Source of the DNA: an uncultured Lachnospiraceae bacterium
Lineage (GTDB): Bacteria; Bacillota; Clostridia; Lachnospirales; Lachnospiraceae
DNA: 53,503 nucleotides
Assembly (NCBI GenBank): GCA_964635395.1
Contig: CAZWNX010000001.1
Location: 1-53,503 of the forward strand
Direction: 5' to 3'
The notes under the pieces are model-generated. The model was not told where the DNA came from. It worked only from the letters and a program-made list of their open reading frames with translations, and did not search any database. How positions within the stretch are numbered: the stretch's first letter is position 1; each line of letters opens with the position of its first letter. A program made the translations under genes and the position numbers. This document shows positions 1 through 53,503 of the stretch, piece by piece.

Positions 1-85
1 TCAACAGTAAAAAAGCCCATAAAATAGGGGATTGTGGCATTTCGCAAACGCCTATGTATATATGAATTAGATAGGAGAGAGTACT

Positions 86-1498
86 TTGAGTAAAGAAAAT
101 CAAGAACTAACGAAAGAAGAGCTGAGAAAAAGAAGACGTAAACATGAACGAATAATGGCCTTTTTAACACTCGCTTCAATTGTAGCGGGAATTCTTGTGG
201 TACTTGTAGTGGTCATCAATATTGCGCTCGCGTTTAGTGGTCATTCAAAAAGTGATAACGAAAAAGACACTAAAAAGAGTGTGTCTGAAAAAGAACAGAC
301 AGAGCAGAATGAGATAAGTGGAAATGAAACGGTGTCTGAAAATGATAATGTATCTAGCAATGGGACAACAAACATTAGTGAAGAAGAACAACTTGAGATT
401 GAAGAGGAAGGAATTCGAGTAGCACTAGATGAGATAGTGGGTGCACAAATTTCGGGAATGACAATTGAAGAGAAAGTTGCAGGTTTGTTTTTTGTTACGC
501 CCTATTCCGTTACTGGTGTAAATAATGCGAAAGAAGCCGGAGAAAGTACAAACGCCGGAATAGGAAAATACCCGGTGGGTGGAATTATATATGATGAAGG
601 AAATATAGATTCAAAAGAACAGTTTATGAGTATGATTCAAAGTACTCAATCTTATAGCATGAGAGCTATGTTTTTTGGTGTTACGGACGAGAGTGGCGGT
701 GATAGTCCGTTTGTAAAGAGTGGGTTATTAGAAGAAAGGATGGCAACAGCAAAAGAAATAGCAGCTGATGGTGGAGTGGCTAAAGCATATGGGGATGCTC
801 TTACAAAGGCTACTTATTTAAGCAATTATGGTATTAATATTAATTTTGCTCCAACATTTGATCCTTTATTAAAAGAAAATGCGTTTATAAAAGAAAACTC
901 CTTTGGCAGTGATATTGATAGTGCGTTATCAATGAGTGTAAGTAGCTTAAAGGGATACGAAGATAAGGGAATGTTTACTTCAATGAAGTATTTTCCGGGC
1001 TACGGTGATTCTACTGTTGATCCACGACGAGGAACAGTAAAAACAGAACGTACGAAGGAAGATTTAATGGATGTTGATTACGAAAACGTTCGATCAGCAG
1101 TTGGGGCAGGGGCTGATTTTATAATGGTTTCCCATGTAGTGGCGCCTAATATTACAGGAGATCCTAAGGTGCCGGCATGTATGTCGAAAGCAATTGTTAC
1201 AGACATGCTTCGTGAAGATTTGAAATTTGATGGGATTATTATTACAGATTATATGAACCAATATGCTATTACAAGAAATTTCAAGCAGGCAGATGCAGCG
1301 GTTAGTGCAATTGAAGCAGGATGTGATATGATTCTTATGCCATCTGATTTTAAGAAATCTTACGAAGGAGTACTGAATGCGATTACGGAAGGGAAATTGA
1401 GCGAAAAGAGAATAGACGAATCATTGACCAGGATTTTTAAAGTGAAATATTATGAGCTTGCGAAGGGAACTTATCTAGCAAATCAAGTTAGTCAATAA
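86..1498 (+). CDS. Membrane-anchored glycoside hydrolase family 3 protein (beta-N-acetylhexosaminidase/NagZ-like)
   Basis: 470-aa ORF with a TTG start. It has a basic N-terminus, one TM helix (FLTLASIVAGILVVLVVVINIAL) and a Ser/Asn/Glu-rich linker. GH3 N-terminal domain signatures follow (KYFPGYGD...DPRRG, IMVSHV, IIITDYM). Confidence 0.8.
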   Translation: MSKENQELTKEELRKRRRKHERIMAFLTLASIVAGILVVLVVVINIALAFSGHSKSDNEKDTKKSVSEKEQTEQNEISGNETVSENDNVSSNGTTNISEEEQLEIEEEGIRVALDEIVGAQISGMTIEEKVAGLFFVTPYSVTGVNNAKEAGESTNAGIGKYPVGGIIYDEGNIDSKEQFMSMIQSTQSYSMRAMFFGVTDESGGDSPFVKSGLLEERMATAKEIAADGGVAKAYGDALTKATYLSNYGININFAPTFDPLLKENAFIKENSFGSDIDSALSMSVSSLKGYEDKGMFTSMKYFPGYGDSTVDPRRGTVKTERTKEDLMDVDYENVRSAVGAGADFIMVSHVVAPNITGDPKVPACMSKAIVTDMLREDLKFDGIIITDYMNQYAITRNFKQADAAVSAIEAGCDMILMPSDFKKSYEGVLNAITEGKLSEKRIDESLTRIFKVKYYELAKGTYLANQVSQ

Positions 1499-1553
1499 TT
1501 GACAGAACGAAGGAAATATAGTATTATTTTCCTTGCAGATAATGCGCAAGAAT

Positions 1554-1625
1554 GCACGAGTGGCTCAGTGGTGGAGTATCGCCTTGCCAAGGCGAGGGTC
1601 GCGGGTTCGAATCCCGTCTCGTGCT
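1554..1625 (+). tRNA. tRNA-Gly (anticodon GCC)
   Basis: Cloverleaf read by eye. Acceptor GCACGAG/CTCGTGC with discriminator T, anticodon stem TCGCC/GGCGA, loop TTGCCAA, T-arm GCGGG-TTCGAAT-CCCGT. CCA is not encoded. Confidence 0.9.
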
Positions 1626-1627
1626 CT

Positions 1628-1667
1628 AACCGTTTGTTGTATGAATTTACAATAGGCGGTTTTTTTG
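1628..1667 (+). terminator. Rho-independent terminator after tRNA-Gly
   Basis: Imperfect hairpin of about 12-14 bp including G:U pairs (aaccgtttgttgta / tacaataggcggtt), followed by a T7 run. Confidence 0.5.
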
Positions 1668-1749
1668 TAATAAGATAAAGATAAATTATGTAAAAAGTGT
1701 TATAATAAATTATTGAAGTATCGTTGTTTTTGAATGTGAGGGATAACAT

Positions 1750-2745
1750 TTGAAAAAGAAAAGATTTTATGGAATTACAGTACTTTTATTTAGTGCCGTA
1801 ATCATTATGGGTTTAATTATTATTGTATTCATTGAGTTTCAGTCCAACCTTGAACGTAAATTGAAAGATTGGAATGAGCTGTATGTAAAGGAAATAGTTG
1901 GACAAGAAACAAGGGAAATTGATTTGTGGTTGAATCATTCGGTGGATAATGTAAAAAGCATTGCATATATGTTTGACTTAAACAGTTTTGAAAATGAAGA
2001 AAGTATTCTACAATCATTACAGGAAGTTGAAGAAATTAGTGACTTTGATAGGGTAAGGTATGTATATGAAAGTGGGAAGAGCATATCGACAGATGGAAGT
2101 ATTATAGATATAAGTGATCGGGACTATTTTAAAAACATGATGCAAGGCGAAGCGGGAGTATCACAAATTGTATTTTCAAAATTTCAAAATGAGCATGTTC
2201 TTGTTATTTATGCACCGATTTTCAATGAGCAAGGAGTGGTAACGAGTGGAATAGCAGGTGTTTATTTTGAAAAATCGCTGAAAGATAAACTTGCATTTAC
2301 GCTTTTTGGAGTTGAACAAGATAGCTTTTTGCTTCGAGAAAATGGTGAAATTGATTTATCAACAAGCGAAGTATATGAAGATAGTATATGGGGATATTTT
2401 GACACGCATAAGCGTGCTTTAGATAATGAGAAAATTAATTTGAAAGAAGTTTTGCTGAATGATTCAAAAACGAAGAATCTAAATGAAGTAAGGTTATTTG
2501 AAACAACAGATGACAAAGCGGGTGGCTATTTTTTAAAGCTTAATGCGGTTGATTACTTCTATTATGTAGATGTGAAGAATAATATGCTGGATAAGAATGA
2601 TCTTGTAGTAAAGAATGTGGTTACGAGACCAATCGGAAAAATTGTTTTAATCATTTTGTTGGCAGTGTGCTTTACAACATTTATTAGAATTTGGATGAAA
2701 CAAGAAGATAATATTATCGTGAAAGACCAAAATGATAATCCATAA
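1750..2745 (+). CDS. Membrane protein with extracytoplasmic Cache-like sensor domain and no recognisable output domain
   Basis: 331 aa, TTG start. An N-terminal TM helix is followed by about 270 aa with Cache-type motifs (DRDYFKNMMQGEAGVSQIVFSKFQNEHVLVIYAPIF), a second TM helix, and only about 20 cytoplasmic residues. Confidence 0.6.
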   Translation: MKKKRFYGITVLLFSAVIIMGLIIIVFIEFQSNLERKLKDWNELYVKEIVGQETREIDLWLNHSVDNVKSIAYMFDLNSFENEESILQSLQEVEEISDFDRVRYVYESGKSISTDGSIIDISDRDYFKNMMQGEAGVSQIVFSKFQNEHVLVIYAPIFNEQGVVTSGIAGVYFEKSLKDKLAFTLFGVEQDSFLLRENGEIDLSTSEVYEDSIWGYFDTHKRALDNEKINLKEVLLNDSKTKNLNEVRLFETTDDKAGGYFLKLNAVDYFYYVDVKNNMLDKNDLVVKNVVTRPIGKIVLIILLAVCFTTFIRIWMKQEDNIIVKDQNDNP

Positions 2746-2783
2746 GCAGAATAATGAGTGGGAATAAGAAATGGAGGAATGGT

Positions 2784-4394
2784 ATGAACATTACATTTAT
2801 CGGAGCAGCACATGAAGTAACGGGAAGTTGTCACTATTTAGAGGTAGCAGGAAAACATATTTTGGTGGACTGCGGAATGGAGCAAGGAGTCAATGTCTAT
2901 GAAAATGCATTGTTACCAGTTGAGGATAATCTCATAGATTATGTCCTTCTAACCCATGCGCATGTTGATCATTCAGGGATGTTACCGAAACTTTATGCAA
3001 ATGGGTTTCGGGGAAAAATATTTATGACCGATGCTAGTGCTGATTTATGCAGTATCATGCTTCGTGATTGTGCGCATATCCAAATGCAGGAAGCGGAGTG
3101 GAAAAATAGAAAGGCAAAAAGAACTAGTAAGAAAGAAATAGTGGAACCTATTTACACAATGGAAGATGCAGATGGGACGATTAAGTTGATTGTTCCATGT
3201 CACTATAATCAGATTTTCGAAGTAGATGATTGTTTGAAAATTCGATTCACTGACATTGGCCATTTACTTGGTTCTTCAAGTATTGAGGTGTGGGTCAAGG
3301 AACAGGACATAACTAAAAAGATTGTATTTTCGGGTGATATAGGAAATGTTAATCAGCCTTTAATTAAGGATCCACAGACAACTTCTGAAGCAGATTTTAT
3401 TGTTATGGAATCTACATATGGAGATCGTTATCATGATAAGAATAGACTTGATTATATAGGTGAACTTGTAAGTGTATTGGAAGAAACCTTTTCTAAGGGG
3501 GGGAATGTGGTAATCCCTTCATTTGCGGTGGGAAGAACGCAAGAAATACTCTATTTTTTGAGAAAAATCAAAGCAGAGCGATTGGTAAGTGATTTCCCTA
3601 ATTTTCCGGTATATGTGGACAGTCCGTTAGCTGTAGAAGCCACAGGGATTTTCCATAAAAATATTTATAGTTGTTTTGATGATGAGGCAATGGAGCTTGT
3701 GTCTAAGGGTATTAATCCAATTACTTTTCCGGGCTTGAATCTTTCTATTACGAGTGATGAATCGAAAGCAATTAATTTTGATGATGTTCCAAAAGTAATT
3801 ATTTCAGCTTCTGGAATGTGTGAGGCTGGAAGAATTAGACATCATTTAAAACATAATTTGTGGAGAAAGGAATGCACGATTTTATTTGTTGGATATCAAG
3901 CAGTTGGAACACTTGGAAGAACGATTATTGATGGAGCTGATCGAGTAAAGCTATTTGGCGAGTCAATTGATATTCGAGCGCAAGTGAAAAAGTTGGTTGG
4001 ATTGTCTGGACATGCGGATAAAGAAGGTTTATTGAAGTGGGTGAATGCATTTGAGAATAAACCGGAGAATATTTTCGTAGTACATGGTGAGGACAAGGTT
4101 TGTGAGTCGTTTCGAGATTGTCTGATTGAAGAGTACGCACTAAATGCGGTTGCACCATTTAGTGGAACGAGGTACAACTTATTAACAAATGAATGTGAAG
4201 TTGTTGGGGCGCCTCTCCAGATTAAAAAGAAAACAAAAGCAGCTTCAGAAATGCTCGATAGATTGCTTTTGGCAGAAAAACGTTTACTTAAAGTGATTCA
4301 AAAGAATGGTGGAATTACAAATAAGGATATGGCGAAATTTGCAGATCAGATTAATTCCTTGGCAGATAAATGGGATCGAAATGACATTGAATAG
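2784..4394 (+). CDS. MBL-fold metallo-hydrolase of the beta-CASP (RNase J/CPSF-like) type
   Basis: HAHVDHSG metallo-beta-lactamase motif, downstream beta-CASP-like region, C-terminal GHAD motif. I prefer the ATG at 2784 (MNITFIGAAHEVTGS) behind the RBS GGAGGA over the track start at 2754. Confidence 0.85.
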   Translation: MNITFIGAAHEVTGSCHYLEVAGKHILVDCGMEQGVNVYENALLPVEDNLIDYVLLTHAHVDHSGMLPKLYANGFRGKIFMTDASADLCSIMLRDCAHIQMQEAEWKNRKAKRTSKKEIVEPIYTMEDADGTIKLIVPCHYNQIFEVDDCLKIRFTDIGHLLGSSSIEVWVKEQDITKKIVFSGDIGNVNQPLIKDPQTTSEADFIVMESTYGDRYHDKNRLDYIGELVSVLEETFSKGGNVVIPSFAVGRTQEILYFLRKIKAERLVSDFPNFPVYVDSPLAVEATGIFHKNIYSCFDDEAMELVSKGINPITFPGLNLSITSDESKAINFDDVPKVIISASGMCEAGRIRHHLKHNLWRKECTILFVGYQAVGTLGRTIIDGADRVKLFGESIDIRAQVKKLVGLSGHADKEGLLKWVNAFENKPENIFVVHGEDKVCESFRDCLIEEYALNAVAPFSGTRYNLLTNECEVVGAPLQIKKKTKAASEMLDRLLLAEKRLLKVIQKNGGITNKDMAKFADQINSLADKWDRNDIE

Positions 4395-4411
4395 TTGAAT
4401 GGAGAGTTAGA

Positions 4412-5260
4412 ATGAGTTATGCAGATGATTTATTTATTCAGATGTGCAAAGATATTTTAGAGAATGGAACAAGTACAGAGGGTGAATTGGTAAGACCAAA
4501 ATGGGAAGACGGTAGTTTTGCTTACACAATAAAGCGGTTTGGTGTTGTTAATCGTTATGATTTATCGAAGGAATTCCCCCTTATTACACTTCGGAAAACA
4601 GCATTAAAAAGTGCTACAGATGAAATTTTATGGATTTGGCAAAAAAAATCAAATAATATTCGCGATTTAAAAAGTCATATCTGGGATGAGTGGGCAGATG
4701 AAAATGGTTCAATAGGTAAGGCATATGGTTATCAATTGGCGGTAAAGCATCAGTATAAGGAAGGATTAATGGATCAAGTGGATCGAGTGATTTATGATTT
4801 GAAGCATAATCCTTATAGTAGACGTATTATGACAAATATATACGTACATGAAGATTTACATGAAATGAATCTTTACCCCTGTGCATATAGTATGACCTTT
4901 AATGTTACGCAGAAAAAGGGGCATGGTAAGTTAACGTTGAATGGTATTTTGAATCAAAGATCCCAAGACGTTTTGGCAGCTAATAACTGGAATGTTGCGC
5001 AATATGCTGTTTTGATGCATATGATAGCGCAGGTTTGCGATATGAATGTTGGTGAATTTGTTCATGTGATTGCGGATGCGCATATCTATGACAGACATAT
5101 TCCGATCATTGAAGAATTAATTAGTAGACCATGTTATGAGGCACCAAAATTTCAGCTTAATCCAGAGGTTAAAGATTTTTATAAGTTTACAACAAAGGAT
5201 ATTTGGATATCGGATTATGTGACGGGACCACAAATTCAAAACATTCCAATTGCTATATGA
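4412..5260 (+). CDS. thyA: Thymidylate synthase
   Basis: 282 aa with ThyA signatures (ILWIWQKKSNN, RRIMTNIY, LYPCAYSMTFNV, NQRSQDV). RBS GGAGAG lies upstream. Confidence 0.95.
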   Translation: MSYADDLFIQMCKDILENGTSTEGELVRPKWEDGSFAYTIKRFGVVNRYDLSKEFPLITLRKTALKSATDEILWIWQKKSNNIRDLKSHIWDEWADENGSIGKAYGYQLAVKHQYKEGLMDQVDRVIYDLKHNPYSRRIMTNIYVHEDLHEMNLYPCAYSMTFNVTQKKGHGKLTLNGILNQRSQDVLAANNWNVAQYAVLMHMIAQVCDMNVGEFVHVIADAHIYDRHIPIIEELISRPCYEAPKFQLNPEVKDFYKFTTKDIWISDYVTGPQIQNIPIAI

Positions 5261-5279
5261 CGAAAGGATACAAGATAAA

Positions 5280-5777
5280 ATGAATTTAATAGTAGCAGTA
5301 GATAGTAATTGGGCAATTGGATACAACAATTCACTTTTGGTTAAGATTCCAAATGACATGAAATTTTTCAGAAACCAGACAACGGGAAAAGTTATTGTGA
5401 TGGGGAGAAAAACATTTGAGAGTTTTCCGCAAAAGCAGCCATTGGGGAATCGAACCAATATTATTTTATCAAGTAATAAAAATTACTCAGTAAAAGGTGC
5501 TATTGTTGTGCATTCAATACCGGAATTGAAGAAAGAGCTTGAAAAGTATCCAGTGGAAGATATTTATGTTATTGGTGGGGACAGTGTCTATAAAGCAATG
5601 ATAGACTATTGTAGCGTAGCGTACGTTACAAAAATTCTTCATGAGTATCAAGCAGATACATATTTCCCAAATCTTGATAACATGAAGGAATGGGTTATGC
5701 GAGAAGAGAGTGAAGAACAGACATATTTCAACTTAGAGTATACCTTTACAAAATATGAAAAAGTAAAACCAGATTAG
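5280..5777 (+). CDS. folA: Dihydrofolate reductase
   Basis: MNLIVAVDSNWAIGYNN...VIVMGRKTFESFP...VIGGDSVY is a classic DHFR pattern. The ATG at 5280 is preferred over the upstream ATG at 5250, which overlaps thyA. Confidence 0.9.
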   Translation: MNLIVAVDSNWAIGYNNSLLVKIPNDMKFFRNQTTGKVIVMGRKTFESFPQKQPLGNRTNIILSSNKNYSVKGAIVVHSIPELKKELEKYPVEDIYVIGGDSVYKAMIDYCSVAYVTKILHEYQADTYFPNLDNMKEWVMREESEEQTYFNLEYTFTKYEKVKPD

Positions 5778-5795
5778 CATGTAATCTGGTTTTTT
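5768..5795 (+). terminator. Rho-independent terminator of thyA-folA, embedded in the 3' end of the convergent gene
   Basis: Perfect 9-bp stem accagatta/taatctggt with loop gcatg, followed by TTTTT. The folA stop (5775-5777) and the minus-strand stop (5774-5776) both lie inside the hairpin. Confidence 0.6.
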
Positions 5796-6865
5796 CCATT
5801 TTGCTTTGCGAGTAATAGTTTCTGGTGTGCCAAAATGATGGTTGCATCAATTCCTTGAAAATCAATATATTCTGTAATGCCGCCACTGATTGTAACGTGA
5901 ATGGGGGTGTCTGTAATATAAAAAGTATAATTGTTTAGATAATTACAAAAATCGTTCAGTGCCACTTGTGAACTTGCGAAAGTTATTTTTTCAAAAGTAA
6001 TCATAAACTCGGTTCCATTCCATCGAGCCAGTGTATTATTTGGAAAACGCTTTGTTAGTAAGGAGGAAAATTCTTTAATCAGTAGATCACCAAATGATAA
6101 ACCGTACATAGAATTGAAGCTTTGAAAAGAGTCGATTGAAATGATGGCAACGGAAAAGGATTCACCCTGCATAGAATACCTATGAGTGAGCTCCGTAAAA
6201 TGTTCTTGCATCGCGTTTCTGTTCAATAAGTTTGTTAAAGGGTCAATAGAATATGCGGTTTTAAGTTTTTTCGAGTTTTGCTCATAGCGTACTACAAACG
6301 AGTGAAACTTCATTGTAAAGTATACGCTTATAAAGATAATGCCTAGTAAAGCAAATAAAGCGTTTGTAATAGAAAAGATGGTTGTAAACAGAAAACGTTT
6401 TGAATCTGAAAATAGAATTGGGGAGGGAAATACTCGAATCATTAAAAAAAGAAGTATGAGAATTAGTAGTTCCCATTTTTTATTGCTGCTAGTAATTGAA
6501 AAGGAAAAAATGGTGAGTAAAATAACCATGATTAGAAATAAATGAAATGAATAATCCCAACCAATAAAGATGCTTAAACAGATTGATGTGGTAGTAATCG
6601 TTGTTTGAAAGATTCTAAGTGATAGGTAATTTTTGTTTTCAAAGGTTGCTAAAAAGCATCCGGCCATTGCAGTGATTGAAAAAAGAACAATAATACTTAG
6701 GTAATAGTGTCCCTCATAAGCGAGTAAAATAGAAGTAAGTGCGTAATATAGAGAAAAAATTAGAGAAAGACATCGAAGTAAGAAAAAAGATTTTAGAGAA
6801 GAAACCCCGTTTTCATAACTTGTACGTATGGAATTAAAAATAGTTCTATATTGTCTACTTTTCAT
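5774..6865 (-). CDS. Multi-pass membrane protein with C-terminal GGDEF domain carrying a degenerate active site (NGTEF)
   Basis: 363 aa. The N-terminal ~190 aa form about 5-6 hydrophobic helices. The GGDEF-domain landmarks are DPLTNLLNR, SIDSFQSFNS and GLSFGD, and RWNGTEF replaces RxGGDEF. Confidence 0.8.
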   Translation of the reverse strand: MKSRQYRTIFNSIRTSYENGVSSLKSFFLLRCLSLIFSLYYALTSILLAYEGHYYLSIIVLFSITAMAGCFLATFENKNYLSLRIFQTTITTTSICLSIFIGWDYSFHLFLIMVILLTIFSFSITSSNKKWELLILILLFLMIRVFPSPILFSDSKRFLFTTIFSITNALFALLGIIFISVYFTMKFHSFVVRYEQNSKKLKTAYSIDPLTNLLNRNAMQEHFTELTHRYSMQGESFSVAIISIDSFQSFNSMYGLSFGDLLIKEFSSLLTKRFPNNTLARWNGTEFMITFEKITFASSQVALNDFCNYLNNYTFYITDTPIHVTISGGITEYIDFQGIDATIILAHQKLLLAKQNGKNQITC

Positions 6866-7031
6866 ATTTTTCAGACCCTTTCATAAGTAAAAATAGTATA
6901 GCATAACTGAAAAAACTAATCTATAAATTAGTGGAAAATATTGACTTTTTGAAATGGGAGTATAATAATGGTTAAGGGTACAAATGTTTATGATTATTAA
7001 CGTTAAAATAGAATATTGAGGAGACAAAAAT

Positions 7032-8099
7032 ATGTTGGATATTAAGATTGAAAGAGCAACGAAATTGAAAGAGATTCCGGGAGAAGATAATCCGTTGCTG
7101 TTTGGTACGATTTTTACGGATCATATGTTTATTATGGACTATGTAGAAGGAAAAGGATGGATTGATCCAAGAATTGTTCCCTATGGTCCAATTGAGTTAG
7201 AACCCTCTGCAATGGTTTTTCATTACGGACAGGAAATGTTTGAAGGGTTAAAAGCATACAAAGGTATTGCTGGAAAAACACTCTTATTTCGACCAGATAA
7301 GAACATTGAACGTGCAAACAATACAAATGAAAGAATTTGTATACCTAAAGTAGATCCTGAAGATTTTTTGCAGGCAATTAAAGCAATTGTAAAAATGGAT
7401 GAGGCATGGGTTCCTACAAAAGAGGGAACATCTTTATATGTAAGACCATTTATTATAGCAACAGATCCGTTTTTAGGCGTTCGGCCTTCGAATACGTATA
7501 AGTTGATGATTATTTTGTGCCCTGTAGGTGCATATTATCCAGAGGGACTCAATCCAGTTAAAATCTGGATTGAAGAAGAGTATGTAAGAGCTGTACGTGG
7601 CGGATTAGGAGAAGCAAAAGCTGGAGCTAATTATGTAGCAAGCCTGAAGGCACAAGTCAAAGCCCATGAAGAAGGATATTCGCAAGTGCTGTGGTTGGAT
7701 GGGGTTGAAAAGAAGTATATCGAAGAAGTTGGAGCGATGAATATATTCTTTAAAATAAGCGGAAAAGTTGTTACACCAATGCTAAATGGTAGTATATTAC
7801 CAGGTGTTACGAGAGATACTTGTATAACATTGTGCAAGAACTGGGGGTTTGAAGTTGAGGAAAGAAGAATTTCAGCTCAGGAATTATTTGATGCGGCATT
7901 GGATGGAAGCCTTGAAGAAGTGTGGGGAACTGGAACGGCAGCGGTTATATCACCAGTTGGTCATTTGAGAGAAGGAAATAATGTGGTACAGATAGCGGAT
8001 GGTGGAATTGGCGAATTGAGTCAACGCTTGTATGATACAGTGACAGGAATTCAGTTAGGAAAACTGGATGGTCCAAGTGGATGGGTAGTAGAAATTTAG
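7032..8099 (+). CDS. ilvE: Branched-chain amino acid aminotransferase
   Basis: 355 aa, class IV aminotransferase pattern (FEGLKAY, YVRP, GEAKAGANY, ILPGVTRD). RBS GAGGAG lies upstream. Confidence 0.95.
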   Translation: MLDIKIERATKLKEIPGEDNPLLFGTIFTDHMFIMDYVEGKGWIDPRIVPYGPIELEPSAMVFHYGQEMFEGLKAYKGIAGKTLLFRPDKNIERANNTNERICIPKVDPEDFLQAIKAIVKMDEAWVPTKEGTSLYVRPFIIATDPFLGVRPSNTYKLMIILCPVGAYYPEGLNPVKIWIEEEYVRAVRGGLGEAKAGANYVASLKAQVKAHEEGYSQVLWLDGVEKKYIEEVGAMNIFFKISGKVVTPMLNGSILPGVTRDTCITLCKNWGFEVEERRISAQELFDAALDGSLEEVWGTGTAAVISPVGHLREGNNVVQIADGGIGELSQRLYDTVTGIQLGKLDGPSGWVVEI

Positions 8100-8192
8100 G
8101 ATAATTAGTTGGCTTTTATGAATTGGTGGGGTGGTATCCGTTGGGTTTCCACTCCATTATTAGGGTAATCAATCTGAAAATTGAAAACTAGC

Positions 8193-8220
8193 TTGACATA
8201 TCTTGAAAATGATGTATTAT
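8193..8220 (+). promoter_or_regulatory. Putative sigma-A promoter of the GntR/ABC operon
   Basis: TTGACA (8193-8198), 16-nt spacer, TATTAT (8215-8220). Confidence 0.45.
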
Positions 8221-8286
8221 TGTATTAAGTGATTAGAACAATAAAACAAATCATGATAGAAATAGCATATGGAAAGGAGTGATTAA

Positions 8287-8658
8287 ATGTCATGGAACTT
8301 AAATAATGACAAACCAATTTATGCACAAATCGTAGAGCGAATTCAACGGCAAATTATTTCTGGATTTTATAAAGCAGGCGACAAATTGCCAAGCGTAAGA
8401 GATTTTGCGGCAGACGCCGGAGTGAATCCGAATACGATGCAAAAAGCTTTTGTTGAACTTGAAAGAAGTGGATTGATTGTAACGGTTCGTACAAGTGGGA
8501 GAACAGTGACAGAAGATGAGGGGTTGATTTTAGCAGTGAAAACAGAAATTGCAAAAGAACAGGTTCAGGATTTTTTGTTAAAGATGAAGGAATTTGGCTT
8601 TTCGTCAAAAGAAATTCTAGATTTATTAAATGCTTTACTTAAGGAGGAGAGGGAATGA
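8287..8658 (+). CDS. GntR-family (YtrA-like, short) transcriptional regulator
   Basis: 123 aa. Winged-HTH pattern PIYAQIVERIQRQIISGFYKAGDKLPSVRDFAADAGVNPNTMQKAF with a short C-terminal helical tail. It overlaps the next gene by 4 nt. Confidence 0.85.
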   Translation: MSWNLNNDKPIYAQIVERIQRQIISGFYKAGDKLPSVRDFAADAGVNPNTMQKAFVELERSGLIVTVRTSGRTVTEDEGLILAVKTEIAKEQVQDFLLKMKEFGFSSKEILDLLNALLKEERE

Positions 8659-9356
8659 GTTCGTTAGTTGAGTGTATTGGGCTCTCAAAATCATATACTG
8701 CTCAGAAAATGGCAGTGAGTAGTTTGAATATTAAAATTGAAAAAGGTCATATTATTGGGTTATTAGGACCAAACGGAAGTGGCAAAACAACGCTGATTAA
8801 AATGATTAATGGGTTGTTAACACCAACAGAAGGTGAAATATTGATAAATGGATATGCGCCAGGTGTTGAAAGCAAAAAAAAGGTTTCTTATCTACCTGAA
8901 AAGACCTACTTATCAGCGCAAAAGACGGTACAATCACTTCTCGATTTTTTTGAAGAGTTTTATGATGATTTTGATAAAGAGCGTGCATATAAAATGATTG
9001 AGTCTTTGAAAATAAATCCAGAAGACGCTCTAAAAACCATGTCAAAAGGAACAAAAGAAAAAATTCAATTGATTTTGGTAATGAGTCGTAATGCTGATTT
9101 ATACGTTTTAGATGAGCCAATTGCTGGAGTGGATCCAGCAGCAAGGGATTATATCATTAAAACAATTATTTCGAATTTTAATCCAGAAGCTTCACTAATC
9201 ATATCAACCCATTTGATTACGGATATTGAAAACATTTTGGATGAAGTGATTTTGATTAAGGATGGAATAATGGTTGAGCATGCGAGCGTTGAAGAATTAA
9301 GAGAACGTGAAGGAAAATCTGTGGACTCTTATTTTAGGGAGGTATTTGCATGTTAA
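8655..9356 (+). CDS. ABC transporter ATP-binding protein
   Basis: Walker A GPNGSGKTT, Walker B LYVLDEP, degenerate signature MSKGTKEK. Translationally coupled to both flanking genes. Confidence 0.9.
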   Translation: MSSLVECIGLSKSYTAQKMAVSSLNIKIEKGHIIGLLGPNGSGKTTLIKMINGLLTPTEGEILINGYAPGVESKKKVSYLPEKTYLSAQKTVQSLLDFFEEFYDDFDKERAYKMIESLKINPEDALKTMSKGTKEKIQLILVMSRNADLYVLDEPIAGVDPAARDYIIKTIISNFNPEASLIISTHLITDIENILDEVILIKDGIMVEHASVEELREREGKSVDSYFREVFAC

Positions 9357-10171
9357 AAAAATTAATTAAATACGAGTGGAATGAATGTTATAAATTAATT
9401 GGTTTGATAAATTTGGTTGTTTTAATTTTTTCGATTATTGCATGTATTGCTTTATCCTTGTTAGATTTTCAGGGCGATAACGCAAGAACAGCGTTTTCTA
9501 TGATCTTTACAATGGGATATGGGGTAATCTATGTTACGGTTTTGATGGCAGCAAGCTTTGGAGTGACATTGTTTATCTATATTCGATTTTTTAAAAATTT
9601 ATTTTCGAGCGAAGGATATTTAATGCATACGTTGCCGGTGAAAGCTAGTGAATTGATTATTTCTAAATTGGTGGTGGCATACATTATTCATTTTATTACA
9701 AGCATCGTAATTGTGGTTTGTATTGGGGCGATTGTTCTTTGTATAGGCGCAAATATAAATGGTGATTTAAGTTTTGTTGGTCAAACAATCAATGAAATTG
9801 TTAATGTTGATATCCCAGCGGATGCCATTGCCTGGGTTGTGATATATCTTGTTGGTGTTGTTATAACAATGCTTATTTCTCCACTTTTTTCGGCACTTAC
9901 AGGATACTTCTCCCTCAGTGTAGGACAACTGTTTAATAAGTATAAAATTGTATGGGGAATAGGTGTATACTTTTTAATAACATTTATTGTTCAAATCATT
10001 ACGACTGTTTTTGCAGTACCAATTTCGTTTTCGATGAGTTATTCAGAAGCTGAAGTGTTTATCTCGCAATCAGTTCAAATGATGGTGAGTTCAGGCATCA
10101 TGTGTGTGTGTATTGTAGTATTTTACCTAGTGGTAAATCACATTGTTTCTAAAAAACTAAATTTAGAATAA
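9350..10171 (+). CDS. ABC-associated integral membrane (permease-like) protein
   Basis: 273 aa with about 6 hydrophobic helices. It overlaps the ATPase gene by 7 nt. Confidence 0.7.
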   Translation: MLKKLIKYEWNECYKLIGLINLVVLIFSIIACIALSLLDFQGDNARTAFSMIFTMGYGVIYVTVLMAASFGVTLFIYIRFFKNLFSSEGYLMHTLPVKASELIISKLVVAYIIHFITSIVIVVCIGAIVLCIGANINGDLSFVGQTINEIVNVDIPADAIAWVVIYLVGVVITMLISPLFSALTGYFSLSVGQLFNKYKIVWGIGVYFLITFIVQIITTVFAVPISFSMSYSEAEVFISQSVQMMVSSGIMCVCIVVFYLVVNHIVSKKLNLE

Positions 10172-10205
10172 TTAAGAATGAGTTAAAAATAGTACCTAGA
10201 ATCAG

Positions 10206-10250
10206 AGGAGTTCATCAAATTTAGATGAACTCCTTTCCGCTTGTTTTTTA
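10206..10250 (+). terminator. Rho-independent terminator of the GntR/ABC operon
   Basis: Perfect 11-bp stem aggagttcatc/gatgaactcct (10206-10234) with loop aaattta, followed by T-rich tract ttccgcttgtttttta. Confidence 0.7.
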
Positions 10251-10260
10251 TTGTGATTTG

Positions 10261-10289
10261 TTGTGAACATAGTAAAAAAATGATATAAT
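10261..10289 (+). promoter_or_regulatory. Putative extended -10 promoter of the four-gene unknown operon
   Basis: TTGTGA (10261-10266), 17-nt spacer, TATAAT (10284-10289), with TG at 10281-10282 giving TGaTATAAT. Confidence 0.5.
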
Positions 10290-10318
10290 TTATCAAACAA
10301 CAGTGGGTGGGTGAAAAA

Positions 10319-13300
10319 ATGTCAGAGATCATGTCTCGCTTTAATGAAGATCATTATGAGTATGAATCGGGTTTGTTAGATTTTCCAATACAAAAACTAG
10401 AATTTTCGATTAAGAAAAATGAGATAAAGTCAGGTACGATTTTTATTACCAGTCAGAATGCCAAGCATATTTGTGGAAGAGTAGTATCTTCTCATTATAG
10501 AATGGAACTGAAAAAAGAAGAGTTTGATGGTACCTTTATTGAGTTGGGCTATCAATTTGGTTCAAATGGACTTGAAGAGGGAGATGTTGTAAAGGGTGAG
10601 TTTAGTATTATATCCAATATTGGAGAGTTCTATCTTCCATTTTTGGTACAAATAGAGCAGACGGTTTTGAATTCTTCCATGGGAAATGTGAAGAATTTAT
10701 TTCATTTTGCTAATTTGGCAAAAGGTAGTTGGAAAGAGGCTGTTGAATTATTCTATTCAGAAGACTTTGTTAGTGTTTTTTCGGGGAGTGATCGGCAACA
10801 TTTAGGGGTTTATAGAGGGTTATCAAAACACGTGCTAAATGAAAGAAACCTTGAAGAATTCTTGGTATGTGTTAGAAAGAAGCAACCCATCTCTTTTCAC
10901 GTTGATCAAAGCGTGGTAGAAATTGAAAGAAGTCAGATTATAAAACCTAAGCGTATTCAGATTGAGCGAAATGGCTGGGGGTATACAGAACTAGAAGTCA
11001 GTGTAGAAGGCCAGTTTATTGAAATTGACAAGAGTCTTCTTTTGGAACAGGATTTTTCTGGAAATCGTTGTGAAGTCCAATATTTTATTAAGGAAGAAGC
11101 TTTGCATGAGGGAAACAATTTTGGAAAAATCATTGTTTACTCAAAAGCCCAAAAATTTGAGATTATAGTCAAGGTAATTAGAAACAAAGTACCAATGTCT
11201 GCATTTGGATATAAAAAAGAATTAAAACAGTTACGGTTTCAAATTTTAGATCAGTTTGTTCTTTACTCGTTGGGAAAAAAGGAAAAAAGCACATGGATTC
11301 TTCAGACTGAACAAATTGTAGAAAAAATGAATATGATCAATAATAAGGATGTATTGTCAAGATTATTTCAAGCATATTTGTTAGTGGAACAGGAAAAGCT
11401 AAACGAAGCACGCTGGATATTAAAGCGAGTTGAAACCATGTTTGCAGAAGACCCAAGGGCTAGTTCGGAAATTGAAAATTACACGTTCTACTTGTATATT
11501 ATGTCTAAGTGTGAAGTGGAGCAACAGGATTTTTATGAAAAGGAAATTTGTGAAATTTATTTAAGACACTCTAACAGAATGAGCATCTTTTTTTTACGAC
11601 TTGATTGCTTGGATGATTATAATAATGCAACTAAGAAATTGATAGCAATTGAGGAGCAATATTATAAAGGGATTTATAGCCCATTATTATATACAAAAGC
11701 ATTTGCAATCTATAAGGCATCTCCTTCTTACTTTTCTAAGTTAGGTAGATTTGAGCTTAGCATTGCTGAATTTGTTTTAAAAAATCGTGTAATGACGAAG
11801 GAAATTGCCTTACAAATGACAATGCTCGCATCAAGAATGCGAGATTATAATGAGCGTGTAATTAAAATTTTGGAAAAATGTTATGAAGCATATCAGGATG
11901 TTGAGATATTGAGAGTGCTAACGTCTTTACTTATTAAAGGAAATGTTGTTAAAAAAGAGGCACATATTTGGTTTGATTTGGCAATACAAAAAGAACTTAG
12001 AATTACAAAGTTGTACGATTATTTTTGGATGAGTAGGCCAACTGAAAGTACGATGGACGTACCAAGGATTGTCTATCTATACTTTTCTTATGAAAACAAT
12101 CTGGATTCTGATTATGCAGCAGCACTCTATTATGATGTGGTGAAAAACAAAGAATTGCATCCAGACATTTACGCTCAGTATTATGATAAGATAAGGTTGT
12201 TTCTAATGAAACAAATTCGAAAAAAACGGATTAGTATGAACCTAGCGTATCTGTATCAGCAGTTTGCAGATGGTTTGCTATCGGATGAATCTGTTGCAAA
12301 AGAGTTTCTTGACCTTGTATTTGCTCATCTAGTCGAGATTGAGCGTGATGATATTAAAAAGGTGATTCTTATCCAGGAAAATATTGTCGGGGAAAAAGAA
12401 TACGCAGTTGTTAATAAGGTAGCAACGGTACCAATTATTACAAATGAATTTCAAATTTTACTTGAAGATGCAAACAAAAACAGATATGTAAATTCGATCA
12501 ATTTTTCAATTAAGAAACTAATGATAGTGGGTAAAGTGGGTAAATATTTGGCACCAGTATCGAATGAACATTTTGCATATCAACTATATCTGAGCCAATT
12601 ATATAATTCATATCAAATGCTTGAGCAAGATAATTTGTTGAGATACGAAATGCTATTTCAGTCAGAACAACTCGATTTCTTTAGTAAAAAATCAATACAG
12701 GAACATTTGGTTCGCTATTATTATGAGCATGACTTAGAGGACAAATTAGATGTGTTGCTTGATCAAGTTGACGTATCTTACTTATCGCAAAAGGAGCGGG
12801 GAGAAATTATCCGATATTTAGTGGTGCGTGAAAAGTATGAGAGAGCACTGAATTATGTCAATCAGTTTGGATATGAAGGTGTTGGAATAAAAGTTTTAAT
12901 CAGACTTTGCACGAATTTGATAACAGAAGATATGGATTACCAAAAAAGCACTCTAAACATGGCCGCCTATGTATTTTTTCGTGACAAGTATAATGAATTG
13001 ATGTTGAAGTATTTGAACCTGTATTATTTTGGCAATGTCAAGAAAATGAGGGATATATGGAATGCATCCATACTATTTGACATTGATGCGAGAGATATTG
13101 CAGAACGAATTTTGAAACACATATTTTTTAGTAACGGATATATTGCTACAAAACATAAAGTGTTTTCTTATTATTACAAAAAGACACCGAAGCAACAGAT
13201 TGTGAATGCTTATTTATCACACAATGCATATGATTATATTGTTCGAGAAAAGATTGTTGAAGATGATGTATTCTATGTTCTCGAAAAAGAGTTGTTAGAT

Positions 13301-13879
13301 GGTGCAGCATTAAATGATTGTTGCAAGTTGGCATATATAAAGTACTTTTCCAATCATTTTGATGAAATAGATTCTAAGAGGACGCAACTTATTTGCAATA
13401 TTTTAACAAAATTGCTTGTAAAGGATATGTTTTTCCCATTCTATTTGAAGTTTAAAGAAGTTGTTCCTTATTTGAAAATATTCGAGAATAAGACCTTTGT
13501 TGAATTTAAATCAGAAGAGAATTTTGCTGAGATTGAATTGCACTATTTGTTTGAAAATCAATCCAATGCTGGAGCAGAGTATTCAAAAGAGGTAATGAAA
13601 GAAGTGTTTGGGGGAAATTATTTAAAACAGTTTAATTTGTTCTTTGGTGAACGGCTTCAGTACTACATTTCTGAGAAAACAAAGAGTAGCGAAAAATTAA
13701 CAGAGAGTGGAGTTCTTGAAAAAAGTGATATTGCCGGCTCAGAGAGTGAAAGTAAATATGAAATGCTCAATGATATTGTTATTAGTAGTACATTACAAGA
13801 TTTTGATACAGTGGACGAATTATTAATCGATTATCAGAAGAAAACGTTTTTATCAGAAAAAATCTTTAACATAAAATAG
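10319..13879 (+). CDS. Giant uncharacterised protein: two N-terminal beta-sandwich-like segments plus about 900 aa of helical/TPR-like repeats
   Basis: Uninterrupted 1190-codon ORF. The ATG at 10319 behind GGGTGGGTG is preferred over the GTG at 10307. I found no Walker A, no catalytic motif, no signal peptide and no TM helix. Confidence 0.8.
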   Translation: MSEIMSRFNEDHYEYESGLLDFPIQKLEFSIKKNEIKSGTIFITSQNAKHICGRVVSSHYRMELKKEEFDGTFIELGYQFGSNGLEEGDVVKGEFSIISNIGEFYLPFLVQIEQTVLNSSMGNVKNLFHFANLAKGSWKEAVELFYSEDFVSVFSGSDRQHLGVYRGLSKHVLNERNLEEFLVCVRKKQPISFHVDQSVVEIERSQIIKPKRIQIERNGWGYTELEVSVEGQFIEIDKSLLLEQDFSGNRCEVQYFIKEEALHEGNNFGKIIVYSKAQKFEIIVKVIRNKVPMSAFGYKKELKQLRFQILDQFVLYSLGKKEKSTWILQTEQIVEKMNMINNKDVLSRLFQAYLLVEQEKLNEARWILKRVETMFAEDPRASSEIENYTFYLYIMSKCEVEQQDFYEKEICEIYLRHSNRMSIFFLRLDCLDDYNNATKKLIAIEEQYYKGIYSPLLYTKAFAIYKASPSYFSKLGRFELSIAEFVLKNRVMTKEIALQMTMLASRMRDYNERVIKILEKCYEAYQDVEILRVLTSLLIKGNVVKKEAHIWFDLAIQKELRITKLYDYFWMSRPTESTMDVPRIVYLYFSYENNLDSDYAAALYYDVVKNKELHPDIYAQYYDKIRLFLMKQIRKKRISMNLAYLYQQFADGLLSDESVAKEFLDLVFAHLVEIERDDIKKVILIQENIVGEKEYAVVNKVATVPIITNEFQILLEDANKNRYVNSINFSIKKLMIVGKVGKYLAPVSNEHFAYQLYLSQLYNSYQMLEQDNLLRYEMLFQSEQLDFFSKKSIQEHLVRYYYEHDLEDKLDVLLDQVDVSYLSQKERGEIIRYLVVREKYERALNYVNQFGYEGVGIKVLIRLCTNLITEDMDYQKSTLNMAAYVFFRDKYNELMLKYLNLYYFGNVKKMRDIWNASILFDIDARDIAERILKHIFFSNGYIATKHKVFSYYYKKTPKQQIVNAYLSHNAYDYIVREKIVEDDVFYVLEKELLDGAALNDCCKLAYIKYFSNHFDEIDSKRTQLICNILTKLLVKDMFFPFYLKFKEVVPYLKIFENKTFVEFKSEENFAEIELHYLFENQSNAGAEYSKEVMKEVFGGNYLKQFNLFFGERLQYYISEKTKSSEKLTESGVLEKSDIAGSESESKYEMLNDIVISSTLQDFDTVDELLIDYQKKTFLSEKIFNIK

Positions 13880-13910
13880 CGAAAAGGGTTCTATAGAAAA
13901 GGGTCTACGA

Positions 13911-15209
13911 ATGAAGAGAGATTTGGTTAAAGAGAGGGAGAAAGGTATAATTATTGGAGTTGATATTCATCGTGAATTTACTCAAATAAGTTATGCGATT
14001 TCTCCAGAACATAAAATTGAAACAATGGAAATTTCAAAGGAATATGAAAAATATAATATTCCAACTTATTTATGTAAGCGAAAAGGCATTAATCAATGGT
14101 ACTACGGTAGAGATGCTTTCAAAAAGAAGGAGGAAGGTATCTTTCTTGAAGATATCCTTTTCAGAGCGTTATCGAATGATAAGGTGTGGATTGAAGAGAG
14201 TGAAATCAACTACACGGAGCTATTTACGATGTATTTTCGTAAAATACTGTCTATGATGGCATTTGTACGTGGAAATATGCCGATTCATGCGCTTGTAATA
14301 ACCGCTCGTGTAATGAATAAAGAAATGGTTGATTTGTTGTTAAAGACAACTAGGGAAATTGGTATTCATTCTCAGAAGGTTTTTCTAAAAAGTCATGACG
14401 AAAGTCTGTATCATTATGTCATTCATCAACCCAAGGAATTGTGGGAGTATGCGGTTGGAATTATGGATTTTTCTACAGATCATTTAGTGGGATATCGTGT
14501 GGAAGTAAATTCGAAAACAACACCGTGCGTTACCTTTATTCATGAGACGGAATACCCACAGATATACATACGGGATGATTTCGTTTCGGATATGGAAAAA
14601 GAAATTTACTTGAAAAAGATGGAAACAGATTTTTTGGAAGTATCACAAGAGTTCACGAGTGAGATAATATTTAGCTCCATATATTTGGTTGGGGGAGGAT
14701 TCACAGGAGATTTTTATAAGCCGGCACTTTCAGTTTTAGGAAGAAATAGAAGAGTATTTGGTGGTAATAATTTATACAGTAAGGGTGCATGCTTGTGCGG
14801 AATTGAGACGATATTTCCAAGTGAGCTTGCAGAGAAATACATATTTTTGGGGAAAGAGAAATTAGTGTGCAATGTGAGCGTTCTTATTAGCAATGCAGAT
14901 GAACAAGAGTACCTTTCGATGCTAGATGCTGGAATAAGTTGGTTTGATGCTAAAGCAGAAAAGATATTCTTGCTAGGTGAGGAAAAGCAGATTGAACTTA
15001 TAATTACACCCCTTAATCATAGGGAGGTTAGAAGGATTTGTATCGACCTTTGCGAATTTAACGGTAGACCAGAAAAAACAGTTAGAGTGAAGTTGAATCT
15101 ATCCATGTGTTCTAGTCAAACCCTTTGTTATAAGGTGACAGATTTGGGGTTTGGAGATTTTTTCAAACCGCTTCCAAATACTTGGGAAGACTGTATTATG
15201 CTTGATTAG
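13911..15209 (+). CDS. Hsp70/actin-fold (ASKHA) protein with degenerate nucleotide-binding motifs
   Basis: 432 aa. Four segments sit in the order and approximate spacing of Hsp70 phosphate-1, connect-1, phosphate-2 and adenosine motifs: IIGVDIHREFTQISY (res 13-27), ALVITARVMNKEMVDLLLKTTREIGI (127-151), GIMDFSTDHLVGY (183-195), IYLVGGGFTGDF (257-268). Confidence 0.65.
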   Translation: MKRDLVKEREKGIIIGVDIHREFTQISYAISPEHKIETMEISKEYEKYNIPTYLCKRKGINQWYYGRDAFKKKEEGIFLEDILFRALSNDKVWIEESEINYTELFTMYFRKILSMMAFVRGNMPIHALVITARVMNKEMVDLLLKTTREIGIHSQKVFLKSHDESLYHYVIHQPKELWEYAVGIMDFSTDHLVGYRVEVNSKTTPCVTFIHETEYPQIYIRDDFVSDMEKEIYLKKMETDFLEVSQEFTSEIIFSSIYLVGGGFTGDFYKPALSVLGRNRRVFGGNNLYSKGACLCGIETIFPSELAEKYIFLGKEKLVCNVSVLISNADEQEYLSMLDAGISWFDAKAEKIFLLGEEKQIELIITPLNHREVRRICIDLCEFNGRPEKTVRVKLNLSMCSSQTLCYKVTDLGFGDFFKPLPNTWEDCIMLD

Positions 15210-15220
15210 GAGGAAAAATT

Positions 15221-16054
15221 GTGGCACATCTTTCATTGGAAATAGGGAAACGGGCTGAGAAAGCTTATTATATGGAATTTCCAGGAATTAGCTTATCTTC
15301 AATTGAAGAACTATGCTATTATATCTGTGTATATGCGGATTATATGGGTAGGGATATGATCGGTGAAGAGTTGATTTGTTGGATTGATAAAGAGTGCGGT
15401 TTGTATGAGTTATCCATGCACTTGTCGAGTTTATATAGACAAAATTGCTCGCTTCAGTCGTTCTTAGGGTTTACATTAGAGTATGTGCATTTTTGTGACA
15501 AAGATAGAATTGCATTGATTGAGACATGCATTCGTGAAAATCAACAAACCAAGGCATCCTTTTTGAACAAAAAGAGAGCTGACTACTATGTACAGGTTAA
15601 AAAGTATCATCGTGCATTTGAGCTGTACTATAAGTTGATTGAGACAAATCTAAGTGGTGATCATCAATTTCTTGCAAATATTTATTACAATCTTGCAATT
15701 GTGTGTACTAGGTTATTCTATTTTGATCTTGCAGATGATTATTTTTTGAAAGCGTATCAATTATTTCCTGATCGAAATACTTTGATTGCACGAATTAAGT
15801 TGAAAAAACTGTCGGAACCACAGAAAGAGTTTTATATTGAGGGATACCTTGAAGAAGAATTGAAAGAACAAATCATGGAAGTCGATGCATTCATTGAAAA
15901 AGTGTCAGAACAATTTGTTCAATCGAGGGAAATGCAGGTAATTAAAGATGCATTAGATAAAAAGAAAAATTTAGAAACGGCTGAATACTATTTGGCAGTT
16001 AGAGAAATTGTGAATGATTTAAAAGAAGACTACAATAATCAGGCGACGTTGTAA
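15221..16054 (+). CDS. TPR-repeat protein, function unknown
   Basis: 277 aa, GTG start 7 nt after TAGGAGG. TPR-like helices (ANIYYNLAIVCTRLFYFDLADDYFLKAYQLFPD) and an acidic coiled C-terminus. Confidence 0.6.
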   Translation: MAHLSLEIGKRAEKAYYMEFPGISLSSIEELCYYICVYADYMGRDMIGEELICWIDKECGLYELSMHLSSLYRQNCSLQSFLGFTLEYVHFCDKDRIALIETCIRENQQTKASFLNKKRADYYVQVKKYHRAFELYYKLIETNLSGDHQFLANIYYNLAIVCTRLFYFDLADDYFLKAYQLFPDRNTLIARIKLKKLSEPQKEFYIEGYLEEELKEQIMEVDAFIEKVSEQFVQSREMQVIKDALDKKKNLETAEYYLAVREIVNDLKEDYNNQATL

Positions 16055-16069
16055 TGGGTGGGATATCGT

Positions 16070-17245
16070 ATGGGACTTTTTAAGAGGTTTTTTCGAGGCA
16101 AGGGCGAAGAGATTGATACGCATTTAGATTCGGATGATCAAAAAATAACATCACGTGATGAGTTGGATTTTGAAGATTCGTATCAAAGAAATAAATATGT
16201 TTATGAGTGTTTAGAACAAATTGCACAAGCCACAAAGGAAACGAAGAAGCTTAGTGAAGAGTATGAGTCGGTGAATGTGCACCTGAAAGATATGGAATTA
16301 ATAGATGCATTTTCGCAAAAGGACCGAACTATTTTACAAAGTCACGCAAAAGCGTTGATCCGTTTTCGGATTGAAGAAAAAAAGAAACATCACACTAACA
16401 AGAGAATGAGCGACACTAATTTCTACAAAATTGAAAAAATTCAAGATGAAGTTGAAGAAATATATAATAAAATTTTTGAAGCTCAAGAATATCAAAAGTT
16501 AGTAAAACATGATTTATCAAGGCTGGAAAGTGAAAAACAAGCATGTATTTTCCGTTATGAAGAAGCACAGCTTGCAATTCGAAACATGCGTGGGATGGCC
16601 ATCATTTGTTCGAGCGCAATTATTGTTAGTATCTTTTTATTAGTATTTTTACAGATGGTGTTAGAGTTTGAAGTTTTGGCGGGCTATCTTTTGACTGGAG
16701 TTGTAGGTTCAATCACATTGACGGTCTTATTTGTTAAGTATCTTGAGGCAATAACGGAAGCAAAGCAATCTGCAAAAAGCAAAAACAAAGTTATTACGCT
16801 ACAAAACAAAGTGAAAATTCGTTATGTAAACCAATCGAATTTACTGGATTATTTGTACACCAAGTACGAAGTTAATTCAGCTGAAGAATTGAAGAAAATG
16901 CATGAACAGTACGAACATGAACGAGAAGAAAGAAAGCGTGTTCGTGAGTTGGAGTTAGAATTAGACTTTCATGGGGAACAGATTCTTAAAATGCTTAGGC
17001 AATTTAAAATAGTGCAGTTATCCTTTTGGATACAACAACCGGAAGCACTTGTTGACCCAAAAGAAATGGTTGAGGTTCGTCATGCTTTCATTTTGAAAAG
17101 GCAAAAACTTAGAAAACAATTAGAATACAACGAGGAACTGGCAATGGTAGCTCAGCGAGAAATTCGGGACTTAGTTGGAGACTATCCAAAGTATGCTCAG
17201 GAAATTTTGAAAAAAGTATCTGATTATGAAGAGAAATTCGGGTAA
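16070..17245 (+). CDS. Coiled-coil protein with central transmembrane hairpin, function unknown
   Basis: ATG at 16070 (MGLFKRFFRGKGEE) behind GGGTGGG; an alternative GTG is at 16058. Long charged helical regions flank two adjacent hydrophobic helices (MAIICSSAIIVSIFLLVFLQMVL and LAGYLLTGVVGSITLTVLFV). Confidence 0.65.
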   Translation: MGLFKRFFRGKGEEIDTHLDSDDQKITSRDELDFEDSYQRNKYVYECLEQIAQATKETKKLSEEYESVNVHLKDMELIDAFSQKDRTILQSHAKALIRFRIEEKKKHHTNKRMSDTNFYKIEKIQDEVEEIYNKIFEAQEYQKLVKHDLSRLESEKQACIFRYEEAQLAIRNMRGMAIICSSAIIVSIFLLVFLQMVLEFEVLAGYLLTGVVGSITLTVLFVKYLEAITEAKQSAKSKNKVITLQNKVKIRYVNQSNLLDYLYTKYEVNSAEELKKMHEQYEHEREERKRVRELELELDFHGEQILKMLRQFKIVQLSFWIQQPEALVDPKEMVEVRHAFILKRQKLRKQLEYNEELAMVAQREIRDLVGDYPKYAQEILKKVSDYEEKFG

Positions 17246-17289
17246 TCATTAGGCAAAATGTAGAAAATACTTTTTGGATGAAAGTTTTG

Positions 17290-17318
17290 TTGAAATGAAA
17301 AAACGAATTGCATATAAT
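17290..17318 (+). promoter_or_regulatory. Near-consensus sigma-A promoter upstream of purC
   Basis: TTGAAA (17290-17295), 17-nt spacer, TATAAT (17313-17318). Confidence 0.6.
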
Positions 17319-17393
17319 TGGAATGTGCTTAGACGAAAAGGTTAGTTATTTACAAATGAGGATGGACGCGCATATGCGCAGAATGGAGTGACG

Positions 17394-18098
17394 ATGAAAA
17401 AATTAGACTTACTTTACGAAGGAAAAGCAAAAAAAGTTTATTTAACGGAAGATCCAGATGTATTGATAGTGGATTACAAAGATGATGCAACAGCATTCAA
17501 TGGAGAAAAAAAGGGAACAATTGTTGGTAAAGGTGTTATCAATAACCGCATGAGTAACCATATTTTTAGTATCCTTGAAAAAAAGGGAGTTCCTACACAT
17601 TTGGTAGAAGAGTTAAGTGATCGAGAAACTGCAGTAAAGAAAGTTGAAATTGTACCGTTAGAAGTCATTATCAGAAATGTGGCAGCAGGAAGTTTTTCAA
17701 AACGATTAGGCGTTGAAGAGGGTGTTGTTTTTGACGAACCAACGGTTGAGTTTAGTTATAAAAAGGATGAATTGGGTGACCCACTTATCAATGATCATTT
17801 TGCAGTTGCCTTAAAGCTTGCAACATGGGAGGAGATAGAAATAATCAAAAAGTATGCATTTAAAGTGAATGAAGTGTTGAAAGAATTCTTTTTGGCAGCA
17901 GATATCAAGTTGATTGATTTTAAAATTGAATTTGGTCGTTATCATGGAGAGATTATTCTTGCAGATGAGACTAGCCCTGATACTTGTAGATTGTGGGATG
18001 TAAATACAAATGAAAAACTCGACAAAGATCGATTTAGAAGAGATATGGGAAATGTTGAAGAAGCATACAACGAAGTGTTTAAAAGATTGGGGTTATAA
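17394..18098 (+). CDS. purC: Phosphoribosylaminoimidazole-succinocarboxamide (SAICAR) synthase
   Basis: [16 protein letters not shown] is a typical PurC N-terminus, with SPDTCRLWD later. The ATG at 17394 follows GGAG; the track start is a GTG at 17388. Confidence 0.93.
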
Positions 18099-19546
18099 TG
18101 AATAATCAGATTCATGTACAAGATGATTGTGAAGATAGATTACGTGAAGAATGTGGTGTTTTTGGAGTTTATGATTTTGATGGAAGTGATATCGCTAGTA
18201 CTGTGTATTATGGACTATTGGCGCTACAACACAGAGGGCAGGAAAGCTGTGGAATAGCCGTATCGGATACGCAGGGCCCCAAAGGAAAAGTAAGTAGTAT
18301 TAAAGAAATGGGCCTTGTAAATGAGGCATTTACAGAAAAGAAGCTAGACGAGTTGAAAGGCAATATTGGTGTGGGACATGTTCGATATTCCACTGCTGGT
18401 AGTAGTACAAGGGAAAATGCTCAACCCCTTGTTCTAAATTATATTAAAGGTACTTTGGGATTAGCGCATAATGGAAATTTAGTAAATGCACCAGAGCTAA
18501 GAAAGGAACTTGAGTATTCAGGCGCAATCTTTCAGACCACAATTGATTCAGAAGTAATTGCATATCATATTGCGAGAGAACGCATTCATTCTAAAACGGT
18601 GGAAGAAGCGGTAGGGAGAGCAATGGATAAATTGCTTGGGGCTTATTCGCTTGTTATTATGAGCCCACGAAAATTAATTGGAGCAAGGGATCCTTATGGA
18701 TTTCGACCACTATGTATTGGGAAACGTGACAATACCTATGTTTTGTCATCAGAATCCTGTGCACTAGATACAATTGGAGCAACGTTCATTAGAGACGTGC
18801 TACCAGGAGAGATTGTTACAATTACGCCTGAAAAAGGAATCGTTTCGGATTTGTCAAAATGCATATCAAATTCAAAGCATGGCAGATGTGTTTTTGAGTA
18901 CATATATTTTTCTAGACCTGACAGTTATATTGATGGAGTGAGCGTGTATCATTCTAGAGTTATGGCAGGAAAGTGTTTGGCGCTTGATACACCGGTTGAA
19001 GCTGATATTGTTGTGGGAGTTCCAGAATCTGGTAACTGCGCAGCGATGGGCTATAGTTTGGAGAGTAAAATACCATACGCTACTGCATTTGTCAAAAATT
19101 CATACATAGGAAGAACATTTATAAAACCAAAGCAAAAAAATCGCGAGAGTAGCGTTACAGTTAAGCTAAATGCAATTAGAGAGGTTGTTAATGGAAAACG
19201 AGTTATCATGGTAGATGATTCCATTGTAAGAGGAACAACGTCTGACCGAATTGTCAAAATGCTGAGAGATGCAGGTGCAACTGAGGTTCATATGAGGGTT
19301 TCATCCCCGCCGTTTTTATGGCCATGTTATTTTGGGACGGATGTACCCGCTAGAGAACAACTCATAGCCTTTAATCACACTGAAGAAGAAATATGCAAAA
19401 TAATTGGAGCGGACTCCATTGGATATTTACAATTGGATCGCTTAAGTGAAATCGTTGAGGGATTACCTGTTTGTAAAGGATGTTTCACAGGAGAGTATCC
19501 ACTCGCGCCTCCTACACAGGATATTCGTGGAGAGTTTGATGAATAG
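18098..19546 (+). CDS. purF: Amidophosphoribosyltransferase
   Basis: Ntn-type CGVFGV near the N-terminus, PRTase motif VIMVDDSIVRGTT, and C-terminal Cys ligands. Confidence 0.95.
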   Translation: MNNQIHVQDDCEDRLREECGVFGVYDFDGSDIASTVYYGLLALQHRGQESCGIAVSDTQGPKGKVSSIKEMGLVNEAFTEKKLDELKGNIGVGHVRYSTAGSSTRENAQPLVLNYIKGTLGLAHNGNLVNAPELRKELEYSGAIFQTTIDSEVIAYHIARERIHSKTVEEAVGRAMDKLLGAYSLVIMSPRKLIGARDPYGFRPLCIGKRDNTYVLSSESCALDTIGATFIRDVLPGEIVTITPEKGIVSDLSKCISNSKHGRCVFEYIYFSRPDSYIDGVSVYHSRVMAGKCLALDTPVEADIVVGVPESGNCAAMGYSLESKIPYATAFVKNSYIGRTFIKPKQKNRESSVTVKLNAIREVVNGKRVIMVDDSIVRGTTSDRIVKMLRDAGATEVHMRVSSPPFLWPCYFGTDVPAREQLIAFNHTEEEICKIIGADSIGYLQLDRLSEIVEGLPVCKGCFTGEYPLAPPTQDIRGEFDE

Positions 19547-19560
19547 ATTGGAGAATAATA

Positions 19561-20997
19561 GTGAATTACGATAAGTATGTTAGTCCATTGTCAGAACGTT
19601 ACGCAAGTAAGGAGATGCAATATATTTTTTCGCCGGACATGAAATTTAAGACATGGAGAAAGTTGTGGATTGCACTTGCAGAAACCGAAATGGAATTAGG
19701 GCTTTCCCAGATTTCAAAGGAACAAATTGATGAATTAAAGGAACATTCGGAAGATATCAATTATGATGTTGCAATCGAGCGAGAAAAAATGGTTCGTCAT
19801 GATGTAATGAGTCATGTGTATGCATATGGCGTGCAGTGTCCAAAAGCAAAAGGAATTATTCATTTGGGAGCAACATCCTGTTTTGTAGGGGACAATACAG
19901 ATATTATTGTAATGTCAGAAGCTTTAAAGCTTACAAAAAGGAAATTGGTTAATGTAATTGCAAAACTTTCGGAATTTGCAGAAACATACAAAGCATTACC
20001 TACGCTTGGATTTACTCATTTTCAGCCAGCTCAGCCAACGACTGTTGGAAAAAGAGCTACTTTGTGGGCTCAAGAATTTTGTCTTGATCTTGAAGAGTTA
20101 GATTTTGTTTGTGAAAATATGAAACTTTTGGGTTCTAAAGGTACAACTGGGACACAGGCTTCTTTTGTTGAATTATTTGATGGAAATGAAGAAATTATCG
20201 AAAAAATAGATCCGATGATTGCGAAGAAAATGGGATTTTCTCAGTGCTATCCTGTATCAGGACAAACCTATTCTAGAAAAGTAGACACAAGAGTATTGAA
20301 TGTTTTGTCAGCAATTGCTGCAAGTGCGCATAAAATGTCAAATGATATTCGTCTACTGCAACATTTAAAAGAAGTTGAGGAACCGTTTGAAAAGAGCCAA
20401 ATCGGATCTTCGGCAATGGCTTACAAAAGAAATCCGATGAGAAGTGAAAGAATTGCGTCGTTGGCTCGCTATGTGATGATTGATGCGTTAAATCCAGCAA
20501 TCACTTCAGCAACCCAGTGGTTTGAGCGAACATTGGATGATTCCGCAAACAAGAGATTATCCGTTCCAGAAGGATTCTTGGCAGTGGATGGAATTTTGGA
20601 TTTATGCCTGAATGTGGTAGATGGTCTAGTTGTATATGAGAAGGTTATTACGAAGAGGCTGATGAGTGAACTTCCTTTTATGGCGACGGAAAATATTATG
20701 ATGGATGCAGTAAAAGCAGGCGGAGACAGACAGGAGCTACATGAACGTATTCGTGAATTGAGTATGCAGGCTGGAGCGAATGTAAAGCAAAAAGGACTCG
20801 AGAATAATCTCCTTGAATTAATTGCACAGGATCAAGCTTTCAATCTGAGTCTTGAAGAACTTCAGGCAACGATGGACCCTTCCAAATATGTAGGAAGATC
20901 CAAAGAGCAGGTTGAAAAATTCATTGAACTCGTAGTTGCTCCAATTCTAAAAGATAATGAAGAGTTGCTTGGAATGACAGCGCAAATAAATGTATAA
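19561..20997 (+). CDS. purB: Adenylosuccinate lyase
   Basis: 478 aa, GTG start. Fumarate-lyase signature GSSAMAYKRNP. Confidence 0.95.
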   Translation: MNYDKYVSPLSERYASKEMQYIFSPDMKFKTWRKLWIALAETEMELGLSQISKEQIDELKEHSEDINYDVAIEREKMVRHDVMSHVYAYGVQCPKAKGIIHLGATSCFVGDNTDIIVMSEALKLTKRKLVNVIAKLSEFAETYKALPTLGFTHFQPAQPTTVGKRATLWAQEFCLDLEELDFVCENMKLLGSKGTTGTQASFVELFDGNEEIIEKIDPMIAKKMGFSQCYPVSGQTYSRKVDTRVLNVLSAIAASAHKMSNDIRLLQHLKEVEEPFEKSQIGSSAMAYKRNPMRSERIASLARYVMIDALNPAITSATQWFERTLDDSANKRLSVPEGFLAVDGILDLCLNVVDGLVVYEKVITKRLMSELPFMATENIMMDAVKAGGDRQELHERIRELSMQAGANVKQKGLENNLLELIAQDQAFNLSLEELQATMDPSKYVGRSKEQVEKFIELVVAPILKDNEELLGMTAQINV

Positions 20998-21008
20998 TGA
21001 ATAGTATT

Positions 21009-21040
21009 AAAAGAGATCATCCTTCGATGGTCTCTTTTTT
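21009..21040 (+). terminator. Terminator hairpin between convergent purB and the AraC gene, possibly bidirectional
   Basis: Stem of about 12 bp, aaaagagatcat/atggtctctttt, with one G:U pair and loop ccttcg, followed by a T-run. It overlaps the last codons of the minus-strand AraC ORF. Confidence 0.6.
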
Positions 21041-21955
21041 GGTGGTGTTATTGATTCGAAACTGATTCGGTGTAATATCTGTAATTTTTCGAAATGTTCG
21101 AATAAAGTGGCTTGAATCAGAGAAACCACACTCTTGGCTAATATAGGTTAAATCATAATCAGTAAAGATTAGGAAGTCTTTTGTTTTGTTTATTTTTACA
21201 TACTCAATGTAGGATTTGCATGATTTTCCATATAGTTTTTTGAAGTTTTTTGCAAAATTCGAGTAACTCATATTACACATTTTTGCCAGATCCTCTACCT
21301 TTATAACTTCTTGAGAATGAGCATCAATATATTCGGGCAACCGAAGTATGAAATTTTTTGACAACGATGAAGTTGGTATAAAGCGGTTGGATGAATTGGT
21401 ATCTATAGTTGAGTGGAGGCGAATAATTTGAATCAGCAAATCAATCAATGAAGATTGGATGCGAATATCATAACCAATTTCATGCCGGGATATTTCTTGT
21501 AAGCATAAATCAAAATAGTGTCTGATATTCAGCTTGTTTGAAAGCTCTTTCTCGAGTATGATAATTGGATTCAAATGCTCTTGCGAATTTGAAAAAAGTG
21601 CACTTAGTTTGGGCATGTGGTTGCTTGTTAGGTGCAAGTGGTTGATATCAAATTTGATTACATTGTATTTTGGAGGATTCTTAGAATGAGAATAGATACT
21701 GTGAATCATATAGGGTGATAGCAAAATGAACTCGCCTTCTTGTAGTAAGTAATTCTTGGTAGGGGTGGATATTAATGTCGGTTCCTCGAGAATATAGATT
21801 AATTCCATAAAATAGTGCATATGTGGTCGAATCGGAAACGTATTTTTTGAAGCGTCAAAGAGAAAAGCTTCAAATGGAGAATTGTTCAAGTTACATTGTT
21901 CAAATAAGTAGTTCATAAAGTCATCCTTTGATAGATTTGTTCTATTAATGTGCAA
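21017..21955 (-). CDS. AraC-family transcriptional regulator (cupin sensor + HTH)
   Basis: 312 aa. The C-terminal double HTH includes VEDLAKMCNMSYSNFAKNFKKLYG...ISQECGFSDSSHFIRTFRK. Confidence 0.85.
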   Translation of the reverse strand: MHINRTNLSKDDFMNYLFEQCNLNNSPFEAFLFDASKNTFPIRPHMHYFMELIYILEEPTLISTPTKNYLLQEGEFILLSPYMIHSIYSHSKNPPKYNVIKFDINHLHLTSNHMPKLSALFSNSQEHLNPIIILEKELSNKLNIRHYFDLCLQEISRHEIGYDIRIQSSLIDLLIQIIRLHSTIDTNSSNRFIPTSSLSKNFILRLPEYIDAHSQEVIKVEDLAKMCNMSYSNFAKNFKKLYGKSCKSYIEYVKINKTKDFLIFTDYDLTYISQECGFSDSSHFIRTFRKITDITPNQFRINNTTKKETIEG

Positions 21956-22055
21956 AAATATTATATCAAATCTCGAAATAGAATGCTAAAATAATAGATA
22001 AGTTGAAGGGGTGAGTTATAGCCAATTTTTTATTATGAACGGAGACGGGACGAAG

Positions 22056-23423
22056 ATGAAATTATTTTCAGTGATTAAAACAAACGACATGACAAAAGGA
22101 AGTGTAATCAGACATTTGATTATATTTTCTATACCATTGTTGATTGGCAATATTTTCCAGCAGTTATATAATATGGTGGATTCTATTATTGTGGGAAAAT
22201 TTGTTGGATCGAATGCGCTTGCTGCAATTGGAGTGACGGGTGCATTGGGATTCTTATTTTTCTCACTTTGTTTTGGTATGGCAGGTGGTGTTGGGGTGTT
22301 GGTATCGCAATACTTTGGAGCGGGCAATAAAACATATGTAAAGCGTACTATTTTTAATAGTATGGTGTTATTTTTGGTGACAGGAATTTTAGTTGGAGTA
22401 TTGGGCGTTGTGTTCTCAAGACCATTATTAGTACTACTAAATACACCATCAGCAATATTGGAAGAAGCAGTTATATATATGCAAATTGTGACGGGTGCAT
22501 TAGTAGTAGTATCTTTGTATAATGGTGTATCTTCCATTTTACGAGCGCTTGGAGATTCACAATCACCGTTGTTTTTTTTGATTGGTGCATGTTTGTTAAA
22601 TGTTGTTTTAGATCTTATATTTGTACTTGTACTACATATGGGAGTGGCGGGAGCAGCAATTGCAACAATTATTTCACAAACCGCAGCATTTGCATGTAGT
22701 ATGCTATATGCGATGAAAACGAATCAATATTTCAGGCTTGAAAAAGCAGATTGTAAAATGGATACTAAAATTATTCAACAATGCGTTGTGATTGGAGTTC
22801 CAATGGCGGCTCAGAGTATGTTGATTGCATTTTCATTAGTTGTTATACAAAGTGTAGTAAATCGTTATGGAGAAAATTTAGTGGCTGCATTTACTGCAAC
22901 GGGAAGAGTTGAACAAATCATTCATCAGCCATATGCTTCTTTAAGTATGGCCCTGTCCACTTTGACAGCGCAGAATATGGGAGCTGGTAAAATTGATAGA
23001 GTAAAAGAGGGATTCCAAAAAAGTGTCTGGGTAGTTGTGGTTTTTGGGCTTATAATGTTCGTAGCAATTTTTATTGGAAAAGATTTTATTATGCGGCTAT
23101 TTGTTTCTGAGCCGGAAGTAATTCGTATTGGAAAAGTTGGTCTAATTATAAATGCAGTATTATATATTCCACTAGGATTCATTTATACAACAAGGGGAAT
23201 GCTCAATGGTGCTGGGGACATTTTTTATACCTATATCAATGGAGTGGTAGAAGTGGTTGTTAGAATTAGTTTGTCAATGCTACTTGTACTGATTCCGCTT
23301 ATAGATTATTGGGGGGTATGGTATGCAACTGGATTAACATGGGTATTTGCAGGTTTGGTTGGAATTATTCGATATAAAAAAGGTAAGTGGAAGAGTAAGT
23401 CGCTGATTTCGAGTGATGAGTGA
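22056..23423 (+). CDS. MATE-family efflux transporter
   Basis: About 12 TM helices. N-terminal pattern GSVIRHLIIFSIPLLIGNIFQQLYNMVDSIIVGKFVG. The ATG at 22056 is preferred over the track start at 22011. Confidence 0.9.
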   Translation: MKLFSVIKTNDMTKGSVIRHLIIFSIPLLIGNIFQQLYNMVDSIIVGKFVGSNALAAIGVTGALGFLFFSLCFGMAGGVGVLVSQYFGAGNKTYVKRTIFNSMVLFLVTGILVGVLGVVFSRPLLVLLNTPSAILEEAVIYMQIVTGALVVVSLYNGVSSILRALGDSQSPLFFLIGACLLNVVLDLIFVLVLHMGVAGAAIATIISQTAAFACSMLYAMKTNQYFRLEKADCKMDTKIIQQCVVIGVPMAAQSMLIAFSLVVIQSVVNRYGENLVAAFTATGRVEQIIHQPYASLSMALSTLTAQNMGAGKIDRVKEGFQKSVWVVVVFGLIMFVAIFIGKDFIMRLFVSEPEVIRIGKVGLIINAVLYIPLGFIYTTRGMLNGAGDIFYTYINGVVEVVVRISLSMLLVLIPLIDYWGVWYATGLTWVFAGLVGIIRYKKGKWKSKSLISSDE

Positions 23424-23460
23424 TAAATAATAATGAAGTTTAGTAAGGGAGATCAGGGGA

Positions 23461-24351
23461 ATGGTTCAGAATTTAGAATATTACAAAGTATTTTATTATG
23501 TATCAAAAGAAGGAAGTCTTACAAAAGCAGCTTCAAAACTGTCTATTTCACAGCCGGCAGTTAGCCAAGCAATTAAGCAACTTGAGACGGGACTTGGAGT
23601 CAAATTACTACATCGGGTTTCGAAGGGAATGAAGTTAACAAAGGAGGGGGAAGTACTTTATTCGTATATTCAAAAAGGATTTGAGCAGATTGTTCTTGGT
23701 GAAAATGCGTTGAAAGGAATTATGAGTCTTGAGGGTGGAGAAATAAGAATTGGGTCAAGTGATATGACATTGCAATACTACCTCCTACCATTTTTAGAAG
23801 CTTTTCATGAAAAATATCCTCAAATAAAAGTGCAGGTAACCAATGGTCCCACACCTGAAACGTTAGAATTATTAAGGGAAGGTAAAATTGATTTTGGTAT
23901 TGTGACAACACCGTTTGAAATCCATAGAGATTTTTGCGTAAAGAATGTGAGAGAAATTGAAGATATATTTGTGGCTGGACATAAATATACTCAACTAAAA
24001 AATCATATGATTGATTTATCTCAATTATTAAGTTTCCCAATCATTTCGTTGGAAAAAAATACGAGTTCAAGAAAATATATGGACGAGTATTTGATGAATG
24101 AAGGAATTCATCTTAGACCAGAATTCGAACTTGCCACATCGGATATGATCGTGCAGTTTGCCTTACGAAATCTTGGCGTTGGATGCGTTGTGAAAGATTT
24201 CGCACTTGAGTATCTAGAAAGTGGTAGATTATTTGAACTTCGATTTAACAAAATGATTCCTAAAAGAAATATGTGCGTTGTAATCAATAAAAAGCTATCT
24301 TCAACCCAGGCCTCTTTAAAACTCCTGGAATTGCTGAATAAAATATCATGA
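23461..24351 (+). CDS. LysR-family transcriptional regulator
   Basis: N-terminal HTH LEYYKVFYYVSKEGSLTKAASKLSISQPAVSQAIKQLE, followed by a substrate-binding domain. Confidence 0.9.
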   Translation: MVQNLEYYKVFYYVSKEGSLTKAASKLSISQPAVSQAIKQLETGLGVKLLHRVSKGMKLTKEGEVLYSYIQKGFEQIVLGENALKGIMSLEGGEIRIGSSDMTLQYYLLPFLEAFHEKYPQIKVQVTNGPTPETLELLREGKIDFGIVTTPFEIHRDFCVKNVREIEDIFVAGHKYTQLKNHMIDLSQLLSFPIISLEKNTSSRKYMDEYLMNEGIHLRPEFELATSDMIVQFALRNLGVGCVVKDFALEYLESGRLFELRFNKMIPKRNMCVVINKKLSSTQASLKLLELLNKIS

Positions 24352-24466
24352 TAAATTATATCATATATAATCAATATTGATTTTACTTATATAACAATAT
24401 CGGATATAATAACATCGAAATGAGAAATCAAAAATGTTTGAGTAGATATGAAAGGAAGTAATTATT

Positions 24467-25765
24467 ATGGTAAAAGCAGTTGTTGGAGCAAATTGGGGCG
24501 ACGAAGGAAAAGGTAAAATTACAGATATGCTTGCGAAACAGGCGGATATTATTGTTCGTTTTCAGGGTGGAGCAAATGCCGGACATACAATCGTAAATAA
24601 TTATGGGAAATTTGCGTTACATACATTGCCTTCAGGGGTATTCTATGACCACACTACAAGTGTTATTGGAAATGGTGTTGCACTCAATATACCAGTGCTT
24701 TTCAAAGAAATCAATTCGATTGTTGAAAAGGGTGTTCCAATGCCAAAAGTAATTGTGTCAGATAGGGCACAAATTGTAATGCCATATCATACATTATTTG
24801 ATCAATACGAAGAAGAACGATTAGGTGGAAAGTCATTTGGATCTACCAAATCTGGAATAGCACCATTTTATTCAGATAAGTATGCAAAAATCGGATTTCA
24901 GGTTTGCGAATTATTTGATGAAGTTGCGTTGAAAGAAAAGCTAGAGCGTGTATGTGAAATGAAGAATGTATTGTTAGAACATCTTTATCATAAAGAAAAA
25001 TTAGATGCGAATGAATTGTTTGAAACAATGCTTTCTTATAAAGAAATGATTAAGCCGTATGTGTGCGATGTGTCTTTATATTTGGATAAAGCAATCAAAA
25101 ATGGTAAAACAATTTTGCTAGAAGGTCAGTTGGGAACTTTGAAAGATTGTGATCATGGAATTTATCCTATGGTTACTTCTTCTAGTACTTTGGCTGCTTT
25201 TGGAGCAGTAGGTGCAGGTATTGCGCCATATGAAATCAAAGAGATTATTACCGTATGCAAGGCATATTCTTCTGCCGTTGGAGCTGGTGCATTTGTGTCC
25301 GAAATATTTAACGATGAGGCGGATGAACTAAGAAGACGTGGAGGCGATGGTGGAGAATATGGAGCAACCACGGGACGTCCAAGGAGAATGGGATGGTTTG
25401 ACTGTGTGGCTTCGAAATATGGTTGTAGATTGCAAGGGACAACTGATGTTGCCTTTACTGTTTTGGATGTGCTGGGCTATTTGGATGAAATTCCTGTATG
25501 TATTGGATACGAGATAGATGGTGAAGTAACAACGGATTTCCCAACTACATACCTACTTGAGAAAGCAAAACCTGTATATACCGTTTTACCAGGTTGGAAA
25601 AATCAACAAGAAGAAATCAGAGGAATTAAAGAATTTGATAAGTTGCCTGAAAATTGTCAAAAATATGTTAATTTTATTGAAGAACAAATAGGATATCCAA
25701 TCACAATGATTTCGAACGGTCCTGGAAGAGATGATATTATTTATAGGAAAAGTCTACTGAAATAG
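24467..25765 (+). CDS. purA: Adenylosuccinate synthetase
   Basis: GANWGDEGKGK P-loop, GGANAGHT, and TTGRPRRMGWFD. Confidence 0.95.
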   Translation: MVKAVVGANWGDEGKGKITDMLAKQADIIVRFQGGANAGHTIVNNYGKFALHTLPSGVFYDHTTSVIGNGVALNIPVLFKEINSIVEKGVPMPKVIVSDRAQIVMPYHTLFDQYEEERLGGKSFGSTKSGIAPFYSDKYAKIGFQVCELFDEVALKEKLERVCEMKNVLLEHLYHKEKLDANELFETMLSYKEMIKPYVCDVSLYLDKAIKNGKTILLEGQLGTLKDCDHGIYPMVTSSSTLAAFGAVGAGIAPYEIKEIITVCKAYSSAVGAGAFVSEIFNDEADELRRRGGDGGEYGATTGRPRRMGWFDCVASKYGCRLQGTTDVAFTVLDVLGYLDEIPVCIGYEIDGEVTTDFPTTYLLEKAKPVYTVLPGWKNQQEEIRGIKEFDKLPENCQKYVNFIEEQIGYPITMISNGPGRDDIIYRKSLLK

Positions 25766-25780
25766 ATTTGGGAGAATTAG

Positions 25781-26389
25781 GTGAATAAAAATATTATTTT
25801 TGATATTGGTAATGTGTTGGTTGATTTCAGATGGAAAGAATATTTAGAAGAATTTGGTTTTGGTGAAGAAATATCAAGGCAAATCGGTGAAGCAATTGTT
25901 TTAAATCCAGTTTGGGATGAAATGGATCTTGGTGAAAAAAGCCGCGAGCAACTGATTGCCTTATTTGTGGAGTGCTTACCCCAATATAAAAGTCAGATTC
26001 AGAGTATATTTGGAGATTTGAGAAATATGCTTAAAAGTAGAGAAGGTACGATTCCTTGGATCAAAGAATTGAAGGAAAGAGGATTTGGGGTCTACTATTT
26101 ATCCAACTATTCGCAGGTGGCATATGAGGATTGTTATCATACCCTTGATTTTCTGCCTTACATGGATGGTGGAATTTTATCCTTTCAAGATAAACTGATA
26201 AAACCAGATCCTAGAATTTACCAACTGCTTCTTGAAAGATACCAATTAGATCCTAGGAGTTGCATTTTTTTGGATGATAAGAAAGAGAATTGTGATGCAG
26301 CAATAAAATGCGGAATAGAGTCGATTGTATTTACCAATAGGGATGAAATTGAGAAGCAATTAGAAGATTTTTTGAATACAAATTATTGA
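25781..26389 (+). CDS. HAD-superfamily hydrolase (subfamily IA-like)
   Basis: 202 aa, GTG start. Motif I IIFDIGNVLVDF, and a C-terminal FLDD motif. Confidence 0.75.
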   Translation: MNKNIIFDIGNVLVDFRWKEYLEEFGFGEEISRQIGEAIVLNPVWDEMDLGEKSREQLIALFVECLPQYKSQIQSIFGDLRNMLKSREGTIPWIKELKERGFGVYYLSNYSQVAYEDCYHTLDFLPYMDGGILSFQDKLIKPDPRIYQLLLERYQLDPRSCIFLDDKKENCDAAIKCGIESIVFTNRDEIEKQLEDFLNTNY

Positions 26390-26595
26390 TCAGGATTTTT
26401 ATTACCAAATTTTTTGGTGAGATAGACAAAGATCCAGATCATTATTGGAATTACAATAGTAGAAAAAATAGAAGCCATCATAAGCTTTCCCTGCCCATCA
26501 AAATTAAAGATGGCAGCAATGAGTGAAAATATGTATAATGATACAAGAAAGACGATACCAATGATGGCGAAAATACGTTGCGTACGTGTGTGCAT
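26383..26595 (-). CDS. Small two-TM membrane protein
   Basis: 70 aa starting at the internal Met (MHTRTQRIFAIIGIVFLV...) behind AAGGAGGG. The upstream part of the 149-aa track ORF has no RBS and a poor composition. Confidence 0.55.
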   Translation of the reverse strand: MHTRTQRIFAIIGIVFLVSLYIFSLIAAIFNFDGQGKLMMASIFSTIVIPIMIWIFVYLTKKFGNKNPDQ

Positions 26596-26720
26596 AGGAC
26601 CCTCCTTAGGGTAAGCAGTCTGATAGCAGAAATCAATTAGAATGAATAGGTTAGATTCTATAGTAATTGAAAAGTAATAAAAATGCAAGAAATGGGTGTG
26701 TAAAACAAAGAGGTATAAGG

Positions 26721-28118
26721 GTGAAAAAGAAAACGACAGAAAAGCAAAATCCGAATTATGCATTGCCAAAGAAAAGTTTGTTGGATAATCGTTACAAGAT
26801 CTTGGATATCCAAGGGGAAACTGATTTTTCAATTACCTATAATGCATATGATACATTTCGAGATAAGAATGTGTGGGTTAAAGAAATATATCCCAAAAAG
26901 CTAGTGACTAGAAATAACAATGATTCAAATGATATAAACTGTGTCCGCGTATATGATGAACCGTTTTTGGAAGAAGTAAAGGAAGAGTTTGAAAGAAAAG
27001 CCAAGCGAATGGTTCAGGCTTATCCAATTAAGAATGTGGCAAATGTAATACGTTGTTTTCAAGATAACAATACAGTGTATGGAATTTTAGAACCTGTTAA
27101 GGGAATTACGTTAAAGGAAATATTTCATAAAAGGTATTTAAAGACATTATCACTTGAGCGTACAATGCAGATTTTTGAGCCTGTATTTGAAAGTGTTAAG
27201 AAACTCCATAGTATTGGTGTGAAGGGCAATAATATTGATTTGTCTTGCGTTATTATGGATGAAAACCATCAGGTCTCATTGTTGAATTTGCCAGAAAGTA
27301 TGTTGAAATTGCCAACTGGTATGGAACTGGAAAAGTATGACATCTACTTGTTGGCAAAAATGGTTTATGAGTTTGTGTCTGGACAAGAAGTAGAAGAATT
27401 GCTGGATCAAATTGGTGTGAGCCATAGTCAAAAGTCGTTGTGGGATTACAAATGCGACCTTATGGAAAGCCAAAGTGACTATATCATGGATGTGTTATTA
27501 AAGGGGATGAGCCATTCTGTGTCTTCGGTAGAAGAATTTGTTCAAGGGCTCCAGTTGAACCATGAATACAATCAGATCGAATCTGTTCCATGGTATTCAA
27601 TGTCTCGTAACTATAGGCGATACAAGACGAAAGAACGGTTCAAAAAGGGCTATGTATTTCTTGGAATTGCAATACTATTATTGTTTTTTACACCAAAGAT
27701 TGTTCAGGGCGTTAATCATATTATAATATCAAATTTCTATCAAACGTTTGAGAACGCTTCGTGGTATGAGAGAATTGAAATGTTAGACCAATTAGATGAC
27801 AAGCAGAGGCGTTATTATTGCAATGATTATCTTACAATCACACCAGATTCTGCAGATGAGATTAAGTACTATAATGTAGTAATCAGGAAAATGGTGACGC
27901 GTGAGCAGGCAAACTTTTTGGAAGTGGGTGGAGACTATATACAAATTGATTTTCGACAGAACAATAAAGTTTTTGTGGTTTTTCAGTATGCTGATCGAGT
28001 AGAATCGTTTGAAGTTGATCTGAATGAAACGAATCAAGGATATGTGATGACTCAAATCAAGGAAGAAAATAAAGGTGAACGAATTAGTAGCACAATTATT
28101 GTGACGGATGAAGAGTAG
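26721..28118 (+). CDS. Membrane protein with N-terminal protein-kinase-like domain lacking catalytic motifs (predicted pseudokinase)
   Basis: GTG at 26721 behind AGAGG. Kinase-like layout: YKILDIQGETDFSITYNAYD..VWVKEIYPK...LHSIGVKGNNIDLSCVIMDENHQVSLLNL. One TM helix (YVFLGIAILLLFFTPKIV) is followed by a C-terminal domain of about 135 aa. Confidence 0.6.
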   Translation: MKKKTTEKQNPNYALPKKSLLDNRYKILDIQGETDFSITYNAYDTFRDKNVWVKEIYPKKLVTRNNNDSNDINCVRVYDEPFLEEVKEEFERKAKRMVQAYPIKNVANVIRCFQDNNTVYGILEPVKGITLKEIFHKRYLKTLSLERTMQIFEPVFESVKKLHSIGVKGNNIDLSCVIMDENHQVSLLNLPESMLKLPTGMELEKYDIYLLAKMVYEFVSGQEVEELLDQIGVSHSQKSLWDYKCDLMESQSDYIMDVLLKGMSHSVSSVEEFVQGLQLNHEYNQIESVPWYSMSRNYRRYKTKERFKKGYVFLGIAILLLFFTPKIVQGVNHIIISNFYQTFENASWYERIEMLDQLDDKQRRYYCNDYLTITPDSADEIKYYNVVIRKMVTREQANFLEVGGDYIQIDFRQNNKVFVVFQYADRVESFEVDLNETNQGYVMTQIKEENKGERISSTIIVTDEE

Positions 28119-28234
28119 CAACGGATAAAGCAGATATTACTAAAAAATGTAAGAGAGACTTTCCTATTCTGACAAGATGGAGTATAATGTAAAAGTTATA
28201 CTAGAATAGTGATGATTATAAGAGGAGCAAAGAT

Positions 28235-28738
28235 ATGGCATTATTACAAAAATGGAGAGATATGGCGTACTCAGAAACCGCCAACAAAGGAGATTTACAA
28301 AAGTTATGGAAGTCTTACTTTGAAACAGAAAAAGAAATTTATAAAGCATTACTTTCAGATCCGGACACAGAAGTATCTGGAACCGTTAAAGAATTAGCAG
28401 AAAAATACAAAATCACAGTTATGACAATGACTGGGTTCTTAGATGGAATCAATGATTCTTTGGTGAATCCAAATCCTATTGAAGAAATGGAAGAAGATAC
28501 TGTAGTCAGCTTATTGTTTGACAAATCTACACTTTACAAAAACATGGTTGGAGCAGAGGCGGATTGGCTCTATAGTTTAAAAGAGTGGGATGATATTTTT
28601 GATGAAGAAACTAGAAAAGAATTGTACAAAGAGCAAAAACGTTCAGGTACAATTGTAAAGGATGAGAAAGTATATCCAAATGATCCATGTCCTTGTGGAA
28701 GTGGCAAAAAGTATAAGAAGTGTTGTGGAAAAAATTAG
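28235..28738 (+). CDS. SEC-C motif domain protein
   Basis: 167 aa. C-terminal zinc-binding SEC-C motif [17 protein letters not shown]. Strong RBS AAGAGGAG. Confidence 0.8.
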
Positions 28739-28793
28739 GCTTTACTTTTTCACAAAAAGAGATATGATGGAAATAGAGTTATATTATTTAAAT

Positions 28794-29004
28794 TGTTGAT
28801 GAGTCGAGTAAAATATGGAGGGATTCAGAGAGAAACACATTTGCTGAAAGTGTTTTATCCATAGAAGTATTTGAAAACCAACTCTAAGAGGTCTTAATCA
28901 GACACGGTGACTCCGTTATAGTCATAAGAGTGGTCCTTTATGGACAACTAGGGTGGAACCACGTGAAAGCGTCCCTTGTACGATTGTGTGCAGGGGATTT
29001 TTTG
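28794..29004 (+). promoter_or_regulatory. T-box leader (Thr specifier) with terminator, controlling thrS
   Basis: Stem I start TTGATGAG..GAGTA, AGAGA box, and candidate specifier ACC (28877-28879) followed by A. The T-box motif AACTAGGGTGGAACCACG is at 28946-28963. Terminator stem 28972-28997 is followed by a T-run. Confidence 0.85.
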
Positions 29005-29040
29005 TTGTTTTGTAAGTGAAAAGAAAGTGAGGCATATAAG

Positions 29041-31005
29041 ATGAAATTGATTTTAAAAGATGGTTCAGAAAAAATGTATGATGAAGCAAAAACAGCCTAT
29101 GAAATTGCACTTGATATTAGCGAGGGGCTTGCTAGAGTAGCAACAGCTGCAACTGTAAATGGAGACGTGGTCGATTTAAGAACGGTAATTGATAAAGATT
29201 GTGAGTTTAGCGTATTGACGCAAAACGATCCGCAAGGTCTAAACGTTGTACGACACACAACTTCCCATGTTTTAGCACAAGCAGTAAAAAGATTGTATCC
29301 GGATGTTAAATTGGCCATTGGTCCATCTATTGACACTGGTTTTTATTATGATTTTGAGGCATTGCCATTTTCGAGGGAGCTCTTAGACGAGATTGAAAAT
29401 GAAATGAAGAAAATCATCAAAGAGGGTGCTAAGCTTGAAAAATTTGTATTGCCAAGAGATGAGGCAATTGAATTTATGCAAGCTAGAAATGAAGATTATA
29501 AAGTAGAGTTAATTAAAGATTTGCCAATAGATGCTGAAATTTCCTTTTATAGTCAGGGTGATTTTGTGGATCTTTGTGCAGGGCCACATTTAATGAGTAC
29601 AAAGCAGATTAAGGCGTTTAAATTGATTTCGTCGTCAGGTGCATATTGGAGGGGGAAATCCGAAAATGCAATGCTTCAAAGAATATATGGAACGGCTTTT
29701 TCGAAAAAGGAAGAGCTGAACGACTATTTAGTATATTTGGAAGAAGTTAAGAAAAGAGATCATAATAAACTAGGAAGAGAGATGGAATTGTTCACTACTG
29801 TGGATGTAATTGGACAAGGTCTTCCGCTGTTGATGCCTAAAGGCGCAAAGATGATTCAGACAATGCAAAGATGGATTGAAGATGAAGAAGAAAAAAGTGG
29901 TTATGTACGAACCAAAACGCCACTCATGGCAAAGAAGGACTTGTATGTTATTTCGGATCATTGGGGTCATTATAAGGACGGTATGTTTGTACTTGGAGAT
30001 GAGAATAAGGAAGGGGAAGAAGTGTTTGCACTTCGCCCAATGACTTGTCCATTTCAATACTATGTATATAAAAACAGTCAGAAGTCATATAGAGATCTTC
30101 CGATTCGTTATGGAGAAACATCAACACTTTTTCGAAATGAAGAGTCTGGAGAAATGCATGGTTTGACAAGAGTTCGCCAATTTACAATTTCAGAGGGTCA
30201 TCTTGTAATTCGTCCAGAACAATTAGAAGAAGAATTTAGAGGTTGTGTTGATTTAGCGAAGTATTGCTTACAAACACTTGGGTTAGAAAATGATGTAACG
30301 TATCGGATGTCAAAATGGGACCCAAGCAATCAAGAAAAATATTTAGGAACTCCGGAAATGTGGGATGAAGTTCAAAATGCAATGCGAGAGATTCTAAATC
30401 ATATTGGTATTGAATTTACTGAGTCGGAGGGTGAGGCTGCATTTTACGGTCCGAAGTTAGATATTCAGGCAAAGAATGTATATGGAAAAGAAGATACAAT
30501 GATTACCATTCAATTAGATATGTTTCTTGCAAAACGCTTTGATATGACCTATGTTGATCAAGATGGAGAAAAAAAGACACCGTATATTATTCATAGAACT
30601 TCAATAGGCTGTTATGAAAGAACGCTAGCGTGGCTGATTGAAAAGTATGCTGGAAAGTTTCCGACTTGGCTATGTCCAGAACAGGTTAGAATTTTGCCAA
30701 TCTCCGAGAAGTATATTGGCTATGCAAGGGAAATCGAGACAATATTAAAAGATAATGCGATTCTATGCAGTGTTGACAATCGATCTGAAAAAATTGGTTA
30801 TAAAATTCGCGAAACAAGGCTAGCCAAGGTACCATATATGTTGGTTGTGGGTCAAAAGGAAGAAGAGGAAAGATGTCTTAGCGTTCGCAGCCGTTTTGCA
30901 GGAGATGAGGGACAAAAATCGATTCAACAATTTGTTGATGATATTTGCCGTGAAATAAGAACAAAGGAAATTCGAAAAGAAATCGTTGAAGAAGTAGAAA
31001 AGTAG
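29041..31005 (+). CDS. thrS: Threonine--tRNA ligase
   Basis: 654 aa. N-terminal TGS domain, editing-domain HTTSH motif, class II core (RPMTCPFQ, FRNEESGEMHGLTRVRQF), and an anticodon-binding domain. Confidence 0.97.
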   Translation: MKLILKDGSEKMYDEAKTAYEIALDISEGLARVATAATVNGDVVDLRTVIDKDCEFSVLTQNDPQGLNVVRHTTSHVLAQAVKRLYPDVKLAIGPSIDTGFYYDFEALPFSRELLDEIENEMKKIIKEGAKLEKFVLPRDEAIEFMQARNEDYKVELIKDLPIDAEISFYSQGDFVDLCAGPHLMSTKQIKAFKLISSSGAYWRGKSENAMLQRIYGTAFSKKEELNDYLVYLEEVKKRDHNKLGREMELFTTVDVIGQGLPLLMPKGAKMIQTMQRWIEDEEEKSGYVRTKTPLMAKKDLYVISDHWGHYKDGMFVLGDENKEGEEVFALRPMTCPFQYYVYKNSQKSYRDLPIRYGETSTLFRNEESGEMHGLTRVRQFTISEGHLVIRPEQLEEEFRGCVDLAKYCLQTLGLENDVTYRMSKWDPSNQEKYLGTPEMWDEVQNAMREILNHIGIEFTESEGEAAFYGPKLDIQAKNVYGKEDTMITIQLDMFLAKRFDMTYVDQDGEKKTPYIIHRTSIGCYERTLAWLIEKYAGKFPTWLCPEQVRILPISEKYIGYAREIETILKDNAILCSVDNRSEKIGYKIRETRLAKVPYMLVVGQKEEEERCLSVRSRFAGDEGQKSIQQFVDDICREIRTKEIRKEIVEEVEK

Positions 31006-31035
31006 TTGACAGATTGAGGGGAGCAGTGGTATCAT
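31006..31035 (+). promoter_or_regulatory. Promoter of the infC-rpmI-rplT operon
   Basis: TTGACA (31006-31011), 18-nt spacer, TATCAT (31030-31035), preceded by TGG in an extended -10-like arrangement. Confidence 0.55.
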
Positions 31036-31039
31036 CTAT

Positions 31040-31180
31040 GAGTGTGTGAATGTTAATTCACCAAAAAGTAGAGTATCCGCTCTCACCCTGCAGCAAAGGC
31101 TCGTAGGTGTCACTATTCTTTTCAAAGTAATGTTTGAGCTTAGTTGATTTAGTGGATAGTCTATCTATCCACTTTTTTTT
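31040..31180 (+). promoter_or_regulatory. L20-type ribosomal-protein leader with intrinsic terminator (attenuator)
   Basis: Structured leader of about 190 nt between the promoter and infC, as in the Firmicute L20 autoregulation leader. It ends in a perfect 8-bp hairpin gtggatag/ctatccac (31152-31172) plus T8. Confidence 0.6.
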
Positions 31181-31221
31181 GTGAAATTTTATGAGATTGG
31201 TTCCTATGGAGGTGCAAAGTT

Positions 31222-31734
31222 ATTAGCGATTTAATGATTAATGAACAAATTAGAGACAAAGAAGTGCGTGTGATTAGTGAGGATGGAGAGCAATTAGGTG
31301 TAATGAGCTTGAAAGATGCACAAAAACTTGCCGAGGATGCTGGTGTGGATTTAGTGAAAATCAATCCAAATGCCGCTCCACCTGTTTGTAAAATTGCAGA
31401 TTATGGAAAATTTAAGTACGAACAAACTAGAAGAGATAAAGAGGCTAGGAAAAAGCAAAAAGTAGTTGAATTAAAAGAAATTCGTTTATCTCCAAATATT
31501 GATACCAATGACTTAAATACAAAAATTGCTGCAGCAAAGAAATTCATTTCAAAAGGTGATAAAGTAAAAATCACATTACGCTTTAGGGGCCGCGAAATGG
31601 CACATATGCATAAGAGCAAATACATTTTGGATGATTTTGCAACGGCATTGTCAGAAATCGCAATCGTTGAAAAGGCACCAAAAGTTGAAGGTAGAAGTAT
31701 GACTATGTTTTTAGCTGAAAAGCGTAGTCAATAA
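31222..31734 (+). CDS. infC: Translation initiation factor IF-3
   Basis: INEQIRDKEVRVISEDGEQLG and the rest of the protein are typical IF-3. An in-frame ATT at 31222 lies 9 nt after GGAGG (31208-31212). The first ATG (31234) has no properly spaced RBS. The start call is tentative. Confidence 0.85.
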   Translation: MSDLMINEQIRDKEVRVISEDGEQLGVMSLKDAQKLAEDAGVDLVKINPNAAPPVCKIADYGKFKYEQTRRDKEARKKQKVVELKEIRLSPNIDTNDLNTKIAAAKKFISKGDKVKITLRFRGREMAHMHKSKYILDDFATALSEIAIVEKAPKVEGRSMTMFLAEKRSQ

Positions 31735-31801
31735 GGTTGTTTTTTAACTGCGGTATGCTTCAGTTAAAATAGAAAGCAGAATAGTACAGGAGGAATATAT
31801 T

Positions 31802-31999
31802 ATGCCAAAAATTAAAACAAACAGATCAGCAGCAAAAAGATTTAAGGTAACAGGTACCGGCAAATTAAAAAGAAATAAAGCTTATAAACGTCATATCCTA
31901 ACCAAAAAATCTGCTAAGACTAAGAGAAATTTAAGACATGCAGCGATTACAGACGAAACAAATGTAAAGAACATGAAAAAGATACTACCATATTTATAA
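31802..31999 (+). CDS. rpmI: 50S ribosomal protein L35
   Basis: 65 aa, [33 protein letters not shown]. Confidence 0.97.
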
Positions 32000-32019
32000 G
32001 CTGTAAGGAGGATTAGGAA

Positions 32020-32376
32020 ATGGCTAGAATTAAAGGCGGATTAAACGCAAAGAAAAAACATAATAGAGTTTTAAAGCTTGCAAAAGGATACAGAGGTGCA
32101 AGATCAAATCAGTACAGAGTAGCAAAACAATCAGTTATGAGAGCACTTGCTTCTTCATATGCAGGACGTAAAGAAAGAAAACGTCAATTTAGACAGTTAT
32201 GGATTGCTCGTATTAACGCAGCAGCTAGAATGAATGGATTAAGTTACAGCAAATTTATGTATGGCTTAAAACTTGCTGAAATTGATATCAACAGAAAAAT
32301 GCTTGCGGAAATGGCAGTTAATGATGCTGACGGATTCAAAGTACTTGTTGAAGTAGCAAAAACTAAAATTGCATAG
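32020..32376 (+). CDS. rplT: 50S ribosomal protein L20
   Basis: 118 aa, [29 protein letters not shown]. Confidence 0.97.
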
Positions 32377-32387
32377 TAAGTTTGAAA

Positions 32388-32417
32388 GGGGCTTCACATT
32401 TTGTGTAGCTCCTTTTT
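32388..32417 (+). terminator. Rho-independent terminator after rplT
   Basis: Stem ggggcttcac/gtgtagctcc (one mismatch, one G:U pair) followed by TTTTT. Confidence 0.6.
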
Positions 32418-32458
32418 GTAATCATTCTTTCGATTTCAGATAAGATAAGGAGACTAGT

Positions 32459-33928
32459 ATGCTTGAATCATTATGTCCAAACAGAGTGTTTTATTATTTT
32501 GAACAAATTTCAAAGATACCCAGGGGATCTGGGAATTTAGATTTTATAGTAGGGTATTTGGTAGAATTTGCAAAGCAACATCATTTAGACTATGCAACAG
32601 ATACATTTCATAATGTGATTATTAAAAAGCCTGCTAGTATTGGGCTAGAAGGAATGCCTGCTGTAATTATACAGGGACATATAGATATGGTGGCAGTGAA
32701 AACGAATTCATGTCAAAAAGATCTTTCAAAAGAGGGATTGGATTTGACCGTTGATGGGGATTTTGTTTTTGCAAAAGAAACAAGCCTTGGGGCAGATGAC
32801 GGGGTTGCAGTTGCTTTTGCGCTGGCGCTTCTAGAATCGGATAGTATTCTGCATCCAAACCTTGAGGTTGTATTAACAGCAGATGAAGAAACAGGAATGG
32901 AAGGCGCTACAGGAATTTCACTGAATGCATTGAAAGGAACGCAACTCATTAATATTGATTCTGAGACAGAAGGTGAGTTTGTTGTTGGTTGTGCCGGAGG
33001 AGTTCGATTGCATGCGATGCTGCAAAATGAGTATGAAGAGTTGGATGAGTCCTGTGATAATTATTTAGTGTTTTCAGTTCAGTTTGAAGGATTCTTGGGA
33101 GGGCACTCTGGGAATGAAATACATAAAAGGCGGGGAAATACCATTGAACTAGCTTGTAAATTACTAGCAGACATTCAGCCGCTCATAGGTGGACTAATTG
33201 AGATTGAGGGTGGAGAAAAAGATAATGCAATAGCCTTAGGAACAAGGTTTGTAGGGGTCGTTTCAAAAAGCAAATGGGAGATGGTGGAACGTGAGATCAA
33301 TCGTTTTGAAGAAAAAATGAAACAACAATTGATTGAGAGCGATCCCAATGCAAAGATCGTAACCTGTATTTTGAAGAATGAAGAAAAGCCTAATCACCCA
33401 ATTGTAATTCTAAATCAGAAAAGTCTATCGAGTTTGGTTGAATCTGTTAATAGAATTCCGAATGGTGTAATCACTTGTAAAAATGGTCGTATCGATGAAG
33501 TCACAACATCCTTAAACTTGGGGATTGTTCAGTTGTCTCCAAAAGGGGGACAATTAACGATATTAATTCGAAGTGTATCCAATCAAGAAAAAGAAAACGT
33601 CCTATTAAATTGTTGTCAGATATTTGATGAAATGCATGTAGAATATCAAATTTCCGGCAACTATCCAGCATGGGAGGAAAGACAACAGTCTGTACTATGC
33701 AATCGAATGAAACGTGTTTATTTGGACTTGTTTCACAAAGAGCCAACAATTAAGACGATTCATGCTGGCCTTGAATGCGGGATTTTAATTGCTAAAAAAC
33801 CAGATCTTGATTGTATTTCTTTTGGTCCAAACATACCGGATATACATACAACAAAGGAGCGGTTGAGCATCTCTTCAACGAACCGTATGTGGAATTTTTT
33901 GTTAGGGTATCTTGCAAGAAAGGAGTAG
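32459..33928 (+). CDS. pepD: Aminoacyl-histidine dipeptidase (Xaa-His dipeptidase, M20C)
   Basis: 489 aa. FEQISKIPRGSGN, QGHIDMV, GADDGVAVA and ADEETGMEGA motifs. Confidence 0.9.
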   Translation: MLESLCPNRVFYYFEQISKIPRGSGNLDFIVGYLVEFAKQHHLDYATDTFHNVIIKKPASIGLEGMPAVIIQGHIDMVAVKTNSCQKDLSKEGLDLTVDGDFVFAKETSLGADDGVAVAFALALLESDSILHPNLEVVLTADEETGMEGATGISLNALKGTQLINIDSETEGEFVVGCAGGVRLHAMLQNEYEELDESCDNYLVFSVQFEGFLGGHSGNEIHKRRGNTIELACKLLADIQPLIGGLIEIEGGEKDNAIALGTRFVGVVSKSKWEMVEREINRFEEKMKQQLIESDPNAKIVTCILKNEEKPNHPIVILNQKSLSSLVESVNRIPNGVITCKNGRIDEVTTSLNLGIVQLSPKGGQLTILIRSVSNQEKENVLLNCCQIFDEMHVEYQISGNYPAWEERQQSVLCNRMKRVYLDLFHKEPTIKTIHAGLECGILIAKKPDLDCISFGPNIPDIHTTKERLSISSTNRMWNFLLGYLARKE

Positions 33929-33929
33929 A

Positions 33930-34433
33930 ATGAATTGTACAAATAAGAATATTGTATTGATTGGTATGCCGGGTTCTGGAAAAAGTACGGTTGGAGTTGT
34001 ATTGGCTAAGGTGACAGGCAAGAGATTTTTTGACACTGATTTACTAATTCAGGAATATACGGGAGAAACCTTGGTTGAAACAATTAGAAGGAGCGGGATT
34101 CAAAATTTTTTAGAACTAGAAAATAATGTGATCTGCAAAACACAATTTGATAATGCAGTTATTGCCACGGGTGGAAGTGCTGTATTTGCGACACAAGCCA
34201 TTCAAAAGCTAAAGGAAAATTCGGTCTTTATCTACTTAAAGATTTCTTATTCTAGTATGTGTGAGCGTCTAGGTGAATGGGAAAATCGAGGTATTGTAAT
34301 CGATAACGGGCAATCACTAGAAGGCATGTACAATCAAAGAGAAGCCAAGTATACAGAATCTGCTGATTACATATTAGAGTGTGACAATCAATCAGTAAGT
34401 CAACTCATACATATGATTATGAGCCGGGTGTAA
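33930..34433 (+). CDS. aroK: Shikimate kinase
   Basis: NIVLIGMPGSGKSTVG P-loop, FDTD, and ATGGSAV. The ATG at 33930 follows AAAGGAG; the track start at 33912 overlaps pepD. Confidence 0.9.
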   Translation: MNCTNKNIVLIGMPGSGKSTVGVVLAKVTGKRFFDTDLLIQEYTGETLVETIRRSGIQNFLELENNVICKTQFDNAVIATGGSAVFATQAIQKLKENSVFIYLKISYSSMCERLGEWENRGIVIDNGQSLEGMYNQREAKYTESADYILECDNQSVSQLIHMIMSRV

Positions 34434-34528
34434 GGAACGCTGATCTGATTATTTGCTAGTACAAATGGACTAGGGATAGTAAAATAAATAGAATTATGAT
34501 AGAATATAATTAATTTACAGGTGGAGTT

Positions 34529-34771
34529 ATGAATGGAATTGTTGAGATAGATTTGCATGGATTGACAGTCTTAGAAGCAGAACAAAAAATTGATCGATTA
34601 TTATTGCAAGACACTCGTTTCGTCTATCATATTCGGCTAATTCATGGGTATCAAAGAGGTACTTCTATTCGTGAAATGATTTGGCATGTATATAAAGGAC
34701 ACCCTAAGGTTTTGCGGGTTATAGCAAGCGATAATCCTGGTTGTAGTATTTTGGTTTTAAGGGAGCTATGA
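34529..34771 (+). CDS. Smr-domain protein (stand-alone)
   Basis: 80 aa. IDLHGLTVLEAEQKIDRLL...IRLIHGYQRGT matches the Smr/MutS2 C-terminal domain pattern. Confidence 0.75.
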   Translation: MNGIVEIDLHGLTVLEAEQKIDRLLLQDTRFVYHIRLIHGYQRGTSIREMIWHVYKGHPKVLRVIASDNPGCSILVLREL

Positions 34772-34772
34772 T

Positions 34773-37103
34773 ATGAGCAAAAAGTCACGATATAATATTG
34801 GTGTGCTAATTGGAAATGTGCATTCAAACCATCCAAAAGAATTAATCCAGGGAATAAGTGAGGCTGCTAAAGCCTTACAGGTTAATGTTGAGTTTTTTTT
34901 GGGACCGCAGAATAGTATATTATATCAAGGTGATGAATTAAGTAATGTTGGGAGTTTTTATGATTTCCAATTCAATACAATCTATGACTATGCCCTAATG
35001 GGGAATTTAGATGCATTAATTATCTCTTATGGGACAATGTGCGTCTTTTTTAATGAACGGGATAAAGAAACTTTTTTTCAAAAGTATTCAGAGATACCGC
35101 ATGTTGTGTTGGAAGAACGTGAAGTACGCGAAGATGGTGGTAATGCGCATTACTTTATTAGTGATAACTATCAGGGAATTTCGGATATAATGGAGCATTT
35201 AATTGTTGAACATGGTTATAAAAAAATCCTCTTTTTGGGTGGACCAGAAGATAACACCGATGCAAATGAGAGAAAACGTGCTTATTTGGATGCAATGCGT
35301 AAATATCAACTGAGCGTAGATGAGAGCATGATTGGACATGGTAAATATTCAGAATTTATCGATGACGAAGTCGCTAGGATACTCGACTTAAATCCGGATG
35401 CGCAGGCAATTTGTTCTGCTAATGATGAAATGACGATTGGCTGTTATAGGGAGTGCAGAAAACGTGACTTAATTGTGGGTAAAGATATTGCTATTACCGG
35501 ATATGATAATTTTTCTATGGCTCCTAGTATGGACCCGCCACTTACTACGGCAGAGCAAAATGGGTATGACATGGGCTACAGAGCGTTAGTTAGTGCGGTT
35601 GACTTATGTAACGGTAAAGCAGATGAATTTAAAATATGTTTGCCTGCCAAAATGATTAAGAGATCGTCGTGTGGATGTGTTCACAAAGACACTAAAATTC
35701 TGATTGATGACATAAGTGGTGGAATGGATCAGGAAAAAGTAATAGAACATATTTTGGATGAAATTATTCTCAATAGGGAGTATGTAGAAATACGAAACTT
35801 TATAAAGAAGCGATTACTCCGGATTTTCCATGAATTATTTGAAAAAATAGATAAACCAGATACTTCTAATTCGAATAATCAATTACTTGTTGATTGTATT
35901 CGAGAGATCGTGGATGGAAAATATAAGCGATTTGTATCTCCAGTAAGGTTTGTTGAAGAAATCAACCAGTTTCTCATAGAGTATACGGATCAAATAGAAG
36001 ATATTAATCGAATCAAACGAATGATTGAAGTTCTTTCTTTAATACATCGTTATGTACAATCTACAACGCTTATGAGAAAAGAAGAAGAATATTTGGATTT
36101 TCAGAGAAAATCTTGGATGGCTCCATTATTTATTAGAGATTTGATGGAAAATGGTAGTAGTGACATAAATGCGCACCAGTGCATTATGGAGAAAATCCAA
36201 AAAATGGAAGTGGACAATGCATATTTATATTTGTTAGAGCGTCCGATTCATCACCCTTTTCAATCTTATTGGGAGTGTCCTAAGAAACTTTGTTTGGCAG
36301 CAAGTTTATTAGAGGGTCAAATACAAGCTTATTCATTGGAGGAAGCTCCAATTATAACGCGAAAAAGTGGATTCACAAAGTTTTTTGATGAAAGTGAGCA
36401 AAAAGCATATAGTGCATTTACTTTATTTGCTGAAGAAATACAATATGGTTTGTTGCTGTGCGAAATACCGATTGAAGATATTTCAGCGATGTATGTTTTT
36501 ACATTGCAGATTGGATCAGCACTTCGGTTTATGGAAATCACAAAACAAGAGAATGATACTAGGATACAACTGCAAAATACACTTGAATTAATGCAGGAAA
36601 AAAATCGACTGTTGAATTTTATTTCTGAGTATGATGAGTTAACAGGGTTACTAAATCGAAGGGGATTTTTCGAACACGGATATCAATTTTTTAAAAAATT
36701 TCATCATAAGCGAGCGTTTATGGTATTTGTTGATTTGGATCATTTGAAGCAAATTAATGATACATTTGGCCATTCGGAGGGAGATTTTGCAATCAAATCG
36801 GTTGGAAGAATAGTGAAAGCGGGAGTGGATGAAGGGATTGTCGCTAGAATTGGCGGAGATGAGTTTGTTGCATTATTGTTAGAAAAGGACTCCCTTGATG
36901 CTAAGAACTTTGTGCAAAAAATTAAAGAGTCTACGAAGGCGTTTAATATGATTTGTGAGAAACCATATTTTGTTGAATTTTCAATGGGAATCAGGAGTTT
37001 TGTGTGCGATGAGAATGTTGATTTATTAGAGGTAATTAAGGAAGCAGATGCTTTCTTATATGAGAGTAAGAAATTAAGAAGGACGGATATTCGAAAAAAT
37101 TAA
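34773..37103 (+). CDS. Diguanylate cyclase with N-terminal LacI/PBP1-type sugar-binding-fold sensor (no HTH, no TM)
   Basis: 776 aa. The N-terminal ~300 aa resemble the LacI-family ligand-binding core (NIGVLIGN..., ICSANDEMTIGCYRECRKRDLIVGKDIAITGYDN). A helical middle region follows. The C-terminal GGDEF domain has an intact ARIGGDEF. Confidence 0.8.
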   Translation: MSKKSRYNIGVLIGNVHSNHPKELIQGISEAAKALQVNVEFFLGPQNSILYQGDELSNVGSFYDFQFNTIYDYALMGNLDALIISYGTMCVFFNERDKETFFQKYSEIPHVVLEEREVREDGGNAHYFISDNYQGISDIMEHLIVEHGYKKILFLGGPEDNTDANERKRAYLDAMRKYQLSVDESMIGHGKYSEFIDDEVARILDLNPDAQAICSANDEMTIGCYRECRKRDLIVGKDIAITGYDNFSMAPSMDPPLTTAEQNGYDMGYRALVSAVDLCNGKADEFKICLPAKMIKRSSCGCVHKDTKILIDDISGGMDQEKVIEHILDEIILNREYVEIRNFIKKRLLRIFHELFEKIDKPDTSNSNNQLLVDCIREIVDGKYKRFVSPVRFVEEINQFLIEYTDQIEDINRIKRMIEVLSLIHRYVQSTTLMRKEEEYLDFQRKSWMAPLFIRDLMENGSSDINAHQCIMEKIQKMEVDNAYLYLLERPIHHPFQSYWECPKKLCLAASLLEGQIQAYSLEEAPIITRKSGFTKFFDESEQKAYSAFTLFAEEIQYGLLLCEIPIEDISAMYVFTLQIGSALRFMEITKQENDTRIQLQNTLELMQEKNRLLNFISEYDELTGLLNRRGFFEHGYQFFKKFHHKRAFMVFVDLDHLKQINDTFGHSEGDFAIKSVGRIVKAGVDEGIVARIGGDEFVALLLEKDSLDAKNFVQKIKESTKAFNMICEKPYFVEFSMGIRSFVCDENVDLLEVIKEADAFLYESKKLRRTDIRKN

Positions 37104-37135
37104 TATGCCTACGCTTTTATAAAAAGGGGGTAAAT

Positions 37136-38830
37136 ATGGGGAAAAACAGTATTTTAGTAGTGGAAGACATGGAATTGTATAAAGAATTACTAAACCATGA
37201 GATGTATAAAGAGTATGATTTTATAGAAGTAAGTAAAGTTAAAAAGGCAATGAATTATATAAATAAGAACAGAGATAGAATTGCAATTATAATTTTGGAT
37301 TTGAAAATATCCAAAGAGGACGGCTTCTTTTTTCTAACATCGCTAGAAAAGGAAGATGGACTGACGAAGATTCCGGTTATGATTGTTGCAATGGATCGGA
37401 GTAATGAAGCCTTTTCATTGAGGCATGGCGCATGGGATTTTATAGACAAGCCAGTTGATTTAGAAGTGTTAAAAGCTAGAATGGATGCAATTGTGGAACG
37501 AAAAAGCACAATTGATATGCTTATGAAACGAAAAGAGCTATATGCTGAGCAGTTATCCTATATGACAGTATATGATGAATTGACAGGAATTTATAATCTG
37601 AAAACATTTTTTGCAAAAGCAAAAACAATGATGGTGTCAAATCCAAATATAAAATATGCCTGTATGGTTTTTGACATTAATCGATTCAAATTAGTGAATG
37701 AATTATTTGGACATGGTGTCGGAAATCAATTATTATGTCATATTGCAACGTGCCTTGCTACGAATCTTCGTGAAGAACGCGGTGAGGTATGTGGTAGAAT
37801 GCACGCAGACACGTTTGTTGCATTATTTCCGTTTGATAAGCAAAAAATTGAACATTTGGTTATGGAATCGGAAGGGTGTTTGGCAAAATTTGGTGTCTTT
37901 ATAGAATTGGTAGCATCATTTGGAATTTATGTTGTGAATGATTCATCGCTCAGTATTGATTTGGTTTGTGATCGAGCAATGATGGCCCGTAGTTCTATAA
38001 AGGGTAATTATATAAAGCGATTTGCCTATTATGATGAGGCCTTGCATAATCAACTACTTTGGGAACAAGAAATTACGAATGAAATGGTTCATGCTTTAAA
38101 TAGTAAGCAATTTCAAATATATTTACAACCAAAATGCAGCTTGCGTTCTGGAGAAATTTTGGGAGCAGAGGCACTTGTTAGGTGGTTGCACCCAGAAAAA
38201 GGGGTGATTTCCCCGAATGAATTCATTTCCATTTTTGAAAAAAATGGTTTTATCTTCAAGATGGATGAGTATGTGTGGGAGCAAACCTGTGAGTTGATTA
38301 AGAAATGGTTGACGCAGTATAAACATGTATTACCAGTTTCAGTAAATGTATCAAAACAAAATTTGTACCACCCAGAATTTAGTGATATTTTACTTGGTAT
38401 CATTGCAAAATATGATATTCCACCAACGTTACTCGAACTTGAGTTAAGTGAAACAGTTTATACAGATGATTCCGAGCATTTAGTTCAAACAATGGCAAAG
38501 CTTCAAAATGCTGGATTGCGAATTATCATGGAAGATTTCGGAAGTGGGTTCTCATCACTTAAAATGCTACATGAAGCTGGAATTGATTGTTTGAAAATTG
38601 ATTTAAGAGATGTAGTTGATAAAACAATGAATGGAAAAGGAGAAATTGTTTTAGAAAGCATTATTACACTAACTAAGAAGCTGAATCTACCAGTTGTAAT
38701 TGAGGGCGTTGAAACAAAAGAGGAAGTAGATTTTTTGAGGACAATCGGATGTGATGTTGCTCAAGGATACTATTACTCTAGACCAGTCTTGATTTCAGAG
38801 TTTGAAAAAAGGGCATTTCGATTTGATTGA
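37136..38830 (+). CDS. Response regulator: REC + degenerate GGDEF (HADTF) + EAL c-di-GMP phosphodiesterase
   Basis: REC domain (ILVVEDM..., IIILDLKISKEDG). GGDEF-like domain with GRMHADTF. EAL domain with the EALVRW, NVS, ELSE, EDFGSGFSS, KIDL and EGVET landmarks. Confidence 0.85.
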   Translation: MGKNSILVVEDMELYKELLNHEMYKEYDFIEVSKVKKAMNYINKNRDRIAIIILDLKISKEDGFFFLTSLEKEDGLTKIPVMIVAMDRSNEAFSLRHGAWDFIDKPVDLEVLKARMDAIVERKSTIDMLMKRKELYAEQLSYMTVYDELTGIYNLKTFFAKAKTMMVSNPNIKYACMVFDINRFKLVNELFGHGVGNQLLCHIATCLATNLREERGEVCGRMHADTFVALFPFDKQKIEHLVMESEGCLAKFGVFIELVASFGIYVVNDSSLSIDLVCDRAMMARSSIKGNYIKRFAYYDEALHNQLLWEQEITNEMVHALNSKQFQIYLQPKCSLRSGEILGAEALVRWLHPEKGVISPNEFISIFEKNGFIFKMDEYVWEQTCELIKKWLTQYKHVLPVSVNVSKQNLYHPEFSDILLGIIAKYDIPPTLLELELSETVYTDDSEHLVQTMAKLQNAGLRIIMEDFGSGFSSLKMLHEAGIDCLKIDLRDVVDKTMNGKGEIVLESIITLTKKLNLPVVIEGVETKEEVDFLRTIGCDVAQGYYYSRPVLISEFEKRAFRFD

Positions 38831-38855
38831 CATTTGCAAGTAACTCTATTAAAAT
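38827..38855 (+). promoter_or_regulatory. Promoter for tRNA-Leu(CAG)
   Basis: TTGACA (38827-38832, overlapping the stop of the preceding gene), 17-nt spacer, TAAAAT (38850-38855). Confidence 0.55.
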
Positions 38856-38878
38856 AAAACTTGTGCATTCATTTGCTT

Positions 38879-38962
38879 GCAGGAATGGCGGAATTGGCAG
38901 ACGCGCACGGTTCAGGTCCGTGTGGTAGCAATACTGTGAGGGTTCGAATCCCTTTTCCTGCA
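38879..38962 (+). tRNA. tRNA-Leu (anticodon CAG)
   Basis: Class II tRNA. Acceptor GCAGGAA/TTCCTGC plus A, anticodon stem CACGG/CCGTG, loop TTCAGGT (CAG at 38913-38915), long variable arm, T-loop GTTCGAATC. Confidence 0.9.
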
Positions 38963-39049
38963 GTAAAAGCTTAGGAAAGCAAGGAGATTTTTATTGACTT
39001 TTTAATTGATAAGTGATAACATTTTATTCGCAGTGTGGTTTGCACATTT

Positions 39050-39133
39050 GCGGGAGTGCTGGAATTGGCAGACAGGCAAGACTAAGGATCTTGTGTCTGT
39101 ATAGACGTGAGGGTTCAAGTCCCTTCTCCCGCA
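39050..39133 (+). tRNA. tRNA-Leu with apparent AAG anticodon (A34)
   Basis: Acceptor GCGGGAG/CTCCCGC plus A, anticodon stem CAAGA/TCTTG, 7-nt loop CTAAGGA with U33 and G37, which puts AAG at 39084-39086. Variable-arm hairpin GTCT-gtat-AGAC. T-arm GAGGG-TTCAAGT-CCCTT. Confidence 0.8.
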
Positions 39134-39135
39134 CG

Positions 39136-39166
39136 ACTCCTAGGTGTTTTACTTAGGAGTTTTTTT
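39136..39166 (+). terminator. Rho-independent terminator after the tRNA-Leu genes
   Basis: Stem actcctaggt/acttaggagt (about 10 bp with one G:U pair) followed by T6. Confidence 0.7.
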
Positions 39167-39197
39167 GTTATCTGGGAAATGAATTGGAGGTAATAGG

Positions 39198-40352
39198 GTG
39201 AGTAAGATATTTGGGATAAAAAAGAGTAAGCGATGGGTTGCAATTTGCTTGTTAGTAGTACTTACACTTGCAATGGGTTGTAAAAAAGAAGATGATATGG
39301 CATATCTAACGGTGGCTGATGTTAGTGAAGTGATTGACCAAAAAAGTACAATTAATATTTACATTGCAGATGAGGCCAACCAAAAAATTGCTACGAAAGA
39401 AGTCGAAATTGAGCAATTAAAAGCGAATGATTTGTTACAACTTTGGGTAAAAGAAAATCAACAAATTTTGCAGCAAAGTTCTCTTTCAGTTAATTCGATT
39501 GCAATCACGCAATTAGATGTTGAGCGAGTAATCGATATTCAATTAAATGATGCATTTGTGCAGTTATTCCAAGATGCTAGTGCGGAAAAAGAATATTTAA
39601 TTATGGGCAGTTTTGTGAATACGTTTTTAGCCGCATATGATAGTGATAAAGTAAGAATTACTTGCGAAAAAGCGAATCTAGAACTTGTTCAGAAAAAGTA
39701 TGGTGATTATTTGTATTTATATAAGTCTAGTTATGAAGAAGAGAAGATAGAAGATACAAAAAAACTTCAATATGATGTGACAAGTGTTCAACAAGAGGAT
39801 GGAGAATTAAGGCTGATTTATCCTAAAATTATCGATCATTCAAAGAAAGAAATAGAGACAAAAGTAAATGAAGTTATTGAGAAACGAATTGATACGATCA
39901 TTTCAGAAAACAATTACTCAACAGTTGGATTAGAATTTGAGATCGCAAACATAGAGAATGAACTATTATCATTGGTTTTTTATGGAGAAGGATACGGCGA
40001 CGAGATGGCATATCCTGTTCGATTCTGTTATACCTATAATTTTGACATGCTAACGGGAGAAGTCTTAACATTAGAAGATCTAATGCCAATTGAGGATGCT
40101 GTTGAAATGATGAGATTTGGTCTTGGTTATGAAATGGAAAAACCAATGATAGAAAAAGAAGATTTTTCACAGTATATTGAGATGAATAAGCCTGAAGGTA
40201 TGCTTGAAGAGTTAAAGCAGTTTGATTTTAGAGAGCAGGATACGCAAGAACAGCCTCTTGGCTATTCCTATCAATCAGGTGAGGATATTTATTTAGTTGT
40301 ACTCGTTCCACACGCACTAGGCGATTACGTTCAGGTGAAATTGAACCGATAA
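39198..40352 (+). CDS. Lipoprotein with GerMN-like N-terminal half and DUF4163/DUF3298-like C-terminal half
   Basis: 384 aa, GTG start. Signal peptide with lipobox LTLAMGC. The domain assignments rest on motif resemblance only. Confidence 0.6.
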   Translation: MSKIFGIKKSKRWVAICLLVVLTLAMGCKKEDDMAYLTVADVSEVIDQKSTINIYIADEANQKIATKEVEIEQLKANDLLQLWVKENQQILQQSSLSVNSIAITQLDVERVIDIQLNDAFVQLFQDASAEKEYLIMGSFVNTFLAAYDSDKVRITCEKANLELVQKKYGDYLYLYKSSYEEEKIEDTKKLQYDVTSVQQEDGELRLIYPKIIDHSKKEIETKVNEVIEKRIDTIISENNYSTVGLEFEIANIENELLSLVFYGEGYGDEMAYPVRFCYTYNFDMLTGEVLTLEDLMPIEDAVEMMRFGLGYEMEKPMIEKEDFSQYIEMNKPEGMLEELKQFDFREQDTQEQPLGYSYQSGEDIYLVVLVPHALGDYVQVKLNR

Positions 40353-40365
40353 TATTGAGGTATAT

Positions 40366-40725
40366 ATGAAGATTGTAAAACAGTTCTTAGTCATTATTAT
40401 AGTAAGTTTTATTGCGGAGGTATTACATCATGTAATACCTTTGCCTATTGCTGCGAGTGTATATGGATTGGTCATTATGTTGGTTTTATTGATTACAAAA
40501 ATAGTTAAGATTGAGCAGGTTGAAGAAACAGGAAGCTTTCTGATTAGTGTTATGCCAATCTTATTTATTCCACCAACAGTATCTTTGGTAAGTGTTGTGA
40601 GAAACTTGGGAAGTCAGATTGTAGGCTACTTTATCCTTGCTTTGATCTCGACACTTATTACAACAGTGGTGACAGGACATATTGTTCAAGGAATAATAAA
40701 AAGCAAGAAGAAAGGACGTGATTAA
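40366..40725 (+). CDS. lrgA: CidA/LrgA-family holin-like protein
   Basis: 119 aa with 4 TM helices, and the characteristic pairing with a downstream LrgB gene. Confidence 0.85.
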   Translation: MKIVKQFLVIIIVSFIAEVLHHVIPLPIAASVYGLVIMLVLLITKIVKIEQVEETGSFLISVMPILFIPPTVSLVSVVRNLGSQIVGYFILALISTLITTVVTGHIVQGIIKSKKKGRD

Positions 40726-40728
40726 GCT

Positions 40729-41415
40729 ATGGAATTATTAGAAAAGAGCCTCTTTTTTGGTGTTGCTATTAGTCTTTTGGGGTATATGGTTGGGGTTTAC
40801 ATTCAGTCAAAATTACCATACCCAATTTTTAATCCAATGCTTATAGGGTCCGTTTTTGTGATTGTTGTATTGGGCGTTTTTAAGATTGATTATGAAGTAT
40901 ATAAAAAAGGAGCTAATTATTTATCTTATTTTTTGACTCCTGCTACAGTATGTCTTGCAATACCGTTATATAAGCAAATATCATTACTGAAAAAGAATGT
41001 TGTGGCAATCTTTGGGGGAATCCTGGCGGGAACGCTTGGACATTTGGTGACCATTGTCCTACTTGGAGCCTTTCTTCGCTTAGATTCAAAAATCATTATT
41101 TCTGCACTTTCGAAATCAGTAACCATGCCAATTGCATTAGGAATTAGTGGAGAGGTTGGAGGAATTGAAGAAGTTACAATTGTAGGTGTGACAATTGCTG
41201 GATTAACAGGAGCAATATTTGGACCATTCATTCTCAAAGTGTTCAAAATTCAGGAGCCAATTGCACAGGGATTGGCAATTGGAACAGCATCTCATGCTAT
41301 GGGAACTTCAAAAATGGTAGAGGTTGGTCAAGTTCAGGCAGCGATGAGTTCAGTGGCAATTGTAATTACGGGGTTATTGACGGTGATTCTAGTCCCAATT
41401 TATCTGTCGATCTAA
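40729..41415 (+). CDS. lrgB: LrgB/CidB-family membrane protein
   Basis: 228 aa, multi-pass. Motifs LTPATVCLAIPLYKQ and SKSVTMPIALGIS. Confidence 0.85.
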   Translation: MELLEKSLFFGVAISLLGYMVGVYIQSKLPYPIFNPMLIGSVFVIVVLGVFKIDYEVYKKGANYLSYFLTPATVCLAIPLYKQISLLKKNVVAIFGGILAGTLGHLVTIVLLGAFLRLDSKIIISALSKSVTMPIALGISGEVGGIEEVTIVGVTIAGLTGAIFGPFILKVFKIQEPIAQGLAIGTASHAMGTSKMVEVGQVQAAMSSVAIVITGLLTVILVPIYLSI

Positions 41416-41510
41416 AATTGTAAAATAAAAAAGGAAATAAGTAATATACGCAGAATATTATAATTAGTGCGTATTGTGATTTGAAGGTGATCGACGTAAG
41501 GAGATCTTTT

Positions 41511-42512
41511 ATGACAATTAGAGAAACGTTAGAACAACGTGAAAAGGATTTGTTAAGTAAATATGCGTGTTTAAGTACACAGTCTAGGGGCAGGCAAAGG
41601 GATGAGGAACAATGCGATATACGGCCAGTTTTTCAAAGGGATCGAGACCGAATTATCCATTCAAAGGCATTTCGACGACTCAAGGATAAAACACAGGTGT
41701 TCTTATCTCCTGAAGGAGATCATTACCGGACTAGACTGACACATACGTTAGAAGTAGCGCAAAATGCTCGAACCATTGCAAAAGCACTTGGATTAAATGA
41801 GGAATTAGCTGAAGCGATTGCGTTAGGGCATGATTTAGGACATACTCCCTTTGGTCACGCTGGCGAGAGGGCGTTAAACAAACTTAATCCAAATGGTTTT
41901 ATTCACAGTGAACAAAGTGTTCGAACAGTTGATTTTTTAGAAAAAGATGGTCGGGGTTTAAATCTCACCTATGAAGTGAGAGATGGTATTTTAAACCATC
42001 AAACCACCAATATGCCAATGACTTTGGAAGGTAAAATTGTTCGCTTATCTGATAAAATAGCATATATTCACCACGATATGGATGATGCAATAAGAGGTAA
42101 TTTATTAAAGGAAGAAGATGTACCAAGAAGAATTGGCGAAATCATAGGGTATTCAACCAGAGATCGACTAAATCATTTTATACATGATATTGTTATAGAA
42201 AGTACAGATAAAAACGACATCTGCATGTCAAAAGAAGTCGATTGGGCAATGAAGGAGCTAAGAACATTTATGTTTGAAGCGGTCTATATGAGTCCAATTG
42301 CAAAATGTGAGGAAATTAAGGCTGAGGCACTTATTGAATCCTTATATCACTATTATTATGAGCATTTTGATTTAATTCCTTATGAGATGCTTAGACTTAT
42401 GGAGCAAAATTCTAAAGAGCAAATCGTTTGTGATTATGTTGGAGCAATGACGGACCGATTTGCAATTGCAAAGTATGAAGAAATTTTCATTCCTAAAACA
42501 TGGCATGGCTGA
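41511..42512 (+). CDS. dGTP triphosphohydrolase-like HD-domain protein
   Basis: RDRDRIIHSKAFRRLKDKTQVF, and HD motif RLTHTLEVAQ...GHDLGHTPFGH. The ATG at 41511 follows AAGGAG. Confidence 0.9.
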   Translation: MTIRETLEQREKDLLSKYACLSTQSRGRQRDEEQCDIRPVFQRDRDRIIHSKAFRRLKDKTQVFLSPEGDHYRTRLTHTLEVAQNARTIAKALGLNEELAEAIALGHDLGHTPFGHAGERALNKLNPNGFIHSEQSVRTVDFLEKDGRGLNLTYEVRDGILNHQTTNMPMTLEGKIVRLSDKIAYIHHDMDDAIRGNLLKEEDVPRRIGEIIGYSTRDRLNHFIHDIVIESTDKNDICMSKEVDWAMKELRTFMFEAVYMSPIAKCEEIKAEALIESLYHYYYEHFDLIPYEMLRLMEQNSKEQIVCDYVGAMTDRFAIAKYEEIFIPKTWHG

Positions 42513-42543
42513 TAAGGCAATATGAATTAAGTAGGTGAATACA

Positions 42544-44328
42544 ATGTATTATTCAGAAGATGTAATTGAACAAATACGACAAGAAAATGATGTTGTGGAT
42601 ATTATTTCTGGATATGTTCGTCTTCAAAAAAAAGGTACAAGTTATTTTGGACTATGTCCCTTTCATAATGAAAAATCACCTTCTTTTTCGGTTAGCAAGA
42701 ATAAGCAGATGTACTATTGTTTTGGATGTGGTGCAGGCGGAAATGTGATTACATTTATTATGGAGTATGAGAACTATTCATTTTTTGAAGCGGTTAAATT
42801 TCTTGCGGACAAAGCGGGGATTACATTGCCGGAAGTGGAGTATCAAGAAGAGCAAAGAACGCATGAAAAGAAGAAAGCGTTATTGTTAGAACTGAACAAA
42901 GAAGCAGCAAAATACTTTTATTATCAGTTGCGAAGCCAAAATGGTGCAGCTGGATTGAATTATCTTGTAAATAGAGAATTAAAGGATGAAACAATCAAAC
43001 AATTTGGGTTGGGATTTGCAAACAAAACAAGTCAGGATTTGACGAATTATCTTGTTGATAAAGGATACTTAAAAGAAGATATTATTGAGGCTGGTTTAGC
43101 TAGTTTTCATGAGAAGTATGGAGTGATGGATAAGTTTTGGAATCGAGTCATGTTTCCAATTCAGGATATTCATCATCGTGTAATTGGTTTTGGAGGAAGA
43201 GTAATGGGCGAGGGAGATCCGAAATACCTGAACTCACCTGAAACACCGGTTTTTGATAAAAGTCGAAATCTATATGGGCTAAATTTTGCAAGAACAACAA
43301 GAAGAGATCACTATATTTTGTGCGAAGGCTATATGGATGTTATAGCGCTTCATCAAGCTGGTTTTACCCAGGCAGTTGCGTCTTTAGGAACGTCTCTCAC
43401 AAGCGGGCATGCAAACCTATTAAGAAGATATACAAAGCAGATTTATCTTGCCTACGACAGTGATCAAGCAGGGGTGAAAGCGTCCTTACGAGCAATTGGA
43501 GTACTCAAGGAAGTTGGACTTTCTGCAAAAGTAATCGATTTATCACCGTATAAAGATCCGGATGAGTTTATGAAAAACCTAGGCATTGATAAATTTGAAG
43601 AACGAATTTCTCAAGCAGAAAACAGTTTTGTGTTTGAAATTCGTAATTTAGAAAAGGAATTTGACTTAAAGGACCCAGATGGAAAAACCAGGTTTTTTAA
43701 TGAAATTGCGAAAAAGCTCTGCTTGTTTACAGAAGAAGTTGAGCGCGAAAATTATCTTGAAGCAATTACAGTGAAGTATGGTATGAATCGTGATCATATG
43801 CGTAAACTAGTAGTTTCCCATGCTACAAAAGCAGGATATGTTGCAGAGAGTGAAAAGTATAAAACGGCTGGAAAATCAAAAGTATCAATGGAAGAATTAA
43901 AGCAAAGGAACCAAAAACTACTTTTGACATGGATTAGTGAAAAACCAGAAATCTATCAGATGATTCGCACATATATTTCACCAAATGATTTTACTAAAGA
44001 TATTTTTCAAAAGGTCGCGATTCGACTTTTTCAGGAAATTGAAGAGGGTAGAATGAATCCAGCAGGAATTATCAGTATGTTCACAAATGAAGAAGAGCAA
44101 AGGGAAGTTGCATCTTTGTTCAATTCTAAGTTAGATCGTTTAGAAACAAAGCAAGATAAAGAACGGGCATTACACGAGATTATGTTAAATGTTAAGCAAA
44201 CGAGTCTTGAGTACCAAACAATGCAATTGGGTGCAGATGTAAAAGCACTTTCAAAAGTAATAGAATTGAAAAAGGAAATTGAAGAATTGCGAAAAGCGAA
44301 TATTTCTTTGGAAAATAATGATGAATGA
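42544..44328 (+). CDS. dnaG: DNA primase
   Basis: Zinc-ribbon [30 protein letters not shown], and TOPRIM EGYMDV...YDSDQAG. The ATG at 42544 follows AGGTG. Confidence 0.95.
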
Positions 44329-44341
44329 GAGAGGTTTAAAA

Positions 44342-45451
44342 ATGGACGAAAGTTTACAGTTGAAATTTGCCGAAAGAATGAAAGAAATCCTTGTAGTTGC
44401 TAAGAAAAAGAAAAATGTATTGGATTACCAAGAAGTAAGTGATTTTTTCCAGGAATTCTCACTAGAAGAAGAACATTTAGATAAAATTTTAGAGACGCTT
44501 GAACAATCAGGTGTGGATGTATTAAAGATTGTTGAGGAAGATGAGCCAGACGAAGAAATTATTTTAACTGAAGACGATGAAGTGGATGTTGAAAAAATAG
44601 ATTTATCAGTACCGGATGGTGTTAGTATTGAAGACCCAGTTCGTATGTATTTAAAAGAAATTGGAAAAGTAGCTTTATTAAGTGCTGAAGAAGAAATCGA
44701 ACTTGCGAAAAGGATGGAAGTTGGAGATGTTGAAGCAAAGAAAAGACTTGCTGAAGCCAATTTACGTCTTGTAGTAAGTATTGCAAAACGCTATGTGGGA
44801 CGCGGTATGTTATTTCTTGATTTAATTCAAGAAGGAAATCTTGGACTTATTAAAGCGGTAGAAAAGTTCGATTACCGAAAGGGTTATAAGTTTTCAACAT
44901 ACGCTACTTGGTGGATTCGCCAAGCAATTACAAGAGCCATTGCTGATCAAGCAAGAACAATTCGAATACCAGTTCATATGGTTGAGACAATTAATAAATT
45001 GATTCGCGTTAGTAGGCAGTTACTCCAAGAACTCGGACGTGAGCCACTACCAGAAGAAATTGCAGAACAAATGAATATGACAGAAGAACGTGTTCGTGAA
45101 ATTTTAAAAATTTCACAAGAACCTGTATCACTAGAAACTCCAATTGGGGAAGAAGAAGACTCACATTTAGGTGATTTTATTCAAGATGACAATGTTCCAG
45201 TCCCAGCAGATGCAGCTGCATTCACCCTACTTAGGGAGCAACTAGGAGAAGTTCTGGATACATTAACAGAGAGGGAACAAAAAGTATTGAAATTAAGGTT
45301 TGGATTAGACGATGGTCGTGCAAGAACCCTAGAAGAAGTTGGAAAAGAATTTAATGTAACAAGAGAAAGAATTCGCCAGATTGAGGCAAAAGCACTTCGT
45401 AAATTGAGACATCCTAGTCGCAGTAGAAAGTTAAAGGATTATTTAGATTAA
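44342..45451 (+). CDS. sigA: Primary RNA polymerase sigma factor (sigma-70/SigA)
   Basis: Regions 1.2 to 4.2 are present ([45 protein letters not shown]). The ATG at 44342 follows GAGAGAGG; the track start at 44279 overlaps dnaG. Confidence 0.95.
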
Positions 45452-46158
45452 TGGAGCTTTCAAATAGATTATATGCAATTGCTAAAATGGTTTCAAAACA
45501 TTCAAAAGTTGCAGATATTGGATGTGATCATGGATATTTATCCATTTATTTGGCAAAAGAGAAACAGTGTGAACGAGTGATTGCGATGGACATCAATCGC
45601 GGACCGCTAGACCGAGCGCAAAAGAACATACAACGATATGGACTTGATCAAACGATTCAGACACGTCTTTCAGATGGTGCAAAAGCACTACATGCAAATG
45701 AGGTGAACACGCTTATCTGCGCAGGAATGGGTGGTTTGTTAATGAAAAAAATCCTTGCTGACGTTGACCTTAATCATTTGGGTATAGAGCAACTAATTTT
45801 GCAGCCCCAATCTCAAGCACAAATATTACGATTATTCTTGCGAGAAATAGGGTTTGCTATTATAGATGAAGATGCTTTGTTTGAGGATCATAAGTATTAT
45901 CAGATTATCCATGCACGTAGGATGAATACGATAATAAATGACAGTTCTCATTTGGATGATTATTTTGGACCTGTTCTATTGCAAACAAAGAATCCTGTTT
46001 TATTGACATACTTACATCAAGAACTTGCTAAAATAGAAGCGATCGCATTAAGGATGCAGCAAGATGGAATTCCAATGAGTGATCAAGAAATTGCTCAAAA
46101 GCAAAGTAGAATAACAAATGCACTAGAATTCATGCAGAGGGATAGAAATGAAATGTAA
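45451..46158 (+). CDS. trmK: tRNA (adenine22-N1)-methyltransferase
   Basis: LSNRLYAIAKMV...VADIGCDHGYLSIYL and AGMGG. Its position after sigA matches Bacillus. Confidence 0.85.
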   Translation: MELSNRLYAIAKMVSKHSKVADIGCDHGYLSIYLAKEKQCERVIAMDINRGPLDRAQKNIQRYGLDQTIQTRLSDGAKALHANEVNTLICAGMGGLLMKKILADVDLNHLGIEQLILQPQSQAQILRLFLREIGFAIIDEDALFEDHKYYQIIHARRMNTIINDSSHLDDYFGPVLLQTKNPVLLTYLHQELAKIEAIALRMQQDGIPMSDQEIAQKQSRITNALEFMQRDRNEM

Positions 46159-46924
46159 TCAAATCATAAAATTGCTCGAAGATTTAGCAAAACCACGGTA
46201 TAGAGAAAGCTGGGATAATATTGGGTTGCTTGTAGGCAATATGGATAAAGAGGTTCATAAAGTACTGCTTGCCCTAGACGTTTCCGCAGCTGTAGTTGAG
46301 ACTGCAATCGCATTAGGTGTAGATTTGATTATTAGTCATCATCCCATAATCTTTACCCCATTAAAACAAGTAAATAGTCAAAGTTTCATTTCAAAAAAAG
46401 TAATTCAATTAATACAGAATGATATCTCATGTTATGCAATGCATACAAATTTTGACGTAGCCGTTATGGCAGAGGCGGTTGCTAATAAGTTAGGCCTAGA
46501 AAATACGACAACACTTGTAACAACGGTTCCTGAAGAAAACAAAGGTTTTGGAAAAATCGGAATCCTTTCAAAGGGAATCCCGCTGTTTGAGTACGCCGAT
46601 GCTGTTAAAAAGATATTTAAACTTCCTTATATAAGAGTATGTGGAAACGAGAATACCATTATTAATCGTGTTGCAATCATTCCTGGTTCAGGGAAAAGCA
46701 TGATTTCAGATGCAGTTTACGCGCAGGCTGACCTTTTAATAACGGGCGATATTGATCACCATAGTGCGATTGATGCAATAGATCAAAATCTCAATATAAT
46801 AGATGCTGGGCATCTTGGAACCGAGCAAATATTTGTGGACTATATGGCTGACTATTTGCGAGAGAATTTTTCGAAACTGAGTATTGAGACCTATAAGGGA
46901 GATGATCCATTCAGGATTCTTTAG
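46148..46924 (+). CDS. Nif3-like dinuclear metal centre protein (YqfO family)
   Basis: 258 aa. WDNIGLLVG, LIISHHP and AGHLGTE motifs. Confidence 0.85.
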   Translation: MKCNQIIKLLEDLAKPRYRESWDNIGLLVGNMDKEVHKVLLALDVSAAVVETAIALGVDLIISHHPIIFTPLKQVNSQSFISKKVIQLIQNDISCYAMHTNFDVAVMAEAVANKLGLENTTTLVTTVPEENKGFGKIGILSKGIPLFEYADAVKKIFKLPYIRVCGNENTIINRVAIIPGSGKSMISDAVYAQADLLITGDIDHHSAIDAIDQNLNIIDAGHLGTEQIFVDYMADYLRENFSKLSIETYKGDDPFRIL

Positions 46925-46949
46925 AATAATGACAGAGAGGGACAAAAGG

Positions 46950-48608
46950 ATGAAGGCACAAGTTAAGATCAACGATCAAAGCTATGAGTTTCACGTTGGA
47001 ACGAGTTATGAAGAAATTGCGAATCAGTTTCAAAACGAATATGAAGGATTAATTGCATTAGTAACGGTTAATGGTAAGATTAGAGAATTGATTAAGAAGG
47101 TTGAAAAGGATTGCGAGTTGAGTTTTATAACACTAAAAGATTCCATTGGTCATAAAACCTATGTCCGTTCTGCAACCATGTTAATGATGAAAGCAATCGG
47201 TGATTTATTTGGACAAGAGAGCGTGCAGCATGTAAAAGTAGATTTTGTAATTGGAAAAGGATATTACTGTAGTCTTTCAGGTGAATTGAATTTATCAGAA
47301 AAAGACATTCTCGCAATTAATAAGCGAATGAAAGAATTAGTTGACCAAAATATTCCAATCCAAAAAAAATCATATTTGGTGGAAGATGCTCTCAAAATCA
47401 TGAAATCCCATGGAATGAAAGATAAAGAAAAACTATTTAAATACAGAAGAAGTTCAGTTATAAATATGTATAATGTGGAAGATTACTACGACTATTATTA
47501 TGGGTTTATGCTTCCTAGTACTGGATATATCAAACATTTTTCGGTGACAAAATACGAGGATGGCATTATGCTGATTATTCCAGAACGTACGCACCCTACA
47601 GTGGTAGAAATACCAGCTGAAAAAACTCAATTATTCCAGACACTCAAGAAAGCAACGAGTTGGGGAATTGAGATGGGAATCGATACAGTTGGGGATTTAA
47701 ACGACAAGATATGCAAAGGATCATTAAGCGATATTGTCTTAGTACAAGAAGCACTACAAGAGAGACGAATTGGTGAAATTGCCAAGAAAATTGCGGAACG
47801 AAAAGATGTTAAATTTGTAATGATTGCAGGCCCATCTTCAAGTGGAAAGACAACATTTTCCCATCGTTTATCCGTACAACTTCGGACCTATGGTCTAACT
47901 CCACATCCAATAGCGCTAGATGATTATTTTGTGAATCGTGATGCAACGCCAAAGGATGAGAATGGAAATTATAACTTCGAGTGTTTAGAAGCACTAGATA
48001 TTAATCAGTTTAATATTGATATGAATCGGTTGTTAGATGGTGAGGAGGTTGAACTCCCTACTTTTAACTTTAAAACGGGGCAAAGAGAGTATAAAGGAAA
48101 TTGTAAAAAGCTAGGACCTGATGATGTGTTGGTTCTTGAAGGAATTCACGGGCTCAATGACAAAATGTCTTATTCAATACCAGTAAGTCGTAAGTTTAAA
48201 ATATATATTAGTGCATTGACAAGCCTGAATGTTGATGAACATAATCGGATACCAACCACAGATGGAAGATTGCTTAGGCGAATTGTTCGTGATGCAAGGA
48301 CCAGGGGTGCTTCAGCCAAAAGAACGATTGAAATGTGGCCGTCTGTAAGGCGTGGGGAAGAAGAAAATATATTTCCATTTCAGGAAAGCGCAGATGAGTT
48401 CTTTAATTCTGCTTTGATTTATGAGCTAGCAGTATTAAAGCAGTTTGCAGAACCCTTACTGTTTAATATTTCGAAAAGTGATCCAGAATATTATGAGGCA
48501 AAGAGACTTCTCAAATTCTTAGAGTATTTCTTGGGCGTTAGTAGCGAAAACTTGCCAAACAATTCCATTATTCGTGAATTTGTGGGCGGCAGTTGTTTTC
48601 AGGTTTAA
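46950..48608 (+). CDS. Nucleoside/uridine-kinase-family P-loop protein with N-terminal TGS-like and ThrRS second-additional-like region
   Basis: Walker A AGPSSSGKTTF with a PRK/uridine-kinase-like C-terminal half. The N-terminus KAQVKINDQSYEFHVGTSYEEIA is TGS-like. The ATG at 46950 follows AAAGGA. Confidence 0.7.
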   Translation: MKAQVKINDQSYEFHVGTSYEEIANQFQNEYEGLIALVTVNGKIRELIKKVEKDCELSFITLKDSIGHKTYVRSATMLMMKAIGDLFGQESVQHVKVDFVIGKGYYCSLSGELNLSEKDILAINKRMKELVDQNIPIQKKSYLVEDALKIMKSHGMKDKEKLFKYRRSSVINMYNVEDYYDYYYGFMLPSTGYIKHFSVTKYEDGIMLIIPERTHPTVVEIPAEKTQLFQTLKKATSWGIEMGIDTVGDLNDKICKGSLSDIVLVQEALQERRIGEIAKKIAERKDVKFVMIAGPSSSGKTTFSHRLSVQLRTYGLTPHPIALDDYFVNRDATPKDENGNYNFECLEALDINQFNIDMNRLLDGEEVELPTFNFKTGQREYKGNCKKLGPDDVLVLEGIHGLNDKMSYSIPVSRKFKIYISALTSLNVDEHNRIPTTDGRLLRRIVRDARTRGASAKRTIEMWPSVRRGEEENIFPFQESADEFFNSALIYELAVLKQFAEPLLFNISKSDPEYYEAKRLLKFLEYFLGVSSENLPNNSIIREFVGGSCFQV

Positions 48609-48620
48609 GTGTTTATGATA

Positions 48621-48950
48621 GATAAGTAGGACAGGTGATCGCACGAAAGTGAGGAAAGTCCGGGCTTCATAGGGCAAAATGCCGGATAACGTCCGGTAGA
48701 GGCAACTCTAAGGCTAGTGCAACAGAAATATACCGCCATTTATTTGGTAAGGGTGGAAGGGCAGTGTAAGAGACTACCGCCTCTTTGGTAACAAAGAGGG
48801 CATATGTAAACCCCATTTGAAGCAAGACCAGACAGAAAACGATACAGTTGCCCGCTGTGTTTTCAGGTAGGTCGCATGAGGTTATTGGTAACAATAATCC
48901 TAGATAGATGATCACTCAACGACAGAACCCGGCTTATCGTCCTGCTTATC
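48621..48950 (+). ncRNA. rnpB: RNase P RNA (type A-like)
   Basis: P4 halves GAGGAAAGTCCGGGC (5') and ACAGAACCCGGCTTA (3'). P1 pairs GATAAGTAGGAC (48621-) with GTCCTGCTTATC (-48950). Internal landmarks AGGGCAGTGTAAGAGACTACC and GTAAACCCC are present. Confidence 0.9.
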
Positions 48951-48977
48951 TTTTATAATAGAATCAAGGGAGAGGTT

Positions 48978-50411
48978 ATGCTTTTTCATTCGTTATCGTT
49001 TGCTATATTTTTACCCATCGTGTTTATCTGTTATTGGTTATTCAAAGAAAAAGACCGGTGGTTTGTAATATTGATTTCAAGTTACTATTTTTATATGAGT
49101 TGGAGTAGAAAATATTTCCTTATTTTCCTATTTACAACATTTATTACCTATATAAGCGCCTTACTAGTTGAAAAAGCGCAGAAAAAGGTGGTTAAGAAAT
49201 GGATTTTAGGAGGCACTTTTTTAGTGTGCTTTGGAGTCCTATTTCTATTTAAGTATTTTCACTTCGCCATGCAGATTGGGGAACAATTATCTTCCCATAT
49301 TGGAATTCCTTTTCAGCCAATAACATTAAAACTCATTTTGCCAATTGGAATTTCCTTCTACACATTCCAGGCAATTGCGTACGTAGTAGATGTCTATCGT
49401 GGAGACATTGATGCACAAAAACATTTTGGAAAATATGCTGCATTTATCTCATTTTTCCCACAACTCGTTGCAGGACCAATTGAACGAAGCAAACATTTAT
49501 TACCACAAATCATTAAGAATAGTAAAATAGAATATAAAGATATGTCCTACGGGTTACTGCTCATGGCATGGGGGTTTTATAAAAAACTTGTTGTTGCAGA
49601 TGGACTTAGTATTTACGTGGATCGCATCTATAATAATATTTATGAATATAAGGGTTTTTCCTTAATGATTGCAACGGTTTTGTTTGCAATTCAGATTTAT
49701 TGTGATTTTTCAGGATATTCGGATATTGCGATAGGTGTAGCTAGATTGTTTGGAATTCAGTTAATGACAAATTTTAAGAGTCCATATTTTTCGACCTCCA
49801 TTAAGGAATTTTGGAGTCGTTGGCATATTTCATTATCTACTTGGTTTAAGGATTACCTATACATACCTTTGGGTGGAAACCGAAAGGGGAAAGTGATTGA
49901 AATTAGAAATCTATTAATCACTTTTTTGGTTAGCGGCTTATGGCATGGAGCAAATATTACATTTGTATTGTGGGGGCTAACACATGGGCTGTTACAAGCT
50001 ATTGAAACAATTCTTTTTTCAAAAAAACGTGAACAGAATAAATATGTTATGATTGTAAGAGGAATGATAACATTTGTTATTGTATGTCTCGCATGGAGTT
50101 TTTTCAGAGCACAAAATGTTAGTGAAGTTATTTGGATTTGGAAATCAATATTAGCGGGCATTACTCAGCCAATTGCATATTTCACGGTAGGGGTAAGAGA
50201 TTTGGCGATTGGGGTGCAAGACCTAGTATTGGTTATGCTTTCTTTATTGGTGTTGGGTTTCTATGATTTTATGAATTTGAAAATAGATCCAATTAAAAAA
50301 ATTCAGGGATTGAGAAAACCAATTCGTTGGGGTCTATATTATATTTTTATTTTATGTATTCTCTTTATGGCATCTTTCAATGCCCAAGAATTTGTTTATT
50401 TTCAATTTTAG
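48978..50411 (+). CDS. MBOAT-family membrane-bound O-acyltransferase (AlgI/DltB/PatA-like)
   Basis: 477 aa, multi-pass. Conserved FWSRWHISLSTWFKDYLYIPLGGNR and LWHG motifs. Confidence 0.9.
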   Translation: MLFHSLSFAIFLPIVFICYWLFKEKDRWFVILISSYYFYMSWSRKYFLIFLFTTFITYISALLVEKAQKKVVKKWILGGTFLVCFGVLFLFKYFHFAMQIGEQLSSHIGIPFQPITLKLILPIGISFYTFQAIAYVVDVYRGDIDAQKHFGKYAAFISFFPQLVAGPIERSKHLLPQIIKNSKIEYKDMSYGLLLMAWGFYKKLVVADGLSIYVDRIYNNIYEYKGFSLMIATVLFAIQIYCDFSGYSDIAIGVARLFGIQLMTNFKSPYFSTSIKEFWSRWHISLSTWFKDYLYIPLGGNRKGKVIEIRNLLITFLVSGLWHGANITFVLWGLTHGLLQAIETILFSKKREQNKYVMIVRGMITFVIVCLAWSFFRAQNVSEVIWIWKSILAGITQPIAYFTVGVRDLAIGVQDLVLVMLSLLVLGFYDFMNLKIDPIKKIQGLRKPIRWGLYYIFILCILFMASFNAQEFVYFQF

Positions 50412-50429
50412 TCATTTGAAAGGATTGTT

Positions 50430-51416
50430 GTGATGCAAAAGGATGTACTCAAAATTATTCGAAAATTATTGCAATTATTTCTCCCAATTGTATTTATTTT
50501 GTCAATCTATTCAAATTTTTTTAAAATGTATTATTTGGACCCGGAATATCCCATGTATGCACAGCAAAAAGAGTTTATTACGAGTGGTTCTGAAAATGCG
50601 CAGATACTGATTATAGGAGATTCAAGGACGAAAGCAGATTTTATTTGCAGTCAATTGTCGGACTCAACCTATAATATAGGATTGGGTGGGGCAACTCCTC
50701 TCGAAGGCTATTATCATTTGAAAAACTATCTTTCACATCATACCAAACCAAAGACGGTTATTATAGCATATGCGCCATTTCATTATATGGATGTGGACAC
50801 CTTTTATTCAAGAAGTATTTATTTTCACAATCTTGATTTCAAAGATGTACTAGACGTCTATGATCAGGCAAAATCATTTAAGGATGTAGATAAGATTTTA
50901 ATTCAAAACTATGGAATTGAGTATGCAATGTACTATTTACATCTACCAAATAAGTATGCGGTTGCTATGAGAAAAGCAGGATTTGTTTTTCGGTTTAAGG
51001 AGAATCAGAAGAAATACCTATCTGTTCAAAATAGTAGGGGACATTCTTTTTATGGATTATTAGACTCAAGTGATAGCTTTAATGCGGAAGCAAAAGTAAA
51101 GGACTTTGAAGATTCAGATATCTTAGATGATTATTTAAGCAAAATGCTTGATCTTTGTAAAGAAAACGACATTCAAGTGATTCTAGAACAAACGCCAATC
51201 AATGAAGCATCGCATCAAATCATTACAGAAGACTTTAAGAAAAACTACCGTACATATCTGGAAAAATTACAAAACGAGCATCCTACAGCATTGATTCATC
51301 CTAATTTCTATTGGTATGAGAATAAGTATTTTGGGGATGCAGATCACCTTAACCCTTCAGGAGCAAATGTATTTACTCAATATATAAAAGAGAAATATAG
51401 CACTGTTTTTGAATAG
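50430..51416 (+). CDS. Membrane-anchored SGNH/DltD-AlgJ-like partner of the MBOAT protein
   Basis: 328 aa. N-terminal TM helix, block-I-like IIGDSRTK, and C-terminal DADHLNPSGA (DxxH-like). GTG at 50430 or ATG at 50433, after AAAGGA. Confidence 0.65.
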   Translation: MMQKDVLKIIRKLLQLFLPIVFILSIYSNFFKMYYLDPEYPMYAQQKEFITSGSENAQILIIGDSRTKADFICSQLSDSTYNIGLGGATPLEGYYHLKNYLSHHTKPKTVIIAYAPFHYMDVDTFYSRSIYFHNLDFKDVLDVYDQAKSFKDVDKILIQNYGIEYAMYYLHLPNKYAVAMRKAGFVFRFKENQKKYLSVQNSRGHSFYGLLDSSDSFNAEAKVKDFEDSDILDDYLSKMLDLCKENDIQVILEQTPINEASHQIITEDFKKNYRTYLEKLQNEHPTALIHPNFYWYENKYFGDADHLNPSGANVFTQYIKEKYSTVFE

Positions 51417-52716
51417 TAGCATGGACATGCAGATAGGAATAAAATTGAGCAATATAGATAAAGAAAAAGTACTACTTGTTGGAGTTAATATTAATAATCA
51501 GGCTGATTTTGAAATATCCATGGAAGAACTAGATGCGCTTGCAAAGGCATGTGAAATGGACGTTGTGGGAAATGTTGTTCAAAATCTTGCAGTTATGAAT
51601 AATGCATTTTATATCGGTACAGGAAAAGTAAATCAGGTGCGCGAATTAGCAATGGAGTTAAATGCAGATTTAATTCTATTTGATCAGACATTATCTCCGT
51701 CTCAAATTCGAAATCTTCAAAAAGAAATACAGATGCCAATCATGGATCGAACGGGAATTATTCTTGAGATATTTGCCAGAAGAGCAAAAACGAAAGAAGC
51801 CAGAATCCAAGTTGAACTTGCGCAATTGCAATATATGTTACCAAGATTAGTTGGATTAAGAGCTGCACTTGGACGCCAGGGTGGAAAAGGTGGACTGAGC
51901 AACAAAGGTGCAGGTGAAAAAAAATTAGAACTCGACAGAAGAGCATTGTCAGATCGTGTAAGTGATTTGAAGCGAGAATTATTGGAGATTGAAAAAGAAG
52001 CAATTACAAAACGTAAGCAAAGAAGTGGGTCCAGTGTTTTTCAAGTTGCACTTGTGGGATATACAAATGCTGGAAAATCAACGATTATGAATCGTTTTGT
52101 GGATAAGTACATACAGGATGATGAGAAAAAAGTATTCGAAAAGGATATGCTTTTTGCAACTCTCGATACAACCATTCGAAAAATACAGATAAAGGATAAT
52201 CAAGAGTTTTTATTGTCGGATACAGTAGGATTTATTAGCAATCTGCCACATTCCTTGATAAAAGCGTTCCGTTCTACGTTAGAAGAAGTAACCTATGCTG
52301 ACTTGTTGCTTCACGTAGTTGACTTCTCAGACCCAAATTACAAGGAACATATGCAAATAACCGAAGCGACTTTGAAAGATATAGGAGCAAAGGATATACC
52401 AGTTGTATATGTGTACAATAAGGCAGATAAAACGAGTATGCAGATTCCAAAGGTATCGCTTGATAGTATCTATATGTCAGCGTTGCAAAGTGAGAGTCTT
52501 GATGCATTAACCAAGATTATTTTGAGCCATGGTCTTAAAGAGTATGAGGTCGTTGAATTCTTAATTCCGTATACGGATGGTAAAGCAGTATCCTATATTG
52601 TTGACCACGGACAGGTTGATTGTTTGGAATATCAGGAAAGTGGAACATATGTGAAAGCTGCCTGTAAAAAAGAAGATATTGGACGTTACCAAAAATATAT
52701 TATTAAAGGAGAATAG
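51409..52716 (+). CDS. hflX: GTPase HflX
   Basis: HflX N-domain (IILEIFARRAKTKEARIQVELAQLQYMLPRL) and G domain (GYTNAGKST, DTVGF, NKAD). The start is uncertain: TTG at 51409, or ATG at 51421 or 51427. Confidence 0.9.
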   Translation: MNSSMDMQIGIKLSNIDKEKVLLVGVNINNQADFEISMEELDALAKACEMDVVGNVVQNLAVMNNAFYIGTGKVNQVRELAMELNADLILFDQTLSPSQIRNLQKEIQMPIMDRTGIILEIFARRAKTKEARIQVELAQLQYMLPRLVGLRAALGRQGGKGGLSNKGAGEKKLELDRRALSDRVSDLKRELLEIEKEAITKRKQRSGSSVFQVALVGYTNAGKSTIMNRFVDKYIQDDEKKVFEKDMLFATLDTTIRKIQIKDNQEFLLSDTVGFISNLPHSLIKAFRSTLEEVTYADLLLHVVDFSDPNYKEHMQITEATLKDIGAKDIPVVYVYNKADKTSMQIPKVSLDSIYMSALQSESLDALTKIILSHGLKEYEVVEFLIPYTDGKAVSYIVDHGQVDCLEYQESGTYVKAACKKEDIGRYQKYIIKGE

Positions 52717-52717
52717 C

Positions 52718-53503
52718 ATGACAGTTATTAATATTGTTTCGGGATTTCTTGGTGCTGGTAAAACAACACTTATAAAAAAACTATTACAAGAGTCTTTCCA
52801 AAATGAAAAAGTGGTTCTAATTGAAAATGAGTTTGGAGAAATTGGAATTGATAGTGGTTTTCTAAAAGATGCGGGTGTTGATATTAAAGAAATGAATTCA
52901 GGATGTATTTGTTGTTCTTTAACAGGAGATTTTACGATTGCATTAAAAGAAGTGATTGACCAATATCATCCAGATCGAATTATAATAGAACCTTCTGGAG
53001 TAGGAAAGCTTTCAGATGTTAAAAAAGCTGTAGAGGTTGTGCTTTCAGAGCAAGTGAAGATGGGAGAAGCAATTACAATAGTGGATGTTGCAAAATGTAA
53101 GACATATCTTAAGAATTTTGGAGAATTCTATAAAGATCAAGTGATTCATTCACAGGCTGTAGTATTTAGCAGAGTTGATTTTGTATCGGAAGATAAAATT
53201 CAAGAGGCAGTAGATCAAATACGCGCATTAAATGATGAAGCAGTATTGTTTACAACTTCGTGGGACTTGTTAAATGGAAACCAGATGGTAGACCTCATTC
53301 AACAGAAAGAAAATCTGTTAAAGTCCTTAGAAGCAGAAATGAAACATAACCACGAACACCACGAACACCACGGTGGCTGTTGCTGTTCTGGGGGAGCAGA
53401 TCATACTGAAAAAGAAGCCTGCAATTGTAAAGGGGATGGACACCATCACCATGACGAGCAAAAAAGTTGTGGTTGCGGACACGCCCACCATGACCACGCC
53501 CAT
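52718..53503 (+). CDS. COG0523/CobW-family metallochaperone GTPase with His/Cys-rich tail (3' end outside the window)
   Basis: This ORF is not in the track because it runs off the window edge. It starts at the ATG at 52718 and stays open for 262 codons. MTVINIVSGFLGAGKTTL P-loop, GCICCS motif, and tail HNHEHHEHHGGCCCSGG...GHHHHDEQKSCGCGHAHHDHAH. Confidence 0.85.
   Translation, partial: MTVINIVSGFLGAGKTTLIKKLLQESFQNEKVVLIENEFGEIGIDSGFLKDAGVDIKEMNSGCICCSLTGDFTIALKEVIDQYHPDRIIIEPSGVGKLSDVKKAVEVVLSEQVKMGEAITIVDVAKCKTYLKNFGEFYKDQVIHSQAVVFSRVDFVSEDKIQEAVDQIRALNDEAVLFTTSWDLLNGNQMVDLIQQKENLLKSLEAEMKHNHEHHEHHGGCCCSGGADHTEKEACNCKGDGHHHHDEQKSCGCGHAHHDHAH

Follow-up and report, generated by a model that had tools for sequence, protein, structure and literature searches.

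A conserved Lachnospiraceae four-gene module encoding a lidless Hsp70-like protein, a TPR protein, a giant repeat protein and a coiled-coil membrane protein

A 2021 review describes just three types of prokaryotic Hsp70; HscC, on its account, probably works at the plasma membrane with tail-anchored co-chaperones (DjlB and DjlC) and needs no nucleotide exchange factor (PMC8215388). The four-gene module that we describe here, from a 53,503-nucleotide stretch of Lachnospiraceae DNA (the window), resembles HscC with DjlB/DjlC in that a specialised Hsp70 is encoded beside a membrane-anchored partner, again with no nucleotide exchange factor (PMC8215388). It differs from the bacterial Hsp70 systems in having no J-domain partner: neither a J-domain nor a conserved HPD was found in any of the four proteins, the sole HPD being at residue 614 of the first, where the family consensus is P-E. 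Our preferred reading, which we hold at a probability of about 0.5, is that the genes (g1 to g4) form one operon with its own housekeeping-type promoter, and that their products make up a membrane-tethered complex around a non-canonical Hsp70-like peptide clamp. To all appearances this is a bacterial Hsp70 system of a kind not described before: the literature, defence models, phage families and PDB sequences offered no explanation for the four proteins.

All four open reading frames called in the first-pass annotation are present on the plus strand, in the order g1-g2-g3-g4: g1 at 10319..13879 (1186 aa), g2 at 13911..15209 (432 aa), g3 at 15221..16054 (277 aa, with a GTG start at 15221 preceded by the Shine-Dalgarno sequence GGAGGA) and g4 at 16070..17245 (391 aa). 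The ATG starts of g1 (10319) and g4 (16070) were set by the N-termini of homologues. Gaps between the genes are 31, 11 and 15 nt, the last falling to 3 nt with an alternative GTG start for g4 at 16058. Upstream of g1 lies a plus-strand sigmaA-type promoter with an extended -10 (10261..10289; TTGTGA-17-TGaTATAAT, 10/12 consensus matches plus TG). Promoter-like matches as a class are not enriched across the region (41 versus 38.3 in shuffles), but of the 105 distinct orthologous regions preceding g1, 90 contain the extended -10 element TGNTANANT, where shuffles give 11.7; its median position is -53.5 relative to the start codon. The g1 promoter is thus conserved and not a chance match. The reading frames, their spacing and this conserved element support the proposal of a tightly packed, same-strand unit with a promoter of its own.

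That the unit is also insulated, as had been suggested, holds on one side only. An intrinsic terminator on the plus strand (10204..10250), with a hairpin at 10204-10236 (13-bp stem with 5 G-C pairs, 7-nt loop) followed by a T-run, belongs to the upstream ABC-transporter genes and sets the 5′ boundary of the four-gene unit. A separate purC promoter was found downstream of g4 (17290-17318). Within the window no terminator was found between g4 and purC, and a terminator-like hairpin follows g4 in just 13 of 135 related loci, so the unit is bounded 5′ but not 3′.

Searches of Pfam, PDB, PADLOC and phage families agree with the first-pass annotation that the products lack a recognisable function: no enzyme, defence or phage signature, and no Walker A or HExxH motif, was found in any of the four. 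Its tentative naming of DUF5716/DUF5717 also proved right, as Pfam gives g1 as DUF5717_N (1e-240) plus DUF5717 (5e-81) and g2 as DUF5716_C.

The predicted fold of g2 is that of an Hsp70. When its AF2 model (pLDDT 90.9) was compared with the PDB by Foldseek, the best 50 matches were all Hsp70 or Hsp110 (down to 5e-18) and covered both the nucleotide-binding domain and the beta substrate-binding domain. Like DnaK, HscA and HscC, g2 has a nucleotide-binding domain (~1-309), a conserved linker and an eight-stranded beta substrate-binding domain (~310-432) in the same order, and hhalign pairs residues 347-416 with the SBD-beta motif of DnaK (420-495), though at a low probability of 3.4%. Unlike the bacterial Hsp70s, its model has no helical lid and an almost absent lobe IIB, cut down to a single helix (227-250), and the canonical glycine-rich phosphate-binding loops are lost across the whole family: P1 (D-h-G-[ST]-[ST]) is found in 1 of 142 members and P2 (D-h-G-G-[GSA]-T) in 0 of 142, and the loop at the P1 position is often acidic. 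The earlier description of an ASKHA fold with degenerate phosphate loops is thus upheld. Residues D18, K56/R57, E164 and D186 are conserved by column counts and are, by secondary-structure order and motif reading, taken as the equivalents of Hsp70 D8, K70, E171 and D194; given this conservation, g2 may still bind a nucleotide or some other ligand in a non-canonical site. Similarity to bacterial Hsp70s is undetectable by HMMER: there is no Pfam HSP70 match at E<=1, at E<=10 the family profile picks up none of the Hsp70s in the PDB, and in a library of 1.84 billion it matches just 1859 cluster representatives.

These features bear directly on the best-surviving alternative, namely that g2 is an ATP-driven, specialised, HscC-like Hsp70 chaperone at the membrane, with g3, g1 and g4 taking the place of a J-domain protein to target and activate it for a small set of clients associated with the membrane. 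The Hsp70 domain plan, including linker and beta substrate-binding domain, the four conserved catalytic-type residues and the HscC precedent all favour such a chaperone, as do the best global superpositions of g2, which match it to DnaK in its docked, allosterically active states (7kru, 7krv; TMq 0.59-0.60). We nevertheless consider it unlikely, given the loss of both phosphate loops in essentially all members, the reduction of the adenosine-holding lobe IIB, the missing lid, the lack of a conserved HPD or a J-domain in any of the four proteins and the narrow, HMMER-invisible family. On the peptide-clamp reading, g2 would instead serve one assembly, either clamping a peptide or acting as a structural subunit, and would not be a promiscuous ATP-cycling foldase.

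By analogy, the role of g2 could be modelled on Ssz1 of the ribosome-associated complex (RAC), and RAC structures (6sr6, 7x3k and 5mb9) are among the g2 fold matches. On this view both are divergent Hsp70s with a truncated substrate-binding region that stay with a permanent partner instead of cycling on clients. Ssz1 retains canonical ATP-binding loops and its partner is a J-protein; g2 would have TPR proteins and a membrane anchor as its partners, and shows no sign of ribosome association.

The partner of g2 is g3, which begins with a conserved N-domain of unknown fold (~1-100; EELCY motif) and continues with TPRs at ~104-200 and a helical tail. Its assignment as a TPR protein is supported by a profile match to consensus TPR in the PDB at 1e-15, while Pfam TPR_12 (7.7e-7) falls below the cut-off. 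As in Hop/STI1, Tah1, FKBP51/52, SGTA and Tom70, a short TPR module is here paired with an Hsp70-fold protein, and the g3 profile reaches the TPR domains of all of these at 1e-3 to 1e-4, a match that is generic since designed consensus TPRs score far better. The eukaryotic systems also differ in that the C-terminus of g2 is, in the model, a beta strand of the fold and not a free EEVD-like tail, and g3 carries the extra N-domain.

The idea that an Hsp70-like protein is paired with a TPR protein is strengthened by recurrent natural fusions of g2 to g3. Eight of the best 150 cluster representatives are such fusions (685-765 aa), one of them from a cultured Butyrivibrio isolate, and they are spread over at least 6 separate sequence clusters in which the nearest neighbours of each are unfused. 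Clusters of 1109, 17, 7 and 4 members show the fusions in many independent assemblies, and in the one fusion locus examined the order g1, g2::g3, g4 is kept. Thus g2 and g3 have been fused several times independently and are tightly coupled partners; g3 would be seated on g2 at a ratio of 1:1. Direct evidence for contact among the four proteins comes from these fusions only.

Hydropathy gives no TM segment in g2 or g3, nor in g1, which is soluble, and the membrane segments of the module are carried by g4 alone. The earlier view of g4, a coiled coil joined to a membrane hairpin, is corroborated by its alignment and by a single 54-residue hydrophobic stretch (172-225) that is flanked by basic residues and has an acidic loop; both termini are predicted to lie in the cytoplasm. 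Before the hairpin come a hydrophobic-basic N-terminus (MGLFKRFF...), conserved as a MGFFKWLFRKKK-like sequence, and the coiled coil; after it comes a conserved helical C-terminal domain of 165 residues. We suggest that g4 anchors the assembly, most likely on the cytoplasmic side of the membrane. It may do so via this N-terminal peptide, which is similar to the classical ligands of Hsp70s, although an amphipathic helix that binds the membrane is an equally good reading of the peptide. In the PDB search g4 gave coiled-coil noise only. SLATT, DUF6594 and DUF2207_C share with it a coiled coil followed by a two-helix membrane hairpin, but the matches are weak and found in a minority of homologues (DUF6594 5/44, best 4e-6; SLATT_4 and SLATT_1 4/44; DUF2207_C 14/44), all are under curated gathering thresholds and overlap the hydrophobic hairpin, and these 2TM modules lack a counterpart of the extra C-terminal domain.

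For g1, beta domains followed by helical repeats had been proposed. The beta-plus-solenoid make-up stands, but the AF2 model (pLDDT 85.5) has four beta-sandwich modules rather than two (19-124, 192-288, 669-733 and 1059-1134), alternating with two TPR/HAT-like solenoids (294-663 and 737-1055), and helices at the C-terminus. No sequence match was found in the PDB. The best Foldseek matches of the solenoids and N-terminal tandem beta-sandwiches are Naa15, Ctr9, Ski3, Prp6 and IFT-A, and ASH/Ig-like arrays (E 1e-5 to 1e-3), with TM-scores of 0.07-0.16 and identities of 6-14% that denote shared generic repeat folds and no more; the alternation itself has no counterpart among the matches listed. 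Such generic similarity does not bear out the coat or cytoskeletal architecture once suggested for the module. Both g1 and g3 are made up of protein-protein interaction modules only, and g1 may be the platform that binds a client or structure.

Could g2 instead polymerise like an actin homologue, in a cytoskeletal filament-forming or development-specific (e.g. sporulation) apparatus? Its ASKHA fold is common to actin, MreB and ParM, the coiled-coil membrane partner is reminiscent of PilM-PilN or FtsA-type pairs, and many Lachnospiraceae are spore formers. We regard this as improbable: no actin, MreB or ParM is among the best 50 g2 fold matches, which thus lend the earlier cytoskeletal reading no support; g2 has the Hsp70 beta substrate-binding domain; the promoter that is conserved belongs to the vegetative, extended -10 sigmaA class and not to a sporulation-sigma class; and no pilus, secretion or sporulation genes were linked to the module in the neighbourhoods examined.

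The co-occurrence of the four genes was confirmed in both directions. In a search from g2 their order and shared strand are kept in 80/80 genome loci, the single missing g1 being cut by a contig end, with median gaps of 16, 17 and 9 nt (n=73 loci). Anchored on g4, and counted wherever the contig has room for the neighbour gene, metagenome loci carry g3 in 71/71, g2 in 57/57 and g1 in 42/42 cases. The module is thus obligate. A constitutive, envelope-proximal housekeeping role is most likely. A role in conflict, against phages or otherwise, with g4 as a pore-forming SLATT-like 2TM effector restrained by an Hsp70-like and TPR sensor, could draw on those sub-threshold 2TM matches, on one PADLOC RTasSLATT match (0.0067) and on fast evolution (mean identity 40-52% for the four proteins versus 88% for neighbouring enzymes), but is very improbable for a module whose genomic behaviour is not of the conflict type, with no consistent PADLOC match for the proteins or their families, no nuclease, protease, TIR or cyclase, constant protein lengths, a position between housekeeping genes kept in most loci, a GC content equal to that of the flanks, pairwise distances that co-vary with purB (correlation 0.53-0.60, against 0.76-0.85 among the four) and a family essentially absent from viral contigs (1 match, at a contig end).

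The module is vertically inherited within the gut bacterial family Lachnospiraceae. Carriers of g2 comprise at least 577 GTDB species, and among the 80 listed nearly all bear the name Lachnospiraceae or that of one of its genera; a few are titled Bacillota bacterium, Clostridiales bacterium, Clostridium sp. or uncultured Bacteroides sp., titles that are broader or apparently mis-binned.

The genes g1 (encoding a giant DUF5717 scaffold protein), g2 (a DUF5716 Hsp70-like protein), g3 (a TPR protein) and g4 (a coiled-coil protein with a membrane hairpin) make up a single conserved operon that is served by a promoter of vegetative type. As the first-pass annotation had claimed, four same-strand reading frames are found on the + strand between 10.3 and 17.25 kb, closely packed, with gaps of 31 (g1-g2), 11 (g2-g3) and 15 nt (g3-g4). 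The g1 gene begins at ATG 10319 (1186 aa), g2 occupies 13911-15209 (432 aa), g3 begins at GTG 15221, with GGAGGA 6 nt ahead of the start (277 aa), and g4 begins at ATG 16070 (391 aa, MGLFKRFF...); the g1 and g4 starts were set by the N-termini of their homologues. The upstream terminator, extended -10 promoter and separate purC promoter that had been described were all located: a 13-bp hairpin with a T-run upstream of g1 (10204-10250); TTGTGA-17 nt-TGaTATAAT between this hairpin and g1 (10261-10289); and a near-consensus promoter ahead of purC (17290-17318). Promoter-like matches as a class are not in excess (41 observed versus 38.3 in shuffled sequence), so the single match at 10261-10289 proves nothing alone. 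Of 105 distinct orthologous regions ahead of g1, though, 90 contain the extended -10 element TGNTANANT, versus 11.7 in shuffles, at a median position of -53.5 from the g1 start codon, and thus the 5′ end of the unit is real and conserved. The insulation claimed for the 3′ end did not hold, and the unit is not delimited there: no terminator was found in the window's g4-purC interval, and a terminator-like hairpin lies within 200 nt downstream of g4 in only 13 of 135 related loci.

When one genome per GTDB species was searched with g2, at least 577 species were found to carry it. The order g1-g2-g3-g4 on one strand, which was checked as a test of constant co-occurrence, was seen in 80/80 listed g2 loci, the single absent g1 being cut off by a contig end; the titles of nearly all these loci name Lachnospiraceae or one of its genera, and a few are broader or apparently mis-binned. 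Among metagenome loci anchored on g4, counting only those with enough contig for each gene, g3 was present upstream in 71/71, g2 in 57/57 and g1 in 42/42. Median intergenic gaps across related loci are 16, 17 and 9 nt. The flanks vary; the downstream neighbour is often purC, purF or purB, and other contexts also occur.

Pairwise distances of the four proteins are mutually correlated (Spearman 0.76-0.85, versus 0.53-0.60 against purB), and their mean identity of 40-52%, compared with 88% for purB, means that the module evolves much faster. The GC content of the operon (31-36%) is the same as that of its flanks. Taken together, the correlated distances, native GC and near-absence from viral collections indicate that the module is a vertically inherited core and not a mobile island. 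A mobile or viral origin was considered, and was ruled out by the flank-like GC and by there being a lone viral-collection match, at a contig end. That match, L163 (IMG/VR UViG_3300029230_000168, 6366-11215), carries g1 and g2 at the extreme end of a 42.7-kb contig and is probably host flank within a predicted provirus.

Directly upstream of g1 in the window (8287-10171) lies a triad encoding a YtrA-like GntR regulator, an ABC ATPase and a membrane protein. The same triad is directly upstream of g1 in about a quarter of the 80 loci (L001-L004, L035, L048 and others), divergent from g1 in some and co-directional in others; that the neighbours stay together despite inversion may point to a link in function or regulation.

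The suggestion that the families are DUF5716/DUF5717 was correct: g2 matches Pfam DUF5716_C (4e-81, 273 bits) and g1 matches DUF5717_N (1e-240, 801 bits) and DUF5717 (5e-81, 273 bits), all above the gathering cut-offs of 25-35 bits. Foldseek of an AlphaFold2 model of g2, built from 59 homologues (pLDDT 90.9), bore out the proposed ASKHA fold as an Hsp70-type nucleotide-binding domain. The best 50 PDB matches are all Hsp70/Hsp110 (E down to 5e-18, probability 1.00); the fold matches include DnaK, BiP, Hsc70, mortalin, Ssz1, Ssb and Sse1, at about 10% identity, and the alignments extend from the nucleotide-binding domain through the beta substrate-binding domain. The model keeps the Hsp70 strand order and has an eight-stranded C-terminal sandwich (residues 320-430), preceded by a linker in which L313, G314, K317 and L318 are conserved. 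There is no helical lid (SBD-alpha), the last beta strand ending the protein at residue 432 (family lengths are about 410-445 aa), and many g2 proteins end in a W.EEFEV-like segment that the model places in a beta strand. Lobe IIB, the adenosine-binding lobe, is reduced in the model to a single helix (227-250).

Equivalents of DnaK D8, K70/R71, E171 and D194 are conserved in g2 (D18 in 53/59, K56 in 57/59, R57 in 56/59, E164 in 59/59 and D186 in 49/59), a mapping that rests on motif and secondary-structure order because hhalign, run against E. coli DnaK, gave a low-probability alignment confined to the end of the beta substrate-binding domain (g2 347-416 with DnaK 420-495; L.GLP.RP...RL versus L.GI.PAPRG.PQIEV). 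The phosphate loops, by contrast, are degenerate, as had been suggested: the Gly/Thr-rich loops are not conserved family-wide, the canonical phosphate-1 pattern (DxGTT) occurring in 1 and the phosphate-2 pattern (DxGGGT) in 0 of 142 diverse g2 representatives, and the phosphate-1 loop is often acidic. Pfam HSP70 gave no match to g2 at E≤1, no PDB chain of an Hsp70 was reached by the g2 family profile at E≤10, and a profile search of 1.84 billion cluster representatives returned only 1859 relatives at E≤1e-3. Thus g2 is an Hsp70 by fold and domain plan, but lies outside the Hsp70 family by sequence and by its ATP site.

The g2 model superposes best on the docked DnaK states 7kru and 7krv (TMq 0.59-0.60), and fits the undocked ADP states 2kho and 4ani less well (TMq 0.46-0.48). 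This likeness, with the conserved D/K/E/D residues, could be taken to mean that g2 is a true ATP-driven, HscC-like membrane chaperone; we regard this as doubtful, given that the phosphate loops are lost, that lobe IIB is missing and that no J-protein was found among the products of the module. That the module is instead a developmental or cytoskeletal apparatus, for which the ASKHA fold is the one argument, is improbable, as the best 50 fold matches are exclusively Hsp70-type and the promoter is of sigmaA type.

The description of g3 as a TPR protein was confirmed by its family profile, which matches consensus TPR proteins across residues of about 110-200 (1e-15 to 1e-7), and matches Hsp70/Hsp90 co-chaperone TPR domains more weakly; the single sequence scores 29.7 bits against Pfam TPR_12, just under the 30.1-bit cut-off. 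K117, D121 and N157 are conserved, and by eye only N157 aligns with a position of the carboxylate clamp (Lys/Asn in helices A1-A3) that marks Hsp70/Hsp90-binding TPRs. The first 100 residues are a conserved domain, in which E29/E30 of an EELCY motif are invariant; this domain had no match in any search.

Fusions of g2 to g3, 685-765 aa long, make up 8 of the best 150 g2 cluster representatives. In them the g2 C-terminus (...DLGFGE...) is joined by a linker of about 25 residues to the g3 N-terminus (...VLLC.G.YA..PY...EELCY...), which the TPRs follow. They fall in at least 6 separate clusters with unfused neighbours and are not mutual nearest relatives; four of the eight represent clusters with more than one member (1109, 17, 7 and 4, nearly all at fusion length), and one comes from the isolate Butyrivibrio sp. 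NC3005 (WP_026504008.1). In the one fusion locus that was read, the order g1, g2::g3, g4 is kept. That fusion has recurred independently argues strongly, on comparative grounds, for g2 and g3 working together, in a 1:1 ratio. No g3-g4 fusions were seen among 50 proteins from a homologue search with the g3 profile.

In about 24 of the 80 loci g3 starts with GTG or TTG, with no nearby in-frame ATG, which may hint at tuned or coupled translation relative to g2. In one locus (L015, 11246-11656) the g3 reading frame is only 136 aa long while g1, g2 and g4 are intact, which a frameshift, an assembly error or pseudogene formation may explain.

The g4 protein has, as had been proposed, a coiled coil and a membrane hairpin, the latter within a single 54-residue hydrophobic stretch (172-225); the basic residues on both sides of this stretch and the acidic loop mid-way indicate a predicted hairpin with both termini in the cytoplasm. 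The C-terminal domain is strongly conserved (LLQNKVKIRYVNN..., KEMVEIRH..RRQSLRKQ.DYN), and so is the hydrophobic-basic N-terminus (consensus about MGFFKWLFRKKK). A hydrophobic core flanked by basic residues is the classical Hsp70 ligand pattern. The g4 N-terminal peptide fits it, and so is a candidate occupant of the g2 cleft; it is just as likely to be an amphipathic membrane helix. The window protein has no match in Pfam, and some of 44 g4 homologues gave sub-threshold matches to 2TM families (DUF2207_C in 14/44, DUF6594 in 5/44, SLATT in 4/44), with no above-threshold profile match to a SLATT/2TM effector and no linked defence genes. A conflict system with a SLATT-like effector, to which these weak matches and the fast evolution of the module might point, is very improbable in view of the core synteny and the lack of defence matches.

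The g1 model (pLDDT 85.5, pTM 0.57) predicts beta-sandwiches at residues 19-124 and 192-288, a first solenoid (294-663), a small beta module (669-733), a second solenoid (737-1055) and a C-terminal beta-sandwich (1059-1134) followed by two terminal helices. The fold matches are generic (E 1e-5 to 1e-3, low TM-scores): the N-terminus resembles ASH/Ig-like domains of ciliary central-apparatus proteins, and the solenoids resemble the TPR/HAT scaffolds Naa15, Ctr9, Ski3, Prp6 and IFT-A. No catalytic motif or TM segment was found in g1, hhalign of g3 against g1 gave no relationship, and Pfam found no J-domain in g1, g3 or g4; the lone HPD motif, at g1 residue 614, is not kept across the family. The most invariant g1 stretches adjoin the beta modules, outside the solenoids, at residues 126-134 and 1108-1130 (window about 10694-10720 and 13640-13708), with NLFHFANLAK following the first sandwich and FFGE.LQYYI...LTES within the last; these are candidate partner-binding sites.

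The module thus comprises an Hsp70-fold protein without canonical ATP loops or lid, a fusable TPR partner, a giant protein of interaction modules only and a single membrane-anchored component. We propose that the products assemble into a membrane-tethered complex, in which g4 would anchor the assembly to the membrane, g1 would offer a large binding platform, and g2, to which g3 would bind, would act as a dedicated peptide clamp or structural subunit, by analogy with Ssz1 in the ribosome-associated complex. A 2021 review recognises three prokaryotic Hsp70 types, DnaK, HscA and HscC, and describes HscC as a specialised Hsp70 that lacks an exchange factor and is partnered by membrane-anchored DjlB/DjlC (PMC8215388). 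The HscC-DjlB/DjlC system, Ssz1 in the ribosome-associated complex and eukaryotic Hsp70-TPR co-chaperone pairs are closest in logic to the module, although none has its full feature set. A bolder reading, tentative and with a probability of roughly 0.3, is that DUF5716 is a fourth, cryptic prokaryotic Hsp70 lineage without ATP cycling, lid, J-protein or exchange factor, which may have become part of a permanent membrane-associated machine with g1, g3 and g4, specific to Lachnospiraceae and near-universal there, for a lineage-specific cell-biological process without a described counterpart.

The genes themselves are not new, since their families are already catalogued as DUFs. What appears to be undescribed is that DUF5716 has an Hsp70 nature, that its ATP loops have been lost throughout the family, that the four genes form an obligate module and that g2-g3 fusions recur. 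A literature search for DUF5716/DUF5717 found no paper treating either family, and searches on Hsp70-like proteins with Lachnospiraceae, or on gene neighbourhood with TPR, gave nothing useful. NCBIfam, PHROGs and PADLOC (0 families) returned nothing for the four window proteins, PADLOC on 44 g4 and 59 g2 homologues gave only sporadic sub-threshold coiled-coil noise, and sequence searches of the PDB, whether from the single proteins or from g1, g2 and g4 profiles, gave nothing or coiled-coil noise. Lachnospiraceae are among the most abundant human and animal gut bacteria, and a roughly 7-kb module that hundreds of their species keep, with no function assigned to it, is a gap in our view of their cell biology. 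The g2 family would add to DnaK, HscA and HscC a lineage with the Hsp70 domain plan and without the canonical ATP site, paired with TPR proteins in a partnership otherwise regarded as eukaryotic, and the natural g2-g3 fusions offer structural and biochemical studies a construct that already exists.

Between the purC promoter and the purC start codon, a perfect 12-nt palindrome, GCGCATATGCGC (17367-17378), may be a candidate operator. Rfam placed no RNA element inside or adjoining the operon; elsewhere in the window it identified three tRNA genes (1554-1625, 38879-38962 and 39050-39133) and a class A RNase P RNA at 48623-48952 (304 bits).
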